Positions 1-64,000 of a stretch of 64,000 nt of DNA are shown here, piece by piece. Within the stretch, counting starts at the first letter, position 1. Each line of letters opens with the position of its first letter. Under the pieces are notes generated by a model, which was given only the letters and a program-made list of their open reading frames with translations, did not search any database and had not been told where the DNA came from. A program made the translations under genes and the position numbers. This stretch comes from Candidatus Latescibacterota bacterium (GTDB lineage Bacteria > Latescibacterota > UBA2968 > GCA-2709665). The stretch is from contig OZ244744.1 of assembly GCA_965219455.1 (NCBI GenBank), forward strand, positions 5,344,001 through 5,408,000, given 5' to 3'.

Positions 1-1123
1 GGCCTATGGGCGGGAAAGACGCGAGGACCGGGCGTTTGCGACGGAAACAAGGGAAAGCCTGACGTTCGCGATGCAGACGCAGACGCACCGGGCTTCGGCG
101 AATACCGGCTTCTGGGTGGTGTCGGGGGTGCGCAATACCCTGATATTCTGTCTGGGCTGTTATTTCGTGATTCAGGGGGAAATGACGTACGGCGCCGTTA
201 TGGCGTTCCTGTCGTACGCAATGCGGGTATTCCAGCCGATACTGAATCTGATGAACGTTGGCATTCTATTTGAACAGATGATGGTATCCGTGGATCGGAT
301 CTATGAAGTGCTGGACCATCCGGTTGTAATACGGGACGCCGCTCACGCGGTGGATCTTCCCCCGATCCGCGGACAGGTCGTTTTCGACCGCGTCTGGTTC
401 GAGTACAATGCCGGTGAACCCGTGTTGAAAAACATCTGCCTCGACGTAAAACCCGGTCAGATGGTGGCGCTGGTAGGGCATACCGGATGCGGAAAGTCCA
501 CGCTGACCAGCCTGTTGATGCGATATTACGACGTTTCGGAAGGCGTCATCACGGTAGACGGCCACGATATTCGTGATGTCCGGTTGAAGTCTCTTCGGAA
601 ACAGGTGGGCCAGGTGCTGCAGGACTCGGTACTGTTTAACATGACATTGCGCGAGAATCTCTGTTACGGCAATTCCCAGGTATCGGACCGGGAATTAATA
701 GACGCCGCGAGGGTCGGCGAAATCCACGAATTCGCCATGCGAACGCGGGATGGATACAATTCAAAGGTGGGAGACGGCGGTATCAAGCTTTCGGTGGGAG
801 AAAAACAGCGGCTCGCCATTGCCCGGGCGGTGCTGACCGATCCGGCGATAATGATTCTGGACGAGGCCACGTCGGCACTGGACTCGCTCTCCGAAGCCCT
901 GATACAGAAAGCAATGGCCAACGTCCTGAAGGGACGGACGTCCTTCGTCATTGCGCACCGGCTGTCTACCGTTGTGAACGCCGATCTGATCCTGGTCATG
1001 GACCAGGGTGAAATCGTCGAACGCGGCAACCACGAGTCATTGATGCAAATCCGGAACGGGAAATACAAATGCCTCATCGATCAGCAATTTTCGGGCAGTG
1101 CGGCGTCGGACGCCGCGGGTTGA
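1..1123 (+). CDS. ABC exporter fused permease/ATPase, 5'-truncated by the window
   Basis: Frame open from position 2. Walker A GHTGCGKST, signature LSVGEKQR, Walker B ILDEATSALD, H-loop IAHRLST. Confidence 0.93.
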   Translation, partial: AYGRERREDRAFATETRESLTFAMQTQTHRASANTGFWVVSGVRNTLIFCLGCYFVIQGEMTYGAVMAFLSYAMRVFQPILNLMNVGILFEQMMVSVDRIYEVLDHPVVIRDAAHAVDLPPIRGQVVFDRVWFEYNAGEPVLKNICLDVKPGQMVALVGHTGCGKSTLTSLLMRYYDVSEGVITVDGHDIRDVRLKSLRKQVGQVLQDSVLFNMTLRENLCYGNSQVSDRELIDAARVGEIHEFAMRTRDGYNSKVGDGGIKLSVGEKQRLAIARAVLTDPAIMILDEATSALDSLSEALIQKAMANVLKGRTSFVIAHRLSTVVNADLILVMDQGEIVERGNHESLMQIRNGKYKCLIDQQFSGSAASDAAG

Positions 1124-1172
1124 GAAGCGCAGCGGCCGCGCAACGCCGGTTGAGGCGCGGCAGGGGCGTACC

Positions 1173-3068
1173 ATGAACTCCAATATCGCTCGATTCTTCA
1201 GGATTTATGTACGGCCGTTCCGGTTTCGCGTTGCACTGGTAATGGGGCTGGCCGGTATATCGGGCTCGTATTTTTATGTTCTTGGATTCATAACCAAAAC
1301 AACGGTCGACGATGTACTGCAGATCCGGCCCGATACAAAGGCGGCGCCCGCCGCCGGCGCGATTACCGGCCCGCCTGCAGATTCGCAAAACAACCGCTCG
1401 GTGCGGGACCCGGAGCGGATCCTGCCACACGGCTGGGAGGTCGAACGTCCGGCGGCGACGAAAAGCCGGACCGAGAAAATCAGATGGCTCTGGGCGGTGT
1501 TTGCCCTGTACCTGACAGTGCGGTTCGTGTTCGCGGCAATGACCTGGTTCTTCAACTACAATATCGCTTTTGTGGGCAACCGAATTGTGTACCGCGTGCG
1601 GCTCGATCTGCACCAGAAGGTACAGAAGCTGCAAATGACTTTCTTTGACAGGAAGCAGACCGGCAAGATTATGTCGCGCATTCTGGACGATGTTCAACTG
1701 TTGGAAAACGAGGTAACCGCGACACTTGTAGATGCGTTCGGTCATTTGGCCAAGATCCTGATCGGCATTGTCGTCCTGCTTCTGATAAACGTGGAACTCG
1801 CGGCGGTGTCTCTTCTGGCGCTTCCCCTTTACGCAATCACCTACAAGTTGTTTCAACGGCCGATTTCGGAGACTTTCGCCCGGATGCGGGAAGCCTATTC
1901 GGACACGTACGGGATTCTGGAGGAACGGGTTCGAGGTATCCGGGTGGTCTATTCGTTTGCGAACGAACGGCGCGAACTTAGGATGTTCTTCAAACGCCTG
2001 GTCTCCATTTTCCGGCTTTCGGTGCGCAATTCAATGCTGAACGCGAGTCTTCGAGCCGCCTGCGCGTCCATAAGCGCTGTGGCCGTAGCGCTCATACTCT
2101 ACTGGGGTGTGCTGATGGTTCGGAGTGGCGGCCTGACGGTGGGCGAACTGATATTTTTCAATATGTCACTTTCCAATCTGTTTATGCCGCTTGTGGCACT
2201 GACCAACGTGAATATGGTTTTCCGGCAGATGGCGGTTGTCGTCTCGAGGGTATTCGAAGTCCTCGACGAGGAAATCTCGATCCGGGATCGGCCGGACGCG
2301 GTTCGCTTGAAGCGGGTGCGCGGACGGGTGGCGTTTCGGAACGTCAGGTTCCGGTACACCACCCAGGGAGACGACGTTATAAACGGGCTGACTTTCTCAG
2401 TCATGCCAGGCATGTCTGTGGCGGTAGTCGGTCCATCGGGAGCGGGCAAAAGCACGTTGCTGAGCCTGTTGCTTAGGCTCTACGAACCGACAAAGGGAAG
2501 TATTCTGCTGGACGACTACGATCTTCGCGACATACGCCTTTCGAGCATCCGGCGTCACATCAGCATGGTGCCGCAGGAACCGGTGCTATTCTCCGGTACG
2601 ATCGCCCAGAATATTGTTTACGGCCGGGATGGCGCAACGCCGGACCAGATTATGGAAGCTGGCAGGCGCGCGGAGTTGCACGATTTCATTATGAGTCTAC
2701 CGGAAAAATACGAGTCCAGGGTCGAAGAGGGCGGCAGCAATCTGTCCGGCGGCCAGAAGCAGCGCCTGGCGCTGGCTATGGCGATCTTGACCGACCCTGC
2801 CATCCTGATCCTGGATGATACGACGTCGGCGCTGGATGCCGGCACCGAGGCCCGTATCCAGAAGACGCTGGATCGGGTCATGGATGGGCGGACGACTTTT
2901 GTAATCACGCACCGGATATCAACGGCCACCCGTGCGGAACGGATTCTGGTACTGGACAATGGACGGATGGCGGGGTGGGGAACCCACGAGGCATTGCTGT
3001 CTGGGGGCGGGGTATACAGTCAGCTCTACGACGAGCAGCAGCGGTTGTCGACGGAGCCGGCAGGATAA
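1173..3068 (+). CDS. ABC exporter fused permease/ATPase (partner half-transporter)
   Basis: N-terminal TM helices; GPSGAGKST, LSGGQKQR, degenerate Walker B ILDDTTSALD. ATG 1173 chosen as start. Confidence 0.92.
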   Translation: MNSNIARFFRIYVRPFRFRVALVMGLAGISGSYFYVLGFITKTTVDDVLQIRPDTKAAPAAGAITGPPADSQNNRSVRDPERILPHGWEVERPAATKSRTEKIRWLWAVFALYLTVRFVFAAMTWFFNYNIAFVGNRIVYRVRLDLHQKVQKLQMTFFDRKQTGKIMSRILDDVQLLENEVTATLVDAFGHLAKILIGIVVLLLINVELAAVSLLALPLYAITYKLFQRPISETFARMREAYSDTYGILEERVRGIRVVYSFANERRELRMFFKRLVSIFRLSVRNSMLNASLRAACASISAVAVALILYWGVLMVRSGGLTVGELIFFNMSLSNLFMPLVALTNVNMVFRQMAVVVSRVFEVLDEEISIRDRPDAVRLKRVRGRVAFRNVRFRYTTQGDDVINGLTFSVMPGMSVAVVGPSGAGKSTLLSLLLRLYEPTKGSILLDDYDLRDIRLSSIRRHISMVPQEPVLFSGTIAQNIVYGRDGATPDQIMEAGRRAELHDFIMSLPEKYESRVEEGGSNLSGGQKQRLALAMAILTDPAILILDDTTSALDAGTEARIQKTLDRVMDGRTTFVITHRISTATRAERILVLDNGRMAGWGTHEALLSGGGVYSQLYDEQQRLSTEPAG

Positions 3069-3183
3069 GGAGACCGCAGCATCGCCCGGGGCATATCGAA
3101 GCGAAAATGAAATGATGTGTTGGGTGGGAGGGGCGGGCGGGATCGCCCACGCAATGTACAGTGGCCAAAAACCTGGCCTATCA

Positions 3184-3957
3184 TCATTCGTTTACGGACT
3201 CAAGATGGCTGAACTGGGTTTCGTCTTCGCCGCTGTATTTCTTGATGCAAAGGTCGCAATCCGGACATGGACGATTGTAGCAATTCTTGTGGACCCGGAC
3301 GGGGTACTGAACCTGAAAGGCTTCACAACAGTGTTTGGAACAGAAAACGTACCTGTCCTGGCAGCTCCCGAAAGCGGCGTAGACGACAATGACTTCCTCT
3401 TCGGCCAGCGTCAGGGCCTTTTCACACCAGCTGCAGATACCGGCCTGCTCCCTTGCCCGGGCGGTACGCTTTTTTTCGATTTCTTCTTCGGACCACAGGT
3501 ATTCTATGTGCTGGACGTTATCTTTGGTGACTTTCGTGCGCACCACGCCGTCGGTGATGCCCAGGATATGGTCGCCCTGCGTGTCGAAAGTGGTGCCGCA
3601 TTCGATCTTGTGCCCGGTTTTAAGGTGTATGATGGACTTGCCCTCTTCCGGCGAGATGAAAGAAAACCAGCCGCAGCTTGCGCAGACACTGGTGAAGAGA
3701 AACTGCCGCGTCTTGTGGCCGCACGACGGACAACGGCCTTCCTCCATCATACGGATGTCCTGGAGCGTGGCTTTGGCGGCATTCTTGACGGCAACGTTGA
3801 TTTCCTCCATCGTCTCGTCGAGATCGTCCGAGTCCTTCTCGCCAAGCAGACTCATGGCTTCTTCGGCTTCTTCCGCCTGTCTTTCAATAACGATCTGTTT
3901 CTCACGACTCGACGCCGGATTTTCTTCCTCGTCACGCTTGAAGATGCCCTTCAACAT
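3184..3957 (-). CDS. Hypothetical Cys-rich multi-zinc-finger protein
   Basis: CPSC..CASC, CSWC..FCSKHC, HKNC..CPDCDLC motifs; acidic helical N-terminus; good upstream promoter. Confidence 0.75.
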   Translation of the reverse strand: MLKGIFKRDEEENPASSREKQIVIERQAEEAEEAMSLLGEKDSDDLDETMEEINVAVKNAAKATLQDIRMMEEGRCPSCGHKTRQFLFTSVCASCGWFSFISPEEGKSIIHLKTGHKIECGTTFDTQGDHILGITDGVVRTKVTKDNVQHIEYLWSEEEIEKKRTARAREQAGICSWCEKALTLAEEEVIVVYAAFGSCQDRYVFCSKHCCEAFQVQYPVRVHKNCYNRPCPDCDLCIKKYSGEDETQFSHLESVNE

Positions 3958-4125
3958 AAGGTCGCACCCCAATCTAAAGCCAACACGAACACGTTGTTGT
4001 CAACGTTGGGTTCGCAGGCGGACAGGCGGACTTCCAATGTAGTAAACACCGGTCCGGAATCTTGTGTTTTTCTCTCCGGCGCGGTCTATCGATAGAAAAT
4101 TAGAGGACACTGACGCACCTTGTTA

Positions 4126-4154
4126 AATATAACCATGGTCTACCGATAAGTCAA
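4126..4154 (-). promoter_or_regulatory. sigma70-type promoter for the Zn-finger gene
   Basis: Minus strand TTGACT-17 nt-TATATT. Confidence 0.6.
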
Positions 4155-4186
4155 TTTCCTGCGCACGAACCGGTATGTTGACAAAC

Positions 4187-4957
4187 TCAAAGGCGCCGCA
4201 GGTGGAAACCGCCGTCGACGGGAATCGCCGCCCCTGTCGTGAAGTCGAAATACCCCAGAGCGACAGCGGCTACCGCTTTCCCGACGTCTTCCGGCAAACC
4301 CCAGCGCCGGATGGGCGTTAGCCCGTCCGAAATCCGCCGGTCATATATTTCGCTGACCGGGGCGGTCATATCCGTCCTGATAATGCCGGGCTGGATCTCG
4401 TTGACGGTGATTCCGTGCTCGGCCAGCCGAACCGCAAAAAGCGCGGTCATCATGCTAAGGCCGGCCTTGGAGACACAGTACTCGCCTCTGGATGTGGAAG
4501 TTGCGAAGGCTGAAATCGACGTGACGTTTACGATTCTGGCCTTCGGCACAATCCCGTTCCTGGTGAGTTGGATCATGCGGTTGGCCGCCAGTTGAGTCAG
4601 GAAGTAGGCGCCTTTAAGGTTGGTACCGAGAACTTCATCGTAACTCTCGGGCGTGGCTTCCAGAATATCCGCGCGGGACCGCGGGGCAATGCCTGCGTTG
4701 TTTACGAGCAGGTCCAGACGGCCGAACGCGTCCATGGTAAATTCAACCAGGCGCCGTCTGTCTTCGGGAACCGCGACAGACGCCCGGCATATGCGCGCCC
4801 GGCGATTTCGCTTGTCGACCTCGCCGGCCGCCTGTTCCGCTGCTTCCCGGTTTTTTTCGTAGTTGACAATGATATCAAAACCGACGTCGGCCAGACAACA
4901 GGCAATGGCTCGGCCGATACCCCGGCTGGAGCCCGTAACGAGTGCGACAGGGGCCAT
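4187..4957 (-). CDS. SDR family oxidoreductase (3-ketoacyl-ACP-reductase-like)
   Basis: TGSSRGIG, NNAG, YCVSK catalytic motif, C-terminal VDGGFH. Confidence 0.92.
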   Translation of the reverse strand: MAPVALVTGSSRGIGRAIACCLADVGFDIIVNYEKNREAAEQAAGEVDKRNRRARICRASVAVPEDRRRLVEFTMDAFGRLDLLVNNAGIAPRSRADILEATPESYDEVLGTNLKGAYFLTQLAANRMIQLTRNGIVPKARIVNVTSISAFATSTSRGEYCVSKAGLSMMTALFAVRLAEHGITVNEIQPGIIRTDMTAPVSEIYDRRISDGLTPIRRWGLPEDVGKAVAAVALGYFDFTTGAAIPVDGGFHLRRL

Positions 4958-5358
4958 GGTTTTTTCCTGCTTGATGTTGTGGGAATCCTGTGACGGGTCT
5001 GAAAAATGCAACGTTGCCCGCGGCGTCCGCCGAAATTGTTAATCTTGCGACGTTATTGCAACGAATCCCTACGTTGCAAGGGCGTTTGTACATATTCCCG
5101 GGCGGGTCGCGATTCAAGGAAGTCCGCCTTAAAGATATGAATTTCTTCGCTCTGGTGTGGGTTATTTTGGGGAGTGGGCATCGAATGGGTCAACCGATTC
5201 AACCCGCGTGCCGCGCCTGGAATGCAGGCGGTCAAAAGTCGTACTATAGAGTCCACATAACCGGTTTGTGTTCCGGAAGGGGGCTACTTCAATAGCTGCA
5301 ATACAGAAAGTAGACAAGATGAAGTAGAAAATTGGCATTATCGCTAGGGAGGCAGGCT

Positions 5359-6129
5359 ATGGAAAATCTCAAATCGGGACGGCTCGCGGGTAAGGTGGCC
5401 ATTGTAACGGGGGCATCATCCGGTATTGGGGAGGGTACCGCGATTCTGCTGGCCTGGGAGGGTGCCCGTGTCGCCGTGGTGGACGTGGACGTGGAGGGCG
5501 GTGTACGGACCGCGGACAGGATTGAAACAAGCGGCGGAGCGGCGATTTTTATCGAAGCCGACGTAAGCGAGGCTCTGCAGGTGCAAAAAATGGTGGCGCA
5601 AACGGTGGAAATATTCGGCAGGCTGGATATTCTGCATAACAACGCTATCTGGTACGACAATGCACCGGCCACCGAGTTGGAGGAAGCCGTGTGGGACAGG
5701 ACGTTGAACACGGGGCTGAAAGCAATCTATCTGGCGGCCAAGTACGCCATACCGGCAATGTTGAAGACAGGTGGCGGGTCGATTGTAAACACGGGTTCGG
5801 TGCACTCCCTTGTGGGGTTCGAGACCCATACGGCTTACGATGCCGCCAAAGCCGGGGTGCTGGGCATTACAAGGGTCCTGGCTTTGGATTACGGGCCCGC
5901 AATCCGCGTGAACGCGGTATTGCCCGGCGCGATTGAGACGCCCCTCTGGGAGCGGATGAAGGTCTCCTCGGAGGACCGGCGCAGAATGGCCGAAATGGTG
6001 CCGGCCAAACGGCTCGGCACCGCGGCCGACATCGCGTCCGCCGTCCTTTTCCTGGCTTCTGAAGAGGCGTCGTTCATAACCGGAACCTCGCTTGTCGTGG
6101 ATGGGGGAATGTTGGCGCGGACGATGTAA
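5359..6129 (+). CDS. SDR family oxidoreductase
   Basis: TGASSGIG, HNNA, YDAAK, VDGG; GGAGG RBS upstream of ATG 5359. Confidence 0.92.
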   Translation: MENLKSGRLAGKVAIVTGASSGIGEGTAILLAWEGARVAVVDVDVEGGVRTADRIETSGGAAIFIEADVSEALQVQKMVAQTVEIFGRLDILHNNAIWYDNAPATELEEAVWDRTLNTGLKAIYLAAKYAIPAMLKTGGGSIVNTGSVHSLVGFETHTAYDAAKAGVLGITRVLALDYGPAIRVNAVLPGAIETPLWERMKVSSEDRRRMAEMVPAKRLGTAADIASAVLFLASEEASFITGTSLVVDGGMLARTM

Positions 6130-6295
6130 ATCATCACGCCAAATTGCCGGTATTGCTTCCCGTATCGCAGCGCAGGATCCGGAATTGGCGCAGAACAAGG
6201 TCGGACAGTCGCCAAATGCATCGTGCGCAGGGGCATGGGTTCACAGAACGACCCGCGCGCGGGCGTGAACGACGCTTCACGTCAGGTGGGTCGCG

Positions 6296-8029
6296 TTACG
6301 TGTCTGTACGCGTGGGTGAATTCCTCATCCGGGTTGTTGCCGGTCCGTCCACTTCAAGCGCTTCAGGTTCGATAACAACGCCGTATTCCGTTTCAGCAGC
6401 CTCCCTGCAGTAGTACCCCCGTCTCACGTCTTCCAGGACCGCTTCCGCCGATCGCATGCCGGGAGCGCCGTATCCACCACCGCCGGGGGTTTCAAGGCGG
6501 AGGCAATCACCTTCAACCATATGGATGCCTTCGTCCTTTGTGATGTGCGGAGGGCGGTATGCTTTGCCGCGGAGCGTGAAGGTGTGCACGGCCGGTTTAC
6601 CCGGTTTGCCGCCCAGCACCCCGAAGGGTCGGAATCGTCCCCGGTCTCCCAGCAGGGAAGCACTGGCGTCGCCCCGCCGGAGCCTGAATTCGAGTATCAC
6701 GCCAAATCCGCCCCGGCGGCAGCCGGGGCCACCGGAGTCTTCGCGAATGGCGTACGTTTTGAAAAGAACCGGATACCGGGATTCGAAGATCTCCAGAGCC
6801 TGTGTGCGGGCTACCGCAATGGTGGGATTGCCGTTGGTGAGCCCGTCCGTCAGGAAGTTGCCGCCGTAGCCCCCGCCAATAAAGGAGTAGAAGACGAAAT
6901 ATCCCCGTTCCGGATCGTTTCCGCCTACGGAGAGATTCGTGACGGTTCCCATGGGTCCGGCGTAACAGCGGTCCGGAAGGGCCTGGCTCATTGCGCCCAG
7001 TACCACGTCGATTATGCGCTGGCACACTTCCGCCGCGCAGCCGGAGACGGGACGCGGCGGCAGGGCGTGAAGAAAGGTGGTGGATGGAATATTGAAGGAA
7101 AAGGGTTTGAAACAACCCCTGTTGATGGGTACATCCGGGAAGAAATGTTTGAAGGCGATATAGACGCCGGCCATTGTCGTGCTCAAGACGCTGTTGAGCG
7201 GCCCTCGACATGCCGGGCTGCTGTCCGAGAGGTCGATGTGAACGCTGTCGACGTCAATTGTCATCTCGAGATGGATATGTAGCGGCTTCCAATCCACGCC
7301 GTCGCTGTCCATGTACTCGTCAAAGGTGTAACGTCCGTCGGGAATGGTTGAGATGTGCTTCCGCATCAGCCTCTCGGAACGAAGCTCCAACTCGTTGACA
7401 GTCTCGAACACGGTCGCTTCTCCGTAGCGATTCAATAAAGCCGCCAGCCGATCTGAACCGAGGTTCAGCGACGCGACCTGAGCGATGATATCCCCCTGGC
7501 GTTCGTCGGGTACCCGTACGTTGTGCAAAATGATGTCGACCACTTCCTGATTGAGTTTGCCTTTGTCCATAAGCTTGAGCGGGGGCAGCCGCAGGCCTTC
7601 CTGATATACCTCCGTGGCTTTCGAAGAAAAGCCGCCCGGAACGCGTCCGCCAATGTCCGGCCAGTGTCCGCTATTGGCCAGGTAGAACGCGAGTTTTTTT
7701 CCGTAAAAGAAAGGTTTGATCAATTTGACATCCATCAAATGGGTGCCGCCAAGATAGGGGTCATTGACAATATAGAGGTCGCCCTCGGCGGGCGCTTTGA
7801 AATGGTCGATGGTTGCACGCACGGTGTGTTGCATCACGCAGATGAAATTCGGCAGGCCGCGCGGCCCCTGCACGATGACCGAGCCGTCGATCGCGGCATA
7901 AATACCGCTGGCCCGGTCGAAGCCGTCCGAAATCACCGGCGAAAAAGCCATGCGTTCCAGCGTGGCATCCATTTCATCCGCGATTTGTTCCAGGCTGCCG
8001 CGAATTACAGCCAGCGTGATCGGGTCCAT
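6296..8029 (-). CDS. Hydantoinase B/oxoprolinase family protein
   Basis: MDPITLAVIR start, NDPYLGGTHLMD, HWPDIGG, DSGGPG..RGG, ETPGGGGYG. Start could lie upstream, up to 8131. Confidence 0.92.
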   Translation of the reverse strand: MDPITLAVIRGSLEQIADEMDATLERMAFSPVISDGFDRASGIYAAIDGSVIVQGPRGLPNFICVMQHTVRATIDHFKAPAEGDLYIVNDPYLGGTHLMDVKLIKPFFYGKKLAFYLANSGHWPDIGGRVPGGFSSKATEVYQEGLRLPPLKLMDKGKLNQEVVDIILHNVRVPDERQGDIIAQVASLNLGSDRLAALLNRYGEATVFETVNELELRSERLMRKHISTIPDGRYTFDEYMDSDGVDWKPLHIHLEMTIDVDSVHIDLSDSSPACRGPLNSVLSTTMAGVYIAFKHFFPDVPINRGCFKPFSFNIPSTTFLHALPPRPVSGCAAEVCQRIIDVVLGAMSQALPDRCYAGPMGTVTNLSVGGNDPERGYFVFYSFIGGGYGGNFLTDGLTNGNPTIAVARTQALEIFESRYPVLFKTYAIREDSGGPGCRRGGFGVILEFRLRRGDASASLLGDRGRFRPFGVLGGKPGKPAVHTFTLRGKAYRPPHITKDEGIHMVEGDCLRLETPGGGGYGAPGMRSAEAVLEDVRRGYYCREAAETEYGVVIEPEALEVDGPATTRMRNSPTRTDT

Positions 8030-8087
8030 GACAGAGGTGCTCCCGGTCGAAATTACCACGGACGGCGGCCGTTCGCCCGGCCAGCGG

Positions 8088-10184
8088 CTACGCTGGCGCG
8101 TGGCGTGTATGCTCCGCACGGGTTGATTCAATGAGAAAGCTGCCGCCGCCCAACACGCGGGCGCGGATGGATGGATCCAGCCAGACGGTTGTGTCGGATT
8201 GTTCGATAACCGCCGGCCCGGTCACTTCAGAATCCCAGGGAATTCTGGAACGCTCGTATGTGGGGCACCGGACGAAACGGTCGTCCACCCAGACATCGCG
8301 GCTTCCCTTGTAGGCCTGATCCAGCGTTGTCGGCGGCGGGGTCAGCAATGAACCCAGAGAACGGTGTTTCCTTATGCCTATAATGGAGGTCCGCAGGTTG
8401 AGCAGTCGAACGGGAATGCCGTCCAGCAACGCCTCCAGGTGGCCAAACCCCCCGTGGGCACTCCCGTAACGCTGAAGGTACGCGGTTCTGAAGCGCGACG
8501 CGATGCGCTCGGGACTCACATCGTCATCCGGCAACGCGGTACGGATAACGTGGGTCTGGCCTTCGTAGGCGATGTCAGCTTCACGGAGCAGATGAATACG
8601 GCTCAGGGGCAGATTTACCTGTTTCAGAAATGCTTTTCCCTGCGCCTGGTCATCGTCGAAGATACGTCGGATTTCGGTCGGGTCCAGGTCGTCGATACGG
8701 CGGTTGACCATTGTCACGTAGTCGCGCTTCACGTCTGCGATGGCGCAGCCCCACGCGGACGCGATGCCCGGGTGATAAGGGACGAGACCCCGTGGGATAC
8801 CGAGTTCATCCATCAGAAAACCAACCAGAAGGGGTCCGCTTCCGCCAAAGGCGAAGAGGGCGAAGTCTCTGGGATTCCGGCCGCGATCGATAGAGATTCG
8901 CCGGAGGCTGCCTGCAATACGGTTGTTGGTTACGGCGACGACGGCCCGGGCGGCCTCCTCGGCTGAGAGGCCAAGTGGACCGGCGACGTGTTCTTCCAGC
9001 GCGAACCTGGCTTTCGGCATGTCAAAGGAAAAACCTTCCTTACCGGCGATGGGGTATTCGGGGTTGATCCGCCCCAACACAAGGTTCGCATCGGTCAACG
9101 TCGGAAGGTGGCCGCCTCTTCCATAACACGCCGGTCCCGGGTCCGCGCCGGCGCTTTCCGGGCCAACCTGAAGGATGCCGCCCTCGTCGATGCGTGCAAT
9201 GCTGCCTCCGCCCGCGCCCACGGTCTGGATGTCGATCATGGATAGCAGGATCGGAATGCCGAAATCCAGCTCGGTCCCGTGGGCCTGCACCGGGATCCCA
9301 TCCGTAACCAGCGAGACGTCCAGGCTGGTACCGCCCATATCGTAGGCGATGAGATTTCGGATGTCGCTCTCGGCGGCGATGGCCGTTGCGGCGATTACGC
9401 CCGCTGCCGGCCCTGAAAGCACGGTCTGAACGGCGTATCTTCCTGCCTCATCGGCAGGTACCATGCCTCCGTTGGATTGCATAACGAGCAGATTGGTCCG
9501 ATAACCCCTCCGCTTCAGGCTGCGTTCCAGGTTGGTTAGATAGCGGCTTACAACCGGTTGGACGTACGCGTTCACGACGGCTGTACTGGTGCGCTCGAAT
9601 TCCCGAATCAGCGGGAGGACGTCCGCAGATGCAACCACGTACAGTTCCGGATAGCGATTCTCGATAAGCGATTTCGCCCGGCGTTCGTGGATCGGGTTGG
9701 CGTACGAGTTCATAAACGAGATTACGATGGATTCGACGTCTTTGGCAGTAAGTTTCTCTGCGCAGGCAATGACTGCGTCCTCGTCGAGCGGGACAAGCAC
9801 TTCGCCCTCCGCGGAGATGCGTTCGGTAACCTCCAGGCGGCGGTCGCGTGGAATAAGAGGTTCATAGGTTCCGGTCAGCCCGTAGAGATGGGGCCGGTCC
9901 CGTCGCCGGAGTTCCAGGATATCTCTGAATCCCCCGGTGGCGATCAGACCGCATCTCCCGCCCTTACGTTCGAGGACGGCGTTCGTCGCTACGGTGGTCC
10001 CGTGTATGACGAGTTCGATTCCACTATTAGCGGCGCACAGGGCCTCTATACCTTCAATCAACCCCTGCGAAGGATCTCCGGGTGTCGTGGGGACCTTCCT
10101 GACGACCAGGGACGGCCCGGAATCATCCAGTATCAGGATGTCCGTGAAGGTGCCCCCGATGTCGACGCCAACAAGCCTGGACAT
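8088..10184 (-). CDS. Hydantoinase A/oxoprolinase family protein
   Basis: VDIGGTFTD, HGTTVATNA, SGPAAG, DMGGTS, GAGGGS, SAGADPGPACY. Confidence 0.94.
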   Translation of the reverse strand: MSRLVGVDIGGTFTDILILDDSGPSLVVRKVPTTPGDPSQGLIEGIEALCAANSGIELVIHGTTVATNAVLERKGGRCGLIATGGFRDILELRRRDRPHLYGLTGTYEPLIPRDRRLEVTERISAEGEVLVPLDEDAVIACAEKLTAKDVESIVISFMNSYANPIHERRAKSLIENRYPELYVVASADVLPLIREFERTSTAVVNAYVQPVVSRYLTNLERSLKRRGYRTNLLVMQSNGGMVPADEAGRYAVQTVLSGPAAGVIAATAIAAESDIRNLIAYDMGGTSLDVSLVTDGIPVQAHGTELDFGIPILLSMIDIQTVGAGGGSIARIDEGGILQVGPESAGADPGPACYGRGGHLPTLTDANLVLGRINPEYPIAGKEGFSFDMPKARFALEEHVAGPLGLSAEEAARAVVAVTNNRIAGSLRRISIDRGRNPRDFALFAFGGSGPLLVGFLMDELGIPRGLVPYHPGIASAWGCAIADVKRDYVTMVNRRIDDLDPTEIRRIFDDDQAQGKAFLKQVNLPLSRIHLLREADIAYEGQTHVIRTALPDDDVSPERIASRFRTAYLQRYGSAHGGFGHLEALLDGIPVRLLNLRTSIIGIRKHRSLGSLLTPPPTTLDQAYKGSRDVWVDDRFVRCPTYERSRIPWDSEVTGPAVIEQSDTTVWLDPSIRARVLGGGSFLIESTRAEHTRHAPA

Positions 10185-10438
10185 GTTCTCCCCTTTGCGG
10201 GGGTGGTACGGTTTGTGTATTGGACGACAGGCAGAACTTAGACGATCCACAGGTGCGCGTCAACTCAAAAAACAGATGTTCGCGGGAATACCGGCTTCCG
10301 GCGATGCTCTGGAATCGCAAGCGTGCCGAAGGGCGCAGTTCCGCCTTTTCAATCTTGACCCGACCGGGTTCTTCTCTTAAATTTGAAAGGATCTGTCCAG
10401 GGGTCGACGCGATCTTTCGCACGTTGAGGGGAATCCGT

Positions 10439-11194
10439 ATGCCAAGAGGCCGTTGCCATTTTGCGTTGCTGTCAGCGCTGCACGAACGATTTTACGCGGA
10501 AAGTCCCGAGGCGGCCACGCTAGCGGATGAACATACGCCGGAGTTGCTGGCCGGGGTGTGCGCGCCCGATGGACTGCGGTTTGTGGGCAAGAGAGGCAAA
10601 TTCGCCACCCACTTTTATACGGACGATCGCCGGGAGACGTGGGGGCGGTCGGTTGCGGGACTGTTCGGCACGCATCCCGACCTGGCCGATCCACGGCACC
10701 TATCCAGTGCGGATGTGGCGGTGCTGCTCGGGTACATTTCCCATTTGACCACAGACGAAGCATTTCGAGATGAAGTGACCGTACACGTTTACGGGGTCAA
10801 AAACTGGCGACCGGTCGTTATGGGTCTTTGGTCAATGGTCGACGAGTGTTCGATCGACAATACCTCCTACCTGACCGAGGTTCACCGTTTCGGACGCGAG
10901 GACTGCGTTGGCTTTATCGATTGCAAGGTTGTGGGCCAATACCTGGACCTGGTCAAGCCCTGGGCACTCGAGGACGATCCCTGGGAATTGGAACGCATAT
11001 TTCTTCGATTGAGACGTTGCGATATGCCGGAAGACGAAGCGCGGCGGACCTGGGAAAAGAACGTAGAGATCGCGGCGCCATTCCTCGATGACAATCGGCG
11101 GATGCGGTTTTACAAGGCAGCCGTGGACGCGGGGATGGCGGAGGCCGTTCGATATCTGAACGGGAATTACACATTACAGGAAAGGGGTAACTGA
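10439..11194 (+). CDS. Zinc-dependent phospholipase C-like protein
   Basis: N-terminal His, GxxAPD, THF, GYISHLTTD pattern of the Zn-PLC/P1-nuclease fold; no signal peptide. Confidence 0.6.
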   Translation: MPRGRCHFALLSALHERFYAESPEAATLADEHTPELLAGVCAPDGLRFVGKRGKFATHFYTDDRRETWGRSVAGLFGTHPDLADPRHLSSADVAVLLGYISHLTTDEAFRDEVTVHVYGVKNWRPVVMGLWSMVDECSIDNTSYLTEVHRFGREDCVGFIDCKVVGQYLDLVKPWALEDDPWELERIFLRLRRCDMPEDEARRTWEKNVEIAAPFLDDNRRMRFYKAAVDAGMAEAVRYLNGNYTLQERGN

Positions 11195-12201
11195 TGTCAA
11201 CGTACCGCGTCGGTGTGATCGGATGTGGAGGAATTGGCGTTGCGCATGCATCGGGCCTGGTCGGACTACGGAATGCGACCCTGACGGCCGCGTGCGACCT
11301 GGCGGAGTCGGAGCTTGCGAGTTTCAGAGAACACTGGCAGCCCGAATGGCCCGGGCTCAATCTCTATACGGATCACCGGGAAATGCTGGCGAGGGAGGGT
11401 CTCGATATTGTCACCGTGGCGACATCCGACCACCGGCACGCGGACCTGGTCGTGAATGCGGCCAATGCGGGCGTAAAGGGGATTTTCTGCGAAAAACCCC
11501 TGGCAACCAATCTGGCGGACGCCGACCGGATGGTGGATGCTGCCCAACGCAACGGCGTCATTCTTTCCGTCGATCACACGAGACGCTTCCAGCCGCTGTG
11601 GCGCCATATCAAGGAGCAGATTGTGGATGGCGGAGAGATCGGGGCGGTGCAGTACGTCGTGGGGACGCTGAATGGCCCGCGTGCCATGTTGTTCAGGAAC
11701 GGCACGCACCTCGTGGATTCGATCTGTTATTTTGCAAATTCGGATCCGGAATGGGTGTTCGCGGAATTGGAGGCCGGGTATGGGGATTATTCGGAGTACA
11801 GGGGCGATGGCGGTCACGACCCGGCAACCGAGCCGTCGACCAGCGGCTATATCCATTTCGCCAACGGCGTGCGCGGATTCTTCGTGGGAGGCTCGAAATT
11901 CTCCGCAGATCCGAAGTTCAGGTGTGAAATTGTGGGTACAACCGGATACATAGAAGTCAGCAGAGACGATGCGGTGCTCATTCGCGGCGGTGAAAGAGAG
12001 ATGATCCAGGCACCCGAGTGGCCAGTACGCGGCATTCCTGCCGGGGTACGGGAATTGGTGTCACTGATCGATGAAGGCGGCGTACCGGTCTCGCCGGCAA
12101 AAGATGCGCACCGGGTTGTCGAGATTATGGTCGGATTTCTGGAGTCTCAGCGGCTGGGAAACGCGCGGGTGGATTTACCGATTCCTCGCGATGGAAGGTG
12201 A
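11194..12201 (+). CDS. Gfo/Idh/MocA family oxidoreductase
   Basis: GVIGCGGIG, CEKPLA, NGTHLVD; TGATG overlap with the upstream gene. Confidence 0.93.
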   Translation: MSTYRVGVIGCGGIGVAHASGLVGLRNATLTAACDLAESELASFREHWQPEWPGLNLYTDHREMLAREGLDIVTVATSDHRHADLVVNAANAGVKGIFCEKPLATNLADADRMVDAAQRNGVILSVDHTRRFQPLWRHIKEQIVDGGEIGAVQYVVGTLNGPRAMLFRNGTHLVDSICYFANSDPEWVFAELEAGYGDYSEYRGDGGHDPATEPSTSGYIHFANGVRGFFVGGSKFSADPKFRCEIVGTTGYIEVSRDDAVLIRGGEREMIQAPEWPVRGIPAGVRELVSLIDEGGVPVSPAKDAHRVVEIMVGFLESQRLGNARVDLPIPRDGR

Positions 12202-12330
12202 ACGTAACCAACAGAACGTGCAGTAAACCGTGGATAGCGCTTGCCCGGTTTCACAAAAGGACCTATTTTATGCAGTCTTGATCGAAATCGAACTCACAGA
12301 ACCCGATACGTTTGTCAGCGAGGACAATCA

Positions 12331-12376
12331 AGTGTCCTGTCTCAGGAATAGAGTAAGCCGTCTCTCTGAGATGGTC
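12331..12376. repeat. Degenerate copy of the inner MITE terminal repeat
   Basis: AGTGTCCTGTCTCAGGAATA resembles AGTGTCCCGTCCCAGAAATA within the 56247-56429 element; followed by a partial complement CTGAGAT. Confidence 0.4.
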
Positions 12377-12466
12377 CGGTTCATCCGGACAGAATCGAAG
12401 CGCCGCTGAGTTCGATTTCGGGTTGTCGTCCGGAACAAAGCATCTTTTCGAGAGGAGCACCCGGTT

Positions 12467-12856
12467 ATGTTGAACTTTGAGCACACGGCATTTCTCGTTG
12501 ATGATACGAGGGCCGTCGCCGATTGGTGGTGTAAACATCTGGGTATGGAAGTGGTCCGGTACGGCGGGCCGCCTTCGCACATGACCTTTCTGAGGGATGC
12601 CTCGGGAAAAACCATGTTTGAGATTTATGAGAAAGATACGCTGAATACACCCGACTACGCATCGATGCATGTCTCAATTCTCCACTTCGCATTTTACACC
12701 GACGACATCGAAGGGGAACGGGATCGGCTGCTTGCCTCGGGCGCCACACTCGTGGACGACGTGAATGTGACGGACGCGGGGGACCATCTGGCCATGCTGC
12801 GGGACCCATGGGGGGTGGCCATTCAGGTCCTTAAGCGTATGGATCCGATGGACTGA
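12467..12856 (+). CDS. VOC/glyoxalase family protein
   Basis: EHTAF, FEIY, LHFAF, LRDPWG..IQ; GAGGAG RBS. Confidence 0.88.
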   Translation: MLNFEHTAFLVDDTRAVADWWCKHLGMEVVRYGGPPSHMTFLRDASGKTMFEIYEKDTLNTPDYASMHVSILHFAFYTDDIEGERDRLLASGATLVDDVNVTDAGDHLAMLRDPWGVAIQVLKRMDPMD

Positions 12857-12910
12857 AGTTCAACCGGTTGTGAGTGACGGGTGTCGTCGCGCTCGCAATG
12901 GTTCGGAGGG

Positions 12911-13969
12911 ATGATGCCAGTCATCGAGGTTGGAACGTTGGAGCAGGTTTGTGCGGGGGTAATGCAAGGGGCAGGATTATCCGAAACAGAGGCCCGAAGG
13001 ATCGCCCATTCGCTTGTTCTGGCGAATTTGATGGGCCACGATTCACACGGTGTGATCAGGCTTCCGCAGTACGTGCAGGCCCTGGAGGACGGTATTGTAA
13101 AGGCCGGGCGGATCATTCGCGTCACTCAAGAGGCGGATGCATCGGCGGTGGTCGACGGGCAGTGGGGCTTCGGGCAGACGGTTTGCGCTCAGGCCATGGA
13201 ACTGGCGATGCGAAAGGCACGCGAGAGATCCGTCGCGGCAGTGGAGTTGTTCAATAGCAGCCATATCGGACGTCTCGGCGAATACGTGGAACAGGCCGCC
13301 GTGAGCGGCATGATCGGTGTCGTCATGTGCAACAACCACGGCGGCGGCCGGCTGCTTTCCCCGTTCGGCGGGATCGACGCCCGGATGTCTCCCAATCCTG
13401 TAGCCATTGGCGTGCCGACGGGCGGTGCGTTTCCGATTGTCGTGGATATGACAACCAGCGTGGTTGCGGAAGGCAAGATCCGTGTGAAACGTAACCGCGG
13501 CGAACCCCTGCCGCAGGGTTGGGCGATTGACTCGGAAGGCAGACCGGCGGAACAGCCCGAAGATTTCTACGGTCCGCCGCGAGGGGCAATTCTGCCATTC
13601 GGTGGGAATTCAGCGCATAAGGGATACGCGCTGGCGGTCGTCATCGACATTCTCTCCGGCGCTCTGGGCGGCGGCGGATGCAGCCGCGACGGCGCGCCTT
13701 CCGGCGGAAACGGGGTTTTTTTGATGGCGATCCGGATAGAGTCGTTTACATCGCCGGACCGGTTCCGCGACGAAGTGGATGGCTTTGTCGAATATCTGAA
13801 GAGTTCAAGGCTGTTGCCCGGGTTCGACCGGATCCTGCTGCCCGGTGAAATCGAACACCGCCTGCGCCGAAAAGGCGAAACCGAGGGCGTATTTGTGGAT
13901 GACGAAACCTGGCGGCAGATCGGCGAGACGGGTGACAGAGTAGGCGCGGTGGTTTCGATACCCTCCTGA
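12911..13969 (+). CDS. Ldh_2 family oxidoreductase (malate/L-lactate/ureidoglycolate dehydrogenase type)
   Basis: GHDSHG, HIGRLGEY, NPVAIG, DMTTS, HKGYAL, LPGE. Confidence 0.92.
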   Translation: MMPVIEVGTLEQVCAGVMQGAGLSETEARRIAHSLVLANLMGHDSHGVIRLPQYVQALEDGIVKAGRIIRVTQEADASAVVDGQWGFGQTVCAQAMELAMRKARERSVAAVELFNSSHIGRLGEYVEQAAVSGMIGVVMCNNHGGGRLLSPFGGIDARMSPNPVAIGVPTGGAFPIVVDMTTSVVAEGKIRVKRNRGEPLPQGWAIDSEGRPAEQPEDFYGPPRGAILPFGGNSAHKGYALAVVIDILSGALGGGGCSRDGAPSGGNGVFLMAIRIESFTSPDRFRDEVDGFVEYLKSSRLLPGFDRILLPGEIEHRLRRKGETEGVFVDDETWRQIGETGDRVGAVVSIPS

Positions 13970-14177
13970 CCGAAGGTAGAAGCCACGGCGCCCCCATCAT
14001 ACGAAATCGAAACGTGTTGCCTCGACGATCGGGGCGTACCGCGAGTCTTCCGGTGAACGAGTGGCTGCCGGATGGGAGACCACTTTCCGACAACGACGAA
14101 TGCCTGGGGCGCAATGGCAGCGTCCGTCGGAAAACGATCAGCCAGTGATTCGAATCTGCAAACGGGAGGTCACACCG

Positions 14178-14975
14178 ATGGCGACCATAAAGATCACGCT
14201 GCTGGGACACGCGTCTTTCCGCCTGGAACCCGATACGGGCGAGGTGGTCTATTTTGACCCGTGGTTGAACAACAACCCCACCACCCAATTGCGTGTGTCA
14301 GACATAGAGCACGCCGACGTGGTGATTGCGACGCATGGGCACGACGATCATATCGGTGATTCGTTTGCGATCTGCAAACGGACGGGAGCCACATTCGCTG
14401 GCAACTACGAACTCTGCCTGACCGCCGGGAAGAACGGTCTTGTGCTGGGCGAACAGGCACGACCGATGAATCCCGGCGGCACCATCGAGGTGAACGGCGT
14501 GCGCGTTACCGCGACCCAGGCATTCCATTCGCTGTCCATGTCGCCAAACCAGGCGTTGGGCGATGCGCCGGAGGATGAGTACTTTCGGCCTGACGGCGGT
14601 GTGTGCGGGATCGTGATGCAGTTTTCGAATGGGATTTCGGTTTACGATACGGCGGATACGGCACTGTTCAGCGACATGCAACTAATCAGCCAGATGTACG
14701 GCCCACAGGTGGCCATTCTTCCGGTAGGAGGCCTGTACACGATGGGTATCCGGGAGGCCGCCCGGGCTGCGAGTCTTATTCGTCCGGACATTGTAATACC
14801 GTGTCACTACGGCGAGGCGGTGGGTCAGCCTGCCGATATCGATGCTTTCTCGGAAATGGTCGGTTTCTTATCGCCCAATACGAAGGTCGTGAAGCTCGAA
14901 CCCGGGCAGGCAGTGACGTATGCGTCCGCCAGTTATCAAGTTACATCGTGTTCTGCCCCGGGAAGTCAGCCGTAG
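14178..14975 (+). CDS. Metallo-beta-lactamase-fold metal-dependent hydrolase (UPF0173-like)
   Basis: LGHASF, FDPW, THGHDDHIGD, LPVGG.YTM, IPCHY; GGAGG RBS. Confidence 0.9.
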   Translation: MATIKITLLGHASFRLEPDTGEVVYFDPWLNNNPTTQLRVSDIEHADVVIATHGHDDHIGDSFAICKRTGATFAGNYELCLTAGKNGLVLGEQARPMNPGGTIEVNGVRVTATQAFHSLSMSPNQALGDAPEDEYFRPDGGVCGIVMQFSNGISVYDTADTALFSDMQLISQMYGPQVAILPVGGLYTMGIREAARAASLIRPDIVIPCHYGEAVGQPADIDAFSEMVGFLSPNTKVVKLEPGQAVTYASASYQVTSCSAPGSQP

Positions 14976-15123
14976 AATCGCGAAACGGCGAGCGAAGGAT
15001 CGGGACATCAACGGACGTGTAATCATGTTTCACCCGTCACAAGGACCGCATCCGGAAGTCCGGCTACCACAGATGTGAGGTTATCGGAAGCTACGTTAAA
15101 GCCAGAGAAACAGGGAGGTTCGT

Positions 15124-15939
15124 TTGGCGCAGGATCTTACCAACGCCATTGTGTCTCGGAAAATTGCAGTTACTCCCGAGTTGATCATTCTGCAGGTGAA
15201 GGCGGACGGCTGGGATCTGCCGGTGTTCGAGCCGGGGCAATTTGCCGTTCTGGGTCTTCCCGGCGTGGCCCCCAGAAGCGAATGTTCCGATCCTGAAGAA
15301 GACACGCCGGATCCGAAACGGCTGATACGTCGGGCGTATTCGATTGCGTCGTCATCCATGGCGCGGGAACATATGGAATTCTACATAAATGTCGTACGAT
15401 CGGGCGCGCTCACACCCAGGTTGTTCGCACTGGAACGGGGTGACCGTGTCTGGCTGGGGCCCAAGGTTTCCGGTGCGTTTACGCTGGAACAGGCGCCCCA
15501 GACCGCAGATGTTGTGCTCGTGGCTACGGGAACGGGACTCGCGCCGTATATGAGCATGTTGCGCACCCACTTGCCGCACGACAACGGACGGCGCTTTGCG
15601 ATTCTACACGGTGTCCGGCATTCCTGGGATCTGGGTTACCGGTCGGAACTGACCATTATGCAGCAACTCTGCATCAATCTGACCTATTTGTCGTTGATCA
15701 GCCGCCCCGCCAACGAGCCCATACCCTGGAGCGGCATGACAGGATATGTTCAGGATCTCTGGGCAGGTGGTTATCTGGAGAAAGCCTGGGGGAAACAACC
15801 GAAGCCGGATGATACAGAGATTTTCCTGTGCGGAAACCCGCAAATGTGCGAGGATATGCTGGCCCTTCTCGAAGCCGAAGGATTCAGAGAGCGTACTCGA
15901 AAAACAAATGGTCAGGTGCATATCGAGCGTTACTGGTAA
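15124..15939 (+). CDS. Ferredoxin--NADP+ reductase (bacterial Fpr type)
   Basis: PGQF, RRAYSIAS, ATGTGLAPY, LCGNPQM, C-terminal ERYW; TTG start after GGAGG. Confidence 0.9.
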   Translation: MAQDLTNAIVSRKIAVTPELIILQVKADGWDLPVFEPGQFAVLGLPGVAPRSECSDPEEDTPDPKRLIRRAYSIASSSMAREHMEFYINVVRSGALTPRLFALERGDRVWLGPKVSGAFTLEQAPQTADVVLVATGTGLAPYMSMLRTHLPHDNGRRFAILHGVRHSWDLGYRSELTIMQQLCINLTYLSLISRPANEPIPWSGMTGYVQDLWAGGYLEKAWGKQPKPDDTEIFLCGNPQMCEDMLALLEAEGFRERTRKTNGQVHIERYW

Positions 15940-16028
15940 AGAACGGCAGTTCACAAACCAGGGGGTCGCCTGCATCACGGCTGCGGAGAAGAACGGCGAT
16001 TCACCCAGCGGTCCCCGTAGAGGGCGTG

Positions 16029-17657
16029 ATGGAAAGTGGGACTTCCCTGATTTACGATGGCATTATCGTCGGCGCCGGCCATAACAGTCTGGTTTTGCAG
16101 GCCTATCTCGGACGGGCCGGACTCAAGGTACTGTGCATCGAGCGGCGCAGCGTCGCAGGCGGTGCGCTGGTGACGATTGAAGACGCCAGGAATCCGGATT
16201 TTCTGCACAATACGCATTCGTTCTACCATCGCGCACTGAACAGGATGCCGTGGTATCACGATCTGGACCTCGAACGGCACGGCGCGGTATATCTGGAGCC
16301 GGTATTGAATGTCGCCCTCTTGTCAGAGGCCGGCGAAGCGCTCGAGTGGTGGACGGATTTCGAGAAGACGGTCGACTCCTTCGCGCGTTTCAGCAACACG
16401 GATGCGGCAACATTGGGGAGGTGGCGGGACGCGTTCCTGCCCATCGTTGAACGGATCCTTATTCCGGAAGCGCAGGCGCCGCCGCTGGAGCCAACCCGAC
16501 GCCGCGCCTTACTTGAAAGAAGCCCGGAGGGGCGATTGCTGCTGAAAATCAGCCGACTGTCGCCCCTCGAATTTGTCCGCAGGGAATTCAGACATCCGGT
16601 GATACAGGCCGGATTGCTTTTTTTTAACGGGTTGCGTGAGGTTGATCTCCGGTGCCCCGGGTTCGGTCACCATATCGCGGCCCTTCTGGCCAGTTCGGGC
16701 AAGGCGCAGATGTGCCGGGGAGGGTCGGTCGCACTTGCTCGGGCGCTCGTCGCCACGGTTGAGGAGAGCGGTGGTGAACTGCGCCTGCAAACGGAACCCA
16801 AACGGTTCATTCTGGAGGGAGACCGCGTTGTCGGGGTGGAGACGGCATCGGGTGAGCGTTTCATGTCCCGGCATTTTGTCGTATCGGGATTGAACCCGCA
16901 CCAGACGTTTCTGGATCTGCTGGATAAGGATGCGCTTCCACGGAATTGGCGGGACCGTGCGAGTGCGTTCAGGTACAATCTCGTCGCTCCGCTTTTTGCG
17001 TTGAATCTGAACCTGAGAGAACCGCCACGTTACACGGCCGCTGGAACACAACCGGGTCTTCAAGAAGCGTTTATGGTCATTCTGGGATTGGATCACGTGG
17101 ACCGGTACCTGGAGATGGTGACGTGCCATCAGGAGGGACGAAAACCGCCGAACATTATGTGGGGCAGTTGTCCCACCCTGTTCGATCCTTCTCAGGCGCC
17201 GCAGGGAAAGCATACCGCGTTCATGTGGGAGAAGACACCGTACCGGCTGAATGGAGATCCGACGCTTTGGGATTCGGAACGGGACCGCCTGGGTCAGGAG
17301 ATGCTGGACGTGTGGGCCCGATATGCGCCGAATCTGACGGAAAACCTGATTTCGTGGTTCACGCGAAGCCCGCTGGACGTGGAACGCACGTTTCCGAATA
17401 TGCGGGAGGGGGACCTTCTGGTCGGCGCGTTCACGAACGGTCAGATCGGTTACAACCGTCCGTTTCCGGGAGCCGGGCATTACAGGACGCACCTGCAAGG
17501 ACTGTATCTGTGCGGCTCCTGTTGCCACCCGGGCGGCAACATTACGGGACTACCGGGCTATAACTGCGCGCAGGTCATTCTGCGGGACCTCGGTATCGAC
17601 GCAAACTGGGCGCCTGAGCCGATTGAAACGCAATTGGAACGGCTATCAGCCCGTTGA
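16029..17657 (+). CDS. Phytoene-dehydrogenase-like FAD-dependent oxidoreductase
   Basis: IVGAGHNSL, DPSQAP.GKH, GLYLCGS..HPGG.ITGLPGYN.A; stop codon lies inside the MITE end. Confidence 0.88.
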   Translation: MESGTSLIYDGIIVGAGHNSLVLQAYLGRAGLKVLCIERRSVAGGALVTIEDARNPDFLHNTHSFYHRALNRMPWYHDLDLERHGAVYLEPVLNVALLSEAGEALEWWTDFEKTVDSFARFSNTDAATLGRWRDAFLPIVERILIPEAQAPPLEPTRRRALLERSPEGRLLLKISRLSPLEFVRREFRHPVIQAGLLFFNGLREVDLRCPGFGHHIAALLASSGKAQMCRGGSVALARALVATVEESGGELRLQTEPKRFILEGDRVVGVETASGERFMSRHFVVSGLNPHQTFLDLLDKDALPRNWRDRASAFRYNLVAPLFALNLNLREPPRYTAAGTQPGLQEAFMVILGLDHVDRYLEMVTCHQEGRKPPNIMWGSCPTLFDPSQAPQGKHTAFMWEKTPYRLNGDPTLWDSERDRLGQEMLDVWARYAPNLTENLISWFTRSPLDVERTFPNMREGDLLVGAFTNGQIGYNRPFPGAGHYRTHLQGLYLCGSCCHPGGNITGLPGYNCAQVILRDLGIDANWAPEPIETQLERLSAR

Positions 17658-17970
17658 AGAAGTCCATCCGGTCTGCGGCCGGCTCTTGTGACCGAATTAC
17701 TGCGTTGCGCTCCCTCCCCGAATCCACCGATTCGGCTCGGTCGTGCGCCTTGTCTTCGGTCACAATGGCAAGTGTTCTGTCCCGGAAATAGATTGCCGAG
17801 ATTCGGCCGCCGAGTCGCCCGGTTGGCAAGGCGCCTGAGCGAGGCGACCTGCGCAAGGTCGACAAGCGATGGAAACGCAGCGAGACGGGATGAATCGGCG
17901 GATGATTGGTGACATATTTCTGGGACGGGACACAACACCTCGCCTGCAGAGCAACTTTTTCAACGGACTG
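17647..17970. mobile_element. MITE copy A (324 bp) carrying a nested inner element
   Basis: Ends CAGCCCGTTGAAGAAG...CTTTTTCAACGGACTG; its reverse complement aligns closely with 56247-56429 apart from a ~140-bp insert. Confidence 0.85.
17772..17933. repeat. Inner inverted-repeat element nested in MITE copy A
   Basis: GTGTTCTGTCCCGGAAATA...TATTTCTGGGACGGGACAC, 16/19 match; all three differences are G-T wobbles on the + strand. Confidence 0.7.
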
Positions 17971-17972
17971 TT

Positions 17973-19091
17973 ATGATTCAGCCGACGATTTCCTATCTGA
18001 CGGATATATATTTCGGATTCGGCGCCGCCGGCAATTTGGCAGACCTGCTGTACAGCCTCGGAATTCGCCGGCCACTGCTGGTGACGGACCGGGGCCTGTC
18101 GGATCTGGGCATTGCGAATCTCGTCGGCCTCGACGACGCGCCCGTGTACTGCGGCGTCAGGACCAATCCCTCGGAACAGCAAGTCCTGGACGCGCTGGGC
18201 CTCTACCGGACAGAGAGGTGCGACGGAATGGTCGCGGTGGGAGGCGGTTCGTCCATAGACCTCGCGAAATGCGTTGGAATTCTGGTCCGGCACGAGGAGC
18301 CGCTCGAGTCGTATGCGTTGCGTCGGGGCGGCGCGACGCGGATCACGCGCCGGATTCCTCCCGTTGTGGCCGTGCCGACCACGGCTGGCAGCGGAAGTGA
18401 GGTGGGGAGAGCCGCACTGGTGACGTTGTGTTCCGGCGACAAGGTGGGTTTCCTGAGCCCCTTTCTGACACCCGCGGCCGCGGTTTGCGACCCGGATTTG
18501 ACGCTGACGATGTCGCCTTCTCTGAGTGCCGGTACGGGGATGGACGCTATTTCGCACTGCGTGGAGACCTTCTGCAGCACGCGCTGCAACCCTGTCGCGG
18601 ATGCGATCGCGCTCGACGGACTGGAACGCGGCTGTCGTCACATTTCCACCGTATTTCGGGATGGGACCGACAGGGGGGCGAGGAAGGGGATGATGATGTG
18701 CGCGCTGCAGGGCGGCCTGGCGTTTCAGAAAAGTCTGGGTGCCGTGCACAGTTTGAGCCATCCGTTGGGGGCATTGGACAGATCATTGCATCACGGCACG
18801 TTGAACGCCCTGTTTCTTCCTGCCGTATTAAGGTTCAACGCCGATTTTTGTGCGGATAAATTCAACGCAATCGCGCTGCGGCTGGGCCTGAAGAAAGGGT
18901 CCGATGTGCCTGACTTCTTTGATGCACTGAACAGGCATTTGGGGTTGCCGTCTTCTCTATCCGAATTGGGGGTGACTCCGGAAGAACTGGAACCGCTCGC
19001 GGCGAAGGCTGCGGCGGACCATTGCAGCCCGACAAACCCGAGGCCGTTGGATGAAGCCGCGTGCCGGAATCTGTATCTGTCCGTCCTATAA
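17973..19091 (+). CDS. Iron-containing alcohol dehydrogenase
   Basis: GGGSSIDLAK, PTTAGSGSE, GMDAISHCVE, GAVHSLSH, HHG. Confidence 0.93.
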   Translation: MIQPTISYLTDIYFGFGAAGNLADLLYSLGIRRPLLVTDRGLSDLGIANLVGLDDAPVYCGVRTNPSEQQVLDALGLYRTERCDGMVAVGGGSSIDLAKCVGILVRHEEPLESYALRRGGATRITRRIPPVVAVPTTAGSGSEVGRAALVTLCSGDKVGFLSPFLTPAAAVCDPDLTLTMSPSLSAGTGMDAISHCVETFCSTRCNPVADAIALDGLERGCRHISTVFRDGTDRGARKGMMMCALQGGLAFQKSLGAVHSLSHPLGALDRSLHHGTLNALFLPAVLRFNADFCADKFNAIALRLGLKKGSDVPDFFDALNRHLGLPSSLSELGVTPEELEPLAAKAAADHCSPTNPRPLDEAACRNLYLSVL

Positions 19092-19101
19092 AGGGGGCCT
19101 T

Positions 19102-19953
19102 ATGGCAAACTTCACGCAGGTAGATGAAGCCGATCTGAAGGAGGCGTTCAATCGTGACGGTTATGTGATAATGAAGACGTTTCTGGCGCCTGCCGTGATT
19201 GAAGGTGTTCGGGAGGAACTGAACGTCCTGGTTGACCGCGAAGCGGAGCGTTTAGGGGCCGCGGGCCGAATAACGGACGATTTCAATGATGCGCCGTTCG
19301 AAACGCGCATCGCACGGCTGTTCGAACACTGTATGGACATGGCGCCAACGTCATTTCGGCCCCAGTTGCACGGACCCGGGCTATTCGATCTTTTCTTTCA
19401 CTCGCGCCTTCTGGACATCGTACAATTGCTCCTCGGCCCAGAGATCAGGTTGTATCCGAATTACACGGCACGCCCGAAGTTCCCGGAGTGGAAGGGAACG
19501 CTGGTTCTGTGGCATCAGGACGGGGGATATACGGCACAGGCCGCCGAAGGTGTGGAAGAACTTAAGATGGTAAACGTTTGGGCGCCCCTTGTGCCCGCCA
19601 GAGAGAAGAACGGCTGTATGCAGTTCGTGCCGGGCACGCACAAACTGGGGGTCGTACCGCACGAAAAGCGCGAGTATTACCTGGAGATTGCAAAAGAGGC
19701 GTTGGATTTGCGCCTGGGACAGGCGGTTTCTATCGAAGTGGATCCTGGCGACGTGGTCCTGTTTCATAACCTGATGTTTCACTGTGGACTGCCCAACAGG
19801 ACCCGCACGGTGCGCTGGAGCATGGACTGGAGGTACCAGGACGCGACTCAACCGACGATGCGGCCGCACAAGGGGCATCTGGCCAGGAGCAGGGAGGCGC
19901 CGGAGAACGTCGTCAGAAGCCGGAAGGATTGGGCGGATCGTAAATTTCAATAG
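19102..19953 (+). CDS. Phytanoyl-CoA dioxygenase (PhyH) family Fe/2OG enzyme
   Basis: FNRDGY, WHQD, NGCMQFVPGTH, GDVVLFH..MFH, RWSMD.RY. Confidence 0.9.
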   Translation: MANFTQVDEADLKEAFNRDGYVIMKTFLAPAVIEGVREELNVLVDREAERLGAAGRITDDFNDAPFETRIARLFEHCMDMAPTSFRPQLHGPGLFDLFFHSRLLDIVQLLLGPEIRLYPNYTARPKFPEWKGTLVLWHQDGGYTAQAAEGVEELKMVNVWAPLVPAREKNGCMQFVPGTHKLGVVPHEKREYYLEIAKEALDLRLGQAVSIEVDPGDVVLFHNLMFHCGLPNRTRTVRWSMDWRYQDATQPTMRPHKGHLARSREAPENVVRSRKDWADRKFQ

Positions 19954-20084
19954 GCCGTCCCGGCGAACCCGCGAACGCATTTCACGGTCATCGGATTGAA
20001 CCGGCTATCAATGAGAAAATCGGCTGGCGGGCATAAATTCAAGTACTGGATACGGACGGGTCAGGGGTCGTGACATGCCGATAT

Positions 20085-20900
20085 CTAAAGGCCCCATAAG
20101 GCGTCATACAAAGACAGAGCGAAGCCGGCTCCGGTGATCAGGAGAAGGATCAGGGCGACCACAACGGTGAGGCGGCCTTCGCGCCAGCGCGCATTCGAGA
20201 CGAGCAGCCGCGAGGCGATCCATCCCCCTCCGAATCCGCCGAAGTGAGCCCAATTGTTGACGCCTTGTACGAGAAAGCCAAAAATAAAAAGCATGATGGC
20301 CCACTGCCAAACCTGACGGGTCATCAGTGTGGCAAGGTTGGTCTTCTGGCTTCGACCATAGACGATGAGGGCGGCCAGAAGTCCGAAAATCGAGCCGGAG
20401 GCGCCAAGGGTCGGGTAGCCGGATACGGCATTGGAGAGGAGAAAACCAACAACGCCGCCAGTGGTAAAGATGATAAAATATCGTGTCGGTCCGTACAGCT
20501 TGCCGACTTCGGGACCCAGTTGCCGGATCCACAGCACATTGAATAGTATATGGAACAACCCTCCGTGCAGGTAAATGGCCGTGAAAAGGGTCCACCACGG
20601 GGCGTTGCCGTATGTCAATCCCAGGGCGATCATCGGAAAACGACCGGGTGAGAGCATGTTGAAGAAGCCGCCCGTCAGTGTCAGAGCCGCATCCAGGTCC
20701 AGGAGCAGACTGAGTACATAAAGGGTGACACACGCCGTGGGTATTAACGTAAGAACGTCAATTTTCGATCCAAAAAGCCGATTCAGCGCGGGGCCGAGCC
20801 CCCAGAGACCCGGACGGTGGGCGCCACAGTACGGACATTTTTTTTCTTCCGTGCTAATGAGGTTGCGGCAGTCAGGACAGACCATCGAGGCATTAGGCAT
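20085..20900 (-). CDS. Rhomboid family intramembrane serine protease with N-terminal zinc ribbon
   Basis: CPDC..CPYC; HGG.FHILFN, GASG, AHFGG. Confidence 0.92.
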   Translation of the reverse strand: MPNASMVCPDCRNLISTEEKKCPYCGAHRPGLWGLGPALNRLFGSKIDVLTLIPTACVTLYVLSLLLDLDAALTLTGGFFNMLSPGRFPMIALGLTYGNAPWWTLFTAIYLHGGLFHILFNVLWIRQLGPEVGKLYGPTRYFIIFTTGGVVGFLLSNAVSGYPTLGASGSIFGLLAALIVYGRSQKTNLATLMTRQVWQWAIMLFIFGFLVQGVNNWAHFGGFGGGWIASRLLVSNARWREGRLTVVVALILLLITGAGFALSLYDALWGL

Positions 20901-21064
20901 AACGACCCTCGGCTTTTATTGTCATCCATAAGTTTCACTATCGGCACGCGGCCTGAAGATATTCAGACCCTTTGCCACGTTCAGGCGTTTCATGCCGATA
21001 CCGCCGACATCGGCCTTCGGGTGAGTCGGTTCCGGCAAAATGATCGGGCGCAGACGGTTATCGA

Positions 21065-22246
21065 TCAGGTTCCCCCGGGCGGCGTACCGGAAGCGCCGCG
21101 ATTGGTGGGACGATTGTGCGCCCGATGCTCAAAAATCAGCGAGAGCCCCGCCAGAACCCGCTCCATTTCTGATTCCGAGGTGTTTCCCATCGCGGCTATC
21201 CGGATGGCGGTATCCCGCATCGGGCCGTAACCCGATGCGATCTGGACGTTCAGCAGTTGCTTCGCCGCATGGACAAATTCCGACGCCGGGACGGAATCGG
21301 GCATCAGGATGGTGGTGACCGTGGGGCTGTAAAATCCCGGTTGTGCGAGCAGATCCAGACCGTGTTTTTCTGCCCAATCCCGCTGCATTCGCGCGAGGAT
21401 TCGGTGCCGCTCAAAGCGGGCTTCTCCTTCGTCCAGCATCTCCTCGAGGCGGGCGATCAGACACCGCATCATAAGGTCGGATACGGTCACTGGCGTCTGT
21501 GCGGCTTCGGCGCGGGAGTGCCATTCCATCAGGTCCAGCACGTATCCACGTCGCGTGACGCTCGTTGCGGCCTGGAGCGCGCGTTCTGAGACGATCATCA
21601 CCGAACCGATGGCGGGAATCGCGAAGTCCTTCTGGAGGCTCCAAAGATAGTAGTCCGGTCGCAGCAAGCCAATGTCGAGTTCAACCGCCCCGGCGATACT
21701 TACCCCGTCAATGGCGATCAACGTCTCCGGTGCGCAGCGATGCGCATCCTCGCAAAGGGTGTCGACGGGTAGCATAGCCCCGGTAGCGGTTTCGTTGTGT
21801 GTCAGCAGCGCGATGTCGTATCCACCTTGCAATGCGCTCCGCCATGTATCGGACTCGATACCATGTCCCCAGGGCACTTTCAGAACGTCGATCGAGCGGC
21901 CAAGCCGCTTGAATACACCTGCCCACCGGGCGGAGAAAGCCCCCATATCGAGGCCCAGGGCGCGATAGCAGGATGGTGTGTTGACGGCGATCATTTCCCA
22001 ATTGTAGCTGGCGGAGTGTCCAAAGATGAGTGGCGTGAATTCTTCTGAAATGCGGAATGCCTCGCGCAGGAGGGCCACCGCCCGCGCGTATAGGGTTTTG
22101 AAGTCGGCCGAACGGTGGGAATACGTTGCCCGGTAGGTCCTGATTACCCGTTCGACAGCCGGCGTGAGCGCGTGTGGTCCTGGGGTCCAAAGGGCAATAC
22201 CCGGCAGGCGAAGGTGCTTGAATTCGTCGTGCCGTTCAGAATCCAT
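21065..22246 (-). CDS. Class V PLP aminotransferase (serine-pyruvate/alanine-glyoxylate type)
   Basis: TPGP, HRS, THNETATG, DGVS, SLQK, RIAAMG. Confidence 0.88.
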   Translation of the reverse strand: MDSERHDEFKHLRLPGIALWTPGPHALTPAVERVIRTYRATYSHRSADFKTLYARAVALLREAFRISEEFTPLIFGHSASYNWEMIAVNTPSCYRALGLDMGAFSARWAGVFKRLGRSIDVLKVPWGHGIESDTWRSALQGGYDIALLTHNETATGAMLPVDTLCEDAHRCAPETLIAIDGVSIAGAVELDIGLLRPDYYLWSLQKDFAIPAIGSVMIVSERALQAATSVTRRGYVLDLMEWHSRAEAAQTPVTVSDLMMRCLIARLEEMLDEGEARFERHRILARMQRDWAEKHGLDLLAQPGFYSPTVTTILMPDSVPASEFVHAAKQLLNVQIASGYGPMRDTAIRIAAMGNTSESEMERVLAGLSLIFEHRAHNRPTNRGASGTPPGGT

Positions 22247-22307
22247 GCGAGCGCCTCAGGGAACGTATCCCACGGGTAAAGGGGTGGACCGGATAAATAA
22301 TAAGAGC

Positions 22308-22335
22308 GCCCGTTAAACATGCAGGTTTAACGGGC
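22308..22335 (-). terminator. Hairpin terminator downstream of tRNA-Gly
   Basis: GCCCGTTAAAC-6 nt-GTTTAACGGGC perfect 11-bp stem, followed by a U-rich tract on the minus strand. Confidence 0.6.
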
Positions 22336-22351
22336 TTTCGCGTGCAGTAAA

Positions 22352-22427
22352 TGGAGCGGGAAACGGGACTCGAACCCGCGACCCCAACCTTGGCAAGGTT
22401 GTGCTCTACCAGCTGAGCTATTCCCGC
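22352..22427 (-). tRNA. tRNA-Gly(GCC)
   Basis: GCGGGAATAGCTCAGCTGGTAGAGCACAACCTTGCCAAGGTTGGGGTCGCGGGTTCGAGTCCCGTTTCCCGCTCCA, with encoded CCA. Confidence 0.97.
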
Positions 22428-22459
22428 TCCCAATCGCTTGCAATATCAGGCGGAATGGA

Positions 22460-22488
22460 AAACTAAGTAATGGCCAGCATGATGTCAA
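22460..22488 (-). promoter_or_regulatory. sigma70 promoter of tRNA-Gly
   Basis: Minus strand TTGACA-17 nt-TAGTTT, ~30 nt upstream of the tRNA. Confidence 0.6.
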
Positions 22489-22622
22489 GGCATAATACAT
22501 ATTCTTTGCCCCAACGGGAACGCGGATTCACCCGGGGCCAACTTCCCGGACAAGTATGACGGTGTTGTTTCCGGACACCGGCGGGCCCAACGTGATTCTC
22601 AGCTGAGGAACACGCGTTTGAG

Positions 22623-22651
22623 TTGACATTCATGGTTGCGAGACGCATATT
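22623..22651 (+). promoter_or_regulatory. sigma70 promoter upstream of the candidate RNA and hydantoinase operon 2
   Basis: TTGACA-17 nt-CATATT. Confidence 0.55.
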
Positions 22652-22684
22652 TACGGTTCCCACGGCAGCCGGGTGTCATCCGTA

Positions 22685-22824
22685 TCCGACCTTTAGCGGG
22701 TCACGACGTCCTGCCGGAATTCAATACCGGAAAGGACAACGCGTGAGACGCCGGGTACCGGCACCGTGTGTGGACATATACGTGCCCCAGGGAGGCGGAG
22801 ATTTGTGACTCGTGTCGGGTTTTT
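22685..22824 (+). ncRNA. Candidate structured RNA (multibranch, unassigned family)
   Basis: Closing helices TCCGAC/GTCGGG and GCGGGTCACGA/TTGTGACTCGT with G-U pairs, internal hairpins and a 3' T-run. Confidence 0.4.
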
Positions 22825-22899
22825 CTGTCTAACGTGCCGCCAATTCGAGGGATATTCTTAGCGTGGATGCCGTTGGGTGTCTAAATGGAGCGAGGCGGG

Positions 22900-24987
22900 A
22901 TGGTCGAAGATAAATATGTCCTGGCAATCGACATCGGGGGCACCTTCACAGATCTCGTTTATCTGGATTGCCATACGGGTCGGCAGGCGGTTGCCAAGGT
23001 GCCTACGAGTTATCCGGATCCTTCCGAAGCCGTCCTGACCGGGATCAACTTGGTACTGGGTTCCGACAACACCGGGTCCGTTCAACGCGTAATCCACGGC
23101 ACGACGCTGGTGACCAACGCGCTTATCGAGCGAAAAGGCGCACGCACCGGGCTGATCACTACGGCCGGGTTTCGAGATGCGCTGGAAATCGGGCGCGAAG
23201 GCCGGTACGATATTTACGATTTGCGACTGGAGTTGCCCGAACCTCTCGTGGAACGCAGATTGAGATTTGGCGCACCGGAACGGATGAATGTAAGAGGAGA
23301 GGTACTAGAGAGCCTGAATGAGGCTTCAATCCTCGAAGCGTGCCGTATGTTTCTGGATGAAGGGGTCGAGGCAGTTGCAATCTGTTTTCTGCACGCATAC
23401 GCCAATCCGGAACACGAGCGCCGGGCGAAGCAGGTTGTTCAAGAAACGATGCCCGGAGTTCCGATTTCGGTTTCACATCAGGTGTCGCCCGAATTGCGGG
23501 AATACGACCGGACCTCCACCACCGTCGCCAATGCTTACGTGCAACCGCTTGCCCGGCGATATTTGGTAGGATTGTCCAAAGGACTGGAAACAAAAGGGAT
23601 AGCGGCACCGTTGCATATTATGCTATCCAACGGCGGTGTTTGCTCGGCCGAGACGGCCGCGGCCTTTCCGGTTCGTCTTGTGGAATCGGGTCCCAGCGGC
23701 GGCGCGTTGTCCGCCGCCTATTGGGCCGACCGGTCAGACCGCCAGGACGTCCTGGCGTTTGATATGGGCGGCACGACGGCAAAAGCGGTGCTAAGCAGCG
23801 ACGGCGGGTTTCCCATCACGACCGAATCCGAGGTGGCGCGTGTCTATCGTTTCAAGCGCGGCAGCGGATTGCCGCTGCTGGTACCGGTACTGGACATGAT
23901 TGAAATTGGCGCAGGTGGCGGCAGTATCGCACATCTGAACGAGTTGGGGCTGCCCACGGTTGGCCCCGAAAGCGCGGGATCGGTTCCCGGCCCCGCCTGT
24001 TACGCACACGGCGGCGAGGAGCCGACCGTGACGGATGCCGACCTGATACTGGGAATGCTGAATCCCGACTATTTCCTCGGTGGAAAGATGGCGCTGGACT
24101 TGCGCCGTGCACGGTGCGCCGTTCATCGGTTCGCCACGGGTCTGGGCGTGGACGTGCACCGTATGGCGTGGGGTATACACAGGATGGTTAATGAGAATAT
24201 GGCGAATGCCGCTCGGGTTCATGCGGCCGAGCGCGGAATCGATGTCCGGGGATATACGATGGTGGCGACCGGAGGCGCGGGTCCCGTTCATGCCTGTGGC
24301 GTGGCTGAGAGGTTGGGAATCGGTACTGTGATCGTGCCGCCCGCGGCAGGCGTGAGTTCGGCCTTCGGGTTGATGCTTGCGCCGATTTCGTTTGACTTTG
24401 CAAGGAGTTACGTAGCCCGGCTCCAGGCGATGAATTACGAACGGCTGAACGGCATGTTTAATGAGATGGAAACTGAAGGCGAGGACGTGTTGCGAGAGGC
24501 GGGCGTGACCCCGGTTGAGATGCGGATTGAGCGGACTGCGGACATGCGCTACGTGGGACAGGGCCACGAAATTCGAGTTCCAATTTCGGGCGGCAGACTG
24601 AGTCCCGAACGGCTGGATGAGATACGGGAGGAGTTTGACAGGGAATACAAACGCAGATTTACACGCACGTGCGAAGGCGTTGAAATCGAGTCCGTTCACT
24701 GGCGTGTTCGGATGTCCGGACCGAAACCCGATCTCGGCGACCTGGAGACGGCGTCATCAACGGCTGGGGACGCTTGCAAAGGCGTTCGCGAGGTGTTGTT
24801 CAATGCGGAATCCGGTCCGGAACAGACGCCGGTATTCGACCGGTACAGGATAACGGCCGGTTTTCGAGCAACGGGTCCGGCAATCGTGGAAGAGGCCGAG
24901 TCCACGGCCGTCGTACCGCGCGGCTGGGCGATTGCCGCGGAGGCATGTGGCAACTTGCTCCTGACACGCCAGGAGGATTCGAGATGA
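22900..24987 (+). CDS. Hydantoinase A/oxoprolinase family protein (second pair)
   Basis: IDIGGTFTD, HGTTLVTNA, ESGPSGG, DMGGTT, GAGGGS, SAGSVPGPACY. Confidence 0.94.
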   Translation: MVEDKYVLAIDIGGTFTDLVYLDCHTGRQAVAKVPTSYPDPSEAVLTGINLVLGSDNTGSVQRVIHGTTLVTNALIERKGARTGLITTAGFRDALEIGREGRYDIYDLRLELPEPLVERRLRFGAPERMNVRGEVLESLNEASILEACRMFLDEGVEAVAICFLHAYANPEHERRAKQVVQETMPGVPISVSHQVSPELREYDRTSTTVANAYVQPLARRYLVGLSKGLETKGIAAPLHIMLSNGGVCSAETAAAFPVRLVESGPSGGALSAAYWADRSDRQDVLAFDMGGTTAKAVLSSDGGFPITTESEVARVYRFKRGSGLPLLVPVLDMIEIGAGGGSIAHLNELGLPTVGPESAGSVPGPACYAHGGEEPTVTDADLILGMLNPDYFLGGKMALDLRRARCAVHRFATGLGVDVHRMAWGIHRMVNENMANAARVHAAERGIDVRGYTMVATGGAGPVHACGVAERLGIGTVIVPPAAGVSSAFGLMLAPISFDFARSYVARLQAMNYERLNGMFNEMETEGEDVLREAGVTPVEMRIERTADMRYVGQGHEIRVPISGGRLSPERLDEIREEFDREYKRRFTRTCEGVEIESVHWRVRMSGPKPDLGDLETASSTAGDACKGVREVLFNAESGPEQTPVFDRYRITAGFRATGPAIVEEAESTAVVPRGWAIAAEACGNLLLTRQEDSR

Positions 24988-26702
24988 TGCCGGCGGACAA
25001 GCTGGACGCCGTTCTTCTCGAGGTGTTGTGGAACCGGCTCATTTCAATCGTAAACGAACAGGCCGCAGCGTTGGTGCACGCCTCGTTTACAACCGTCGTC
25101 CGGGAGGCCGGCGACCTGTCCGCGGGCATATTCAACCGGGGCGGTGATATGGTTGCACAGGCGGTGACGGGCACTCCGGGCCACATCAATACCATGGCAA
25201 CCTGTGTCCGACATTTCGCGAAAACGCATCCGATAGACAGCCTGAAACCCGGCGACAGCCTGCTCACCAACGATCCTTGGTTGGGATCGGGCCATCTACA
25301 CGACATTACCGTGGTCACTCCCGTTTTTCATCAAGGGAAGGCCGTGGGTTGGTTCGCCAATACATGTCACGCAATGGATATTGGAGGGCGGACGCTTGGC
25401 GCCGATGCACGCGAAGTATTTGAAGAGGGACTCCATATTCCGATCATGTTCCTGTTCCGAGAGGGCAGGGTCAATCGCGATCTGATGGAAATCATCCGCA
25501 CCAATGTCCGCACCCCGGATGCCGTGGTGGGCGACCTTTATGCGCAGCAGGCGGGCAACGACGTGGGTGCCGCCAAGCTGTCTGAAATGATGGTGGAATA
25601 CGAAATGGAGGACATTGAGTCCCTCGCCGCGTTGATTCTGGATCGTTCAGAAGCCGCCGCACGGGATGCGATCGCGGAAATTCCGAATGGTACGTATAAG
25701 GACGAGGTGGTCATCGACGGGTTCGATCATCCGTTGAAGATCCTGGTTTCCATTCACGTAAGAGATCGGGACCTGGTAGTCGACTACGATGGCACGTCAC
25801 CGCAGGTGGACCGTGGAATCAACGTGGTCTACAACTATACGCACGCATATACAACCTATCCTCTCGCGTGTTCGATCTATCCCTCCGTCCCGAACAACGC
25901 GGGCAGTTTCCGCCCGGTCACGGTGACGGCCACGGAGGGGAGTGTACTGAATGCCAGGTTTCCCTGTGCCGTTGGCGCCCGGCATCTGATCGGGCACTTC
26001 CTCTCCCAGGCGGTATTCGGCGCTTTATCCGGGGCAATTCCCGAACGGGTGCTTGCGGATGGTTCGGCTGGGCTCTGGAACACGCAACTGGAGGGTTATG
26101 AACGGGATGGACGGGTGTTCTCCTATATCTTTTTCTCCGCCGGCGGTATGGGCGCCAGGCCCTCATCAGACGGGCTGTCGGCTACGGCCTTTCCCAGCGG
26201 GATCAAAGGGGTGCCCGCCGAAGCCATCGAAGCGGTTTCACCCGTGTTGATGCTCAAGCGGGAGTTGCGTCCGGATTCCGGCGGCGCAGGCCGGTTCCGA
26301 GGCGGGCTGGGGCAGGAGATGGTGCTGAGAATGGATACCGATTCGGCGGTGCTGCATTCGTGTATGTACGACCGTACCAAAAGCCCGGCGCGCGGTTTTA
26401 TGGGCGGAGCGAGCGGCGCCGTTGGCGAGTTGATCCTTTCCGACGGGTCGCGTCCGCACCCGAAGGGAAAATACGAACTTCAGCCGGGGCAGACGGTAAC
26501 GCTGAGACTGCCCGGCGGAGGTGGTTTCTTCTCTCCGATGGCTCGCGATCCACAGCGGGTGCTGAACGACGTACGGCAAGGACGCGTGTCCGAGGAAGCG
26601 GCCAGGAATGGGTACGGTGTGGTGCTGGACACTCTGAATTGGGAGGTGGACGCGGCCGCCACGGAAGCGGTCAGGGCAGCCTCCACCAGGATGGAAGGGT
26701 AA
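24984..26702 (+). CDS. Hydantoinase B/oxoprolinase family protein (second pair)
   Basis: LEVLWNRL, NDPWLGSGHLHD, HAMDIGG, DSGGAGRFRGG, PGGGGF; ATGA overlap with the A subunit. Confidence 0.93.
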   Translation: MMPADKLDAVLLEVLWNRLISIVNEQAAALVHASFTTVVREAGDLSAGIFNRGGDMVAQAVTGTPGHINTMATCVRHFAKTHPIDSLKPGDSLLTNDPWLGSGHLHDITVVTPVFHQGKAVGWFANTCHAMDIGGRTLGADAREVFEEGLHIPIMFLFREGRVNRDLMEIIRTNVRTPDAVVGDLYAQQAGNDVGAAKLSEMMVEYEMEDIESLAALILDRSEAAARDAIAEIPNGTYKDEVVIDGFDHPLKILVSIHVRDRDLVVDYDGTSPQVDRGINVVYNYTHAYTTYPLACSIYPSVPNNAGSFRPVTVTATEGSVLNARFPCAVGARHLIGHFLSQAVFGALSGAIPERVLADGSAGLWNTQLEGYERDGRVFSYIFFSAGGMGARPSSDGLSATAFPSGIKGVPAEAIEAVSPVLMLKRELRPDSGGAGRFRGGLGQEMVLRMDTDSAVLHSCMYDRTKSPARGFMGGASGAVGELILSDGSRPHPKGKYELQPGQTVTLRLPGGGGFFSPMARDPQRVLNDVRQGRVSEEAARNGYGVVLDTLNWEVDAAATEAVRAASTRMEG

Positions 26703-26870
26703 GTTGGATCCGCATCGCTTATCGCCGGATTGCCGCGCCGGGTGTATAGGGTGCGGCGGCGCCTATCCGCCAGGGCGGCCTGCGTTTCGAGATATCGGAT
26801 CGCATTGAATCGGAACTTGAATTTAGATTTGAAACTAACTGAATAGCAGCAATCTCCACAGGAAGTACCA

Positions 26871-28241
26871 ATGGGAAAATGCGAGACCGATGACGGCTAT
26901 CGGGGGATCTGGTGGTGGGACACACCCGTGGACAACGAGTACAAATACGTCTATTACAGCGGCGGATTTGCGACCTACACCGCGAAACACATTCCGCTCG
27001 CACACTATTCCGATACGGCACGTAAGACGTTTTTCTGTTACGGCGGGACGTACAAGCACAAGAACCAGATCCTGGCAATGGTCTCCTATTACGATCACGT
27101 CACCGGGAAGGTTCCGCGTCCGACCATCCTGATGGACAAAGGCACGGCCGACGCACACGACAACCCAGTCCTCATGCTGGACGAAAAGGGCTACATCTGG
27201 GTTTTCGTGAGTGCGCACGGAACCGTCAGACCCGCCTATATTTACAGGAGCGACGAGCCCTACTCCGTCGATGCATTCGAATGCGTGCTGGAAACGAATT
27301 TTTCCTATCCTCAGCCCTGGCATATAGCCGGCAATGGATTTCTGTTTCTGCACACAAGATACCTCGGAGGCCGGTTTCTCTACGCGCTCACCAGTCCGGA
27401 TGGCGCAAACTGGTCCGAACCCAGGGCGTTGTCGCGGATCTGCCAGGGTCACTATCAGGTCAGTTGGCGAGCCGGAAGGCGGGTGGGTACCGCGTTCAAC
27501 TACCATCCTGTCAAAAAGCCCGGTCCCCCCAGGACCAACCTGTATTACCTTCAGACAGACGATTTCGGCGATACCTGGAAGAATGCACGGGGAGAACGAA
27601 TGGACCTCCCTCTGGAAATTCCCCGAAATGGCGCGATCGTCCGGGACTACGAAGCACAGGGCCTGCAGGTGTTTGTGAAAGATCTGAATTTCGACGTTCA
27701 CGGTCATCCCGTCATCCTGATTCTCACCAGCCGCGGGATGGAGACCGGCCCCAATAACGACCCGCGAGTATGGACGACCGTTCGGTGGTCAGGTGATGCC
27801 TGGGAAATCAGAGATGCGTTCCCGTCGGACAATAACTATGACGCGGGCGGCCTTCATATCGAACCGGATGGGACCTGGCGAATTATCGCGCCTACCGAGA
27901 CGGGTCCTCAACCTTACAATACAGGCGGTGAGGTGGCGGTGTGGACCAGCGATGATGAGGGGGCCACGTGGGAGAAAACCCGCCTGGCTACCCGAAACAG
28001 CAACTTCAACCACACCTACGTGCGCCGTCCCGTAAACGCGCACCCGGAATTCTACGCGTTCTGGGCGGATGGACATGCGCGGGAACAGTCGGACTCCAGC
28101 CTTTATTTCTGCAGCAAGACCGGTGAACACGTGTTCCGGCTACCTGCTCTGATGACATTGGATCATCAGGAACCCGAGAGGGTGGTTTCCTTCACTGGCT
28201 CCGAGGGTCCCGCTGGCGCCAGTGAAGTGGGCGGTCGTTAA
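26871..28241 (+). CDS. BNR-4 repeat beta-propeller protein (putative polysaccharide lyase/hydrolase)
   Basis: Asp-box repeats TSPDGANWS, TDDFGDTWK, TSDDEGATWE; DAHDNP, FSYPQ. Confidence 0.8.
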   Translation: MGKCETDDGYRGIWWWDTPVDNEYKYVYYSGGFATYTAKHIPLAHYSDTARKTFFCYGGTYKHKNQILAMVSYYDHVTGKVPRPTILMDKGTADAHDNPVLMLDEKGYIWVFVSAHGTVRPAYIYRSDEPYSVDAFECVLETNFSYPQPWHIAGNGFLFLHTRYLGGRFLYALTSPDGANWSEPRALSRICQGHYQVSWRAGRRVGTAFNYHPVKKPGPPRTNLYYLQTDDFGDTWKNARGERMDLPLEIPRNGAIVRDYEAQGLQVFVKDLNFDVHGHPVILILTSRGMETGPNNDPRVWTTVRWSGDAWEIRDAFPSDNNYDAGGLHIEPDGTWRIIAPTETGPQPYNTGGEVAVWTSDDEGATWEKTRLATRNSNFNHTYVRRPVNAHPEFYAFWADGHAREQSDSSLYFCSKTGEHVFRLPALMTLDHQEPERVVSFTGSEGPAGASEVGGR

Positions 28242-28261
28242 CTGTCCGGAAAGGCGGTCAG

Positions 28262-29134
28262 ATGAAAGGTATCATTCTGTCGGGAGGGCTGGGAACCCGG
28301 CTTTACCCGCTCACGATTTCACTTTCAAAACAGATCATACCCATCTTCGACAAACCCATGATCTATTATCCGCTCTCGGTGCTGATGCTGGCCAATATCC
28401 GCGAATTCCTGATCATTTCGTCGCCTGAGCATATTGAGCTTTACCGAAACCTTTTGGGTGACGGCAGCCGCCTGGGTCTGCGGTTCGACTATGCGATCCA
28501 GCCCCGTCCGGAGGGCGTCGCGCAATCGTTTCTCATTGGGGAGGAATTCATCGACGGAGGGCCTTGTGCGCTTGTATTCGGGGATAATTTCTTCTACGGC
28601 CACGGTCTTTCCGGGTTGTTGGAGCACGCGGGCAGGCTCGATGAGGGCGGGTTGGTTTTCGCGTATTACGTGCAGGATCCCGAGCGATACGGTGTGGTTG
28701 AATTCGACGCTCACATGAACGTGGTGGGTATTGAAGAAAAACCGAAACGTCCGAGGTCGAATTATGCGGTGACCGGACTTTATTTCTATGATGGATGCGT
28801 GGTGGATATAGCGAAGGGATTGAAGCCTTCGGATCGCGGAGAATTGGAAATCACCGATATAAACAACGAATACCTCAAGCGGGGCAAATTACGTGCCCAG
28901 TTGCTGGGCAGGGGCATTGCGTATCTCGACACGGGAACCCACGAGAGCCTGCTGGAAGCGAGCAATTTTGTGCAGATTGTCGAGAACCGGCAGGGGTTGA
29001 AAATCGCGTGCCTGGAAGAAATCGCGTTTCGAAAAGGGTACATCAGCGCGAGGCAGCTTGAGGACATCGCGAATTATTCACAAGAAAATGAGTATTGTCA
29101 GTACCTGAAAAGGTTGCTAGCATCCGAAAACTGA
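28262..29134 (+). CDS. rfbA: Glucose-1-phosphate thymidylyltransferase
   Basis: MKGIILSGGLGTRLYPLT, DKPMIYYPLS, EEKP, RGELEITD, LDTGT. Confidence 0.96.
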   Translation: MKGIILSGGLGTRLYPLTISLSKQIIPIFDKPMIYYPLSVLMLANIREFLIISSPEHIELYRNLLGDGSRLGLRFDYAIQPRPEGVAQSFLIGEEFIDGGPCALVFGDNFFYGHGLSGLLEHAGRLDEGGLVFAYYVQDPERYGVVEFDAHMNVVGIEEKPKRPRSNYAVTGLYFYDGCVVDIAKGLKPSDRGELEITDINNEYLKRGKLRAQLLGRGIAYLDTGTHESLLEASNFVQIVENRQGLKIACLEEIAFRKGYISARQLEDIANYSQENEYCQYLKRLLASEN

Positions 29135-29325
29135 TCCCGCTGATGGCAAAAACGGCCTCGAACCGACGGCCGCAAGTCATCCGGATAGCGACTTTAAAGG
29201 GTTCGGATACTATCGCTGAGATCTTCGGGTTTCCGCGGCCCGCCGGGGGCCGGGAGTTACGGACGAAATTTCGCGTGTCCCATGCACAACGTCACCGGCA
29301 TGCAAGTATCCACGGAAGCCTCTGA

Positions 29326-29664
29326 ATGATGCGAGCTTTCTGCATTATAGCACTTCTTGTGCCGCTTATCCGCTGTGGCAGCGCTCCGGTGGCGCCTGAA
29401 GACGCGATATTGGGTACGTGGAAGCTGACCCTCGCGAGGAACGAGCCGGTTACGGTGAATTATAGGCTGGTCTTCGAAAAAAACGGGATTTATACGTTCA
29501 TCAATACGATATTCGACGGAAGCCAGATAACGACAACCGGAAGTTGGCGAATCGAAAATCTTACCATTTACCTGGACAGCCTGGATTTCGGATTCTCCGT
29601 CGACAACGTCGAACTTACTCTGTACGCACGAGACGGCACTGTATTTGTCTATACGAAACAGTAG
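29326..29664 (+). CDS. Small putative lipoprotein, lipocalin-like beta-barrel
   Basis: Hydrophobic leader ending ..LIRC, ILGTWKL, GSW motifs. Confidence 0.6.
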   Translation: MMRAFCIIALLVPLIRCGSAPVAPEDAILGTWKLTLARNEPVTVNYRLVFEKNGIYTFINTIFDGSQITTTGSWRIENLTIYLDSLDFGFSVDNVELTLYARDGTVFVYTKQ

Positions 29665-29840
29665 TCGCGGATGGGATTTTCGACACAGGATGTGGAATGA
29701 TATAGGGGCGGCAAGGAATTGGCATCGAATGGTCATGTTCGAAAGACCGGAAGACAAAGATGCAGGGACGCGACGCGTGAACGATCCGCGCCGAGTCATG
29801 AAAGACCGGGTGGAGCGCCCCGGCTTTTCGAGGAGGGGCC

Positions 29841-31217
29841 ATGCGGGTTGATCCTTCCATCCGGCTGAGGGATCTGGATTCCAGACTGGACCGGTGTTTC
29901 GATCTTGCAGGACAAAAAGCCACGTCCGTTTCCGAGACATGGGATCCGGGGCGGGGGGCGCCGGTTTACACCGTTGGAGGGCAATACACCACACGGGGTT
30001 GGACGGAATGGACGCAGGGATTCCAGTTTGGCTGCGCGATATTGCTGTTCGACGCGTCAGGAGACCGGCAGTTTCTGGAAATCGGTCGCCGCGGGACGGT
30101 CGAACGGATGGCCGCACACGTGACCCACACAGGTGTGCACGACCACGGATTCAACAACATATCAACCTATGGCAACCTCAGGCGGCTGATGCGTGAAGGC
30201 GCGATATCGGGCGATCTGTGGGAACAGCACTTTTACGAGCTTGCACTGAAAGCATCCGGTGCGGTGCAGGGCGCGCGTTGGACGACGATTCGAGACGGGA
30301 AGGGGTTTATTCCCTCCTTTAACGGTGCCCACTCGCTGTTTTCAGACACGATCCGCACCTGCCGGTCCCTGGGGCTCGCACACAGTCTGGGCCACGTGTT
30401 GATGGTGGAGAACGACCGCGCGATTTCGCTCCTTGATCGCATGATCCAGCACGCGGAAACAACGGCGCGGTTCAATGTGTACTACGGCGACGGACGCGAT
30501 ATCTACGATACTCGAGGGCGGGTGGCGCATGAGTCTATTTTCAACGTGGAGGACGGAAATTATCGTTGTCCAGGCACCCAACAGGGATATTCGCCCTTTT
30601 CCACGTGGACGCGAGGCCTTGCATGGGTGGTAACGGGATATGCCGAACTGCTTGAATTTCTCGAGGTCGTCGTCGATGAGGACCTTTCGGCTTGCGGCGG
30701 TCGGGAACACATAACGGGAATCATGACAAAGGCGGCAACAGCGACCGCTGACTACTTCGTTGATGGCGCGTCCGCGGCCGACGGTATACCGTACTGGGAT
30801 ACCGGCGCCCCCGGGTTGGCCCGAATGGGAGACTATCTTGGTCGGTCGGCGGATCCGTTCAACGAATTTGAACCCGTGGACAGTTCAGCCGCTGCTATTG
30901 CGGCTCAGGGCCTCTACCGGTTGGGCAAGTACCTGGACGGAGAGGCCGGCGCGTATTACAGGAGGGCGGCGTTAACGGTCGCACGCACGCTATTCGACGC
31001 CCCGTACCTGTCCGACGATGAGGATCACCAGGGATTGATCCTGCATTCCGTATATCACCGACCCAACGGCTGGGACCGTCGTCGGGCGACGCAGCGAGTG
31101 CCAAATGGAGAGGCTTCCATGTGGGGAGACTATCACGCACTGGAACTGGCGGTACTGCTTAAGCGTGAAATTACCGGGGAGCCCTATTTGACGTTCTTCG
31201 ATCGGACGACGGAATAA
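29841..31217 (+). CDS. GH88-like unsaturated glucuronyl hydrolase
   Basis: WTQGF, HDHGF, QGY...STWTRGLAW, GIPYWD, DSSAAAI, WGDY. Confidence 0.82.
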   Translation: MRVDPSIRLRDLDSRLDRCFDLAGQKATSVSETWDPGRGAPVYTVGGQYTTRGWTEWTQGFQFGCAILLFDASGDRQFLEIGRRGTVERMAAHVTHTGVHDHGFNNISTYGNLRRLMREGAISGDLWEQHFYELALKASGAVQGARWTTIRDGKGFIPSFNGAHSLFSDTIRTCRSLGLAHSLGHVLMVENDRAISLLDRMIQHAETTARFNVYYGDGRDIYDTRGRVAHESIFNVEDGNYRCPGTQQGYSPFSTWTRGLAWVVTGYAELLEFLEVVVDEDLSACGGREHITGIMTKAATATADYFVDGASAADGIPYWDTGAPGLARMGDYLGRSADPFNEFEPVDSSAAAIAAQGLYRLGKYLDGEAGAYYRRAALTVARTLFDAPYLSDDEDHQGLILHSVYHRPNGWDRRRATQRVPNGEASMWGDYHALELAVLLKREITGEPYLTFFDRTTE

Positions 31218-31325
31218 CGGCCCGAAAAGACGAATATCTGGGTGCGGTGTTCGACTGGAGCCGTGTCTGAAACAGAAATCCATTTCGGTCTTCGAAAACG
31301 ATCGCGGGCACTGAGGCGAGAGACT

Positions 31326-32198
31326 ATGAAGCGCAAATTGAACACAGTCAAACCATGGGTAGGGCGGAAAGCGGGATCGAAGACGTTCGGATACGCACCG
31401 ATGGTCATACTGGTAATTGTATTGTGTTCGGCACCTGCGCGGAGTGGAGAAGCAACACCGTTCGATTTCGGACCGCTGGACCGCCTGTTGGGAAAGTTTG
31501 TGGATTCAAGGGGATGGGTTGACTACGCCGGCATAAAGGCCGAGCCGGCCGAACTCCGGCATTTGTTGGCCCGCCTGAGGGAGGTAAGCCCGGAGAGCCA
31601 TCCTGCGATGTTTTCCGAGCGGGAAGATCGGCTGGCATATTGGATCAACGCGTACAACGCGCTTGTGATTAGCGGGGTGGCCAATGCGTATCCCGTAACG
31701 AGCGTCAAGGAGATCCATCCACAGCCCGGATTCTTCAAGGTATACCACGTCCTCGGTGGAAAGTCCTATTCACTGGATAATATTGAACACAAGATCATCC
31801 GGAAAAAGTTTGGAGATCCTCGTATCCATGCCGCATTGAATTGTGCCGCTGCATCCTGTCCCAGGTTGCGACCGGAGGCATTCCGTTCCGAGCAACTCGA
31901 AAATCAGCTGGAGGCTGCCGTTAGGGACTTCATCCGCGATCCGCGGCATGTCAAGGTGGACCGAGACAGCGGGACTTTGGTCCTTTCGAAAATTCTTGAA
32001 TGGTTTGAAGGAGATTTCACCGACTGGTACAAACGTACCTACCAGGTGGGAGACGTTCGAATCACGGATTACCTGAAAATCCATCTTGCCGAGCAAGATC
32101 GCGCATTCCTTCATACACGCCCTCGGGTAACCGTTCGATACCTGCCGTACGATTGGACGCTTAACGACCGGGCGTTGCACCAGGACGTAACCCGTTAA
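31326..32198 (+). CDS. DUF547 domain protein (exported)
   Basis: VDY, LAYWINAYNA, SLDNIEH, DPRIHAALNCAAASCP, YDWTLN. Start could be 31401. Confidence 0.9.
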   Translation: MKRKLNTVKPWVGRKAGSKTFGYAPMVILVIVLCSAPARSGEATPFDFGPLDRLLGKFVDSRGWVDYAGIKAEPAELRHLLARLREVSPESHPAMFSEREDRLAYWINAYNALVISGVANAYPVTSVKEIHPQPGFFKVYHVLGGKSYSLDNIEHKIIRKKFGDPRIHAALNCAAASCPRLRPEAFRSEQLENQLEAAVRDFIRDPRHVKVDRDSGTLVLSKILEWFEGDFTDWYKRTYQVGDVRITDYLKIHLAEQDRAFLHTRPRVTVRYLPYDWTLNDRALHQDVTR

Positions 32199-32200
32199 CT

Positions 32201-32290
32201 CAATAACTACCCGACGATGCTGCGCCGTACGTCAGGGCTTCGGCGACGTCACCGTGCAAGTTGGTCTAAAGAGTACCGTCGGGTGAATTG
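32201..32290 (+). other. Structured hairpin element in the arsS leader
   Basis: ACCCGACGATGC/GTACCGTCGGGT outer stem, TGCGC/GTGCA and ACGTC/GACGT inner stems, CTTCGG loop. Confidence 0.4.
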
Positions 32291-32331
32291 AGGAAATCTG
32301 CCGGTCTATCGTTAACGCAAAGGAGAGACCC

Positions 32332-33345
32332 ATGGGAGCGCCGTCGGAACTGCTGGCGATTCAACCCCGTGCGCAGTCCGAAGTACCGGGCAAGCTAATA
32401 TCGTTTGGGGTGCGTTTGAGGCGGGAGGGTGTCGATCTCCGGCGCGAGACACTGGATACGCTTCAGATCAACGTAGGGAAGCTGTGCAATCAGGCGTGCA
32501 GGCACTGCCACGTGGATGCCGGTCCGAATCGGACGGAAGTGATGACTCGCGACACGATGCGGTCGATCCTGACGTTTCTCGCCGCGACGGATATTCCGAT
32601 GGTGGATATTACCGGCGGAGCGCCGGAGGTGAACCCTCATTTTCGATATCTGGTGAAACAGATCCGACGACTGGGTCGCAACATAATCGTAAGGTGCAAC
32701 CTCACGGTGATATTCGAACCGGGTATGGAGGATCTTCCTGACTTCTACCGTGAGCACGAGGTGGAGTTGGTCTGTTCATTGCCCTGTTATCTTGAGGAAA
32801 ACGTTGATCAGCAGCGTGGAAAAGGCGTGTTTTACGATAGCATCGAGGCGCTTCAACGCCTCAATTCGATCGGTTACGGAAGGCCGGATACAGGTCTTCA
32901 GCTTCATCTGGTATACAATCCGGTTGGCGCCTCGCTCCCGCCGCCACAGGCCGAACTCGAGGCGGACTATAAACGGGCTCTGGGTGAGCGTTACGGAATT
33001 TCGTTCAATCGCCTCTTTACAATAACCAATATGCCGATCAGCCGGTTTAACGACTATTTGCAACGTCGTGGGGAATACGACGGCTACACGCAGACGTTGC
33101 ACGACCATTTCAACGTGAAAACGATCGATCGCCTGATGTGTCGGTTTCTCGTAAGCGTAGACTGGGAAGGCAACATCTACGACTGCGATTTCAACCAGAT
33201 GCTGGATATGCACCTGTCCGGCAAGCCAAAAAAACTGTGGGAGGTGTCGCCGGGGTGGTTAATCGACCGTAGGATCCGGATCGCCGACCACTGCTATGGT
33301 TGCACCGCGGGCGCGGGTAGCAGTTGCGGCGGTGATTTGACCTGA
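32332..33345 (+). CDS. arsS: Arsenosugar-biosynthesis-type radical SAM protein (DUF3641)
   Basis: [63 protein letters not shown]; AAGGAG RBS. Confidence 0.88.
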
Positions 33346-33564
33346 AAGTCGATGATCCGCAAAGGTATCGGGCCCCTTTGATCGCTGCCTGGAGATATCA
33401 ATGCCGACTTCAGCCATCGCCTTGACCGCCAGCGGATTCAGGGTGGTGGGGTGGGTGCCCGCACTCAGAGATTCGAAACGGTCTCCCGCGATGTGCCGGA
33501 GAAAACCCTCCGCCATCTGGCTCCTGCAGGCGTTTCCCGTGCAGAGGAACAGTACTCGTTTCAT
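33259..33564 (-). pseudogene. arsC: 3'-truncated LMW-PTPase-type arsenate reductase
   Basis: [17 protein letters not shown] and SAGT..GIDIS.QRSK present; similarity stops at about residue 72, where the frame enters arsS antisense; the resolving cysteines are absent. Confidence 0.75.
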
Positions 33565-33581
33565 TGAGCCCTGCACAGAGA

Positions 33582-36083
33582 TCATCCGCGGTTATCGGAC
33601 GGGACGACGTCAACTGAAAGGGTAATTGACGATGGCGGCAGACATCGGGTGTCGTCGCAGGCCTGAAAATCCAGGACCAGGTCCAACCGAAGGGCGCCGG
33701 GCGGGTAACGCCTGATTTCGAAGATTGCTGGAATCGTGACTTCGCCTTCGTAGACGGCCAGAGGCTGATCGGCAAAAGGAAAACGGACGCTTTTCGCCGT
33801 CGGGTACGAAATATCGATGGCTTCGAGCGGGTGTTCGGAAGATATGCTGAGCGTCGTTGGAACCAGAAAATCCAATGAAGCGGGGTTGGCGTTGATGTGC
33901 CAACCCTTCTTTACTTTCAATCTTACCAGGAGTTCCAGCCGACCTCCGGCAACCGGGGGTGTGGTGCGCACTATCGCCGAGGCTTCTACGGCCTCATGGC
34001 TTGCCGCAATGATCGAATCGGTGGATGCCCGTGCGCCCGACACCGCTGTATCGTGAACAATCGGCGTGAGTTTGGAGGAATTCATTTCCAGGTATCTCAA
34101 CAAACCGTGATACATATTGTTGAAACCGCCCTGACTCTGTTGCAACAAGGCACCAAAGGTATGCAGCGACCGCGACGCCAGGTCCATATATTCCGCTTTC
34201 TTCGTCAGCTTGTGAAGACTGAGCAAGGCATTCACGGCAACCGAATTACCGGAAGGTATGGCGCCGTCGTAGGGTTTCTTGGTACGGGTGATGAGGTGTT
34301 CAGCGCCGCTGGTGAAGAAAAAGCCGCCTCCATCCACATCCCAGTAAAGGCTGCGCATTCGCTCGGTCAGAGCTTCGGCTTCTCTGAGGTACCGGGGCTC
34401 TCCGGAAGCCTCGTACAGCGACACCAGGCCCTGGATGAGAAACGCATAGTCCTCCTGAAAACCCAGATTCTTTGCCGTTCCGTTCCGATAGATGCGAATG
34501 AGGTCGCCGTTCCCGTCTCGCATGCGACCCAGGACAAAGTTCGCAGCCCTGCGCGCGGCGCGCAGATAGGAAGCGGATTTCAATAGGGCGTATGCATCGG
34601 CATAGGCCGCAATCATCAAACCATTCCACGCGGTGATAATTTTGTCGTCCAGCAGGGGCCGAACTCGCAGTTCTCTGGCGGATAGCAGTTTTCGCTTCAG
34701 CGGCCGGAGCCGGTCCCGGAGACCCGCGGCGGACAGGGACAGTGTGTCTGCCAACGCGTCCAGGGTTTTTGGCAAATAGAGGACCATTCCGTCGCCTTCC
34801 GGCATTCGTGCAAGGTCGTAGACCTTGAGAAAGAGGTCTGCGTCCTCTTTGAGAATGCGCCGAATCTCGGCTCGGGTCCAGAGATAGTATTCACCTTCCT
34901 TGCCGTTGGTTTCCGAGTCCAGGGCGGAGTAGAAGGCGCCTTCCGGCGAGGTCATTTCCCGCGATACGTATCGGAGAATATCCTCAGCATTGTAACGATA
35001 GTGCTGATTGCCGGTCATCTGATACGCGCGGAGATAGATTCTGGTCAATTGGGCCTGGTTGTAGAGCATTTTCTCAAAATGCGGTACCTGCCAGCCTGGA
35101 TCGATGGCGTAGCGATGGAATCCGCCGCCGAGGTGATCAAAGATGCCGCCTGCGGCCATTTTGTCCAGCGTGCCGGTCACGATGTCCAGGAGTTCGCTTT
35201 CGTTCCGGCGCTGGTGTTGAGACATGAGAAGGTCGAGTGCCTGATCCGGTGGAAATTTCGGTGCGTCTCCAAATCCGCCATGTACGGGGTCATAGGACAG
35301 TTTGAGTTTTCCAATAGCCCGATCCAGGGTGCTATAGCCCAGCGCGATATCGGATTTTTCGGGTGGAGTTACCAGATGGATTCTCCCCAGGGCGGACGAA
35401 ATGTACCTGGATTGTGCGACGACATCCGACCTTCGGTTTGCCCACGCGTTTCGGATGACTTCAATGACGCGGGGAAAGCCCGGGCGGTTGTATCGGGGAT
35501 CGTCTTTCGGCGGAAAATAGGTGCCCGCAAAAAACGGATTGAGTTCGGGAGTGAGGAAAACGGAGTTCGGCCATCCACCGTGCCCTGTGATGATTCTGGT
35601 TGCTGTCATGTAGATTTCGTCGACGTCGGGCCGCTCTTCCCGGTCCACCTTGATGTTAACGAAGTTGTGGTTCATTTGTTCGGCAATCGCGGGATCTGAA
35701 AAAACCAGGCGTTCCATCACGTGGCACCAGTAACAGGTGGTGTACCCCACCGAAAGGAAAATGGGTTTGCCTTCCCGGCGTGCCCGCTCGATGGCCTCGG
35801 TTCCCCACGGATACCAATCCACCGGGTTGTGGGCGTGCAGCAACAGATAGGGACTGGTTTCGTAAACCAGCCGGTTGGTGTATTTCCAGGAACCGTCGGC
35901 CTCTCTGAGGCCGTGCGCAGCCCCGTCGGTGTTCGAGTCGGGCGCCGCTTCGTGAGACCTGTCGTGAGGCGGCGATGGCTGCCCCGAAGCGCTCGCGCGA
36001 CAGACGGCACCGATTGCCAGACCGATGACCATCACGGCCAGGATCGCATATCGAACCGGTGCGAATGTTAACGGATAGTTCAT
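33582..36083 (-). CDS. YyaL/SSP411 (DUF255) thioredoxin plus alpha/alpha-barrel protein with signal sequence and C-terminal DsbD-N-like domain
   Basis: [47 protein letters not shown]; [18 protein letters not shown]. Confidence 0.9.
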
Positions 36084-36137
36084 GTTGGCGGGATAAGGGA
36101 AAAGTCGATAATCCTGACGTTCACCGTTGCTGAGGCG

Positions 36138-36158
36138 ATTTCCGGGACAGAACACTTG
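36138..36158. repeat. Isolated copy of the inner-element terminus
   Basis: ATTTCCGGGACAGAACACTTG is the exact reverse complement of 17769-17789; intergenic. Confidence 0.65.
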
Positions 36159-36162
36159 GAGG

Positions 36163-37410
36163 TCAGCGGATAAACGTGCGTCTGATTTTGTCCACAGCCT
36201 CTACGATGTCGTCCATGTCTTCTCGCGTGCCCAGGAGCATAGACTGATAGAACCAGACACTGTGCCTGCACGCATGTTCAACATTCGGGCACGGTAACCT
36301 GCGCACGAGATCGGGGTATTCTTCCGAAACGCTATTCAGGGCGCCCTCGTCCGTGAGCGGCCGCTGGTAACCGGGTGTACAATCAATGCCTTCGGCGATC
36401 AGGGCGCTTATGAATTCCTCTTTGCTCTGGCCACCGAATTGTTCCGTATCGTAGAGCGTCATATAGAGATGGTACCCATGCTGCGTGACCCAGGGACGCG
36501 TCGCCGGTGGGGTCACGCCGCCGACCCTTCGCAGTTCCCGGGTCAGATAGGCCGCGTTTCGACATCGAATCTCGGTCTGAAGTTGTAACCACTTGAGCCG
36601 TACCAGAAGGATGGATGCGAGATATTCTGAGGTGCGATAGTTCCATCCATGGCGTGGATATTCCCATCGTTCGCCACCGGGGCGCCGACCCACGTCTCTG
36701 AATGCGCATGCCCGTTCGTAAATGTGCCGATGGTTGGTGACGAGGCAGCCGCCCTCGCCAGCCGTGAGGTTCTTGCTGGACTGAAAGCTGTAGGCGCCAA
36801 CATCGCCAAGCGGGCCGACCTTCCGCCCGTTATGTTCGGTGCCGTGGGCCTGAGCGGCATCTTCAACAACCACCAGGCCGTGTTTGTTGGCGATGGCGTT
36901 CAGGGCGTCCATATCCGCGGGGTGCCCTCCCATGTGCACTGGAAGAATGCCTACCGTCCTCTCGGTTATGGCCGCCTTCACCGCGGCAGGGTCAAGGGTA
37001 AAGCTCACGGGATCGATATCTGCCAGTGCCAGCTTGCAACGCACCGACAGCGCGGCGCTGGCTGTGGCGATGAAGGTATAGTTGGGGACGATAATCTCCC
37101 CACCCTCCCGAAGCCCATCGAGATCGAGCGCTCCGGCTATGGAGGCGGATATCGCGTCGGTACCATGTGGCATCATTAAGCCGTAGTTGGCGCCGCAATA
37201 GTCCGCGAACGCCTGGCCGAACCGGTCGCTCCTGCTTGCCGGAAGACCCTCTGACCCTTCCAGGTAGACTTTCCGAAGCGCCGGCTCGATTTCGCGTTCC
37301 CACTCAATCTCGGTGTTGGCTGGCCAGGACGGCCACGGATTCTCGATCCGATTGCGTACGGGTGTGCCCCCATTCACCGCCAGCCGATTTGCAGAAATTA
37401 CATTTGGCAT
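36163..37410 (-). CDS. DegT/DnrJ/EryC1/StrS PLP aminotransferase
   Basis: [38 protein letters not shown]. Confidence 0.93.
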
Positions 37411-37560
37411 CGGAACTCCCGTAAATACGCGAGGCTATTTCCCGGTTTGTCCGGTCCTGACCGGGGCCTCACACCGTCGAAGGATGCCGGACGCCCGGGA
37501 GGCGCCGACGGGTGAGGTCCAAAGATACCCGCGGGCAAACGCACGGCGCTGGTGAGTGAA

Positions 37561-38796
37561 TCAATCCGCCACCAGTTCGCAGGCAGCCGCGCGGACCAGC
37601 TTCTCGCCTTCGACCGCGAGCCCGGCATATCTGGGTTCCATGCCGCCTTCGCGGTGGGCCTGGGGGGTACTCAGGTACCCGACGTCGGCTGTCGGGCCGG
37701 ACAGAACCATGGTGATTCCGCCCGGCGCCGCCGCCTTGATCGCAGACGCGGTTTCAACGAAGATTTCACCTGGAAGGTGCACTATATTGACGCCACACGC
37801 GGAAATCCGAGTGATCGTGTAGTCCAGAAATTGCCTGCCGGTTGCATAATGTCGGCTGCCGTAAGCCTGAAATCGTTGAAGCCCGTTCGACCGTTTCGGC
37901 GTCGTTATCAATTCGGCCTCGACGACATGGGGATTCTCGTACGAAAATGTGGGCATCGGAACGGTCTTCTGAGTGACGTGGAATTCTCCGGTACCGTACA
38001 TACGTACCTGTTCCAATGCGTAGAGTGCCGCCCCTCCGACGCTGTTGCCCACACGCCTGTACGTTCGCCCGGCCCGGCTGACGGGTACCACGTTTCCGAT
38101 ACTTCCGGGAAGAAACAGCGCATTGACCCCCGCTGCCTCGACCACGTTGCGGGCGACGCCGGGATAGTCAGCGGAAATATGCCCGTATTTGTCGGTGTTG
38201 CACAGCGCGTGGCAGCCGAATACGATTGCGCAATGGGTCGGATTACCCTCCGTATCGTCAATTCGGAGCACGTACACATTGTCGTCCACGTCTGCATAGG
38301 TGAGTTCGGGACGAGGATAGGGGAATTTGAAGTTGCTCATAACCAGGTTTCCGTCCTGATCATAGGAGCGCCGGTTATAGAGGATGTTGGGAGCGGAACT
38401 GGCGCCTGCTCCCAACCGGGAGGGTTCCATCGCGTGGGCCGCTTTACGGACGGCCGCAGCCATATTGTCCGCGAAAAAATCCTCCCTGCCGTAGTACTTG
38501 AGCGTCTCGCAGGGAATGCTGACGTAAGATTGAAACAAAATGGGCGTCGTGCCGACATGGGAAGCACAGGGCAGGATGTGGTTTGGATTCAGCCAGTCGA
38601 TGTCCTCTAACCGTACCCTGACGCGCGCCATGAGATCCTCTTCGATGCTGAAACAATCCCCGGCCAGGAAGGTGACGTTGGTGTCTCCTTTCCGAAGGAT
38701 CAGGGCACGGAAGGAGATCGGATCGTAGACTCGAAAAGCGCCATCTGATGGATCTTCAGGCGTGAAGTCCTGAATGCCAAAGCCGGTTTCCAGCAC
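37561..38796 (-). CDS. Neutral/alkaline ceramidase-like hypothetical hydrolase
   Basis: YDP..FRAL, ASHVG, NRR, FGCH, ISADYPG, LPGE.F, GY; GTG start. Confidence 0.65.
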   Translation of the reverse strand: MLETGFGIQDFTPEDPSDGAFRVYDPISFRALILRKGDTNVTFLAGDCFSIEEDLMARVRVRLEDIDWLNPNHILPCASHVGTTPILFQSYVSIPCETLKYYGREDFFADNMAAAVRKAAHAMEPSRLGAGASSAPNILYNRRSYDQDGNLVMSNFKFPYPRPELTYADVDDNVYVLRIDDTEGNPTHCAIVFGCHALCNTDKYGHISADYPGVARNVVEAAGVNALFLPGSIGNVVPVSRAGRTYRRVGNSVGGAALYALEQVRMYGTGEFHVTQKTVPMPTFSYENPHVVEAELITTPKRSNGLQRFQAYGSRHYATGRQFLDYTITRISACGVNIVHLPGEIFVETASAIKAAAPGGITMVLSGPTADVGYLSTPQAHREGGMEPRYAGLAVEGEKLVRAAACELVAD

Positions 38797-38906
38797 GTTG
38801 AACCCCCTCTGTTACAATTGCCGTGCGAAAGTGGTTCATTGATAGCGTAATTTCCACCGTGCGTCAAGCGTTTTCCTGCAGCGCACACCCAGGCGGGCGG
38901 TGAACC

Positions 38907-38935
38907 TTGACGTATCCGTCGGTATGGGTTACATT
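38907..38935 (+). promoter_or_regulatory. sigma70 promoter for the FAD/Fe-S oxidoreductase and apt
   Basis: TTGACG-17 nt-TACATT. Confidence 0.55.
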
Positions 38936-39065
38936 ATCGTTTTGTCCGCGCTGGTGCGGCCGGTCCGCGCCGTGTACGGTTCAGTTGTATGGGCGCGAAA
39001 AGCCGACCCGAGCACGGGTGAGCGATTTCAGCAAATGCTGTTTGAGACGATGCAAGGGAGATTCG

Positions 39066-41933
39066 ATGAAGGCCCTGTTGAAAGCGCTTGAACGGGAACT
39101 ATCCGGCGAGGTTCGGTTCGATAAGGCTTCGCGAATACTATACAGTACCGATGCGAGCATGTATCAGATTGAGCCGTTGGGCGTCGTTCTGCCCAAGCAT
39201 CGACAGGACGTCCTGCGGGTCATTCGCGTGGCACGAGAGTTCGGAGTGCCCGTATTGCCACGCGGCGGCGGGACGGCGCTTGCTGGACAGAGCGTGGGCC
39301 CTGCGGTGATTATGGATATGTCCAAATTCATGAATGACATCCTCGAACTGAACGAGGAAGAGGAATGGGTACGGGTTCAACCGGGTGTGGTACTGGACGA
39401 ATTGAACTCATATCTGAAGCCAAATGGTCTGCAATTCGCGCCGGACGTGGCTACGAGCAGTCGAGCGACGATCGGAGGGATGATCGGCAACAATTCATCG
39501 GGGGCCCATTCGGTAATCTACGGGAAGACCATCGACCACGTACTCGAACTGAAGGTGGCCCTCGCAGACGGCACGGAAACCCTGTTCAGGGATATGTCCG
39601 ACGAGGAAGTCGCCACGAAGACGAAACAGACGGACCTGGAAGGCCGGGCATACAGTGAAGTCGTCCGGCTCGCCGGGAACCACCGGGCGGAAATCGATCG
39701 GCGGTACCCGAAGATTCTGCGGCGTGTGGGCGGGTACAACCTGGATGAATTCACGAAGCCACAACCGTTTAATATGTGCCGTATGATCGTGGGGTCGGAG
39801 GGCACCCTCGCCACTGTACTGGAAGCCAAGTTGCGCGTGATTCCACTTCCGCGTGCCAGGGTCCTGGGCGTGGTGCAGTTCGGGGATCTGATTGAGTCGA
39901 TGGCGGCGGTTTCACACATTCTGGAGACCGGACCGGCAGCCGTGGAACTGGTGGATCGAATGATACTGGAGCAAACCCGAGGATCGATCGCACTGTCCAG
40001 GGACCGGGGCTGGGTTGAAGGAGACCCCCGGGCGGTGCTTGTGGTGGAGTATTTCGGGGATTCGCCTGACGCATTGATTCCGCGGCTCGACGCGCTCGAG
40101 GCCACAATGTCGAAACATGGTCTCGGCTATGGATTTCGACGGGCCGTGTCGGCCGAGGAACAGGCAAATGTATGGAATGTGCGTAAGTCGGGTCTGGGAT
40201 TGCTGATGGGTGTCAAGGGTGATACGAAACCGGTGGCATTTGTGGAGGACTCCGCCGTTTCGCCGGAGAAATTGCCGGAATACATCGGCGACTTCGAGCG
40301 GATTGTGCGCGAGCACGATACGACGGCCGGTTACTACGCGCATGCCAGCGTGGGATTGCTCCACATACGGCCGATGGTGAATGTGAAAACAGCAGCCGGA
40401 GTGGCTAAAATGCGGTCCATCGCCGAGGCCGTTCGGGAACTGGTGCTGAGTTACGGTGGTGCGATGAGCGGTGAGCACGGGGACGGCCTTGCTCGAAGTT
40501 GCTGGAACGAACGGGTTTTCGGGTCCACGCTGTACAAAGCGTTTCGGGAATTGAAGCATGCGTTCGATCCACAAGGGCTGATGAATCCGGGAAAAATCGT
40601 GGACGCGCCGATGATGACGGAAAACCTGCGGTTCGGTCCCGAATACCGCGTTCAGGAGCTGCGCACCCACTTCGACTTTTCGGCTGACGGGGGATTCCAC
40701 CGGGCGGTGGAGATGTGCAACGGCGTCGGTGCATGCCGAAAGAAACTCCACGGGACGATGTGCCCTTCGTATATGGCGACTCTTGACGAGGCCCATTCCA
40801 CACGTGGAAGGGCAAATGCGCTCCGTGCCGCCATATCGGGTGGGCTAGAGGGTGGGCTGGCCGACGAGCGGGTTTACGAGATCCTGGACCTGTGCCTGGA
40901 GTGCAAAGCGTGCAAGTCGGAGTGCCCGTCCAACGTTGACATGGCCAAAATCAAATATGAATTCCTTGCACATTATTACGACAGGCACGGAAGACCCTTG
41001 CGGGAATGGTTGTTCGGTAATATTGATACCCTGAACCGTGCAGGATGCGCGCTGGCGCCGTTATCGAACTGGGTTGCCAACACCGGGCTCGCCAGGCTGG
41101 GGATGCGGTTTCTGGGCATCGCACCGAAAAGGGCATTGCCGCCGTTCGCGCGCCGGACGTTCACGGATTGGTTTGCCGGGCGCACGAAGCGACAGAGCGA
41201 GCGTAAGGTGGTACTCTTCAATGACACGTACCTCACGTTTAATGAACCGGACATTGGCATTGCGGCCACCCGCTTTCTGGAGGCCGCGGGATACGAGGTG
41301 ATCCTTCCAACAAAGCGGTGTTGCGGAAGGCCGCTCCTGTCCAGTGGCATGATCGAGCAGGTTAAGGAAAATCTGGCGTTCAACATGCGGCACCTTCATA
41401 CGTACGTCGTGCAGGGATACGATATCGTGGGTTTTGAACCCAGTTGCGTCTCGATGTTGACCGACGACTACCCTGAGCTGAACGCGGACCCCCGGGTTCG
41501 AGAGGTGTCCGAGCGGTGCTATACGGTGGAGTCCTATCTGAGCCGGCTGGCGGAACGTGGCGAACTGCAGGTGTCATTCTCGGATCTGAAGAAGGAGATA
41601 CTTGTCCACGGACACTGCCACCAGAAAGCGCTCTGGGGAATGGCGCCGTCGCTCGAGGTATTGAACTTGCCGCCCGGATACTCGGCTTCAGCCATCGATT
41701 CGGCCTGCTGCGGTATGGCTGGCGCGTTTGGTTATCAGGCGGAACACTACGACATTTCGTTGAAAATGGGCGAGGACCGGCTCTTGAACGTTGTGCGGGA
41801 GGCGGGGCCGGAAACGGAGATCGCCGCCGCCGGTCTGTCGTGCCGGCAACAGATTCTCCATGCAACCGGACGGAACGCGCGTCATCCGATTCAGATTCTG
41901 TGGGAGGCGGTGGCACCCGTGAAGGAGGAGTGA
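39066..41933 (+). CDS. FAD-linked oxidase + 4Fe-4S + CCG-domain oxidoreductase (D-2-hydroxyacid dehydrogenase, YdiJ-like)
   Basis: YSTDAS, PRGGGT, GSEGTL, GEHGDG, CNGVGAC, CLECKACKSECP, two CCG motifs, HGHCHQK. Confidence 0.92.
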   Translation: MKALLKALERELSGEVRFDKASRILYSTDASMYQIEPLGVVLPKHRQDVLRVIRVAREFGVPVLPRGGGTALAGQSVGPAVIMDMSKFMNDILELNEEEEWVRVQPGVVLDELNSYLKPNGLQFAPDVATSSRATIGGMIGNNSSGAHSVIYGKTIDHVLELKVALADGTETLFRDMSDEEVATKTKQTDLEGRAYSEVVRLAGNHRAEIDRRYPKILRRVGGYNLDEFTKPQPFNMCRMIVGSEGTLATVLEAKLRVIPLPRARVLGVVQFGDLIESMAAVSHILETGPAAVELVDRMILEQTRGSIALSRDRGWVEGDPRAVLVVEYFGDSPDALIPRLDALEATMSKHGLGYGFRRAVSAEEQANVWNVRKSGLGLLMGVKGDTKPVAFVEDSAVSPEKLPEYIGDFERIVREHDTTAGYYAHASVGLLHIRPMVNVKTAAGVAKMRSIAEAVRELVLSYGGAMSGEHGDGLARSCWNERVFGSTLYKAFRELKHAFDPQGLMNPGKIVDAPMMTENLRFGPEYRVQELRTHFDFSADGGFHRAVEMCNGVGACRKKLHGTMCPSYMATLDEAHSTRGRANALRAAISGGLEGGLADERVYEILDLCLECKACKSECPSNVDMAKIKYEFLAHYYDRHGRPLREWLFGNIDTLNRAGCALAPLSNWVANTGLARLGMRFLGIAPKRALPPFARRTFTDWFAGRTKRQSERKVVLFNDTYLTFNEPDIGIAATRFLEAAGYEVILPTKRCCGRPLLSSGMIEQVKENLAFNMRHLHTYVVQGYDIVGFEPSCVSMLTDDYPELNADPRVREVSERCYTVESYLSRLAERGELQVSFSDLKKEILVHGHCHQKALWGMAPSLEVLNLPPGYSASAIDSACCGMAGAFGYQAEHYDISLKMGEDRLLNVVREAGPETEIAAAGLSCRQQILHATGRNARHPIQILWEAVAPVKEE

Positions 41934-41985
41934 GTTCCCGTCGGCGAATTCATGTGCGGCTAACTGGCAGAAAACAGGGGGCCTT

Positions 41986-42498
41986 GTGGATCTATTGAGA
42001 TATATCCGGGAAGTACCCGATTTTCCGAGACCGGGCATCCTTTTCAAGGATATCACAACCCTTTTGAAGGAACCCGCGGCGCTCGATGCCGCCGTTCGAC
42101 AGCTTGCAGACCCCTACCGGAATGCGGGCGTGTCACTCGTGGCAGGGATCGAGTCCAGGGGGTTCATCCTGGGCGCTGCCGTAGCTCGTGATCTGGGCGC
42201 GGGATTCGTACCCATTCGAAAATCCGGAAAGTTGCCCGCGAAGACGGCGTCGGCGAGTTACGTGCTGGAATACGGTACGGACAGCATTGAAATACATACC
42301 GATGCGATCGCCCCCGGCCAGCGTGTACTTCTCCTGGACGATCTGCTGGCCACGGGCGGCACCATGGAAGCCGCGGTCAAGCTGGTGAAAGGACTCGGTG
42401 GTCAGGTCCTGGGCATCGCATTTCTGATCGAATTGACCGCACTCGACGGACGCTCGAAATTGCACGGGGAAAGCGTGATGGCGCTGGTTGCCTACTAA
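41986..42498 (+). CDS. apt: Adenine phosphoribosyltransferase
   Basis: PDFPRPGILFKDIT, ESRGF, RKSGKLP, LEYG, DDLLATGGT. Confidence 0.97.
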   Translation: MDLLRYIREVPDFPRPGILFKDITTLLKEPAALDAAVRQLADPYRNAGVSLVAGIESRGFILGAAVARDLGAGFVPIRKSGKLPAKTASASYVLEYGTDSIEIHTDAIAPGQRVLLLDDLLATGGTMEAAVKLVKGLGGQVLGIAFLIELTALDGRSKLHGESVMALVAY

Positions 42499-42664
42499 CG
42501 GCCCGCCGCGCCGTCCGTGTGGCGTCCGCCGCCTGATCGAGCGGACGGGGTCTTCGCGGTGCGGTCGGCGGTTGTTGAGTTCTGCCCCCTGGTGTCCGGC
42601 CTGTAAAGTTATACACGGTTCGAAACGGGCGGAATATCTGAAAGAGCGCACATCTCGGGTCGAT

Positions 42665-42737
42665 GCCCCTGTAGCTCAGTGGATAGAGTAGCGGATTCCT
42701 AATCCGTTGGTCGCAGGTTCGAGTCCTGCCAGGGGCA
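42665..42737 (+). tRNA. tRNA-Arg(CCT)
   Basis: GCCCCTGTAGCTCAGTGGATAGAGTAGCGGATTCCTAATCCGTTGGTCGCAGGTTCGAGTCCTGCCAGGGGCA; CCA not encoded. Confidence 0.95.
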
Positions 42738-42882
42738 TTCCATTCTTATTGAGAAAGATCTTCGCTTACCGAAAAGCAAAGCTTTTCGAACAGTTTCCCG
42801 GAGACACGCGGGTGCGCTTGAGGGTCGGGCGACCGGCCCCGAGGCGGACGCCGGCATCGACGGGGGAAGGCGAGTACTGAAG

Positions 42883-43929
42883 GTGCAGATTACGTCGGTC
42901 AGAGCAATCCAGCCGAAATCCGCCGGAAGTCCGAACGACTGGAGGACCTGGATGGGTCAGATCGCGGTCAGCGTTGGGACGGAAGACGGGCTGACGGGCT
43001 TTGGCGTCGGTGGCGGCGGTGCGGCAGGCATTCACGTTATCGAGAACGGACTGCGCGGGCTTCTTATCGGCAGCGACGCGACCCGGGTCGAAGACCTGTG
43101 GGACGAAATGTATCGGACAACACGACCCTACGGACGGAAGGGAATCGCGGTGATGGCGATCAGCGGCGTGGACCTGGCGCTGTGGGATCTGAGGGGGAAA
43201 CGCCACGGAAAGCCGATAGCCGGGGTTTTGACAGGCAAGAACCCATGCCCTCCAAAAACTGTTTCCTGCTACATGACGGGATTCTCAGCGGAAGAGGTTA
43301 TACGTTCCGGCGCAAAGGGGTTCAACGCACTCAAGTTTCACGCGGGGCTCAGCCCGAACCAGAAAATCGCCGACGTGGTTGTTCCGATTCGACGTGTGAG
43401 AGACACCCTCGGGCCTGATGTCCGTTTGATGGCAGACGCGGCGATGAATCTGGACGCCGACACGGCACTGCGCCTGGTCGACGCATTAAAGGGATGTCGT
43501 CTGGAATGGCTCGAGGAACCGCTGCCGCCAGAGGATCTGGAAGGATACGGGAAATTGCGTGACCAGAGCCCGATACCCATTGCGGGCGGGGAACATGAAT
43601 ACACGGCAGCCGCCTTCGAAGTTCTGATGAGGGAACGTCTCCACGCAATCGTACAACCGGACGCGACCTGGTGTGGTGGACTTACGGAACTGCTGAAGAT
43701 TTATAAAATGGGCGAGAAATACCGCGTTCGGGTCTGTCCCCATCGTGGAAGCGAAATCTGGGCGCTGCACGCGATTGCGTCAATAGATCCTCATCCACTG
43801 GCCGAATCGGGCAGACCGTGGATCGACTGGGTGGACGGGCAACCTGAAATCGAAAATGGAAGCGTCGCGATCGGAAACGCGCCCGGCTTCGGGGTCGGGC
43901 TGCCCATCCCGCCCTGCCGAATTCGCTAG
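42883..43929 (+). CDS. Mandelate racemase/enolase superfamily dehydratase (rhamnonate-dehydratase-like)
   Basis: AISGVDLALWDL, MADA, WLEEP, GEHE, QPD, CPHRG. Confidence 0.88.
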   Translation: MQITSVRAIQPKSAGSPNDWRTWMGQIAVSVGTEDGLTGFGVGGGGAAGIHVIENGLRGLLIGSDATRVEDLWDEMYRTTRPYGRKGIAVMAISGVDLALWDLRGKRHGKPIAGVLTGKNPCPPKTVSCYMTGFSAEEVIRSGAKGFNALKFHAGLSPNQKIADVVVPIRRVRDTLGPDVRLMADAAMNLDADTALRLVDALKGCRLEWLEEPLPPEDLEGYGKLRDQSPIPIAGGEHEYTAAAFEVLMRERLHAIVQPDATWCGGLTELLKIYKMGEKYRVRVCPHRGSEIWALHAIASIDPHPLAESGRPWIDWVDGQPEIENGSVAIGNAPGFGVGLPIPPCRIR

Positions 43930-44142
43930 ATTTCCCGTGGCGTTCTTGTTGAGTCTCCCCGGTGAATACCTGCAACGGCGCCTGGGCAACAATCAAGATG
44001 GGTCACGTCTCGAGCCGGGATTGGCGAGGCGGCCGGACGTGTGACGGCGCCCGGGTTCGTAAAAACAAGGTGGCAGCGAGGGGTACATTGCGATACATGC
44101 AAATCGGTCGCAAAGGCACGGCTGTCGGGGTGGGCAAAAGGG

Positions 44143-44171
44143 TTGACATCGGATCTGGAATGCCATAATAT
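44143..44171 (+). promoter_or_regulatory. sigma70 promoter heading the small ORFs-ruvX-mltG-pcrA run
   Basis: TTGACA-17 nt-TAATAT. Confidence 0.6.
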
Positions 44172-44306
44172 TTAGTGGGCCTGTCGCCTTTCACTGCACC
44201 TGCGGCCCTGCTTTCGGATCTTCATCTGCGGACGGAACCGGTTCAATTCGCCATCCGAAAACCCTGTGCGCGTCTCCCCCGGACGTTATGAGAAATCGGG
44301 AGGAGT

Positions 44307-44657
44307 ATGATGTCCCCTGAAAATGGTGAATATCTGGAAGACGATCGTATATTGGCGCATCTTGTGGATCCGATTGACGCTGAAGCGTTTAAAAATTTAA
44401 TGGAACACGCCCACCCGCGGGGCATGAGCGCCGCGGATTTTGTTCGTGAAGTGCCTGAACGCACGTCGCGAAAGGCGATTCGGAGGCTGTGCCTGAAAGA
44501 CAGGAAGCGGACGTTGCGTGCGAGATTATCCTCCTTCGCCAGGAATCTATGGGCGCGCCCCGCAGAGGATCCCAAGACCACTTATATTCAGACACTCTAT
44601 TCACGCCGCGACCGGCCGCAGATTCCGGGCGGGAACGGACAGAAGCCCAAACGATGA
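44307..44657 (+). CDS. Hypothetical protein (116 aa)
   Basis: GGAGGAG RBS directly upstream; ATGA-coupled to the next ORF; no recognised motif. Confidence 0.55.
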   Translation: MMSPENGEYLEDDRILAHLVDPIDAEAFKNLMEHAHPRGMSAADFVREVPERTSRKAIRRLCLKDRKRTLRARLSSFARNLWARPAEDPKTTYIQTLYSRRDRPQIPGGNGQKPKR

Positions 44658-44836
44658 TGCAGGAAAAGCGACAGGCGCTACAGGTACACATTCACGAACT
44701 GGAAGAACTGGTCGAGGCGATGCTTGTACATGCGCGATCCGGAAACCAGGAGGCCAGGGAACGGCTGGTTCACGTGCATCGAGAGGTGATGAATAAACGG
44801 CATCGCCTCAAAGACCTGTACAGGCAGGATGGCTGA
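44654..44836 (+). CDS. Small helical/coiled-coil hypothetical protein (60 aa)
   Basis: ATGA overlap; amphipathic sequence LQVHIHELEELVEAML. Confidence 0.5.
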   Translation: MMQEKRQALQVHIHELEELVEAMLVHARSGNQEARERLVHVHREVMNKRHRLKDLYRQDG

Positions 44837-44934
44837 GGGTTGGGACCCATAAAGCGGAATATGGCGGGCAAGCTCCGAGGCGTTTCCAGGAGTTGTGCCG
44901 CATGTTTCGCCTTTTTTGATTCATGCGGATTCAG

Positions 44935-45357
44935 ATGCGAATTCTTGCGGTTGACTATGGTCGACGCCGCGTGGGCCTGGCCGTTTCCGACGAAATGGGA
45001 TTTGCCGCGCGGGGGTTGCCAACGGTGCGGGCGGGCTCACGAAGCTCGGCGGTAGATTCCGTTGCACAGGTGGCTTCGGACGTTGGGGCGGCCGCACTTC
45101 TCGTTGGTATGCCGCTCAATATGGATGGCAGCCGAGGTCCGATGGCCGAAGCGGCCGAAGCATTCGCTGCCGCATTGAATCGAACAACGGGGCTGCCTGT
45201 TCGCTTCTGGGATGAACGGTTGACCACCGTTGCCGCTCGACGTGCGATACGGGAGATCGGAGCCAGGGGGCGAGATAAAAAGGGCACTGTGGATCGGATG
45301 GCGGCGGTTTTACTTCTGAATAACTATCTGCAGGCACAGGACTCGGCGGAACCCTGA
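44935..45357 (+). CDS. ruvX: RuvX/YqgF pre-16S rRNA nuclease
   Basis: ILAVDYGRRRVGLAVSD, VGMPLNMDG, WDERLTT, VDRMAA. Confidence 0.95.
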   Translation: MRILAVDYGRRRVGLAVSDEMGFAARGLPTVRAGSRSSAVDSVAQVASDVGAAALLVGMPLNMDGSRGPMAEAAEAFAAALNRTTGLPVRFWDERLTTVAARRAIREIGARGRDKKGTVDRMAAVLLLNNYLQAQDSAEP

Positions 45358-46448
45358 TGCGAACCCGGGAGAAGCAGAGCATGGCGCCGATCGGTTCGGA
45401 TAGTCGCCGGTCCTGGAGATCTCGCGTCTTCGGGTCGGTGATCGTTCGTTCCATATTCGCGCTCATCTGCGTGGGCGCCGTGGGCCTGGTGCTGGTGGTC
45501 CTCGCCTTGAACCGTCCCACAGGGTCAGGGGCAAGGGAGGTCGTCATTCAAAAAGGGATGACGGTTTTGCAGATGGGAAGGTTGTTGCGCCAGGAAGGGG
45601 TGATTCGAAGTCCACAGCTTCTGATCCTGTTTTCTTTGTTTAACGGGACCAGCAGGCACCTCAAGGCCGGGCTTCACCGGTTCCGGGAGGGCATGAGCAC
45701 CTGGGAGGTTCTCAAAGAACTTTCCGTGTCCAGAGACGATTACCGCGTTGTAACCCTCCCGGAAGGTATGAATCTGGAGCAGACGCTCCGGCGCCTGGCG
45801 GCTGCATTGGATTTGGACGAGAGGAAAATGGGGCGTCTCGCGTCCGATGCCGGATATTGTCGCCGTTTGGGTGTAACCGCGGACCACCTCGAGGGATACC
45901 TCTTTCCCGAAACCTATCGGTTTTCGCTGGCGATGGACGAAGAGCAAGTCATCAGGATGCTGGTACGGCATTTCTTCAGGATTTTCGATGGGAAAATGGC
46001 GGCGCGAGCGCGTCAGATGGACATGTCGGTACATAACGTCGTCACGCTGGCCTCCATTATCGAAGGCGAAGCGATGTTGGATGAAGAACGGGCGACGATC
46101 TCGGCGGTATATCACAACCGGCTCAAGCGAGGGATGTATCTCCAGGCCGATCCGACGATCCAATTTTCCATCGAGGGAGGTCCCCGCAGGTTGTTTGACG
46201 AAGATTACAAGATCGACTCCCCGTACAATACCTATCGCCATCGCGGTTTACCGCCCGGTCCGGTGATGAATCCGGGGGCCGCGTCGCTGAAGGGCGCACT
46301 GTACCCGTCGGATGTGGACTACCTCTTTTTTGTGGCCACGGGAGACGGATCGCACGTGTTCAGCAGAACTTCCCGCGAACACAATGATGCCAAGCGGAAG
46401 ACAAGGTGGGCCAGGAGACGCGGTTGGCAAACGTCCCGGATGCCTTGA
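45357..46448 (+). CDS. mltG: Endolytic transglycosylase MltG
   Basis: N-terminal TM, LPEG, LEGYLFPETY, LASIIEGE, LQADPT, SPYNTY..GLPPGP. Confidence 0.95.
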   Translation: MRTREKQSMAPIGSDSRRSWRSRVFGSVIVRSIFALICVGAVGLVLVVLALNRPTGSGAREVVIQKGMTVLQMGRLLRQEGVIRSPQLLILFSLFNGTSRHLKAGLHRFREGMSTWEVLKELSVSRDDYRVVTLPEGMNLEQTLRRLAAALDLDERKMGRLASDAGYCRRLGVTADHLEGYLFPETYRFSLAMDEEQVIRMLVRHFFRIFDGKMAARARQMDMSVHNVVTLASIIEGEAMLDEERATISAVYHNRLKRGMYLQADPTIQFSIEGGPRRLFDEDYKIDSPYNTYRHRGLPPGPVMNPGAASLKGALYPSDVDYLFFVATGDGSHVFSRTSREHNDAKRKTRWARRRGWQTSRMP

Positions 46449-46466
46449 AAAGAGGAAAACGAGGGA

Positions 46467-48620
46467 ATGCAGGCCATTCTCGAGGGTTTGAACGAACAGC
46501 AGAAAGAGGCGGTATGTGTTGTGGATCGCCCGGTTCTCGTGCTGGCCGGGGCCGGATCCGGAAAGACACGAGTGCTGACCCACCGTCTTGCCTACCTGAT
46601 TGAGGTATGCGGCGTCCATCCGGGCGCAATTGTGGCCATGACGTTCACCAACAAGGCAGCGGGTGAGATGAATGGCCGTGTAGCGAATCTGTTGAACCGA
46701 AACACCAGGGGAATGTGGCTGGGGACATTCCACTCGCTGTGCGCACGAATTTTGAGGAGGGAGTCCGCGGCGGCCGGCCTGGAATCCAATTTCTCCATAT
46801 ACGATTCGGACGACCAGCTTGCGTTGATGCGGCAGGTCATTCGAGACCAGGAGATTTCGGAGCGGCAGTTTCCTCCCCGCCAGGTTCGGGGGCGAATCAG
46901 TTCCGAGAAAAGCCGCATGGTCGATCCGGTCGCTTTTTCTCAACGTGCCGGCACCTTTTACGAGCAGCAGGTCGCCCGGATTTATCGGCAGTACCAATCG
47001 GCGTTACAACAGAACAACGCTGTTGATTTCGACGATCTTCTCATGCTGACAGTGCAGGTTTTCAGGGACGATCCGGAGATCCTGGGGCGGTACCAGAACC
47101 GGTTCGAGCACTGTCTGATCGACGAGTACCAGGATACCAACCGGCCACAGTATCTTTTCGCGCGTCTGCTGGCGGAAAAACATGGCCGCATCTTTGTGGT
47201 CGGAGACGACGACCAGAGCATCTATGCATGGCGCGGTGCGGATTTGGGAAACATCCTGAATTTCGAGAAGGATTTTCCCAATGCCCACGTCATCCGTCTC
47301 GAACAGAACTACCGGTCGTCACAGGTAATTCTTGACGCGGGAAACGCGGTGATTCGCAACAACCTCGGACGGAAGGGGAAAGAGCTCTGGACAAATCGGG
47401 ATCGCGGGGAACCGATTCGGCTTTCGCGATGCGCGGACGAAGTGGACGAAGCCCAATGGATCGCCCGGGAATCGAAACGTCTCAGGGCAGCGTACACCTA
47501 CGGACAAATCGCCGTATTGTACCGTACGAACGCTCAGTCCCGCGCGCTGGAAGACGGACTGCGTTACGAGGCGATTCCATATGTGATTGTGGGGGGCGTT
47601 CGGTTTTACGAACGCATGGAAGTCAAGGATGTGCTTGCTTACCTCAGGCTGATCGTGAATCCCAGCGATTCGATCAGCCTGTACCGTATTCTCAATACGC
47701 CGCGCCGCGGCATCGGCCGGACCTCTCTCGCAAGATTGGAAGCCTTCGCGGCGAGCGAGGGTATCACACCATCTGACGCTCTGTCTCGCGCCATTGACGT
47801 AGACGGCCTTACGGCCCGCGCGAAAGTGGCGATGGGGCAATTTCACGGAATGATTGAAGGATTCCGAAACCGGTTGGAGGATGAGCCGGCCCACCTGCTG
47901 GCGGGGCGCATCGTACAGGAAACCGGATATTTGCAGACGCTGGAAGAATTGACGCCCGCCGAGACCATTTCCCGCTCCGAGAATGTACAGGAACTGCTGG
48001 TGGCCATTGAAGATTTCGTGCAGCGATCCGACACACCTTCGCTGTCGGCATTTTTGCGGGAAGTCGCACTGGTTACCGACGTGGACCAGTGGCGTGAGGA
48101 GGCCGATGCCGTGACGTTGATGACGTTGCATAGCGCAAAGGGACTCGAGTTTCCGGCGGTATTTATTACGGGTCTGGAAGAGGGGTTGTTCCCTATCTTG
48201 AGGGAACACGACGATCCGCTGGTGGAAGAAGCGGCCGTGGAGGAGGAGCGGCGGCTGTTTTATGTGGGCGTCACAAGGGCGCAGGACCGGCTCCACCTGA
48301 TACATGCCACGCAGCGTCGGCGGTACGGAGGCGCAACGGTCAGTTCCGAGTCCAGATTCCTGCGAGAAATCCCAGGAGATCTGATCGTTCGCGGACACGC
48401 CTTTCAAGAGGATGTTCCCCAACGTGCCCGGATAGATACACCGACAGATATCGACCCCTTCCCGATGGAAGCGGGCTCGGCCATTCTCCATCCCAAGTGG
48501 GGACGCGGACGGATTGTCGACCGCTCCGGCAGCGGTCCGGATACCAAACTCACGGTTCGCTTTCAGAACGGATCAACAAAAAAGGTGGTCGTCCGGTTCG
48601 CCGGTCTTCGGCCGGGATGA
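46467..48620 (+). CDS. pcrA: ATP-dependent DNA helicase PcrA/UvrD
   Basis: AGAGSGKT, DEYQD, VGDDDQSIY, LEQNYRS, TLHSAKGLEF, EERRLFYV, C-terminal tudor-like HPKWG.G. Confidence 0.95.
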   Translation: MQAILEGLNEQQKEAVCVVDRPVLVLAGAGSGKTRVLTHRLAYLIEVCGVHPGAIVAMTFTNKAAGEMNGRVANLLNRNTRGMWLGTFHSLCARILRRESAAAGLESNFSIYDSDDQLALMRQVIRDQEISERQFPPRQVRGRISSEKSRMVDPVAFSQRAGTFYEQQVARIYRQYQSALQQNNAVDFDDLLMLTVQVFRDDPEILGRYQNRFEHCLIDEYQDTNRPQYLFARLLAEKHGRIFVVGDDDQSIYAWRGADLGNILNFEKDFPNAHVIRLEQNYRSSQVILDAGNAVIRNNLGRKGKELWTNRDRGEPIRLSRCADEVDEAQWIARESKRLRAAYTYGQIAVLYRTNAQSRALEDGLRYEAIPYVIVGGVRFYERMEVKDVLAYLRLIVNPSDSISLYRILNTPRRGIGRTSLARLEAFAASEGITPSDALSRAIDVDGLTARAKVAMGQFHGMIEGFRNRLEDEPAHLLAGRIVQETGYLQTLEELTPAETISRSENVQELLVAIEDFVQRSDTPSLSAFLREVALVTDVDQWREEADAVTLMTLHSAKGLEFPAVFITGLEEGLFPILREHDDPLVEEAAVEEERRLFYVGVTRAQDRLHLIHATQRRRYGGATVSSESRFLREIPGDLIVRGHAFQEDVPQRARIDTPTDIDPFPMEAGSAILHPKWGRGRIVDRSGSGPDTKLTVRFQNGSTKKVVVRFAGLRPG

Positions 48621-48751
48621 TCGTAAGCCGTCAACGGCGCCGGCCTTTGGTCCGCTTCGCCAAAATCCTCTTGATTTCGAGTTTGATTTCGCTCATATTA
48701 CAGTCACAATGAAGACCGGATATAACCACAGTCCATTTTCATGGGTTACTT

Positions 48752-49039
48752 ATGTCGGTTACGCTGGAAGACGTACGAAAGGTCGCGCAACTTGCCCGGC
48801 TCAGGTTCAACAGGGAAGAGGAGGAACGCCTGGTTGTCGACCTGAATCAGATGCTGGATTATGCGGCCGCACTGGAGAAACTGAATACAACTGACGTTTC
48901 GCCCACGTCGCACGTACTACCTGTCTGTAACGTGTTTCGGGAGGATACGCCCGTTCCGTCTCTTTCCCAGACCGAGGCGCTGTCAAATGCGCCGAGCTCA
49001 GGCTACGGCCATTTCAGGGTTCCCAAAGTTATCGAATAG
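48752..49039 (+). CDS. gatC: Asp/Glu-tRNA amidotransferase subunit C
   Basis: VAQLARL, PTSH, NVFRED, ALSNAP, FRVPKVIE. Confidence 0.96.
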   Translation: MSVTLEDVRKVAQLARLRFNREEEERLVVDLNQMLDYAAALEKLNTTDVSPTSHVLPVCNVFREDTPVPSLSQTEALSNAPSSGYGHFRVPKVIE

Positions 49040-51438
<2,399 letters not shown>

Positions 51439-51479
51439 CTACCTGTTTTTCTGCAAACGTCCCCTTTCCTTCCAATTTT

Positions 51480-52805
51480 ATGCTTTTTTCCCTGTTTTTT
51501 TTGCCGTATTTCCTGGCCACGGCCTCTCCTGTTGGCGCAACAGAACTGATTCGTGCCGACCGCAGCGAAACCACCCTGCGGGACTCCGGCGTTTTGCGGA
51601 TTGAAGTGGGCAGGGTATCCTACCAACACCCTGAACGTCTACTCAGCGTAAATGCAGATTCCGCCCGCCTGTGGATTCCCGACGGGGGTGTATCAAGAGC
51701 GAGGTTTTTCGGTCGAGTCGCGTATCGGGATTCAGCACGACGGCTGGACGCCGCCACCTTGACGTACCTGCCACGCACGGAGGTAGCCACCTTTGCGGGT
51801 GGGGTGCGGGTCATCGAAAAGGACCGCCTCCTGATTGCTCAACGGGTGGCGTACCACAAAAAGGAGAACCGGTTGGACGCCCAGGGCGGGGTGACGCTGA
51901 GCTACGGCCGGCAGCGGATTTCACTGCGTGCGCCGGCAATGACGTACCATGTGTTGGCGGATTCGGGTTCAGGTACAGGTGGCGTTCACGCTGTACGCTT
52001 ACCGGAAACACCGGGAGATTCGCTCGCCGTCCGCTCGGATTCGATGCATTTTGCCAACCTGGGTAATCTCCTGCGGTTCCTTGGCCGGGTCCGTATGGAT
52101 CACGCCGGAATGCTGGCGGGTGCACCCCGCGGCCGCTATTTGAGGCGGCCGGACCGTCTGGAATTGGGAGGCGGGGCGTATGCTGTCTGGATTCAGAACG
52201 ATGAAACACGTGCTGATTCGGTAACTTTGAGCGCCGAACGGATACAGGTACAGGGTGCGGGTGGTAATGCGCTCAATAAAATCGTACTGGTCGGCGCTGC
52301 CAGGCTGCGGATGGAGGCAGTGCAGCCTGAGCGGGACGGTGCGCAGGCGGTTCAGGCCGATTCGGTTGTGCTTGGCATGGCGGGGGGCCAGATCGTCACC
52401 GTAGATGCAACAGGGGAGGCTTCGACGCTGTTGACCGCGCGGGATGGCGCCAGCGTGGACCTTAAGGGCCGGCGAATATGGATGGGCTTTCTGGAGGGGG
52501 ACCTCGATACCCTGACGGTTCAAGGGCACGGCATCGGTGCCTATATGTCATCCGATAGCGCAACCGTCAGTCAAATTTCCGGCGGCTCGATTGCGTTCGG
52601 ATTCAAAAAGGGAGCCGTACATTACGTCGGGATCAGGGAGGTTGCCCGATGTACGCACCGTTCGGAGACCGAGAATACCGGCGATATCCAGCTATCGGGC
52701 GATCATGTGAAACTGACGTTCGAGGGCGACAGGCTCACCAACGTTGAAGCGGAAGGCGGGGTTCGAGGCCGATACAAGCCGGCGGAATCCGGAGAGGCGC
52801 CGTGA
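51480..52805 (+). CDS. Long LptA/OstA-like beta-jellyroll protein
   Basis: Signal peptide, repeated G.V...L.AD beta motifs, between lptC and lptB; start uncertain (51381 possible). Confidence 0.75.
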
Positions 52806-53524
52806 TTTTGAAGGCCCGAAACCTGGTGAAAGCATATCACCGCCAGCGGGTTGTGGATGGTGTTGGCCTTGAGGTGAATCCGGGAGAGGTCGTGGGTCTT
52901 CTGGGCCCAAATGGTGCGGGTAAGACCACCACCTTTCACCTGATTGTGGGCCTGGTTCCGTGCAAGCAGGGGAAAATTTTTCTCGGCGAAGAGGAAATAA
53001 CCGGCATGCCGATGTATATTCGGGCACGGAAGGGTATCGGTTATCTGGCCCAGGAACCCTCCGTTTTTCGTAAGCTATCCGTGAAGCAGAATATCCTTGC
53101 GGTGCTGGAAACACTTCACGTGTCACGTGTAGAACAGGAAACCCGACTGGAGGCGCTTCTGCAGGAACTAGGACTCTCGAGTCTCGCGAATCGCAGAGCG
53201 GACCGTCTCTCGGGCGGCGAAGCCCGCAGACTGGAAATTACCCGTGCTCTGGCGAGACGCCCAAGATTCCTGCTACTCGATGAACCGTTCGCGGGTATTG
53301 ATCCAAGGGCGGTCGAAGATATCCAGGCCATAATCCGTATCCTGAAGGACCGGCAGATCGGACTGCTGATTACCGATCACAACGTACGCGAAACCCTGGC
53401 GATCACCGACAGGTCCTATATTCTCTCCAACGGAAGAATTCTGACCTCCGGTAGTCCCGTTGAACTGGCAGAGAATCCGGAGGTACGGCGCGTATACCTC
53501 GGGGATCGCTTCCGATTGGACTGA
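52802..53524 (+). CDS. lptB: LPS export ABC ATPase
   Basis: [45 protein letters not shown]. Confidence 0.96.
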
Positions 53525-53753
53525 CAGAAAAATGGATTTGTCACGCGGTCCCATTTCCGTTATTATTTCTCCACCCGGTGAATGGATAACGGATCGATCG
53601 CTGATCAGACCAATCGTTCCGACCTGGCGAAAGTCGAAAATTACAACATGTTGATAATACGCATGTTAATCAGCATTATTTTACACTAGACCATCCGCTG
53701 GAGAGTTTGTTCTCTCCCGCTTTCACCGTCTTTTCAGGGATCTCTAAGGGCAT

Positions 53754-55223
53754 ATGATTCAACTGACCCAAACCGTTACCCTTCAACAGAAGTTGGCACC
53801 CCAACTCATCCAGTCCTTGCGTCTCCTCCAGATGGCTTCGCTCGAATTGGAACAGTTAATTCAGCAGGAACTGCAGACCAATCCGCTCCTGGAAGTTTCT
53901 GAAGAGACCGGGCGCGAAGAGGAGGAATGGGGTCTGGAGTCGGAAGATGCGGAAGCGGACGATATCGACGCCGGGAGGAAGGAAGCAGACGATGCGGATC
54001 CGCCGGAACTGGAATTCGGCGATGCGACGATGGCCGACGGCCGCTTCGATGAGAACCAGTGGAACGAACTCCTTAACGATGCCGGATATACCGCGCCCCG
54101 GCAGGAGTTCGATCCCAATGCAGAAGATTGGGAGTACGACGGCGCCGAACAGCAATCATTGGAAGCGGAGTTGCAGGTCCAACTCTCTCTTACCGATCTG
54201 GGCGTCGGGGAGCGGAAGATCGGCGAGTACATCATAGGCAATATCGACGAAGATGGCTTTTTGCAGGCACAGGTCGAGGATATTGCCAACGTGTTCGGAG
54301 AAGATGCCAGGACTGTAGAGCGGATTCTGGACGTCATACAGACGTTCGATCCACCGGGCGTGGGTGCACGGGACCTCCCGGAATGCCTGGCGATCCAGCT
54401 TCGCGAGCAGGGGCTGGAGGATTCCCTCGCGATGCGGATCGTGCGCGACCACTGGGATGATCTGGTGAGCCGCCGATACATCAAGATCTGTCGATCGCTG
54501 GGTGCGGACCGGGTCGCAATTGCCAACGCCGAAGGCGTGATCTCGGGCCTGAATCCCAAGCCGATGATCTACAGGGAAGGCCGAATCAATCACAATCTGG
54601 TCGTCCCCGACCTTGAGGTCCAGAAGGTCGGCGACGAGTACGTGGTTTCGCTTATCGACCCCAATCTCCCTTCCCTGCGGGTCAGCCCTGTCTACAGGAC
54701 ACTGCTGAGCAAGTCCGGTAAACCTGGTAGCCAGGCCAGAAAGTTCGTCGTGGATCGTCTGAATTCAGCCCGCTGGTTCATCAGCGCGATCAACCAGCGC
54801 CGTACCACGATGCTCAAGGTCATGCGTTGTATTGTCGACAATCAACGCGCGTTCTTCGACAAGGGAGTTGGATTCCTTAAGCCCATGGTGCTCCAGGAGG
54901 TCGCGGACCGGGTGAACATGCATGTGTCAACGATTAGTCGGGTGAGCAACGGGAAATATGTACAAACGCCACACGGTGTTTTTGAGTTGAAGTACTTTTT
55001 CGACGGCGGGCTGACCCGCAACAACGGCGAAGATATCGCCACAAGGAGCGTGAAACAAAAGATCGCCAGGTTGATTTCCGAGGAGAACACCAGAAAACCT
55101 TTGAGCGATCGGAAAATCGCCGATTTACTGATCGCAGAAGGCATCACGATTGCGCGCCGTACGGTAGCCAAGTATAGAGACCAGTTGAAGATCAATCCGG
55201 CCAGGTACAGAAAGTCAATTTGA
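53754..55223 (+). CDS. rpoN: RNA polymerase sigma-54 factor
   Basis: PQLIQSLRLLQ..NPLLE, DPPGVGAR, HVSTISR, RpoN box ARRTVAKYR. Confidence 0.97.
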   Translation: MIQLTQTVTLQQKLAPQLIQSLRLLQMASLELEQLIQQELQTNPLLEVSEETGREEEEWGLESEDAEADDIDAGRKEADDADPPELEFGDATMADGRFDENQWNELLNDAGYTAPRQEFDPNAEDWEYDGAEQQSLEAELQVQLSLTDLGVGERKIGEYIIGNIDEDGFLQAQVEDIANVFGEDARTVERILDVIQTFDPPGVGARDLPECLAIQLREQGLEDSLAMRIVRDHWDDLVSRRYIKICRSLGADRVAIANAEGVISGLNPKPMIYREGRINHNLVVPDLEVQKVGDEYVVSLIDPNLPSLRVSPVYRTLLSKSGKPGSQARKFVVDRLNSARWFISAINQRRTTMLKVMRCIVDNQRAFFDKGVGFLKPMVLQEVADRVNMHVSTISRVSNGKYVQTPHGVFELKYFFDGGLTRNNGEDIATRSVKQKIARLISEENTRKPLSDRKIADLLIAEGITIARRTVAKYRDQLKINPARYRKSI

Positions 55224-55240
55224 ACGCGAGCAGGACATAA

Positions 55241-55345
55241 CAGTCCGTTGAAGAAGCTGCTCTGCAGGCGATGCATTGTCGTCCCGTCCCGGAAAGAGAT
55301 CGCGGAAATTCGGCTGCAGATCGGACGGACTTTTTCAACGGGCAG
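55241..55345. mobile_element. MITE copy C (105 bp, internally deleted)
   Basis: CAGTCCGTTGAAGAAGCTGCTCTGCAGGCGA...GGACTTTTTCAACGGGCAG; shares both ends with copies A and B. Confidence 0.8.
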
Positions 55346-55445
55346 ATAAACACCGACAGACGACAACCGGCGGAATCTTGAGCGATGGGGTATTTTCGCT
55401 AAGATCCCGCCGGTTTTTTGCGTCTGTGCGCCCGTTTTGGATAAT

Positions 55446-56234
55446 CTATCCGTCGGATTGAATCGCGCTGATTTCGTCCGTTGAAATTTTGTGAACACTC
55501 TTGGGATTGAAAGTTTGCCGTGTGCCCGACCTGAGCGCAACTTCGATTCTTCCTCCTGTAAGGACGAAAAACTGGAGCAGGAACCCTCCGCCTTGCATCG
55601 ACTCGACCTGATATTCCCCGGTGTCCATCCCGTCGACCCATTCTGGAAGATGTGCCCTGAAACGGGCATCCGCGCAAACGGATTGCGGTAGCGCCATGAT
55701 CAACGTTCCAGGTATATCGTTCACGGCTTCACCAATTGTCCTTCGAATCCCGGCCAGATAGGGGATCACCTTCCCGGCGTAGTCGAAGTCTTCCTCGTCG
55801 CCCCGCTCGGGTGGAACAATACCCCACGTCATATGGTGTATAAATGGGTTGCCGTGACCCTGGGCGAGCATGTGATCCCGGGCCGCTTCATCCACAGGAT
55901 GGACGACCGCGACGTAGTCAAACCAGCCCTCTCCGCGAGCGGGGCTGTCCTCGGGCAGCCCCGAAGGCACGTTAATGTAGTCGTACCCGTCCACCGGCGA
56001 CGGATAGCACCGGGTGTCCCATCCGGCGACGTAACCGACGCGTTTCAAACGGCCGGCAAGAAGATGCGGGGGATCGACAAAAATTGCGGCATGGTCTGGA
56101 TTCGGCAACAGCGGTACGCCGGCGTCAGAGATTTTTCGTGCGACATCGAGCGCCTCCCGCAGCCGTTCGGAAGCGTTGGAGATGTCGAGTTGCTCGTTGA
56201 AATCGTCCGGCAGGATAACGTTTCCAGGCATCAT
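55446..56234 (-). CDS. Hypothetical protein, possible VOC/HPPD-like Fe(II) dioxygenase fold
   Basis: PDHAA, IHHMTW, FLLQFF, RIEVALR, TFN order of motifs; AGGAG RBS. Confidence 0.6.
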   Translation of the reverse strand: MMPGNVILPDDFNEQLDISNASERLREALDVARKISDAGVPLLPNPDHAAIFVDPPHLLAGRLKRVGYVAGWDTRCYPSPVDGYDYINVPSGLPEDSPARGEGWFDYVAVVHPVDEAARDHMLAQGHGNPFIHHMTWGIVPPERGDEEDFDYAGKVIPYLAGIRRTIGEAVNDIPGTLIMALPQSVCADARFRAHLPEWVDGMDTGEYQVESMQGGGFLLQFFVLTGGRIEVALRSGTRQTFNPKSVHKISTDEISAIQSDG

Positions 56235-56246
56235 TCTCTCCTATAG

Positions 56247-56429
56247 CAGTCCGTTGGAAAAGTTGCTCTGCAGGCGAGGTATAGTGTCCCGTCCCAGAAA
56301 TATGTTGCCATTGTGACCGAAGACAAGGCGCGCGACCGAGCCGAATCGGGGTATTCGGGGAGGGAGCGCAACGCAGTAATTTGGCCACAAGAGCCGGCCG
56401 CAGCCCGGATGGACTTTTTCAACGGGCTG
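56247..56429. mobile_element. MITE copy B (183 bp)
   Basis: CAGTCCGTTGGAAAAG...CTTTTTCAACGGGCTG; same orientation as copy C, inverted relative to copy A. Confidence 0.85.
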
Positions 56430-56867
56430 TTAGGGAAAGGACGATTGAAATCAATCACAAGAATTGTATTGACAGGAAGATCAAACAACCGGCCTTGGCA
56501 AATAAAACGGCAACTTTCCGTATGTAAAATTGCGAACCGAATTGGCGGTGTCAAGCGGAATTCGTTTTGGGGAGACGAATAGAGAACGATACCATGGAAT
56601 GTCGGGGGGGTTGAGGGCGCTGCCGCAGGAAACCGATACGGAACAACGATTCGATGGCAAGGCTTCTGTAAGCGCATCAGACAGGCTTGACTATTCCATA
56701 ATTCCCGACTGTGTATCGGTCGGGATGTTTTTGTGCCACATCGACCGAAAGCGGTTTTCAATTTCGAGAGCCATTCTGAAAACAGTATTCATTACCGGGC
56801 AATCAGGGCAGAGGAGTCTATAACATAAACCTTTAATAAAAATCCACTTATGATCAAAAATATTAAT

Positions 56868-56883
56868 TGGCATACGGATTGCA
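56868..56883 (+). promoter_or_regulatory. sigma54 (-24/-12) promoter
   Basis: TGGCATACGGATTGCA versus consensus TGGCACG-N4-TTGCW with exact spacing; AT-rich upstream; 42 nt before the GTG start. Confidence 0.7.
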
Positions 56884-56925
56884 TTGGTCTGTTTGACGTG
56901 ATGGCGTTTGAAAAAGGAGAGATAC

Positions 56926-59100
56926 GTGAAACAGACCCTCTTGATCTTTATCGTGTGCCAGTTCCTGAATCAGAACGCGTTGTTGGCCCAGGCGATCGTC
57001 ACGCCGGATACGCTTCGCTTCGGTCCGGTGCGTGCAGGGACTTCAATTCTGGATAGTGTCATTGTCGTGAACAAGGGTGAGGCCGAAATGATCTTGACTT
57101 CCGGGGTTGTCGACGGAGCTGCCTTCCATTTACCGAACGACCCCTTTTCCGATGCAGACGTCGTGCTGTCGCCTGATCAGCCAATGAATCTTCGGGTTCG
57201 CTTTGAGCCCCAGGATCTGGTTGTCTACACCGCAAATCTGATCGTCGAGACCGGTAGCGACGCTCTGAATATACACCTCGTGGGCGAAGGCGTTCGAGAA
57301 GTTGTGGTCATTCAGGAGATCCTCGCCGATCCGCCCATGGAACTGGAAGGCGACGCCAATGGAGACGGGGCGCGCCACCGCAATCAGGATGAATTCGTGG
57401 AACTGCTGAATATCGGTTTTAAACCCGTCGAGTTGGACGGATGGCAGCTGAGCGATGCGGGCACCGCGGCCCGGGCGCGGTTCACGTTTCCTGAAAACAC
57501 CCTTCTCGAACCTGGCGAGCGCGTGGTTCTGTTTGGAGGTGGTTCTCCATCAGGTTTTTCAGGACTCGTGTTCGTCGACGACGGAACGATCGGAGGGGGC
57601 CTGAATAACCGGGGCGACGCGGTTTTTCTGATAGATCCTTCGGTGCCGGATACCGTGGCAACCGCCGCCTACGGTACCGCGGCGGACAAGAACCAATCGC
57701 TGGTGCGCCACCCGCAGGGCCGGGGACCATTCGTTCTCCATAGTCTGCTTCCCGGTGACGGCGCGCTGTTTTCACCGGGCCGGGCGCGTACGGTCATTCA
57801 GCGAATCGAAGTCGTACCTGCGGATACCACGGTGGAACTGGGAGCTATGATCCGGTTCGAAGCACGGGCTGTATTCGACAATGGGAGCGTGTCCACACTG
57901 GACGACCGGGTGGCCTGGCATTCGACCGATGATGCGGTTATCAGCCTTATGGACGACACCGGGACGGCGGTGGGCGTGGGTACAGCAGAGATAACCGCTA
58001 CAGTCGGGGATGAAGCGGCCACTCCCGGCAAGGTTGTGGTCATGGCCCCCTTCTTGTCGGATCTGCGGGTTGCACCCGCCGACACGCTGCTGGTGGTGGG
58101 TGATGCGCTCCAGTACCGGGTGGATGGCGTGAACGCCGACGGCGTCGAGGAGCCGATCGGGTCCGGGCTGGTTTGGCAAAGCTCGGATTCCACGGTGGCA
58201 CTCCCCAAGGGCGGCAATGTGATGTTGGCCGCGGGCTCTGGAAATGCCTCGTTGGTCGTTCACCTGGACTCCATGTCGGGCACGGCTACGTTCCGGGCTG
58301 GTGACCGTGGAGACCCGAATGCGGATGGCGAATTCGATTTGCTGGATGCGCTCCTTACCGTCTATCTGATCCTGGACATGCGGACCGACGCCGGACCGTA
58401 TGAGCGCAGCGCTGCGGATTTGAATCAGGACGGGCTTGTGGATATTCTGGATCTGGCTGTGTTGATACGCAAAATACTGGGGGTTCCGGCTGGCGGGGCG
58501 AAACCCGCATTGGCCAGTGCTGCCGCGTGGCAATGGGACGGTGAATGCCTGAATATACGTGCTACGTCCAGACTCTCGGCGATTCTGATTGCATTTGACG
58601 GTTACGTCGAGAGCGTGAAACCGCCCGTCGGAACGAAAGCGGTCGTTTCACATTCGCACCCGGGTCAAACACGCGTACTTGTCTTTCCAGTTTCGCCGGA
58701 CGCGCTGGATGGCGGTAACACGGGCCTCCGGCTGGTCACCCGGGGTGGGGCCGGAAGGGTGGCCGAAATGAGGGCCGCGGATATGTGGGGCCGACCGGTC
58801 GTGTTCAACTCCGAAAGGACGGAAAGGTTTGGATTGGAACAGAATTACCCCAATCCGTTCAACGCCTCCACGATAATGGTCTACAGTTTGCAGCGCCGGG
58901 ACTATGCACAGTTGCGAATTTTCTCGACGCTGGGACAGGAAATCGCACGGCCGATCGACGGCCCGGTCGCGGCGGGTACCCATCGAGTTGTCTGGGACGG
59001 CCGCGATGCGGAGGGGCGGCGAGCAGGGAGTGGTGTCTACCTTGTACATCTGGTGACCGGTAAACAGCGGTCTGTGATAAAGATGGTGCTGTTGAGATAA
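56926..59100 (+). CDS. Secreted protein: ASH/Ig-like, lamin-tail domain, 2x Big_2, dockerin, FlgD/T9SS-type C-terminal domain
   Basis: AAGGAG RBS plus GTG, signal peptide; IQEILADP..DEFVELLN..LDGWQLSD; GDPNADGEFDLLD..AADLNQDGLVDILD; QNYPNPFN..WDGRD..SGVY..KMVLLR. Confidence 0.88.
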   Translation: MKQTLLIFIVCQFLNQNALLAQAIVTPDTLRFGPVRAGTSILDSVIVVNKGEAEMILTSGVVDGAAFHLPNDPFSDADVVLSPDQPMNLRVRFEPQDLVVYTANLIVETGSDALNIHLVGEGVREVVVIQEILADPPMELEGDANGDGARHRNQDEFVELLNIGFKPVELDGWQLSDAGTAARARFTFPENTLLEPGERVVLFGGGSPSGFSGLVFVDDGTIGGGLNNRGDAVFLIDPSVPDTVATAAYGTAADKNQSLVRHPQGRGPFVLHSLLPGDGALFSPGRARTVIQRIEVVPADTTVELGAMIRFEARAVFDNGSVSTLDDRVAWHSTDDAVISLMDDTGTAVGVGTAEITATVGDEAATPGKVVVMAPFLSDLRVAPADTLLVVGDALQYRVDGVNADGVEEPIGSGLVWQSSDSTVALPKGGNVMLAAGSGNASLVVHLDSMSGTATFRAGDRGDPNADGEFDLLDALLTVYLILDMRTDAGPYERSAADLNQDGLVDILDLAVLIRKILGVPAGGAKPALASAAAWQWDGECLNIRATSRLSAILIAFDGYVESVKPPVGTKAVVSHSHPGQTRVLVFPVSPDALDGGNTGLRLVTRGGAGRVAEMRAADMWGRPVVFNSERTERFGLEQNYPNPFNASTIMVYSLQRRDYAQLRIFSTLGQEIARPIDGPVAAGTHRVVWDGRDAEGRRAGSGVYLVHLVTGKQRSVIKMVLLR

Positions 59101-59198
59101 ATCCATTGGATCGCAGACAACAGCCGCTGTCAACCGACCTGGCAAACACCGAACCCCCACCCGGCACCTCCATCATCGAATATTGAGGGTATCTCTGC

Positions 59199-62100
59199 AT
59201 GCGTCGCTGTATACACACATTGGCAATCCTGCTTACCCTGGACAGGCCGCCGGCGGGTTACTGCACGCCAGCAGACACACTCAGTGTACTCGGTACAACC
59301 GTTCTGGCCGCGGATACGGCGGGTGTAGAGGTGGTCCTTAAAAATGCACAGACAATAGGGGGTACCTCGTGGACCCTGGGGTATGATTCTTCCGCCATGG
59401 CGGTAGTCGGAGTTGAGCAGACGGAGCGGACCGCAAACATGGTGATCTATTCCCATGCCGCGGGCGATTCAATTAATGCGCTCATCCTGGATCCCTCCAC
59501 CGGGCAGGCGATTCCGCCCGGCGAGGGAGCCATAGCGCTGCTGCGGCTGGTGATTCGCGAATCCGTCCCCGACGGCATCTACCCGGTGACGTTTCGTACG
59601 GTGGATCTGGTGAATGCCGCTCAGCCGCCAGAGCGACTTGCAGCCGTCGGGCTGGCCGGACAGGTTCGGGTTGCGTCCCAGCTTCTGTCCGTCCGGGCAA
59701 CTGGCGGGTCTCCCGGCGACACCGTCTCCGTGTCCCTCAAATTGCATAACAGGGCTGTGGTGGCAGGTTTTCAGGCTGAACTGAGTTGGCCTCAAGACGC
59801 GTTGAGTTTCGTGGAGGCGTTGCCCGCCGATCGGATTGCCCAATGGGATCTGTGGGCGGTTGCCAGAAACGGGAAGGGCGCCACGGTTCTCGCGGCCGAC
59901 CTGGACGGTACGAAGCGGATACCGCCTGGCGAAGGCACTATAGCCGTGTTGAATCTGGCCATCCCCGATCTATCCAACCGTAACGCAGTGCCCGTTTCTA
60001 TTGAAAGTGTGAGATTGGCGGATCCGGAGGGAACGGCATTGGCCGCAGCCTCGGAAGACGGCGAAGTCACCATCGTATCGCACTTGAATAGATCTCCTCA
60101 ACTAACTCTTCCTGAACATATTACGACGTCTGAAGATTCGATGCTTCTCTGGCGCGCACCGGCCTTTGATCCGGACGGGGATCAACTCGAATTCGAAGCC
60201 GAAAACCTCCCGGAATGGCTATCGCTCGACACCCAAACCGGCGAATTCAGCGGCGTACCCCTGGACAGGGATGTGGGCGTTTATTTGGTCAGTCTCCGGG
60301 TTTCCGACGGTCAATTCAGTGTTTCGGACACAACACGGCTTAAAGTCACCAATCTTCCGCCGAAGATTCTAGGTACGCCCGAACGCAGCGTCCGCGTGGG
60401 AGCCGCATACCGTTATGCGCCAGAGGTGCGAAACCTCGATGGTGGGTCTGTTCGTATTGAGCCAGACGGTATGGGTTTTCTGTGCGACGCGGAGTCCGGC
60501 CTCGTTACCTGGCGGCCCGAAAATACGGGCGAATTTCGCTTGCAATTGATCGCGGAGGATCCGAACGGCGGGGAAGCGGTACAGGCTTTCGCAGTAACGG
60601 TCGTAGCTGGTGCCAGAGTGGTGATCGATGAGGTATTGGCGGATCCGGCTACAGGTCCAAACGGCGATGCCAACCGAGACGGGGTTAGAGACGGCAGGGA
60701 AGACGAGTTTGTTGAAATATGGAATATCGACTCGAAGCCGGTGACGATAGGTGGATGGTGGCTAAGCGACGACGACGCCGGGGCGACGGGGCGATTTTAT
60801 TTTCCCGACGGCATGGTACTTGAACCAGGTTCGCGTGCAGTACTGTTTGGTGGTGGCAAACCAAAAGATATTCCTGGGCACGTATTTGTAGACGACGGCA
60901 GTATCGGTAATGGATTGACCAATAAGGGGGATCTGGTGTTGCTGGTCGATCCAGTCTCCGAAGATACGGTGGCAGTGGCCGATTTCCTGGCAAAAGGCGA
61001 CCTGAACCGGTCCGTGGTGAGGCTCGCCGAGGGCATTTACGTCCCACATCCCGATTTACCGGACGGTGGGGTCATATCCCCAGGCCGGCCGCATCCGAAG
61101 CCCATGGCCCCGGACGAAACGGCGAAACCCCCTTCGCCGGTATTTCTGGATGACCCCCCATCGTGGTGCCGGGTTGGCGCGCTCTGTCGGTTCGTGCCCA
61201 GAATTCGCAATCTGGACGGCGGGTTCGTGCACTTGGAGACCCGCGTGCTGGGTGTCGTGTGGGACCGTTCCACGGGTGAGATTTTATGGAGGCCCGATAA
61301 GGAAGGGCGTTTTCGTTTCTGGCAGACCGCGGTAAGTGGCGCGGGCGAAAAGACCGTCAGGCAGTTTGACGTATGGGTCGAGGCCCGTCCACAAATTGCA
61401 ATTGTCGAAATTCTGGCAGACCCTCCGCCCGGCGTAAACGGAGACGTGAATGGAGATGGAACGCGAGACAGCCAGGCGGACGAATTTGTGGAGATCTTGA
61501 ATGAAGGGCCGGATGCAGTCTGGCTTACGGACTGGCGGCTGAGCGACGATGATGTTTCAGCCCGCCGCCAGTTTCGGTTTCCCGATTTCACCAGACTCCA
61601 TCCTGGGGAACGAGCCGTGCTGTTCGGAGGAGGACGGCCTGGGGGGGTTAAGGGCCAGATTTTCGTGGATGACGGTAGCATCGGTAACGGATTGACCAAC
61701 AAGTCGGATGTGATTCTGCTGATCGACCCCGTTCTGAACGACACGCTCGCCCGTGCCTTATATTATGTCGAGACGGATATCAATCAGTCTCTGGCGTGGG
61801 ACGGTACGGCCTGGGTTCCGCATCAGACGCCGCCGGGCCGAGGCGTATTTTCGCCGGGACTGCCACGGGAGTTGGGAACCGTTGCCGGTGACGGCTCGGA
61901 CGACGGTGATGTCAGGCCGAATGAGGATAGTGAACGGTCCCTGAATCCAACAGGACACGTTCCGGCGGGCGTGATTGTCAGTGAAATCCTGGCGAGTCCC
62001 GCGTCTGGTCCAGGCGGCGATACCAACGCCGATGGTGAACGCCACGGATTTCAGGATGAGTTCGTGGAACTCCTGAATGCGGGAACCGACACGGCACGTC

Positions 62101-64000
62101 TTGACGGGTGCAGGCTCGGAGATGACGATGCGCCACCCGATCGTCTTTTTGAATTTCCGGACGGTACGATGCTTCCGCCTGGCGGGTTCCTGGTCCTGTT
62201 TGGTGGCGGTTCGACGTCGGATTTCCCCGGGAAAGCGTTTGTGGACGACGGCAGGATCGGCGACGGCCTCTCTAATTCCGGCGACACAGTCGTATTCCTA
62301 TCACCCGATGGCGTGGACACGCTAGACGCCGCCACCTATGTCAAGGCGCCTGAAGGAACCTCGCTCGTCCGTCTTGAAGATGCCACGCTGCAACGGCATG
62401 ATCGTCTGCCATTCGCCGGGATGTTTTCACCGGGCCGTGCGTCGCCGCTGCTGGTCGGGATCCGCATCGTACCGGACTCACTCGTCATGGAACCTGGATC
62501 CAGCCACGCCGTCACCGCAGAAGGCATTTTCGATTCGGTGACCGTGTCGGATGTCACGAACAGCCTGGAATGGATCGTTGAGGACTCCTCGGTTGCGCGA
62601 CTTGAACCGGGGATGCGGCTACTGGGTGTTGCGCCGGGAGAGACGGCTGTGCATGCACGGTTCGGGCGTCTCACGTCAAACGCCGTCGTCAGGATTCTCT
62701 CGAAGACTACGGACGATAGGGGCGATTCGAGCAATGTGCACGACGACAACACCGGCAGTGCGAATCCACTATCCAATTTTCCGCCGGTAATCCTTTCGCG
62801 CCCGGACACGCTGGCCATCGCGGGTCTCACGTACACGTACCGGCCGATGGCTGAGGATCCCGATGGTGATCCTGTGGTTTTTCTGGCGCCGCGGAGACCT
62901 GCCTGGCTTCAATGGACTGAAACCCGTTTGGAGGGCTTGCCGGAAGACACCGGAAACTGGCCGGTTGTCATGGCAGCCACGGACGGTGGCGACACAACGG
63001 AACAGGCGTTCACCATCCGCGTTGTAAGGCCCGGTTTTCGTCCCGAGAGCCGACCGGACAGCGTTGCCTACGTTGGTGTAACCTGGCGGATGTCTCTGGA
63101 TATCAGCGACGGGATTCAGACTCAGATAGACGGCGGACCCGTTCTCGAAGCCTCGGGCGAATCCCTGGTATGGCGCCCGCAGACGGGCGACGAAGGCCAA
63201 CGGGTAATCACGGTTTTCATGAGTGGAAACGGCGCCGAAAGCCTGGTCTTGACATTCCGGATCACGGTCTGGCCTCGGCCGCTGATCCGCGTCGATGAGA
63301 TTCTGGTCAATCCGATCGCGGATGTTAACGGGGATGGAACTCTGGACCCATACGGAGATCAATTCATCGAATTACTCAATGCCGTCGAGCACGCTGTGGA
63401 TCTGACGGGTTGGACGCTCGGTGACGACGACGGAGAACCGTTTACATTCCCCAGAGGTACGGTTTTGAATGGTGGAGATCGATTGACCCTTGTCGGTGGC
63501 GGGCTGCGCACGGCCCGGAAAGACCGATTTTCCGCCGGCGGCCGCATCGGGAACGGGTTGGCTGCCGCGGATCGGATCCTTCTGATCGCACCGGCCGGAC
63601 CGGATACGCTGGTCGATACGCAGTACACCAACGGACAGATTGACGCCTCTCTGGTGCCTGACCCGCAGAACCCGGGGGCTTGGCTGCCTCACAACCAGAT
63701 TTCGAGCCTGCCGTTGTCGCCGGGCTTGGCCACACCTGTGGCGGATACCGCCGTCGCTGACTCCGCGGGATACGCTGCAAATGGAGTTGAAGCCGACCCG
63801 GTTCACCCATTTCCAAACCCATTCAATTTGCATACGACCATCGGGTTTCGAAGCACCGGCGATCCGGCGGAATTTACGGTGTACAATATTCTCGGACAAC
63901 CCGTACGGCGGTTCATGGTCGGAGCCGGGGCGGGGTTACATCATTTGGTATGGGACGGACGCGACGATATGGGGCGGTCGGTAGGAACTGGCATATATCT
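59199..64000 (+). CDS. Giant secreted scaffold (>1600 aa, 3'-truncated): 2x cohesin, cadherin/He_PIG-like Ig repeats, 4x lamin-tail domain, Big_2, FlgD/T9SS-type C-terminal domain
   Basis: Manual translation from ATG 59199 is open to the window end. GSPGDTVSVSLKLHN..AGFQAEL..IPPGEG.IA; DPDGD..LPEWL; four E(V/I)L..P..D.N.DG..(DE/DQ)F.E repeats; PFPNPFN..YNILGQ..WDGRD..TGIY. Confidence 0.85.
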   Translation, partial: MRRCIHTLAILLTLDRPPAGYCTPADTLSVLGTTVLAADTAGVEVVLKNAQTIGGTSWTLGYDSSAMAVVGVEQTERTANMVIYSHAAGDSINALILDPSTGQAIPPGEGAIALLRLVIRESVPDGIYPVTFRTVDLVNAAQPPERLAAVGLAGQVRVASQLLSVRATGGSPGDTVSVSLKLHNRAVVAGFQAELSWPQDALSFVEALPADRIAQWDLWAVARNGKGATVLAADLDGTKRIPPGEGTIAVLNLAIPDLSNRNAVPVSIESVRLADPEGTALAAASEDGEVTIVSHLNRSPQLTLPEHITTSEDSMLLWRAPAFDPDGDQLEFEAENLPEWLSLDTQTGEFSGVPLDRDVGVYLVSLRVSDGQFSVSDTTRLKVTNLPPKILGTPERSVRVGAAYRYAPEVRNLDGGSVRIEPDGMGFLCDAESGLVTWRPENTGEFRLQLIAEDPNGGEAVQAFAVTVVAGARVVIDEVLADPATGPNGDANRDGVRDGREDEFVEIWNIDSKPVTIGGWWLSDDDAGATGRFYFPDGMVLEPGSRAVLFGGGKPKDIPGHVFVDDGSIGNGLTNKGDLVLLVDPVSEDTVAVADFLAKGDLNRSVVRLAEGIYVPHPDLPDGGVISPGRPHPKPMAPDETAKPPSPVFLDDPPSWCRVGALCRFVPRIRNLDGGFVHLETRVLGVVWDRSTGEILWRPDKEGRFRFWQTAVSGAGEKTVRQFDVWVEARPQIAIVEILADPPPGVNGDVNGDGTRDSQADEFVEILNEGPDAVWLTDWRLSDDDVSARRQFRFPDFTRLHPGERAVLFGGGRPGGVKGQIFVDDGSIGNGLTNKSDVILLIDPVLNDTLARALYYVETDINQSLAWDGTAWVPHQTPPGRGVFSPGLPRELGTVAGDGSDDGDVRPNEDSERSLNPTGHVPAGVIVSEILASPASGPGGDTNADGERHGFQDEFVELLNAGTDTARLDGCRLGDDDAPPDRLFEFPDGTMLPPGGFLVLFGGGSTSDFPGKAFVDDGRIGDGLSNSGDTVVFLSPDGVDTLDAATYVKAPEGTSLVRLEDATLQRHDRLPFAGMFSPGRASPLLVGIRIVPDSLVMEPGSSHAVTAEGIFDSVTVSDVTNSLEWIVEDSSVARLEPGMRLLGVAPGETAVHARFGRLTSNAVVRILSKTTDDRGDSSNVHDDNTGSANPLSNFPPVILSRPDTLAIAGLTYTYRPMAEDPDGDPVVFLAPRRPAWLQWTETRLEGLPEDTGNWPVVMAATDGGDTTEQAFTIRVVRPGFRPESRPDSVAYVGVTWRMSLDISDGIQTQIDGGPVLEASGESLVWRPQTGDEGQRVITVFMSGNGAESLVLTFRITVWPRPLIRVDEILVNPIADVNGDGTLDPYGDQFIELLNAVEHAVDLTGWTLGDDDGEPFTFPRGTVLNGGDRLTLVGGGLRTARKDRFSAGGRIGNGLAAADRILLIAPAGPDTLVDTQYTNGQIDASLVPDPQNPGAWLPHNQISSLPLSPGLATPVADTAVADSAGYAANGVEADPVHPFPNPFNLHTTIGFRSTGDPAEFTVYNILGQPVRRFMVGAGAGLHHLVWDGRDDMGRSVGTGIY

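Follow-up and report, generated by a model that had tools for sequence, protein, structure and literature searches.

The role and partner choice of cohesins and dockerins outside cellulosomes are an acknowledged open point (PMC9012536, accessible text). Strong and specific binding has been reported between the dockerin protein ORF2375 and the cohesin protein ORF2376 of Archaeoglobus fulgidus, which are encoded by consecutive ORFs, dockerin first, with an N-terminal cohesin (residues 29-162) on the second; the accessible text of that paper reports no fused relatives of the pair (PMC9705933). The clostridial cellulosomes offer the same folds and tandem cohesins in their type I pairs and scaffoldins, such as C. 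acetobutylicum CohA2-Doc0917 (6kgc) and A. cellulolyticus ScaB/ScaC. Two non-cellulolytic cohesin-dockerin systems have been inferred from genomes: the 'Planctosome' model for freshwater Planctomycetes, with an anchoring protein that carries lamin-tail domains (LTDs) and cohesins and a dockerin-plus-cohesin adaptor (PMC6461901), and a cellulosome-like complex of Ca. Stygibacter (Cloacimonadota), with a cohesin scaffold that ends in a T9SS-type domain (PMC8542988). In the accessible text of both papers the function proposed for these systems is the display of peptidases or glycosidases, a hypothesis rather than an assay result in each case, and neither a private pair nor fusion evidence is described there.

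Here we describe a locus of a Candidatus Latescibacterota bacterium, in a window of 64,000 nt (the whole stretch of DNA analysed, to which all positions refer), where a gene for a dockerin protein precedes a gene for a protein headed by two cohesins. We propose that the two proteins most likely clip together via their own plug and socket, because two lineages make them as one chain from which both modules have been lost. The features of the locus are as follows.

56868..56883, + strand: sigma-54-type -24/-12 motif TGGCA-N6-TTGCA, 42 nt before the start codon
56926..59100, + strand: gene 1, 724 aa from GTG
56995..57291, + strand: gene 1 N-terminal Ig domain, HYDIN/VesB/ASH-like (PF22544 E 8.7e-5, below cut-off)
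57298..57792, + strand: gene 1 LTD with DxNxDG loop (PF00932 61.6 bits; conserved positions)
57793..58302, + strand: gene 1, two Big_2 Ig-like spacers (PF02368 24.1 bits; own profile)
58309..58479, + strand: gene 1 dockerin (PF00404; fold; subtype profile)
58513..58815, + strand: gene 1, degenerate domain of nine strands with a putative cohesin fold, between dockerin and tail (AlphaFold model)
58846..59097, + strand: gene 1 T9SS type A sorting domain, PNPFN, FlgD-like (TIGR04183 29 bits, cut-off 23)
59199..64000, + strand: gene 2, 1619 aa, runs 58 nt beyond the window end
59271..59678, + strand: cohesin 1 (PF00963 28.6 bits; Z 20.7 to 6kgc_A)
59679..60083, + strand: cohesin 2 (PF00963 24.7 bits; Z 19.8 to 5nrk_A; conservation)
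60090..60608, + strand: gene 2, two He_PIG/cadherin-like Ig spacers (PF05345 65.5 bits over the protein; own profile)
60612..61097, + strand: gene 2 LTD 1; same-genus fusions join gene 1's front just before it
61389..61871, + strand: gene 2 LTD 2 (PF00932; own profile)
61965..62447, + strand: gene 2 LTD 3 (PF00932; own profile)
62448..63275, + strand: gene 2, Big_2 and two more Ig spacers (own profile)
63279..63737, + strand: gene 2 LTD 4, the most divergent of the four (own profile; LTD tree)
63810..64000, + strand: gene 2 T9SS type A sorting domain, extends beyond the window (TIGR04183 31.2 bits, cut-off 23)

The gene 1 product, which is also 724 aa in the public gene calls of its cluster, consists of a signal peptide, an Ig domain (ASH/HYDIN-like), one LTD, two Big_2 domains, a dockerin, a cohesin-like domain and a T9SS-type tail, in that order; that of gene 2 consists of two cohesins, four LTDs with Ig spacers and a T9SS tail. 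Judged by eye only, the signal peptide is clear in gene 1, short and atypical in gene 2, and clear in most gene 2 orthologues. The dockerin (aa 468-524 of the ORF) scores 34.3 bits on PF00404 against a cut-off of 22.9. It has two Ca2+-loop/helix repeats, forms three helices in the AlphaFold model and resembles clostridial dockerins (2ccl_B Z 11.2, rmsd 1.4, 62 aligned), and its loop Asp/Asn residues are conserved in 14-15 of 15 orthologues. The gene 2 cohesins, both with IPPGEG, each singly exceed the PF00963 cut-off of 24.1 bits. Their two-cohesin model (pLDDT 94.2) shows nine-stranded beta-sandwiches, and only cohesins occur among the 20 best structural matches (Z 13.3-20.7), including type I cohesins (6kgc_A Z 20.7, rmsd 1.5, 135 aligned); in cohesin 2, a Gln in strand 3 and an Asp after strand 6 are invariant in 15/15 orthologues. 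PF00932 (one LTD in gene 1, four in gene 2) and TIGR04183 are above cut-off in both proteins. These results bear out the sequence-only reading in its description of a dockerin in gene 1, of two tandem cohesins in gene 2, as opposed to unrelated beta-sandwiches, of LTDs, Ig spacers and a C-terminal PNPFN domain in both genes, and of a gene 2 with no stop in the window, the stop lying 58 nt past its end.

The gene 2 cohesins align to the A. fulgidus cohesin 2xdh_A with Z 18.6. The A. fulgidus pair differs in being archaeal and in having a single cohesin; ORF2375 also holds a cohesin, and we know of no LTD array or T9SS tail in that pair. Compared with clostridial type I modules, Z is 17.9-20.7 for the cohesins and 9.0-11.2 for the dockerin, and the gene 2 cohesins are 18-22% identical to the ten best-matching cohesin chains. 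However, unlike clostridial cellulosomes, the gene pair includes no catalytic subunit or cellulose-binding module and would have one dedicated partner rather than many. Gene 2 has more than one cohesin, as expected of a cellulosome scaffold, whereas a dockerin-bearing catalytic subunit was not found: gene 1 encodes the sole dockerin of the matching subtype and gave no catalytic match. Both proteins resemble T9SS type A cargo in their tails, and the genome has SprA and four PorV matches above cut-off; the differences are that the source organism lies outside Bacteroidota and that the PorU-like gene is below its family cut-off. Dockerin and cohesin are mentioned 0 times in PMC4454575 and PMC12993501, and our literature search, which covered the main text of openly available papers and does not establish absence from print, found nothing on this locus.

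Neither protein has a catalytic family above cut-off or a CBM family at E up to 1. The claim of an enzyme-free assembly in the sequence-only reading agrees with these absent matches, which are its sole basis; against it, the LTDs retain conserved Asp/Glu/Ser/His positions of unexplained role. A sequence search of the PDB with the LTDs gave nothing credible (three matches, best E 0.085), and an Atlas search returned LTD clusters only. DNA binding has been proposed for LTDs fused to DNases (PMC4486849, accessible text). We disfavour it here, because all five LTDs of the two genes are net acidic.

The dockerin gene lies directly 5' of the cohesin-headed gene in 18 genomes, so that the survey of gene-pair conservation proposed by the sequence-only reading finds the genes travelling together as an operon. 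These genomes are the 15 used for profiles, G077, which was found by search, and two of another class (G049/G050), which were left out of the dockerin and cohesin alignments. A single cohesin is present in two distant relatives. As a point against the pairing, G026 lacks gene 1 although its gene 2, truncated at the 5' end, still has cohesin 2. Fusions of gene 1's front to gene 2's body, at the same locus behind rpoN, occur in 28 genomes. They fall in two separate lineages: 11 of the 14 other source-genus genomes, and 17 of the 21 from a second genus, which is in a different family. The gene 1 N-terminal Ig domain is kept in the 11 same-genus fused genes; the first LTD is of gene 1 type in 27/28 fused genes and the tail of gene 2 type in 28/28, in trees made without five genomes of the large family f4. 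Neither the dockerin subtype nor the cohesin subtype was found anywhere in the 28 fused genomes, and 5/5 of those tested retain 13-44 other dockerins and 2-5 other cohesins. Split relatives fall outside the fused clades, which have bootstraps of only 62-66 and 72. The fused genes are under purifying selection, with dN/dS of 0.18-0.25 (6 pairs), compared with 0.22-0.30 for split genes (3 pairs). Among the 120 homologues listed, a dockerin is present in 38 of 39 single-LTD proteins of gene 1 type, the exception being a partial record, and in 0 of 81 multi-LTD proteins. A third fusion is possible in f4 (G097, G100, P0077, P0079, P0098), which the LTD tree does not settle. A search for related loci yielded a single locus.

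A survey of other dockerin proteins, also proposed by the sequence-only reading, gave about 100 in the genome, none of gene 1's subtype: the dockerin subtype profile scores 104 bits for gene 1 and 11.8 for the next ORF. The gene 2 cohesins were nearer to upstream than to downstream tail cohesins in 27 of 33 cases; we set this comparison aside, since those 33 had been chosen with gene 2 profiles, and redid it with Pfam-picked domains. The resulting cognate cohesin profile, from 10 unrelated proteins with a cohesin beside the gene 1 dockerin subtype, scores the gene 2 cohesins 60.9 and 57.6 bits and the best of the 21 other genome cohesins 20.8. We conclude that the gene 1 dockerin and the two gene 2 cohesins are the sole members of their subtype in the genome; a private subtype, unused elsewhere, would insulate the pair from the other dockerin proteins.

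The explanation that we consider likely is that the gene 1 protein docks on the distal tip of the gene 2 protein to give one Ca2+-dependent surface fibre. Genes 1 and 2 would form one sigma-54-driven operon for the two halves of this fibre, which probably leave the cell separately, each with a putative signal peptide and a T9SS-type tail. Once both are outside, protein 1 would use its Ca2+-dependent dockerin, close to its C-terminus, to bind one of the cohesins at the N-terminus of protein 2. Should the C-terminal tail of protein 2 fix it to the cell, protein 1 would be a tip extension with its Ig domain and LTD outermost; the single chains of the fused relatives have this same order. For the acidic LTD array, Ca2+ binding and a role in adhesion or matrix attachment appear most likely. 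The pairing of the two genes in the sequence-only reading thus has comparative support (co-occurrence, the private subtype and joint loss on fusion). Its proposal of up to two copies of protein 1 per protein 2 does not: a 1:1 ratio appears at least as likely, because the fusions have one front per body, the stop and start codons of the genes abut or overlap in 8/17 split loci, and two relatives have one cohesin. 'Scaffoldin' is likewise too strong a term, as the gene 2 protein resembles a single fibre's stalk more than a hub.

The locus names one specific, cheaply testable cohesin-dockerin pair, and provides a natural experiment in which two lineages swapped the pair for a peptide bond, with the fused product remaining under selection. 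Were binding confirmed, the modules would serve to join parts of one adhesin instead of holding enzymes on a rack, and would be a first cognate pair for a widespread subtype on T9SS-tailed proteins and an orthogonal pair for designer scaffolds.

Several points temper this explanation. One deletion, from gene 1's front to gene 2's first LTD, removes both modules, so their joint loss is forced by gene order, and the 28 cases of co-loss reduce to two or three events. Each protein has its own tail and hence might be anchored alone. Moreover, the ending of protein 1 is generic (dockerin, cohesin-like domain and tail in 89 of the best 150 matches, 76 of them without an LTD), and the dockerin therefore need not have its partner next door. 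A doubtful alternative is that the dockerin has its partner within protein 1, in the cohesin-like domain of its own chain or of another copy bound head-to-tail. The gene 2 cohesins would then have no role or another ligand, and the fusions would have arisen by simple deletion between LTD paralogues in tandem. The sequence-only reading had missed this cohesin-like domain, a rival dockerin partner. Cohesins are the best structural matches of the 100 aa past the dockerin (Z 8.2-9.5; 2vo8_A Z 9.5, rmsd 2.6, 100 aligned), with YcnI-type Ig folds scoring nearly as high (Z 8.5-8.8); by profile the domain matches gene 2 cohesin 2 with a probability of 88%. With a three-domain gene 1 model, the first Foldseek match was a cohesin-FN3 construct and the remainder were antibody fragments. 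The domain has no Pfam match in gene 1, being below the cohesin family cut-off, and is a Pfam cohesin in 2/17 homologues (G049/G050); G038 was left out of its profile. The presence of the same ending on many peptidases, LRR proteins and beta-helix proteins also suits binding within protein 1. Relaxed selection on the domain found no support in a recent dN/dS of 0.50 in close pairs, the same as for cohesin 2, and this continuing constraint favours the alternative. However, the domain is the least conserved over long distances (21% mean identity, compared with 52% for the dockerin and 30% and 28% for the cohesins), it has no Gln in the position expected from the family's GxQ motif, and it scores only 0.1 bits on the cognate cohesin profile. 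Self-binding would also leave two well-folded cohesins, kept in 15/15 profile-building loci, without a dockerin of their subtype.

In an unlikely variant, there are two insulated cohesin-dockerin codes, and both gene 2 cohesins as well as the cohesin-like domain of protein 1 accept copies of protein 1, which would branch and lengthen an enzyme-free fibre; the fused lineages would then have swapped an adjustable fibre for a fixed chain.

We also considered whether the modules are remnants in the course of being lost, with the proteins working independently and nothing assembled. Frameshifted or interrupted copies in G007, G015, G023, G038 and G077 fit this idea, as does G003, where the locus was not found, and so do the many relatives in one large family whose LTD arrays have neither module (6/6 of the loci that were retrieved intact). 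A relic is nevertheless quite improbable, given a dockerin dN/dS of 0.26 with Ca2+-loop residues invariant in 15/15 orthologues, high-confidence cohesin folds, and a pair retained across a class.

It is very improbable that gene 2 serves the main dockerin class as a general scaffoldin or anchor, with gene 1 just one neighbour: 102 ORFs of the genome carry that type at at least 30 bits, only 2 of them with their own tail, and so need cohesin anchors, but the 21 other cohesin domains in the genome are at most 22% identical to those of gene 2, which match the other subtype, and fused relatives drop the gene 2 cohesins while retaining main dockerins.

The two-gene layout is no assembly artefact. 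The gene junction is spanned by contigs of runs X9 and X13 (separate studies from the near-identical X3), and no joint is listed at this layout in 4/4 runs. A scan for sigma-70 promoters and terminators gave 4 and 13 sites, compared with 3.6 and 9.0 expected, and none lies between the genes. The sigma-54 consensus has GG at -24 and GC at -12, 12 nt apart. The motif at 56868-56883, which the sequence-only reading had missed, is a putative sigma-54 promoter conserved in relatives: a strict pattern occurs in 31/56 LTD loci examined, where 0.0044 would be expected per 500 nt, and a relaxed pattern in 14/17 split loci.

The last two genes of the window, both on the plus strand, encode a lamin-tail domain (LTD) protein with a dockerin (gene 1) and a cohesin-headed protein with four LTDs (gene 2). 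The region is laid out as follows:

53754-55223, rpoN, upstream of the gene pair
55446-56234, minus strand, 262-aa ORF between rpoN and the operon, divergent from the operon
56868-56883, upstream of gene 1, sigma-54-type motif TGGCATACGGATTGCA
56926-59100, plus strand, gene 1, GTG start, 724 aa (the length in public gene calls)
59199 to a stop 58 nt beyond the window end, plus strand, gene 2, 1619 aa

Pfam and NCBIfam searches bore out the domain content proposed in the sequence-only reading. The dockerin claimed for gene 1 is a PF00404-type match (34.3 bits; cut-off 22.9), preceded by an Ig domain (HYDIN/ASH-like; below cut-off), one LTD (PF00932) and Big_2, and followed by a T9SS type A sorting domain (TIGR04183; the 'tail'). 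Gene 2, rightly said to have no stop in the window, begins with the two predicted tandem cohesins (28.6 and 24.7 bits; cut-off 24.1), followed by He_PIG spacers, four LTDs, a weak Big_2 match and a tail; LTDs and the C-terminal domain are thus present in both genes, as claimed. Equally in line with that reading, no catalytic family scored above cut-off in either gene. The AlphaFold model of the cohesin dyad (pLDDT 94.2) has only cohesins among its 20 best structural matches (6kgc_A, Z 20.7, rmsd 1.5), rather than unrelated beta-sandwiches, and the gene 1 dockerin model aligns to 2ccl_B (Z 11.2). Besides the sigma-54 motif, a probable degenerate cohesin fold is new: the 100 residues after the gene 1 dockerin form nine strands in the AlphaFold model, the best structural matches are cohesins (2vo8_A, Z 9.5; 6kgc_A, Z 9.3; 2xdh_A, Z 8.9), and a Pfam cohesin occupies this position in 2/17 homologues. 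Hence, the C-terminal order of gene 1 is dockerin, probable degenerate cohesin, tail. Among named records, a Candidatus Latescibacterota MAG comes closest (85% identity across the best segment). In 4/4 sequencing runs (X3 is possibly the assembly's source) contigs covered all 30 bins without a recorded joint, and those of runs X9 and X13 span the gene 1/gene 2 junction; we conclude that the two-gene layout is real.

The LTD type of this locus occurs in 97 of 168 genomes of the phylum (E up to 1e-20), and we mapped domains in 55 LTD loci from other genomes, plus five dockerin loci. A dockerin gene followed by a separate cohesin-headed gene (a split pair) was found in 18 genomes, so the two genes do co-occur in relatives. 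Fifteen of these have two cohesins and were used for profiles (the host genome G000, G011, G013, G015, G017, G019, G020, G022, G024, G034, G038, G079, G080, G081 and G083); the G077 pair, with an interrupted gene 2, was found by profile search only, and the pairs of G049 and G050, two genomes of another class, have one cohesin. Genome-wide searches, scoring the best 36 dockerin and best 15 dyad candidates per genome, placed the gene 1 dockerin subtype in 28/168 genomes and the dyad in 20/168, each single-copy at strong scores. Among 120 listed homologues (398-1267 aa), a dockerin is present in 38 of 39 single-LTD gene-1-type proteins, the exception being a partial record, and in none of 81 multi-LTD proteins. 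Family f4 loci (L068, L069, L071, L072, L073) have up to nine LTDs per ORF and multiple tandem LTD genes, with tails, no cohesin or dockerin and highly variable copy number.

In other relatives the front of gene 1 is joined to the body of gene 2. Of the 14 further genomes in the genus, 11 carry one fused gene, in which the signal peptide, Ig and LTD of gene 1, plus part of a Big_2, continue in frame into gene 2 from LTD 1 through the tail, with four junction lengths; the G007 locus is frameshifted and no locus was found in G003. In g6, a genus of another family, 17/21 genomes likewise have one fused gene, located behind rpoN as in the first genus. In domain trees, the tail is of gene-2 type in 28/28 fused genes (support 100/96) and the first LTD of gene-1 type in 27/28; that of the exception (L065 in G089) groups with gene-2 LTDs, unlike 16 sister genomes, possibly through gene conversion. 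A three-marker tree places the fused genomes in one clade per genus with split relatives outside (support 66 and 72, or 62/88), and because this support is weak the count is two or three fusion events. The dockerin subtype and the dyad were found in 0/28 fused genomes (top 36 and top 15 candidates scored in each); all five fused genomes tested retain further dockerins (13-44) and cohesins (2-5). Both modules lie between the parts kept, and so were lost together; since the fusing deletion must remove both, this co-loss is weaker evidence than 28 genomes suggest. As read from sequence, the fusions show that both halves are functional as a single chain, and their repeated occurrence is the main argument for the candidate pairing.

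To examine subtype without gene 2, we built a cohesin profile from 10 unrelated proteins (of 34 scanned) with a Pfam cohesin right before a gene-1-subtype dockerin. The gene 2 domains scored 60.9 and 57.6 bits, against 20.8 for the best other G000 cohesin, and gene 2 was the only match among all 41,939 ORFs. Gene 1 was the only match to the corresponding dockerin profile, a circular result because the 10 proteins were found via gene 1's alignment. We consider it probable that the gene 1 dockerin pairs in trans with a gene 2 cohesin. Retention of both cohesins in 15/15 profile-building loci makes two gene 1 copies per gene 2 possible; a 1:1 ratio agrees equally well with fusion and gene coupling.

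An unlikely alternative, in which the dockerin is bound by gene 1's own cohesin-like domain, draws on how generic the dockerin/cohesin-like/tail ending is, which counts against the predicted trans pair: 19,270 proteins match its profile (E up to 0.001); among the top 150, 89 carry the ending, on peptidases, LRR, beta-helix and other proteins, and 76 of these 89 lack an LTD. The cognate cohesin profile gave this domain 0.1 bits. Over long distances it is the least conserved part (21% vs 52% for the dockerin and 30 and 28% for the gene 2 cohesins), but in close pairs its dN/dS equals that of cohesin 2 (0.50). Among proteins P0143-P0284, unrelated exported proteins often end, within one chain, in cohesin-dockerin-cohesin-like-tail (33/80 with upstream region); where a cohesin immediately precedes the dockerin, such proteins might link to one another in chains.

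Less probable still is that the modules are relics. Several copies of the locus are broken among relatives, and G026 (L037:3409-6369) has no gene 1 and a truncated gene 2 that starts inside the dyad, keeps cohesin 2 and has no signal peptide, probably a deletion relic. This remnant, the broken copies and the separate tail of each protein count against the predicted trans pair. dN/dS is 0.22-0.30 for split genes (three pairs) and 0.18-0.25 for fused genes (six pairs). That gene 2 is a general scaffold is the least credible reading, its cohesins sharing no more than 22% identity with any of the remaining 21 cohesin domains in G000.

The survey of other dockerin proteins set the gene 1 subtype apart. 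Pfam and family models (E up to 0.01) match 53 dockerins, 13 cohesins and 24 tails in G000; profiles from the genome's own matches give 102 dockerin ORFs (at least 30 bits), 22 cohesin ORFs and 27 tails. Nearly all other dockerins are of one type (DFDGDG..FSDF..F), whose profile does not detect the gene 1 dockerin; against a profile of gene 1 dockerin orthologues, gene 1 scores 104 bits and the second-ranked ORF 11.8. The main type, in about 100 ORFs of which only 2 have a T9SS tail, is accompanied by small cohesin-plus-tail proteins (275-311 aa) and cohesin-dockerin-headed giants (for example C1:681501-717126, 3762745-3834704 and 4388577-4415050), together a large second assembly system. SprA and four PorV matches exceed cut-off in G000, and a PorU-like protein (C1:3762745-3768603, 1953 aa) with a T9SS tail falls below the family cut-off.

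We conclude from these sequence comparisons that the locus is a real, conserved and well-delimited module, and a candidate new form of non-cellulosomal cohesin-dockerin assembly. Clostridial type I cohesin-dockerin pairs have the same folds; however, lacking both a catalytic partner and a CBM, the gene pair is not a cellulosome. Among tested systems, the nearest precedent is A. fulgidus ORF2375/ORF2376, described as consecutive ORFs with a dockerin, then an N-terminal cohesin, that bind strongly (PMC9705933). Two genome-inferred systems, the planctosome with LTD, cohesin and dockerin (PMC6461901) and one with cohesins bearing a T9SS-type tail (PMC8542988), carry enzymes as outlined there. No publication on this two-gene locus was found in the literature searched, and cohesin-dockerin pairing, as PMC9012536 puts it, must be settled by experiment.

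We propose that sigma-54 would drive one transcript for both genes, and that both proteins would cross the inner membrane via Sec and the outer via a T9SS-like route. Ca2+ would fold the dockerin of protein 1, which would then bind a cohesin at the protein 2 N-terminus. Bacteroidota cleave off the type A tail, and the cargo is either anchored or released. If protein 2 were C-terminally anchored and protein 1 released and captured, the order from the tip would match that of the fused chain: Ig, LTD, spacers, joint, LTD array. Each of the five LTDs has a net acidic charge and a DxNxDG loop, with E, D, S and H positions conserved in 94% or more of 232 domains. Our best guess for LTD function is Ca2+ binding, presumed from the loop type, with adhesion or matrix attachment; the LTDs may hold a cryptic catalytic site.

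The motif at 56868-56883 fits the sigma-54 consensus. A strict pattern lies near the start in 31/56 LTD loci (0.0044 expected per 500 nt), including 26/28 fused loci; a relaxed pattern, defined post hoc once the strict misses were known, occurs in 14/17 split loci. Gene 2 starts overlapping the gene 1 stop or 1 nt after it in 8/17 split loci, and in the window the gap is 98 nt, in which a terminator scan found no terminator-like sites. The rpoN gene itself is found 1.6 kb upstream of this putative promoter, an arrangement common to two families. The 262-aa ORF has no Pfam or NCBIfam match and stays beside the operon across two families at 61-92% identity.
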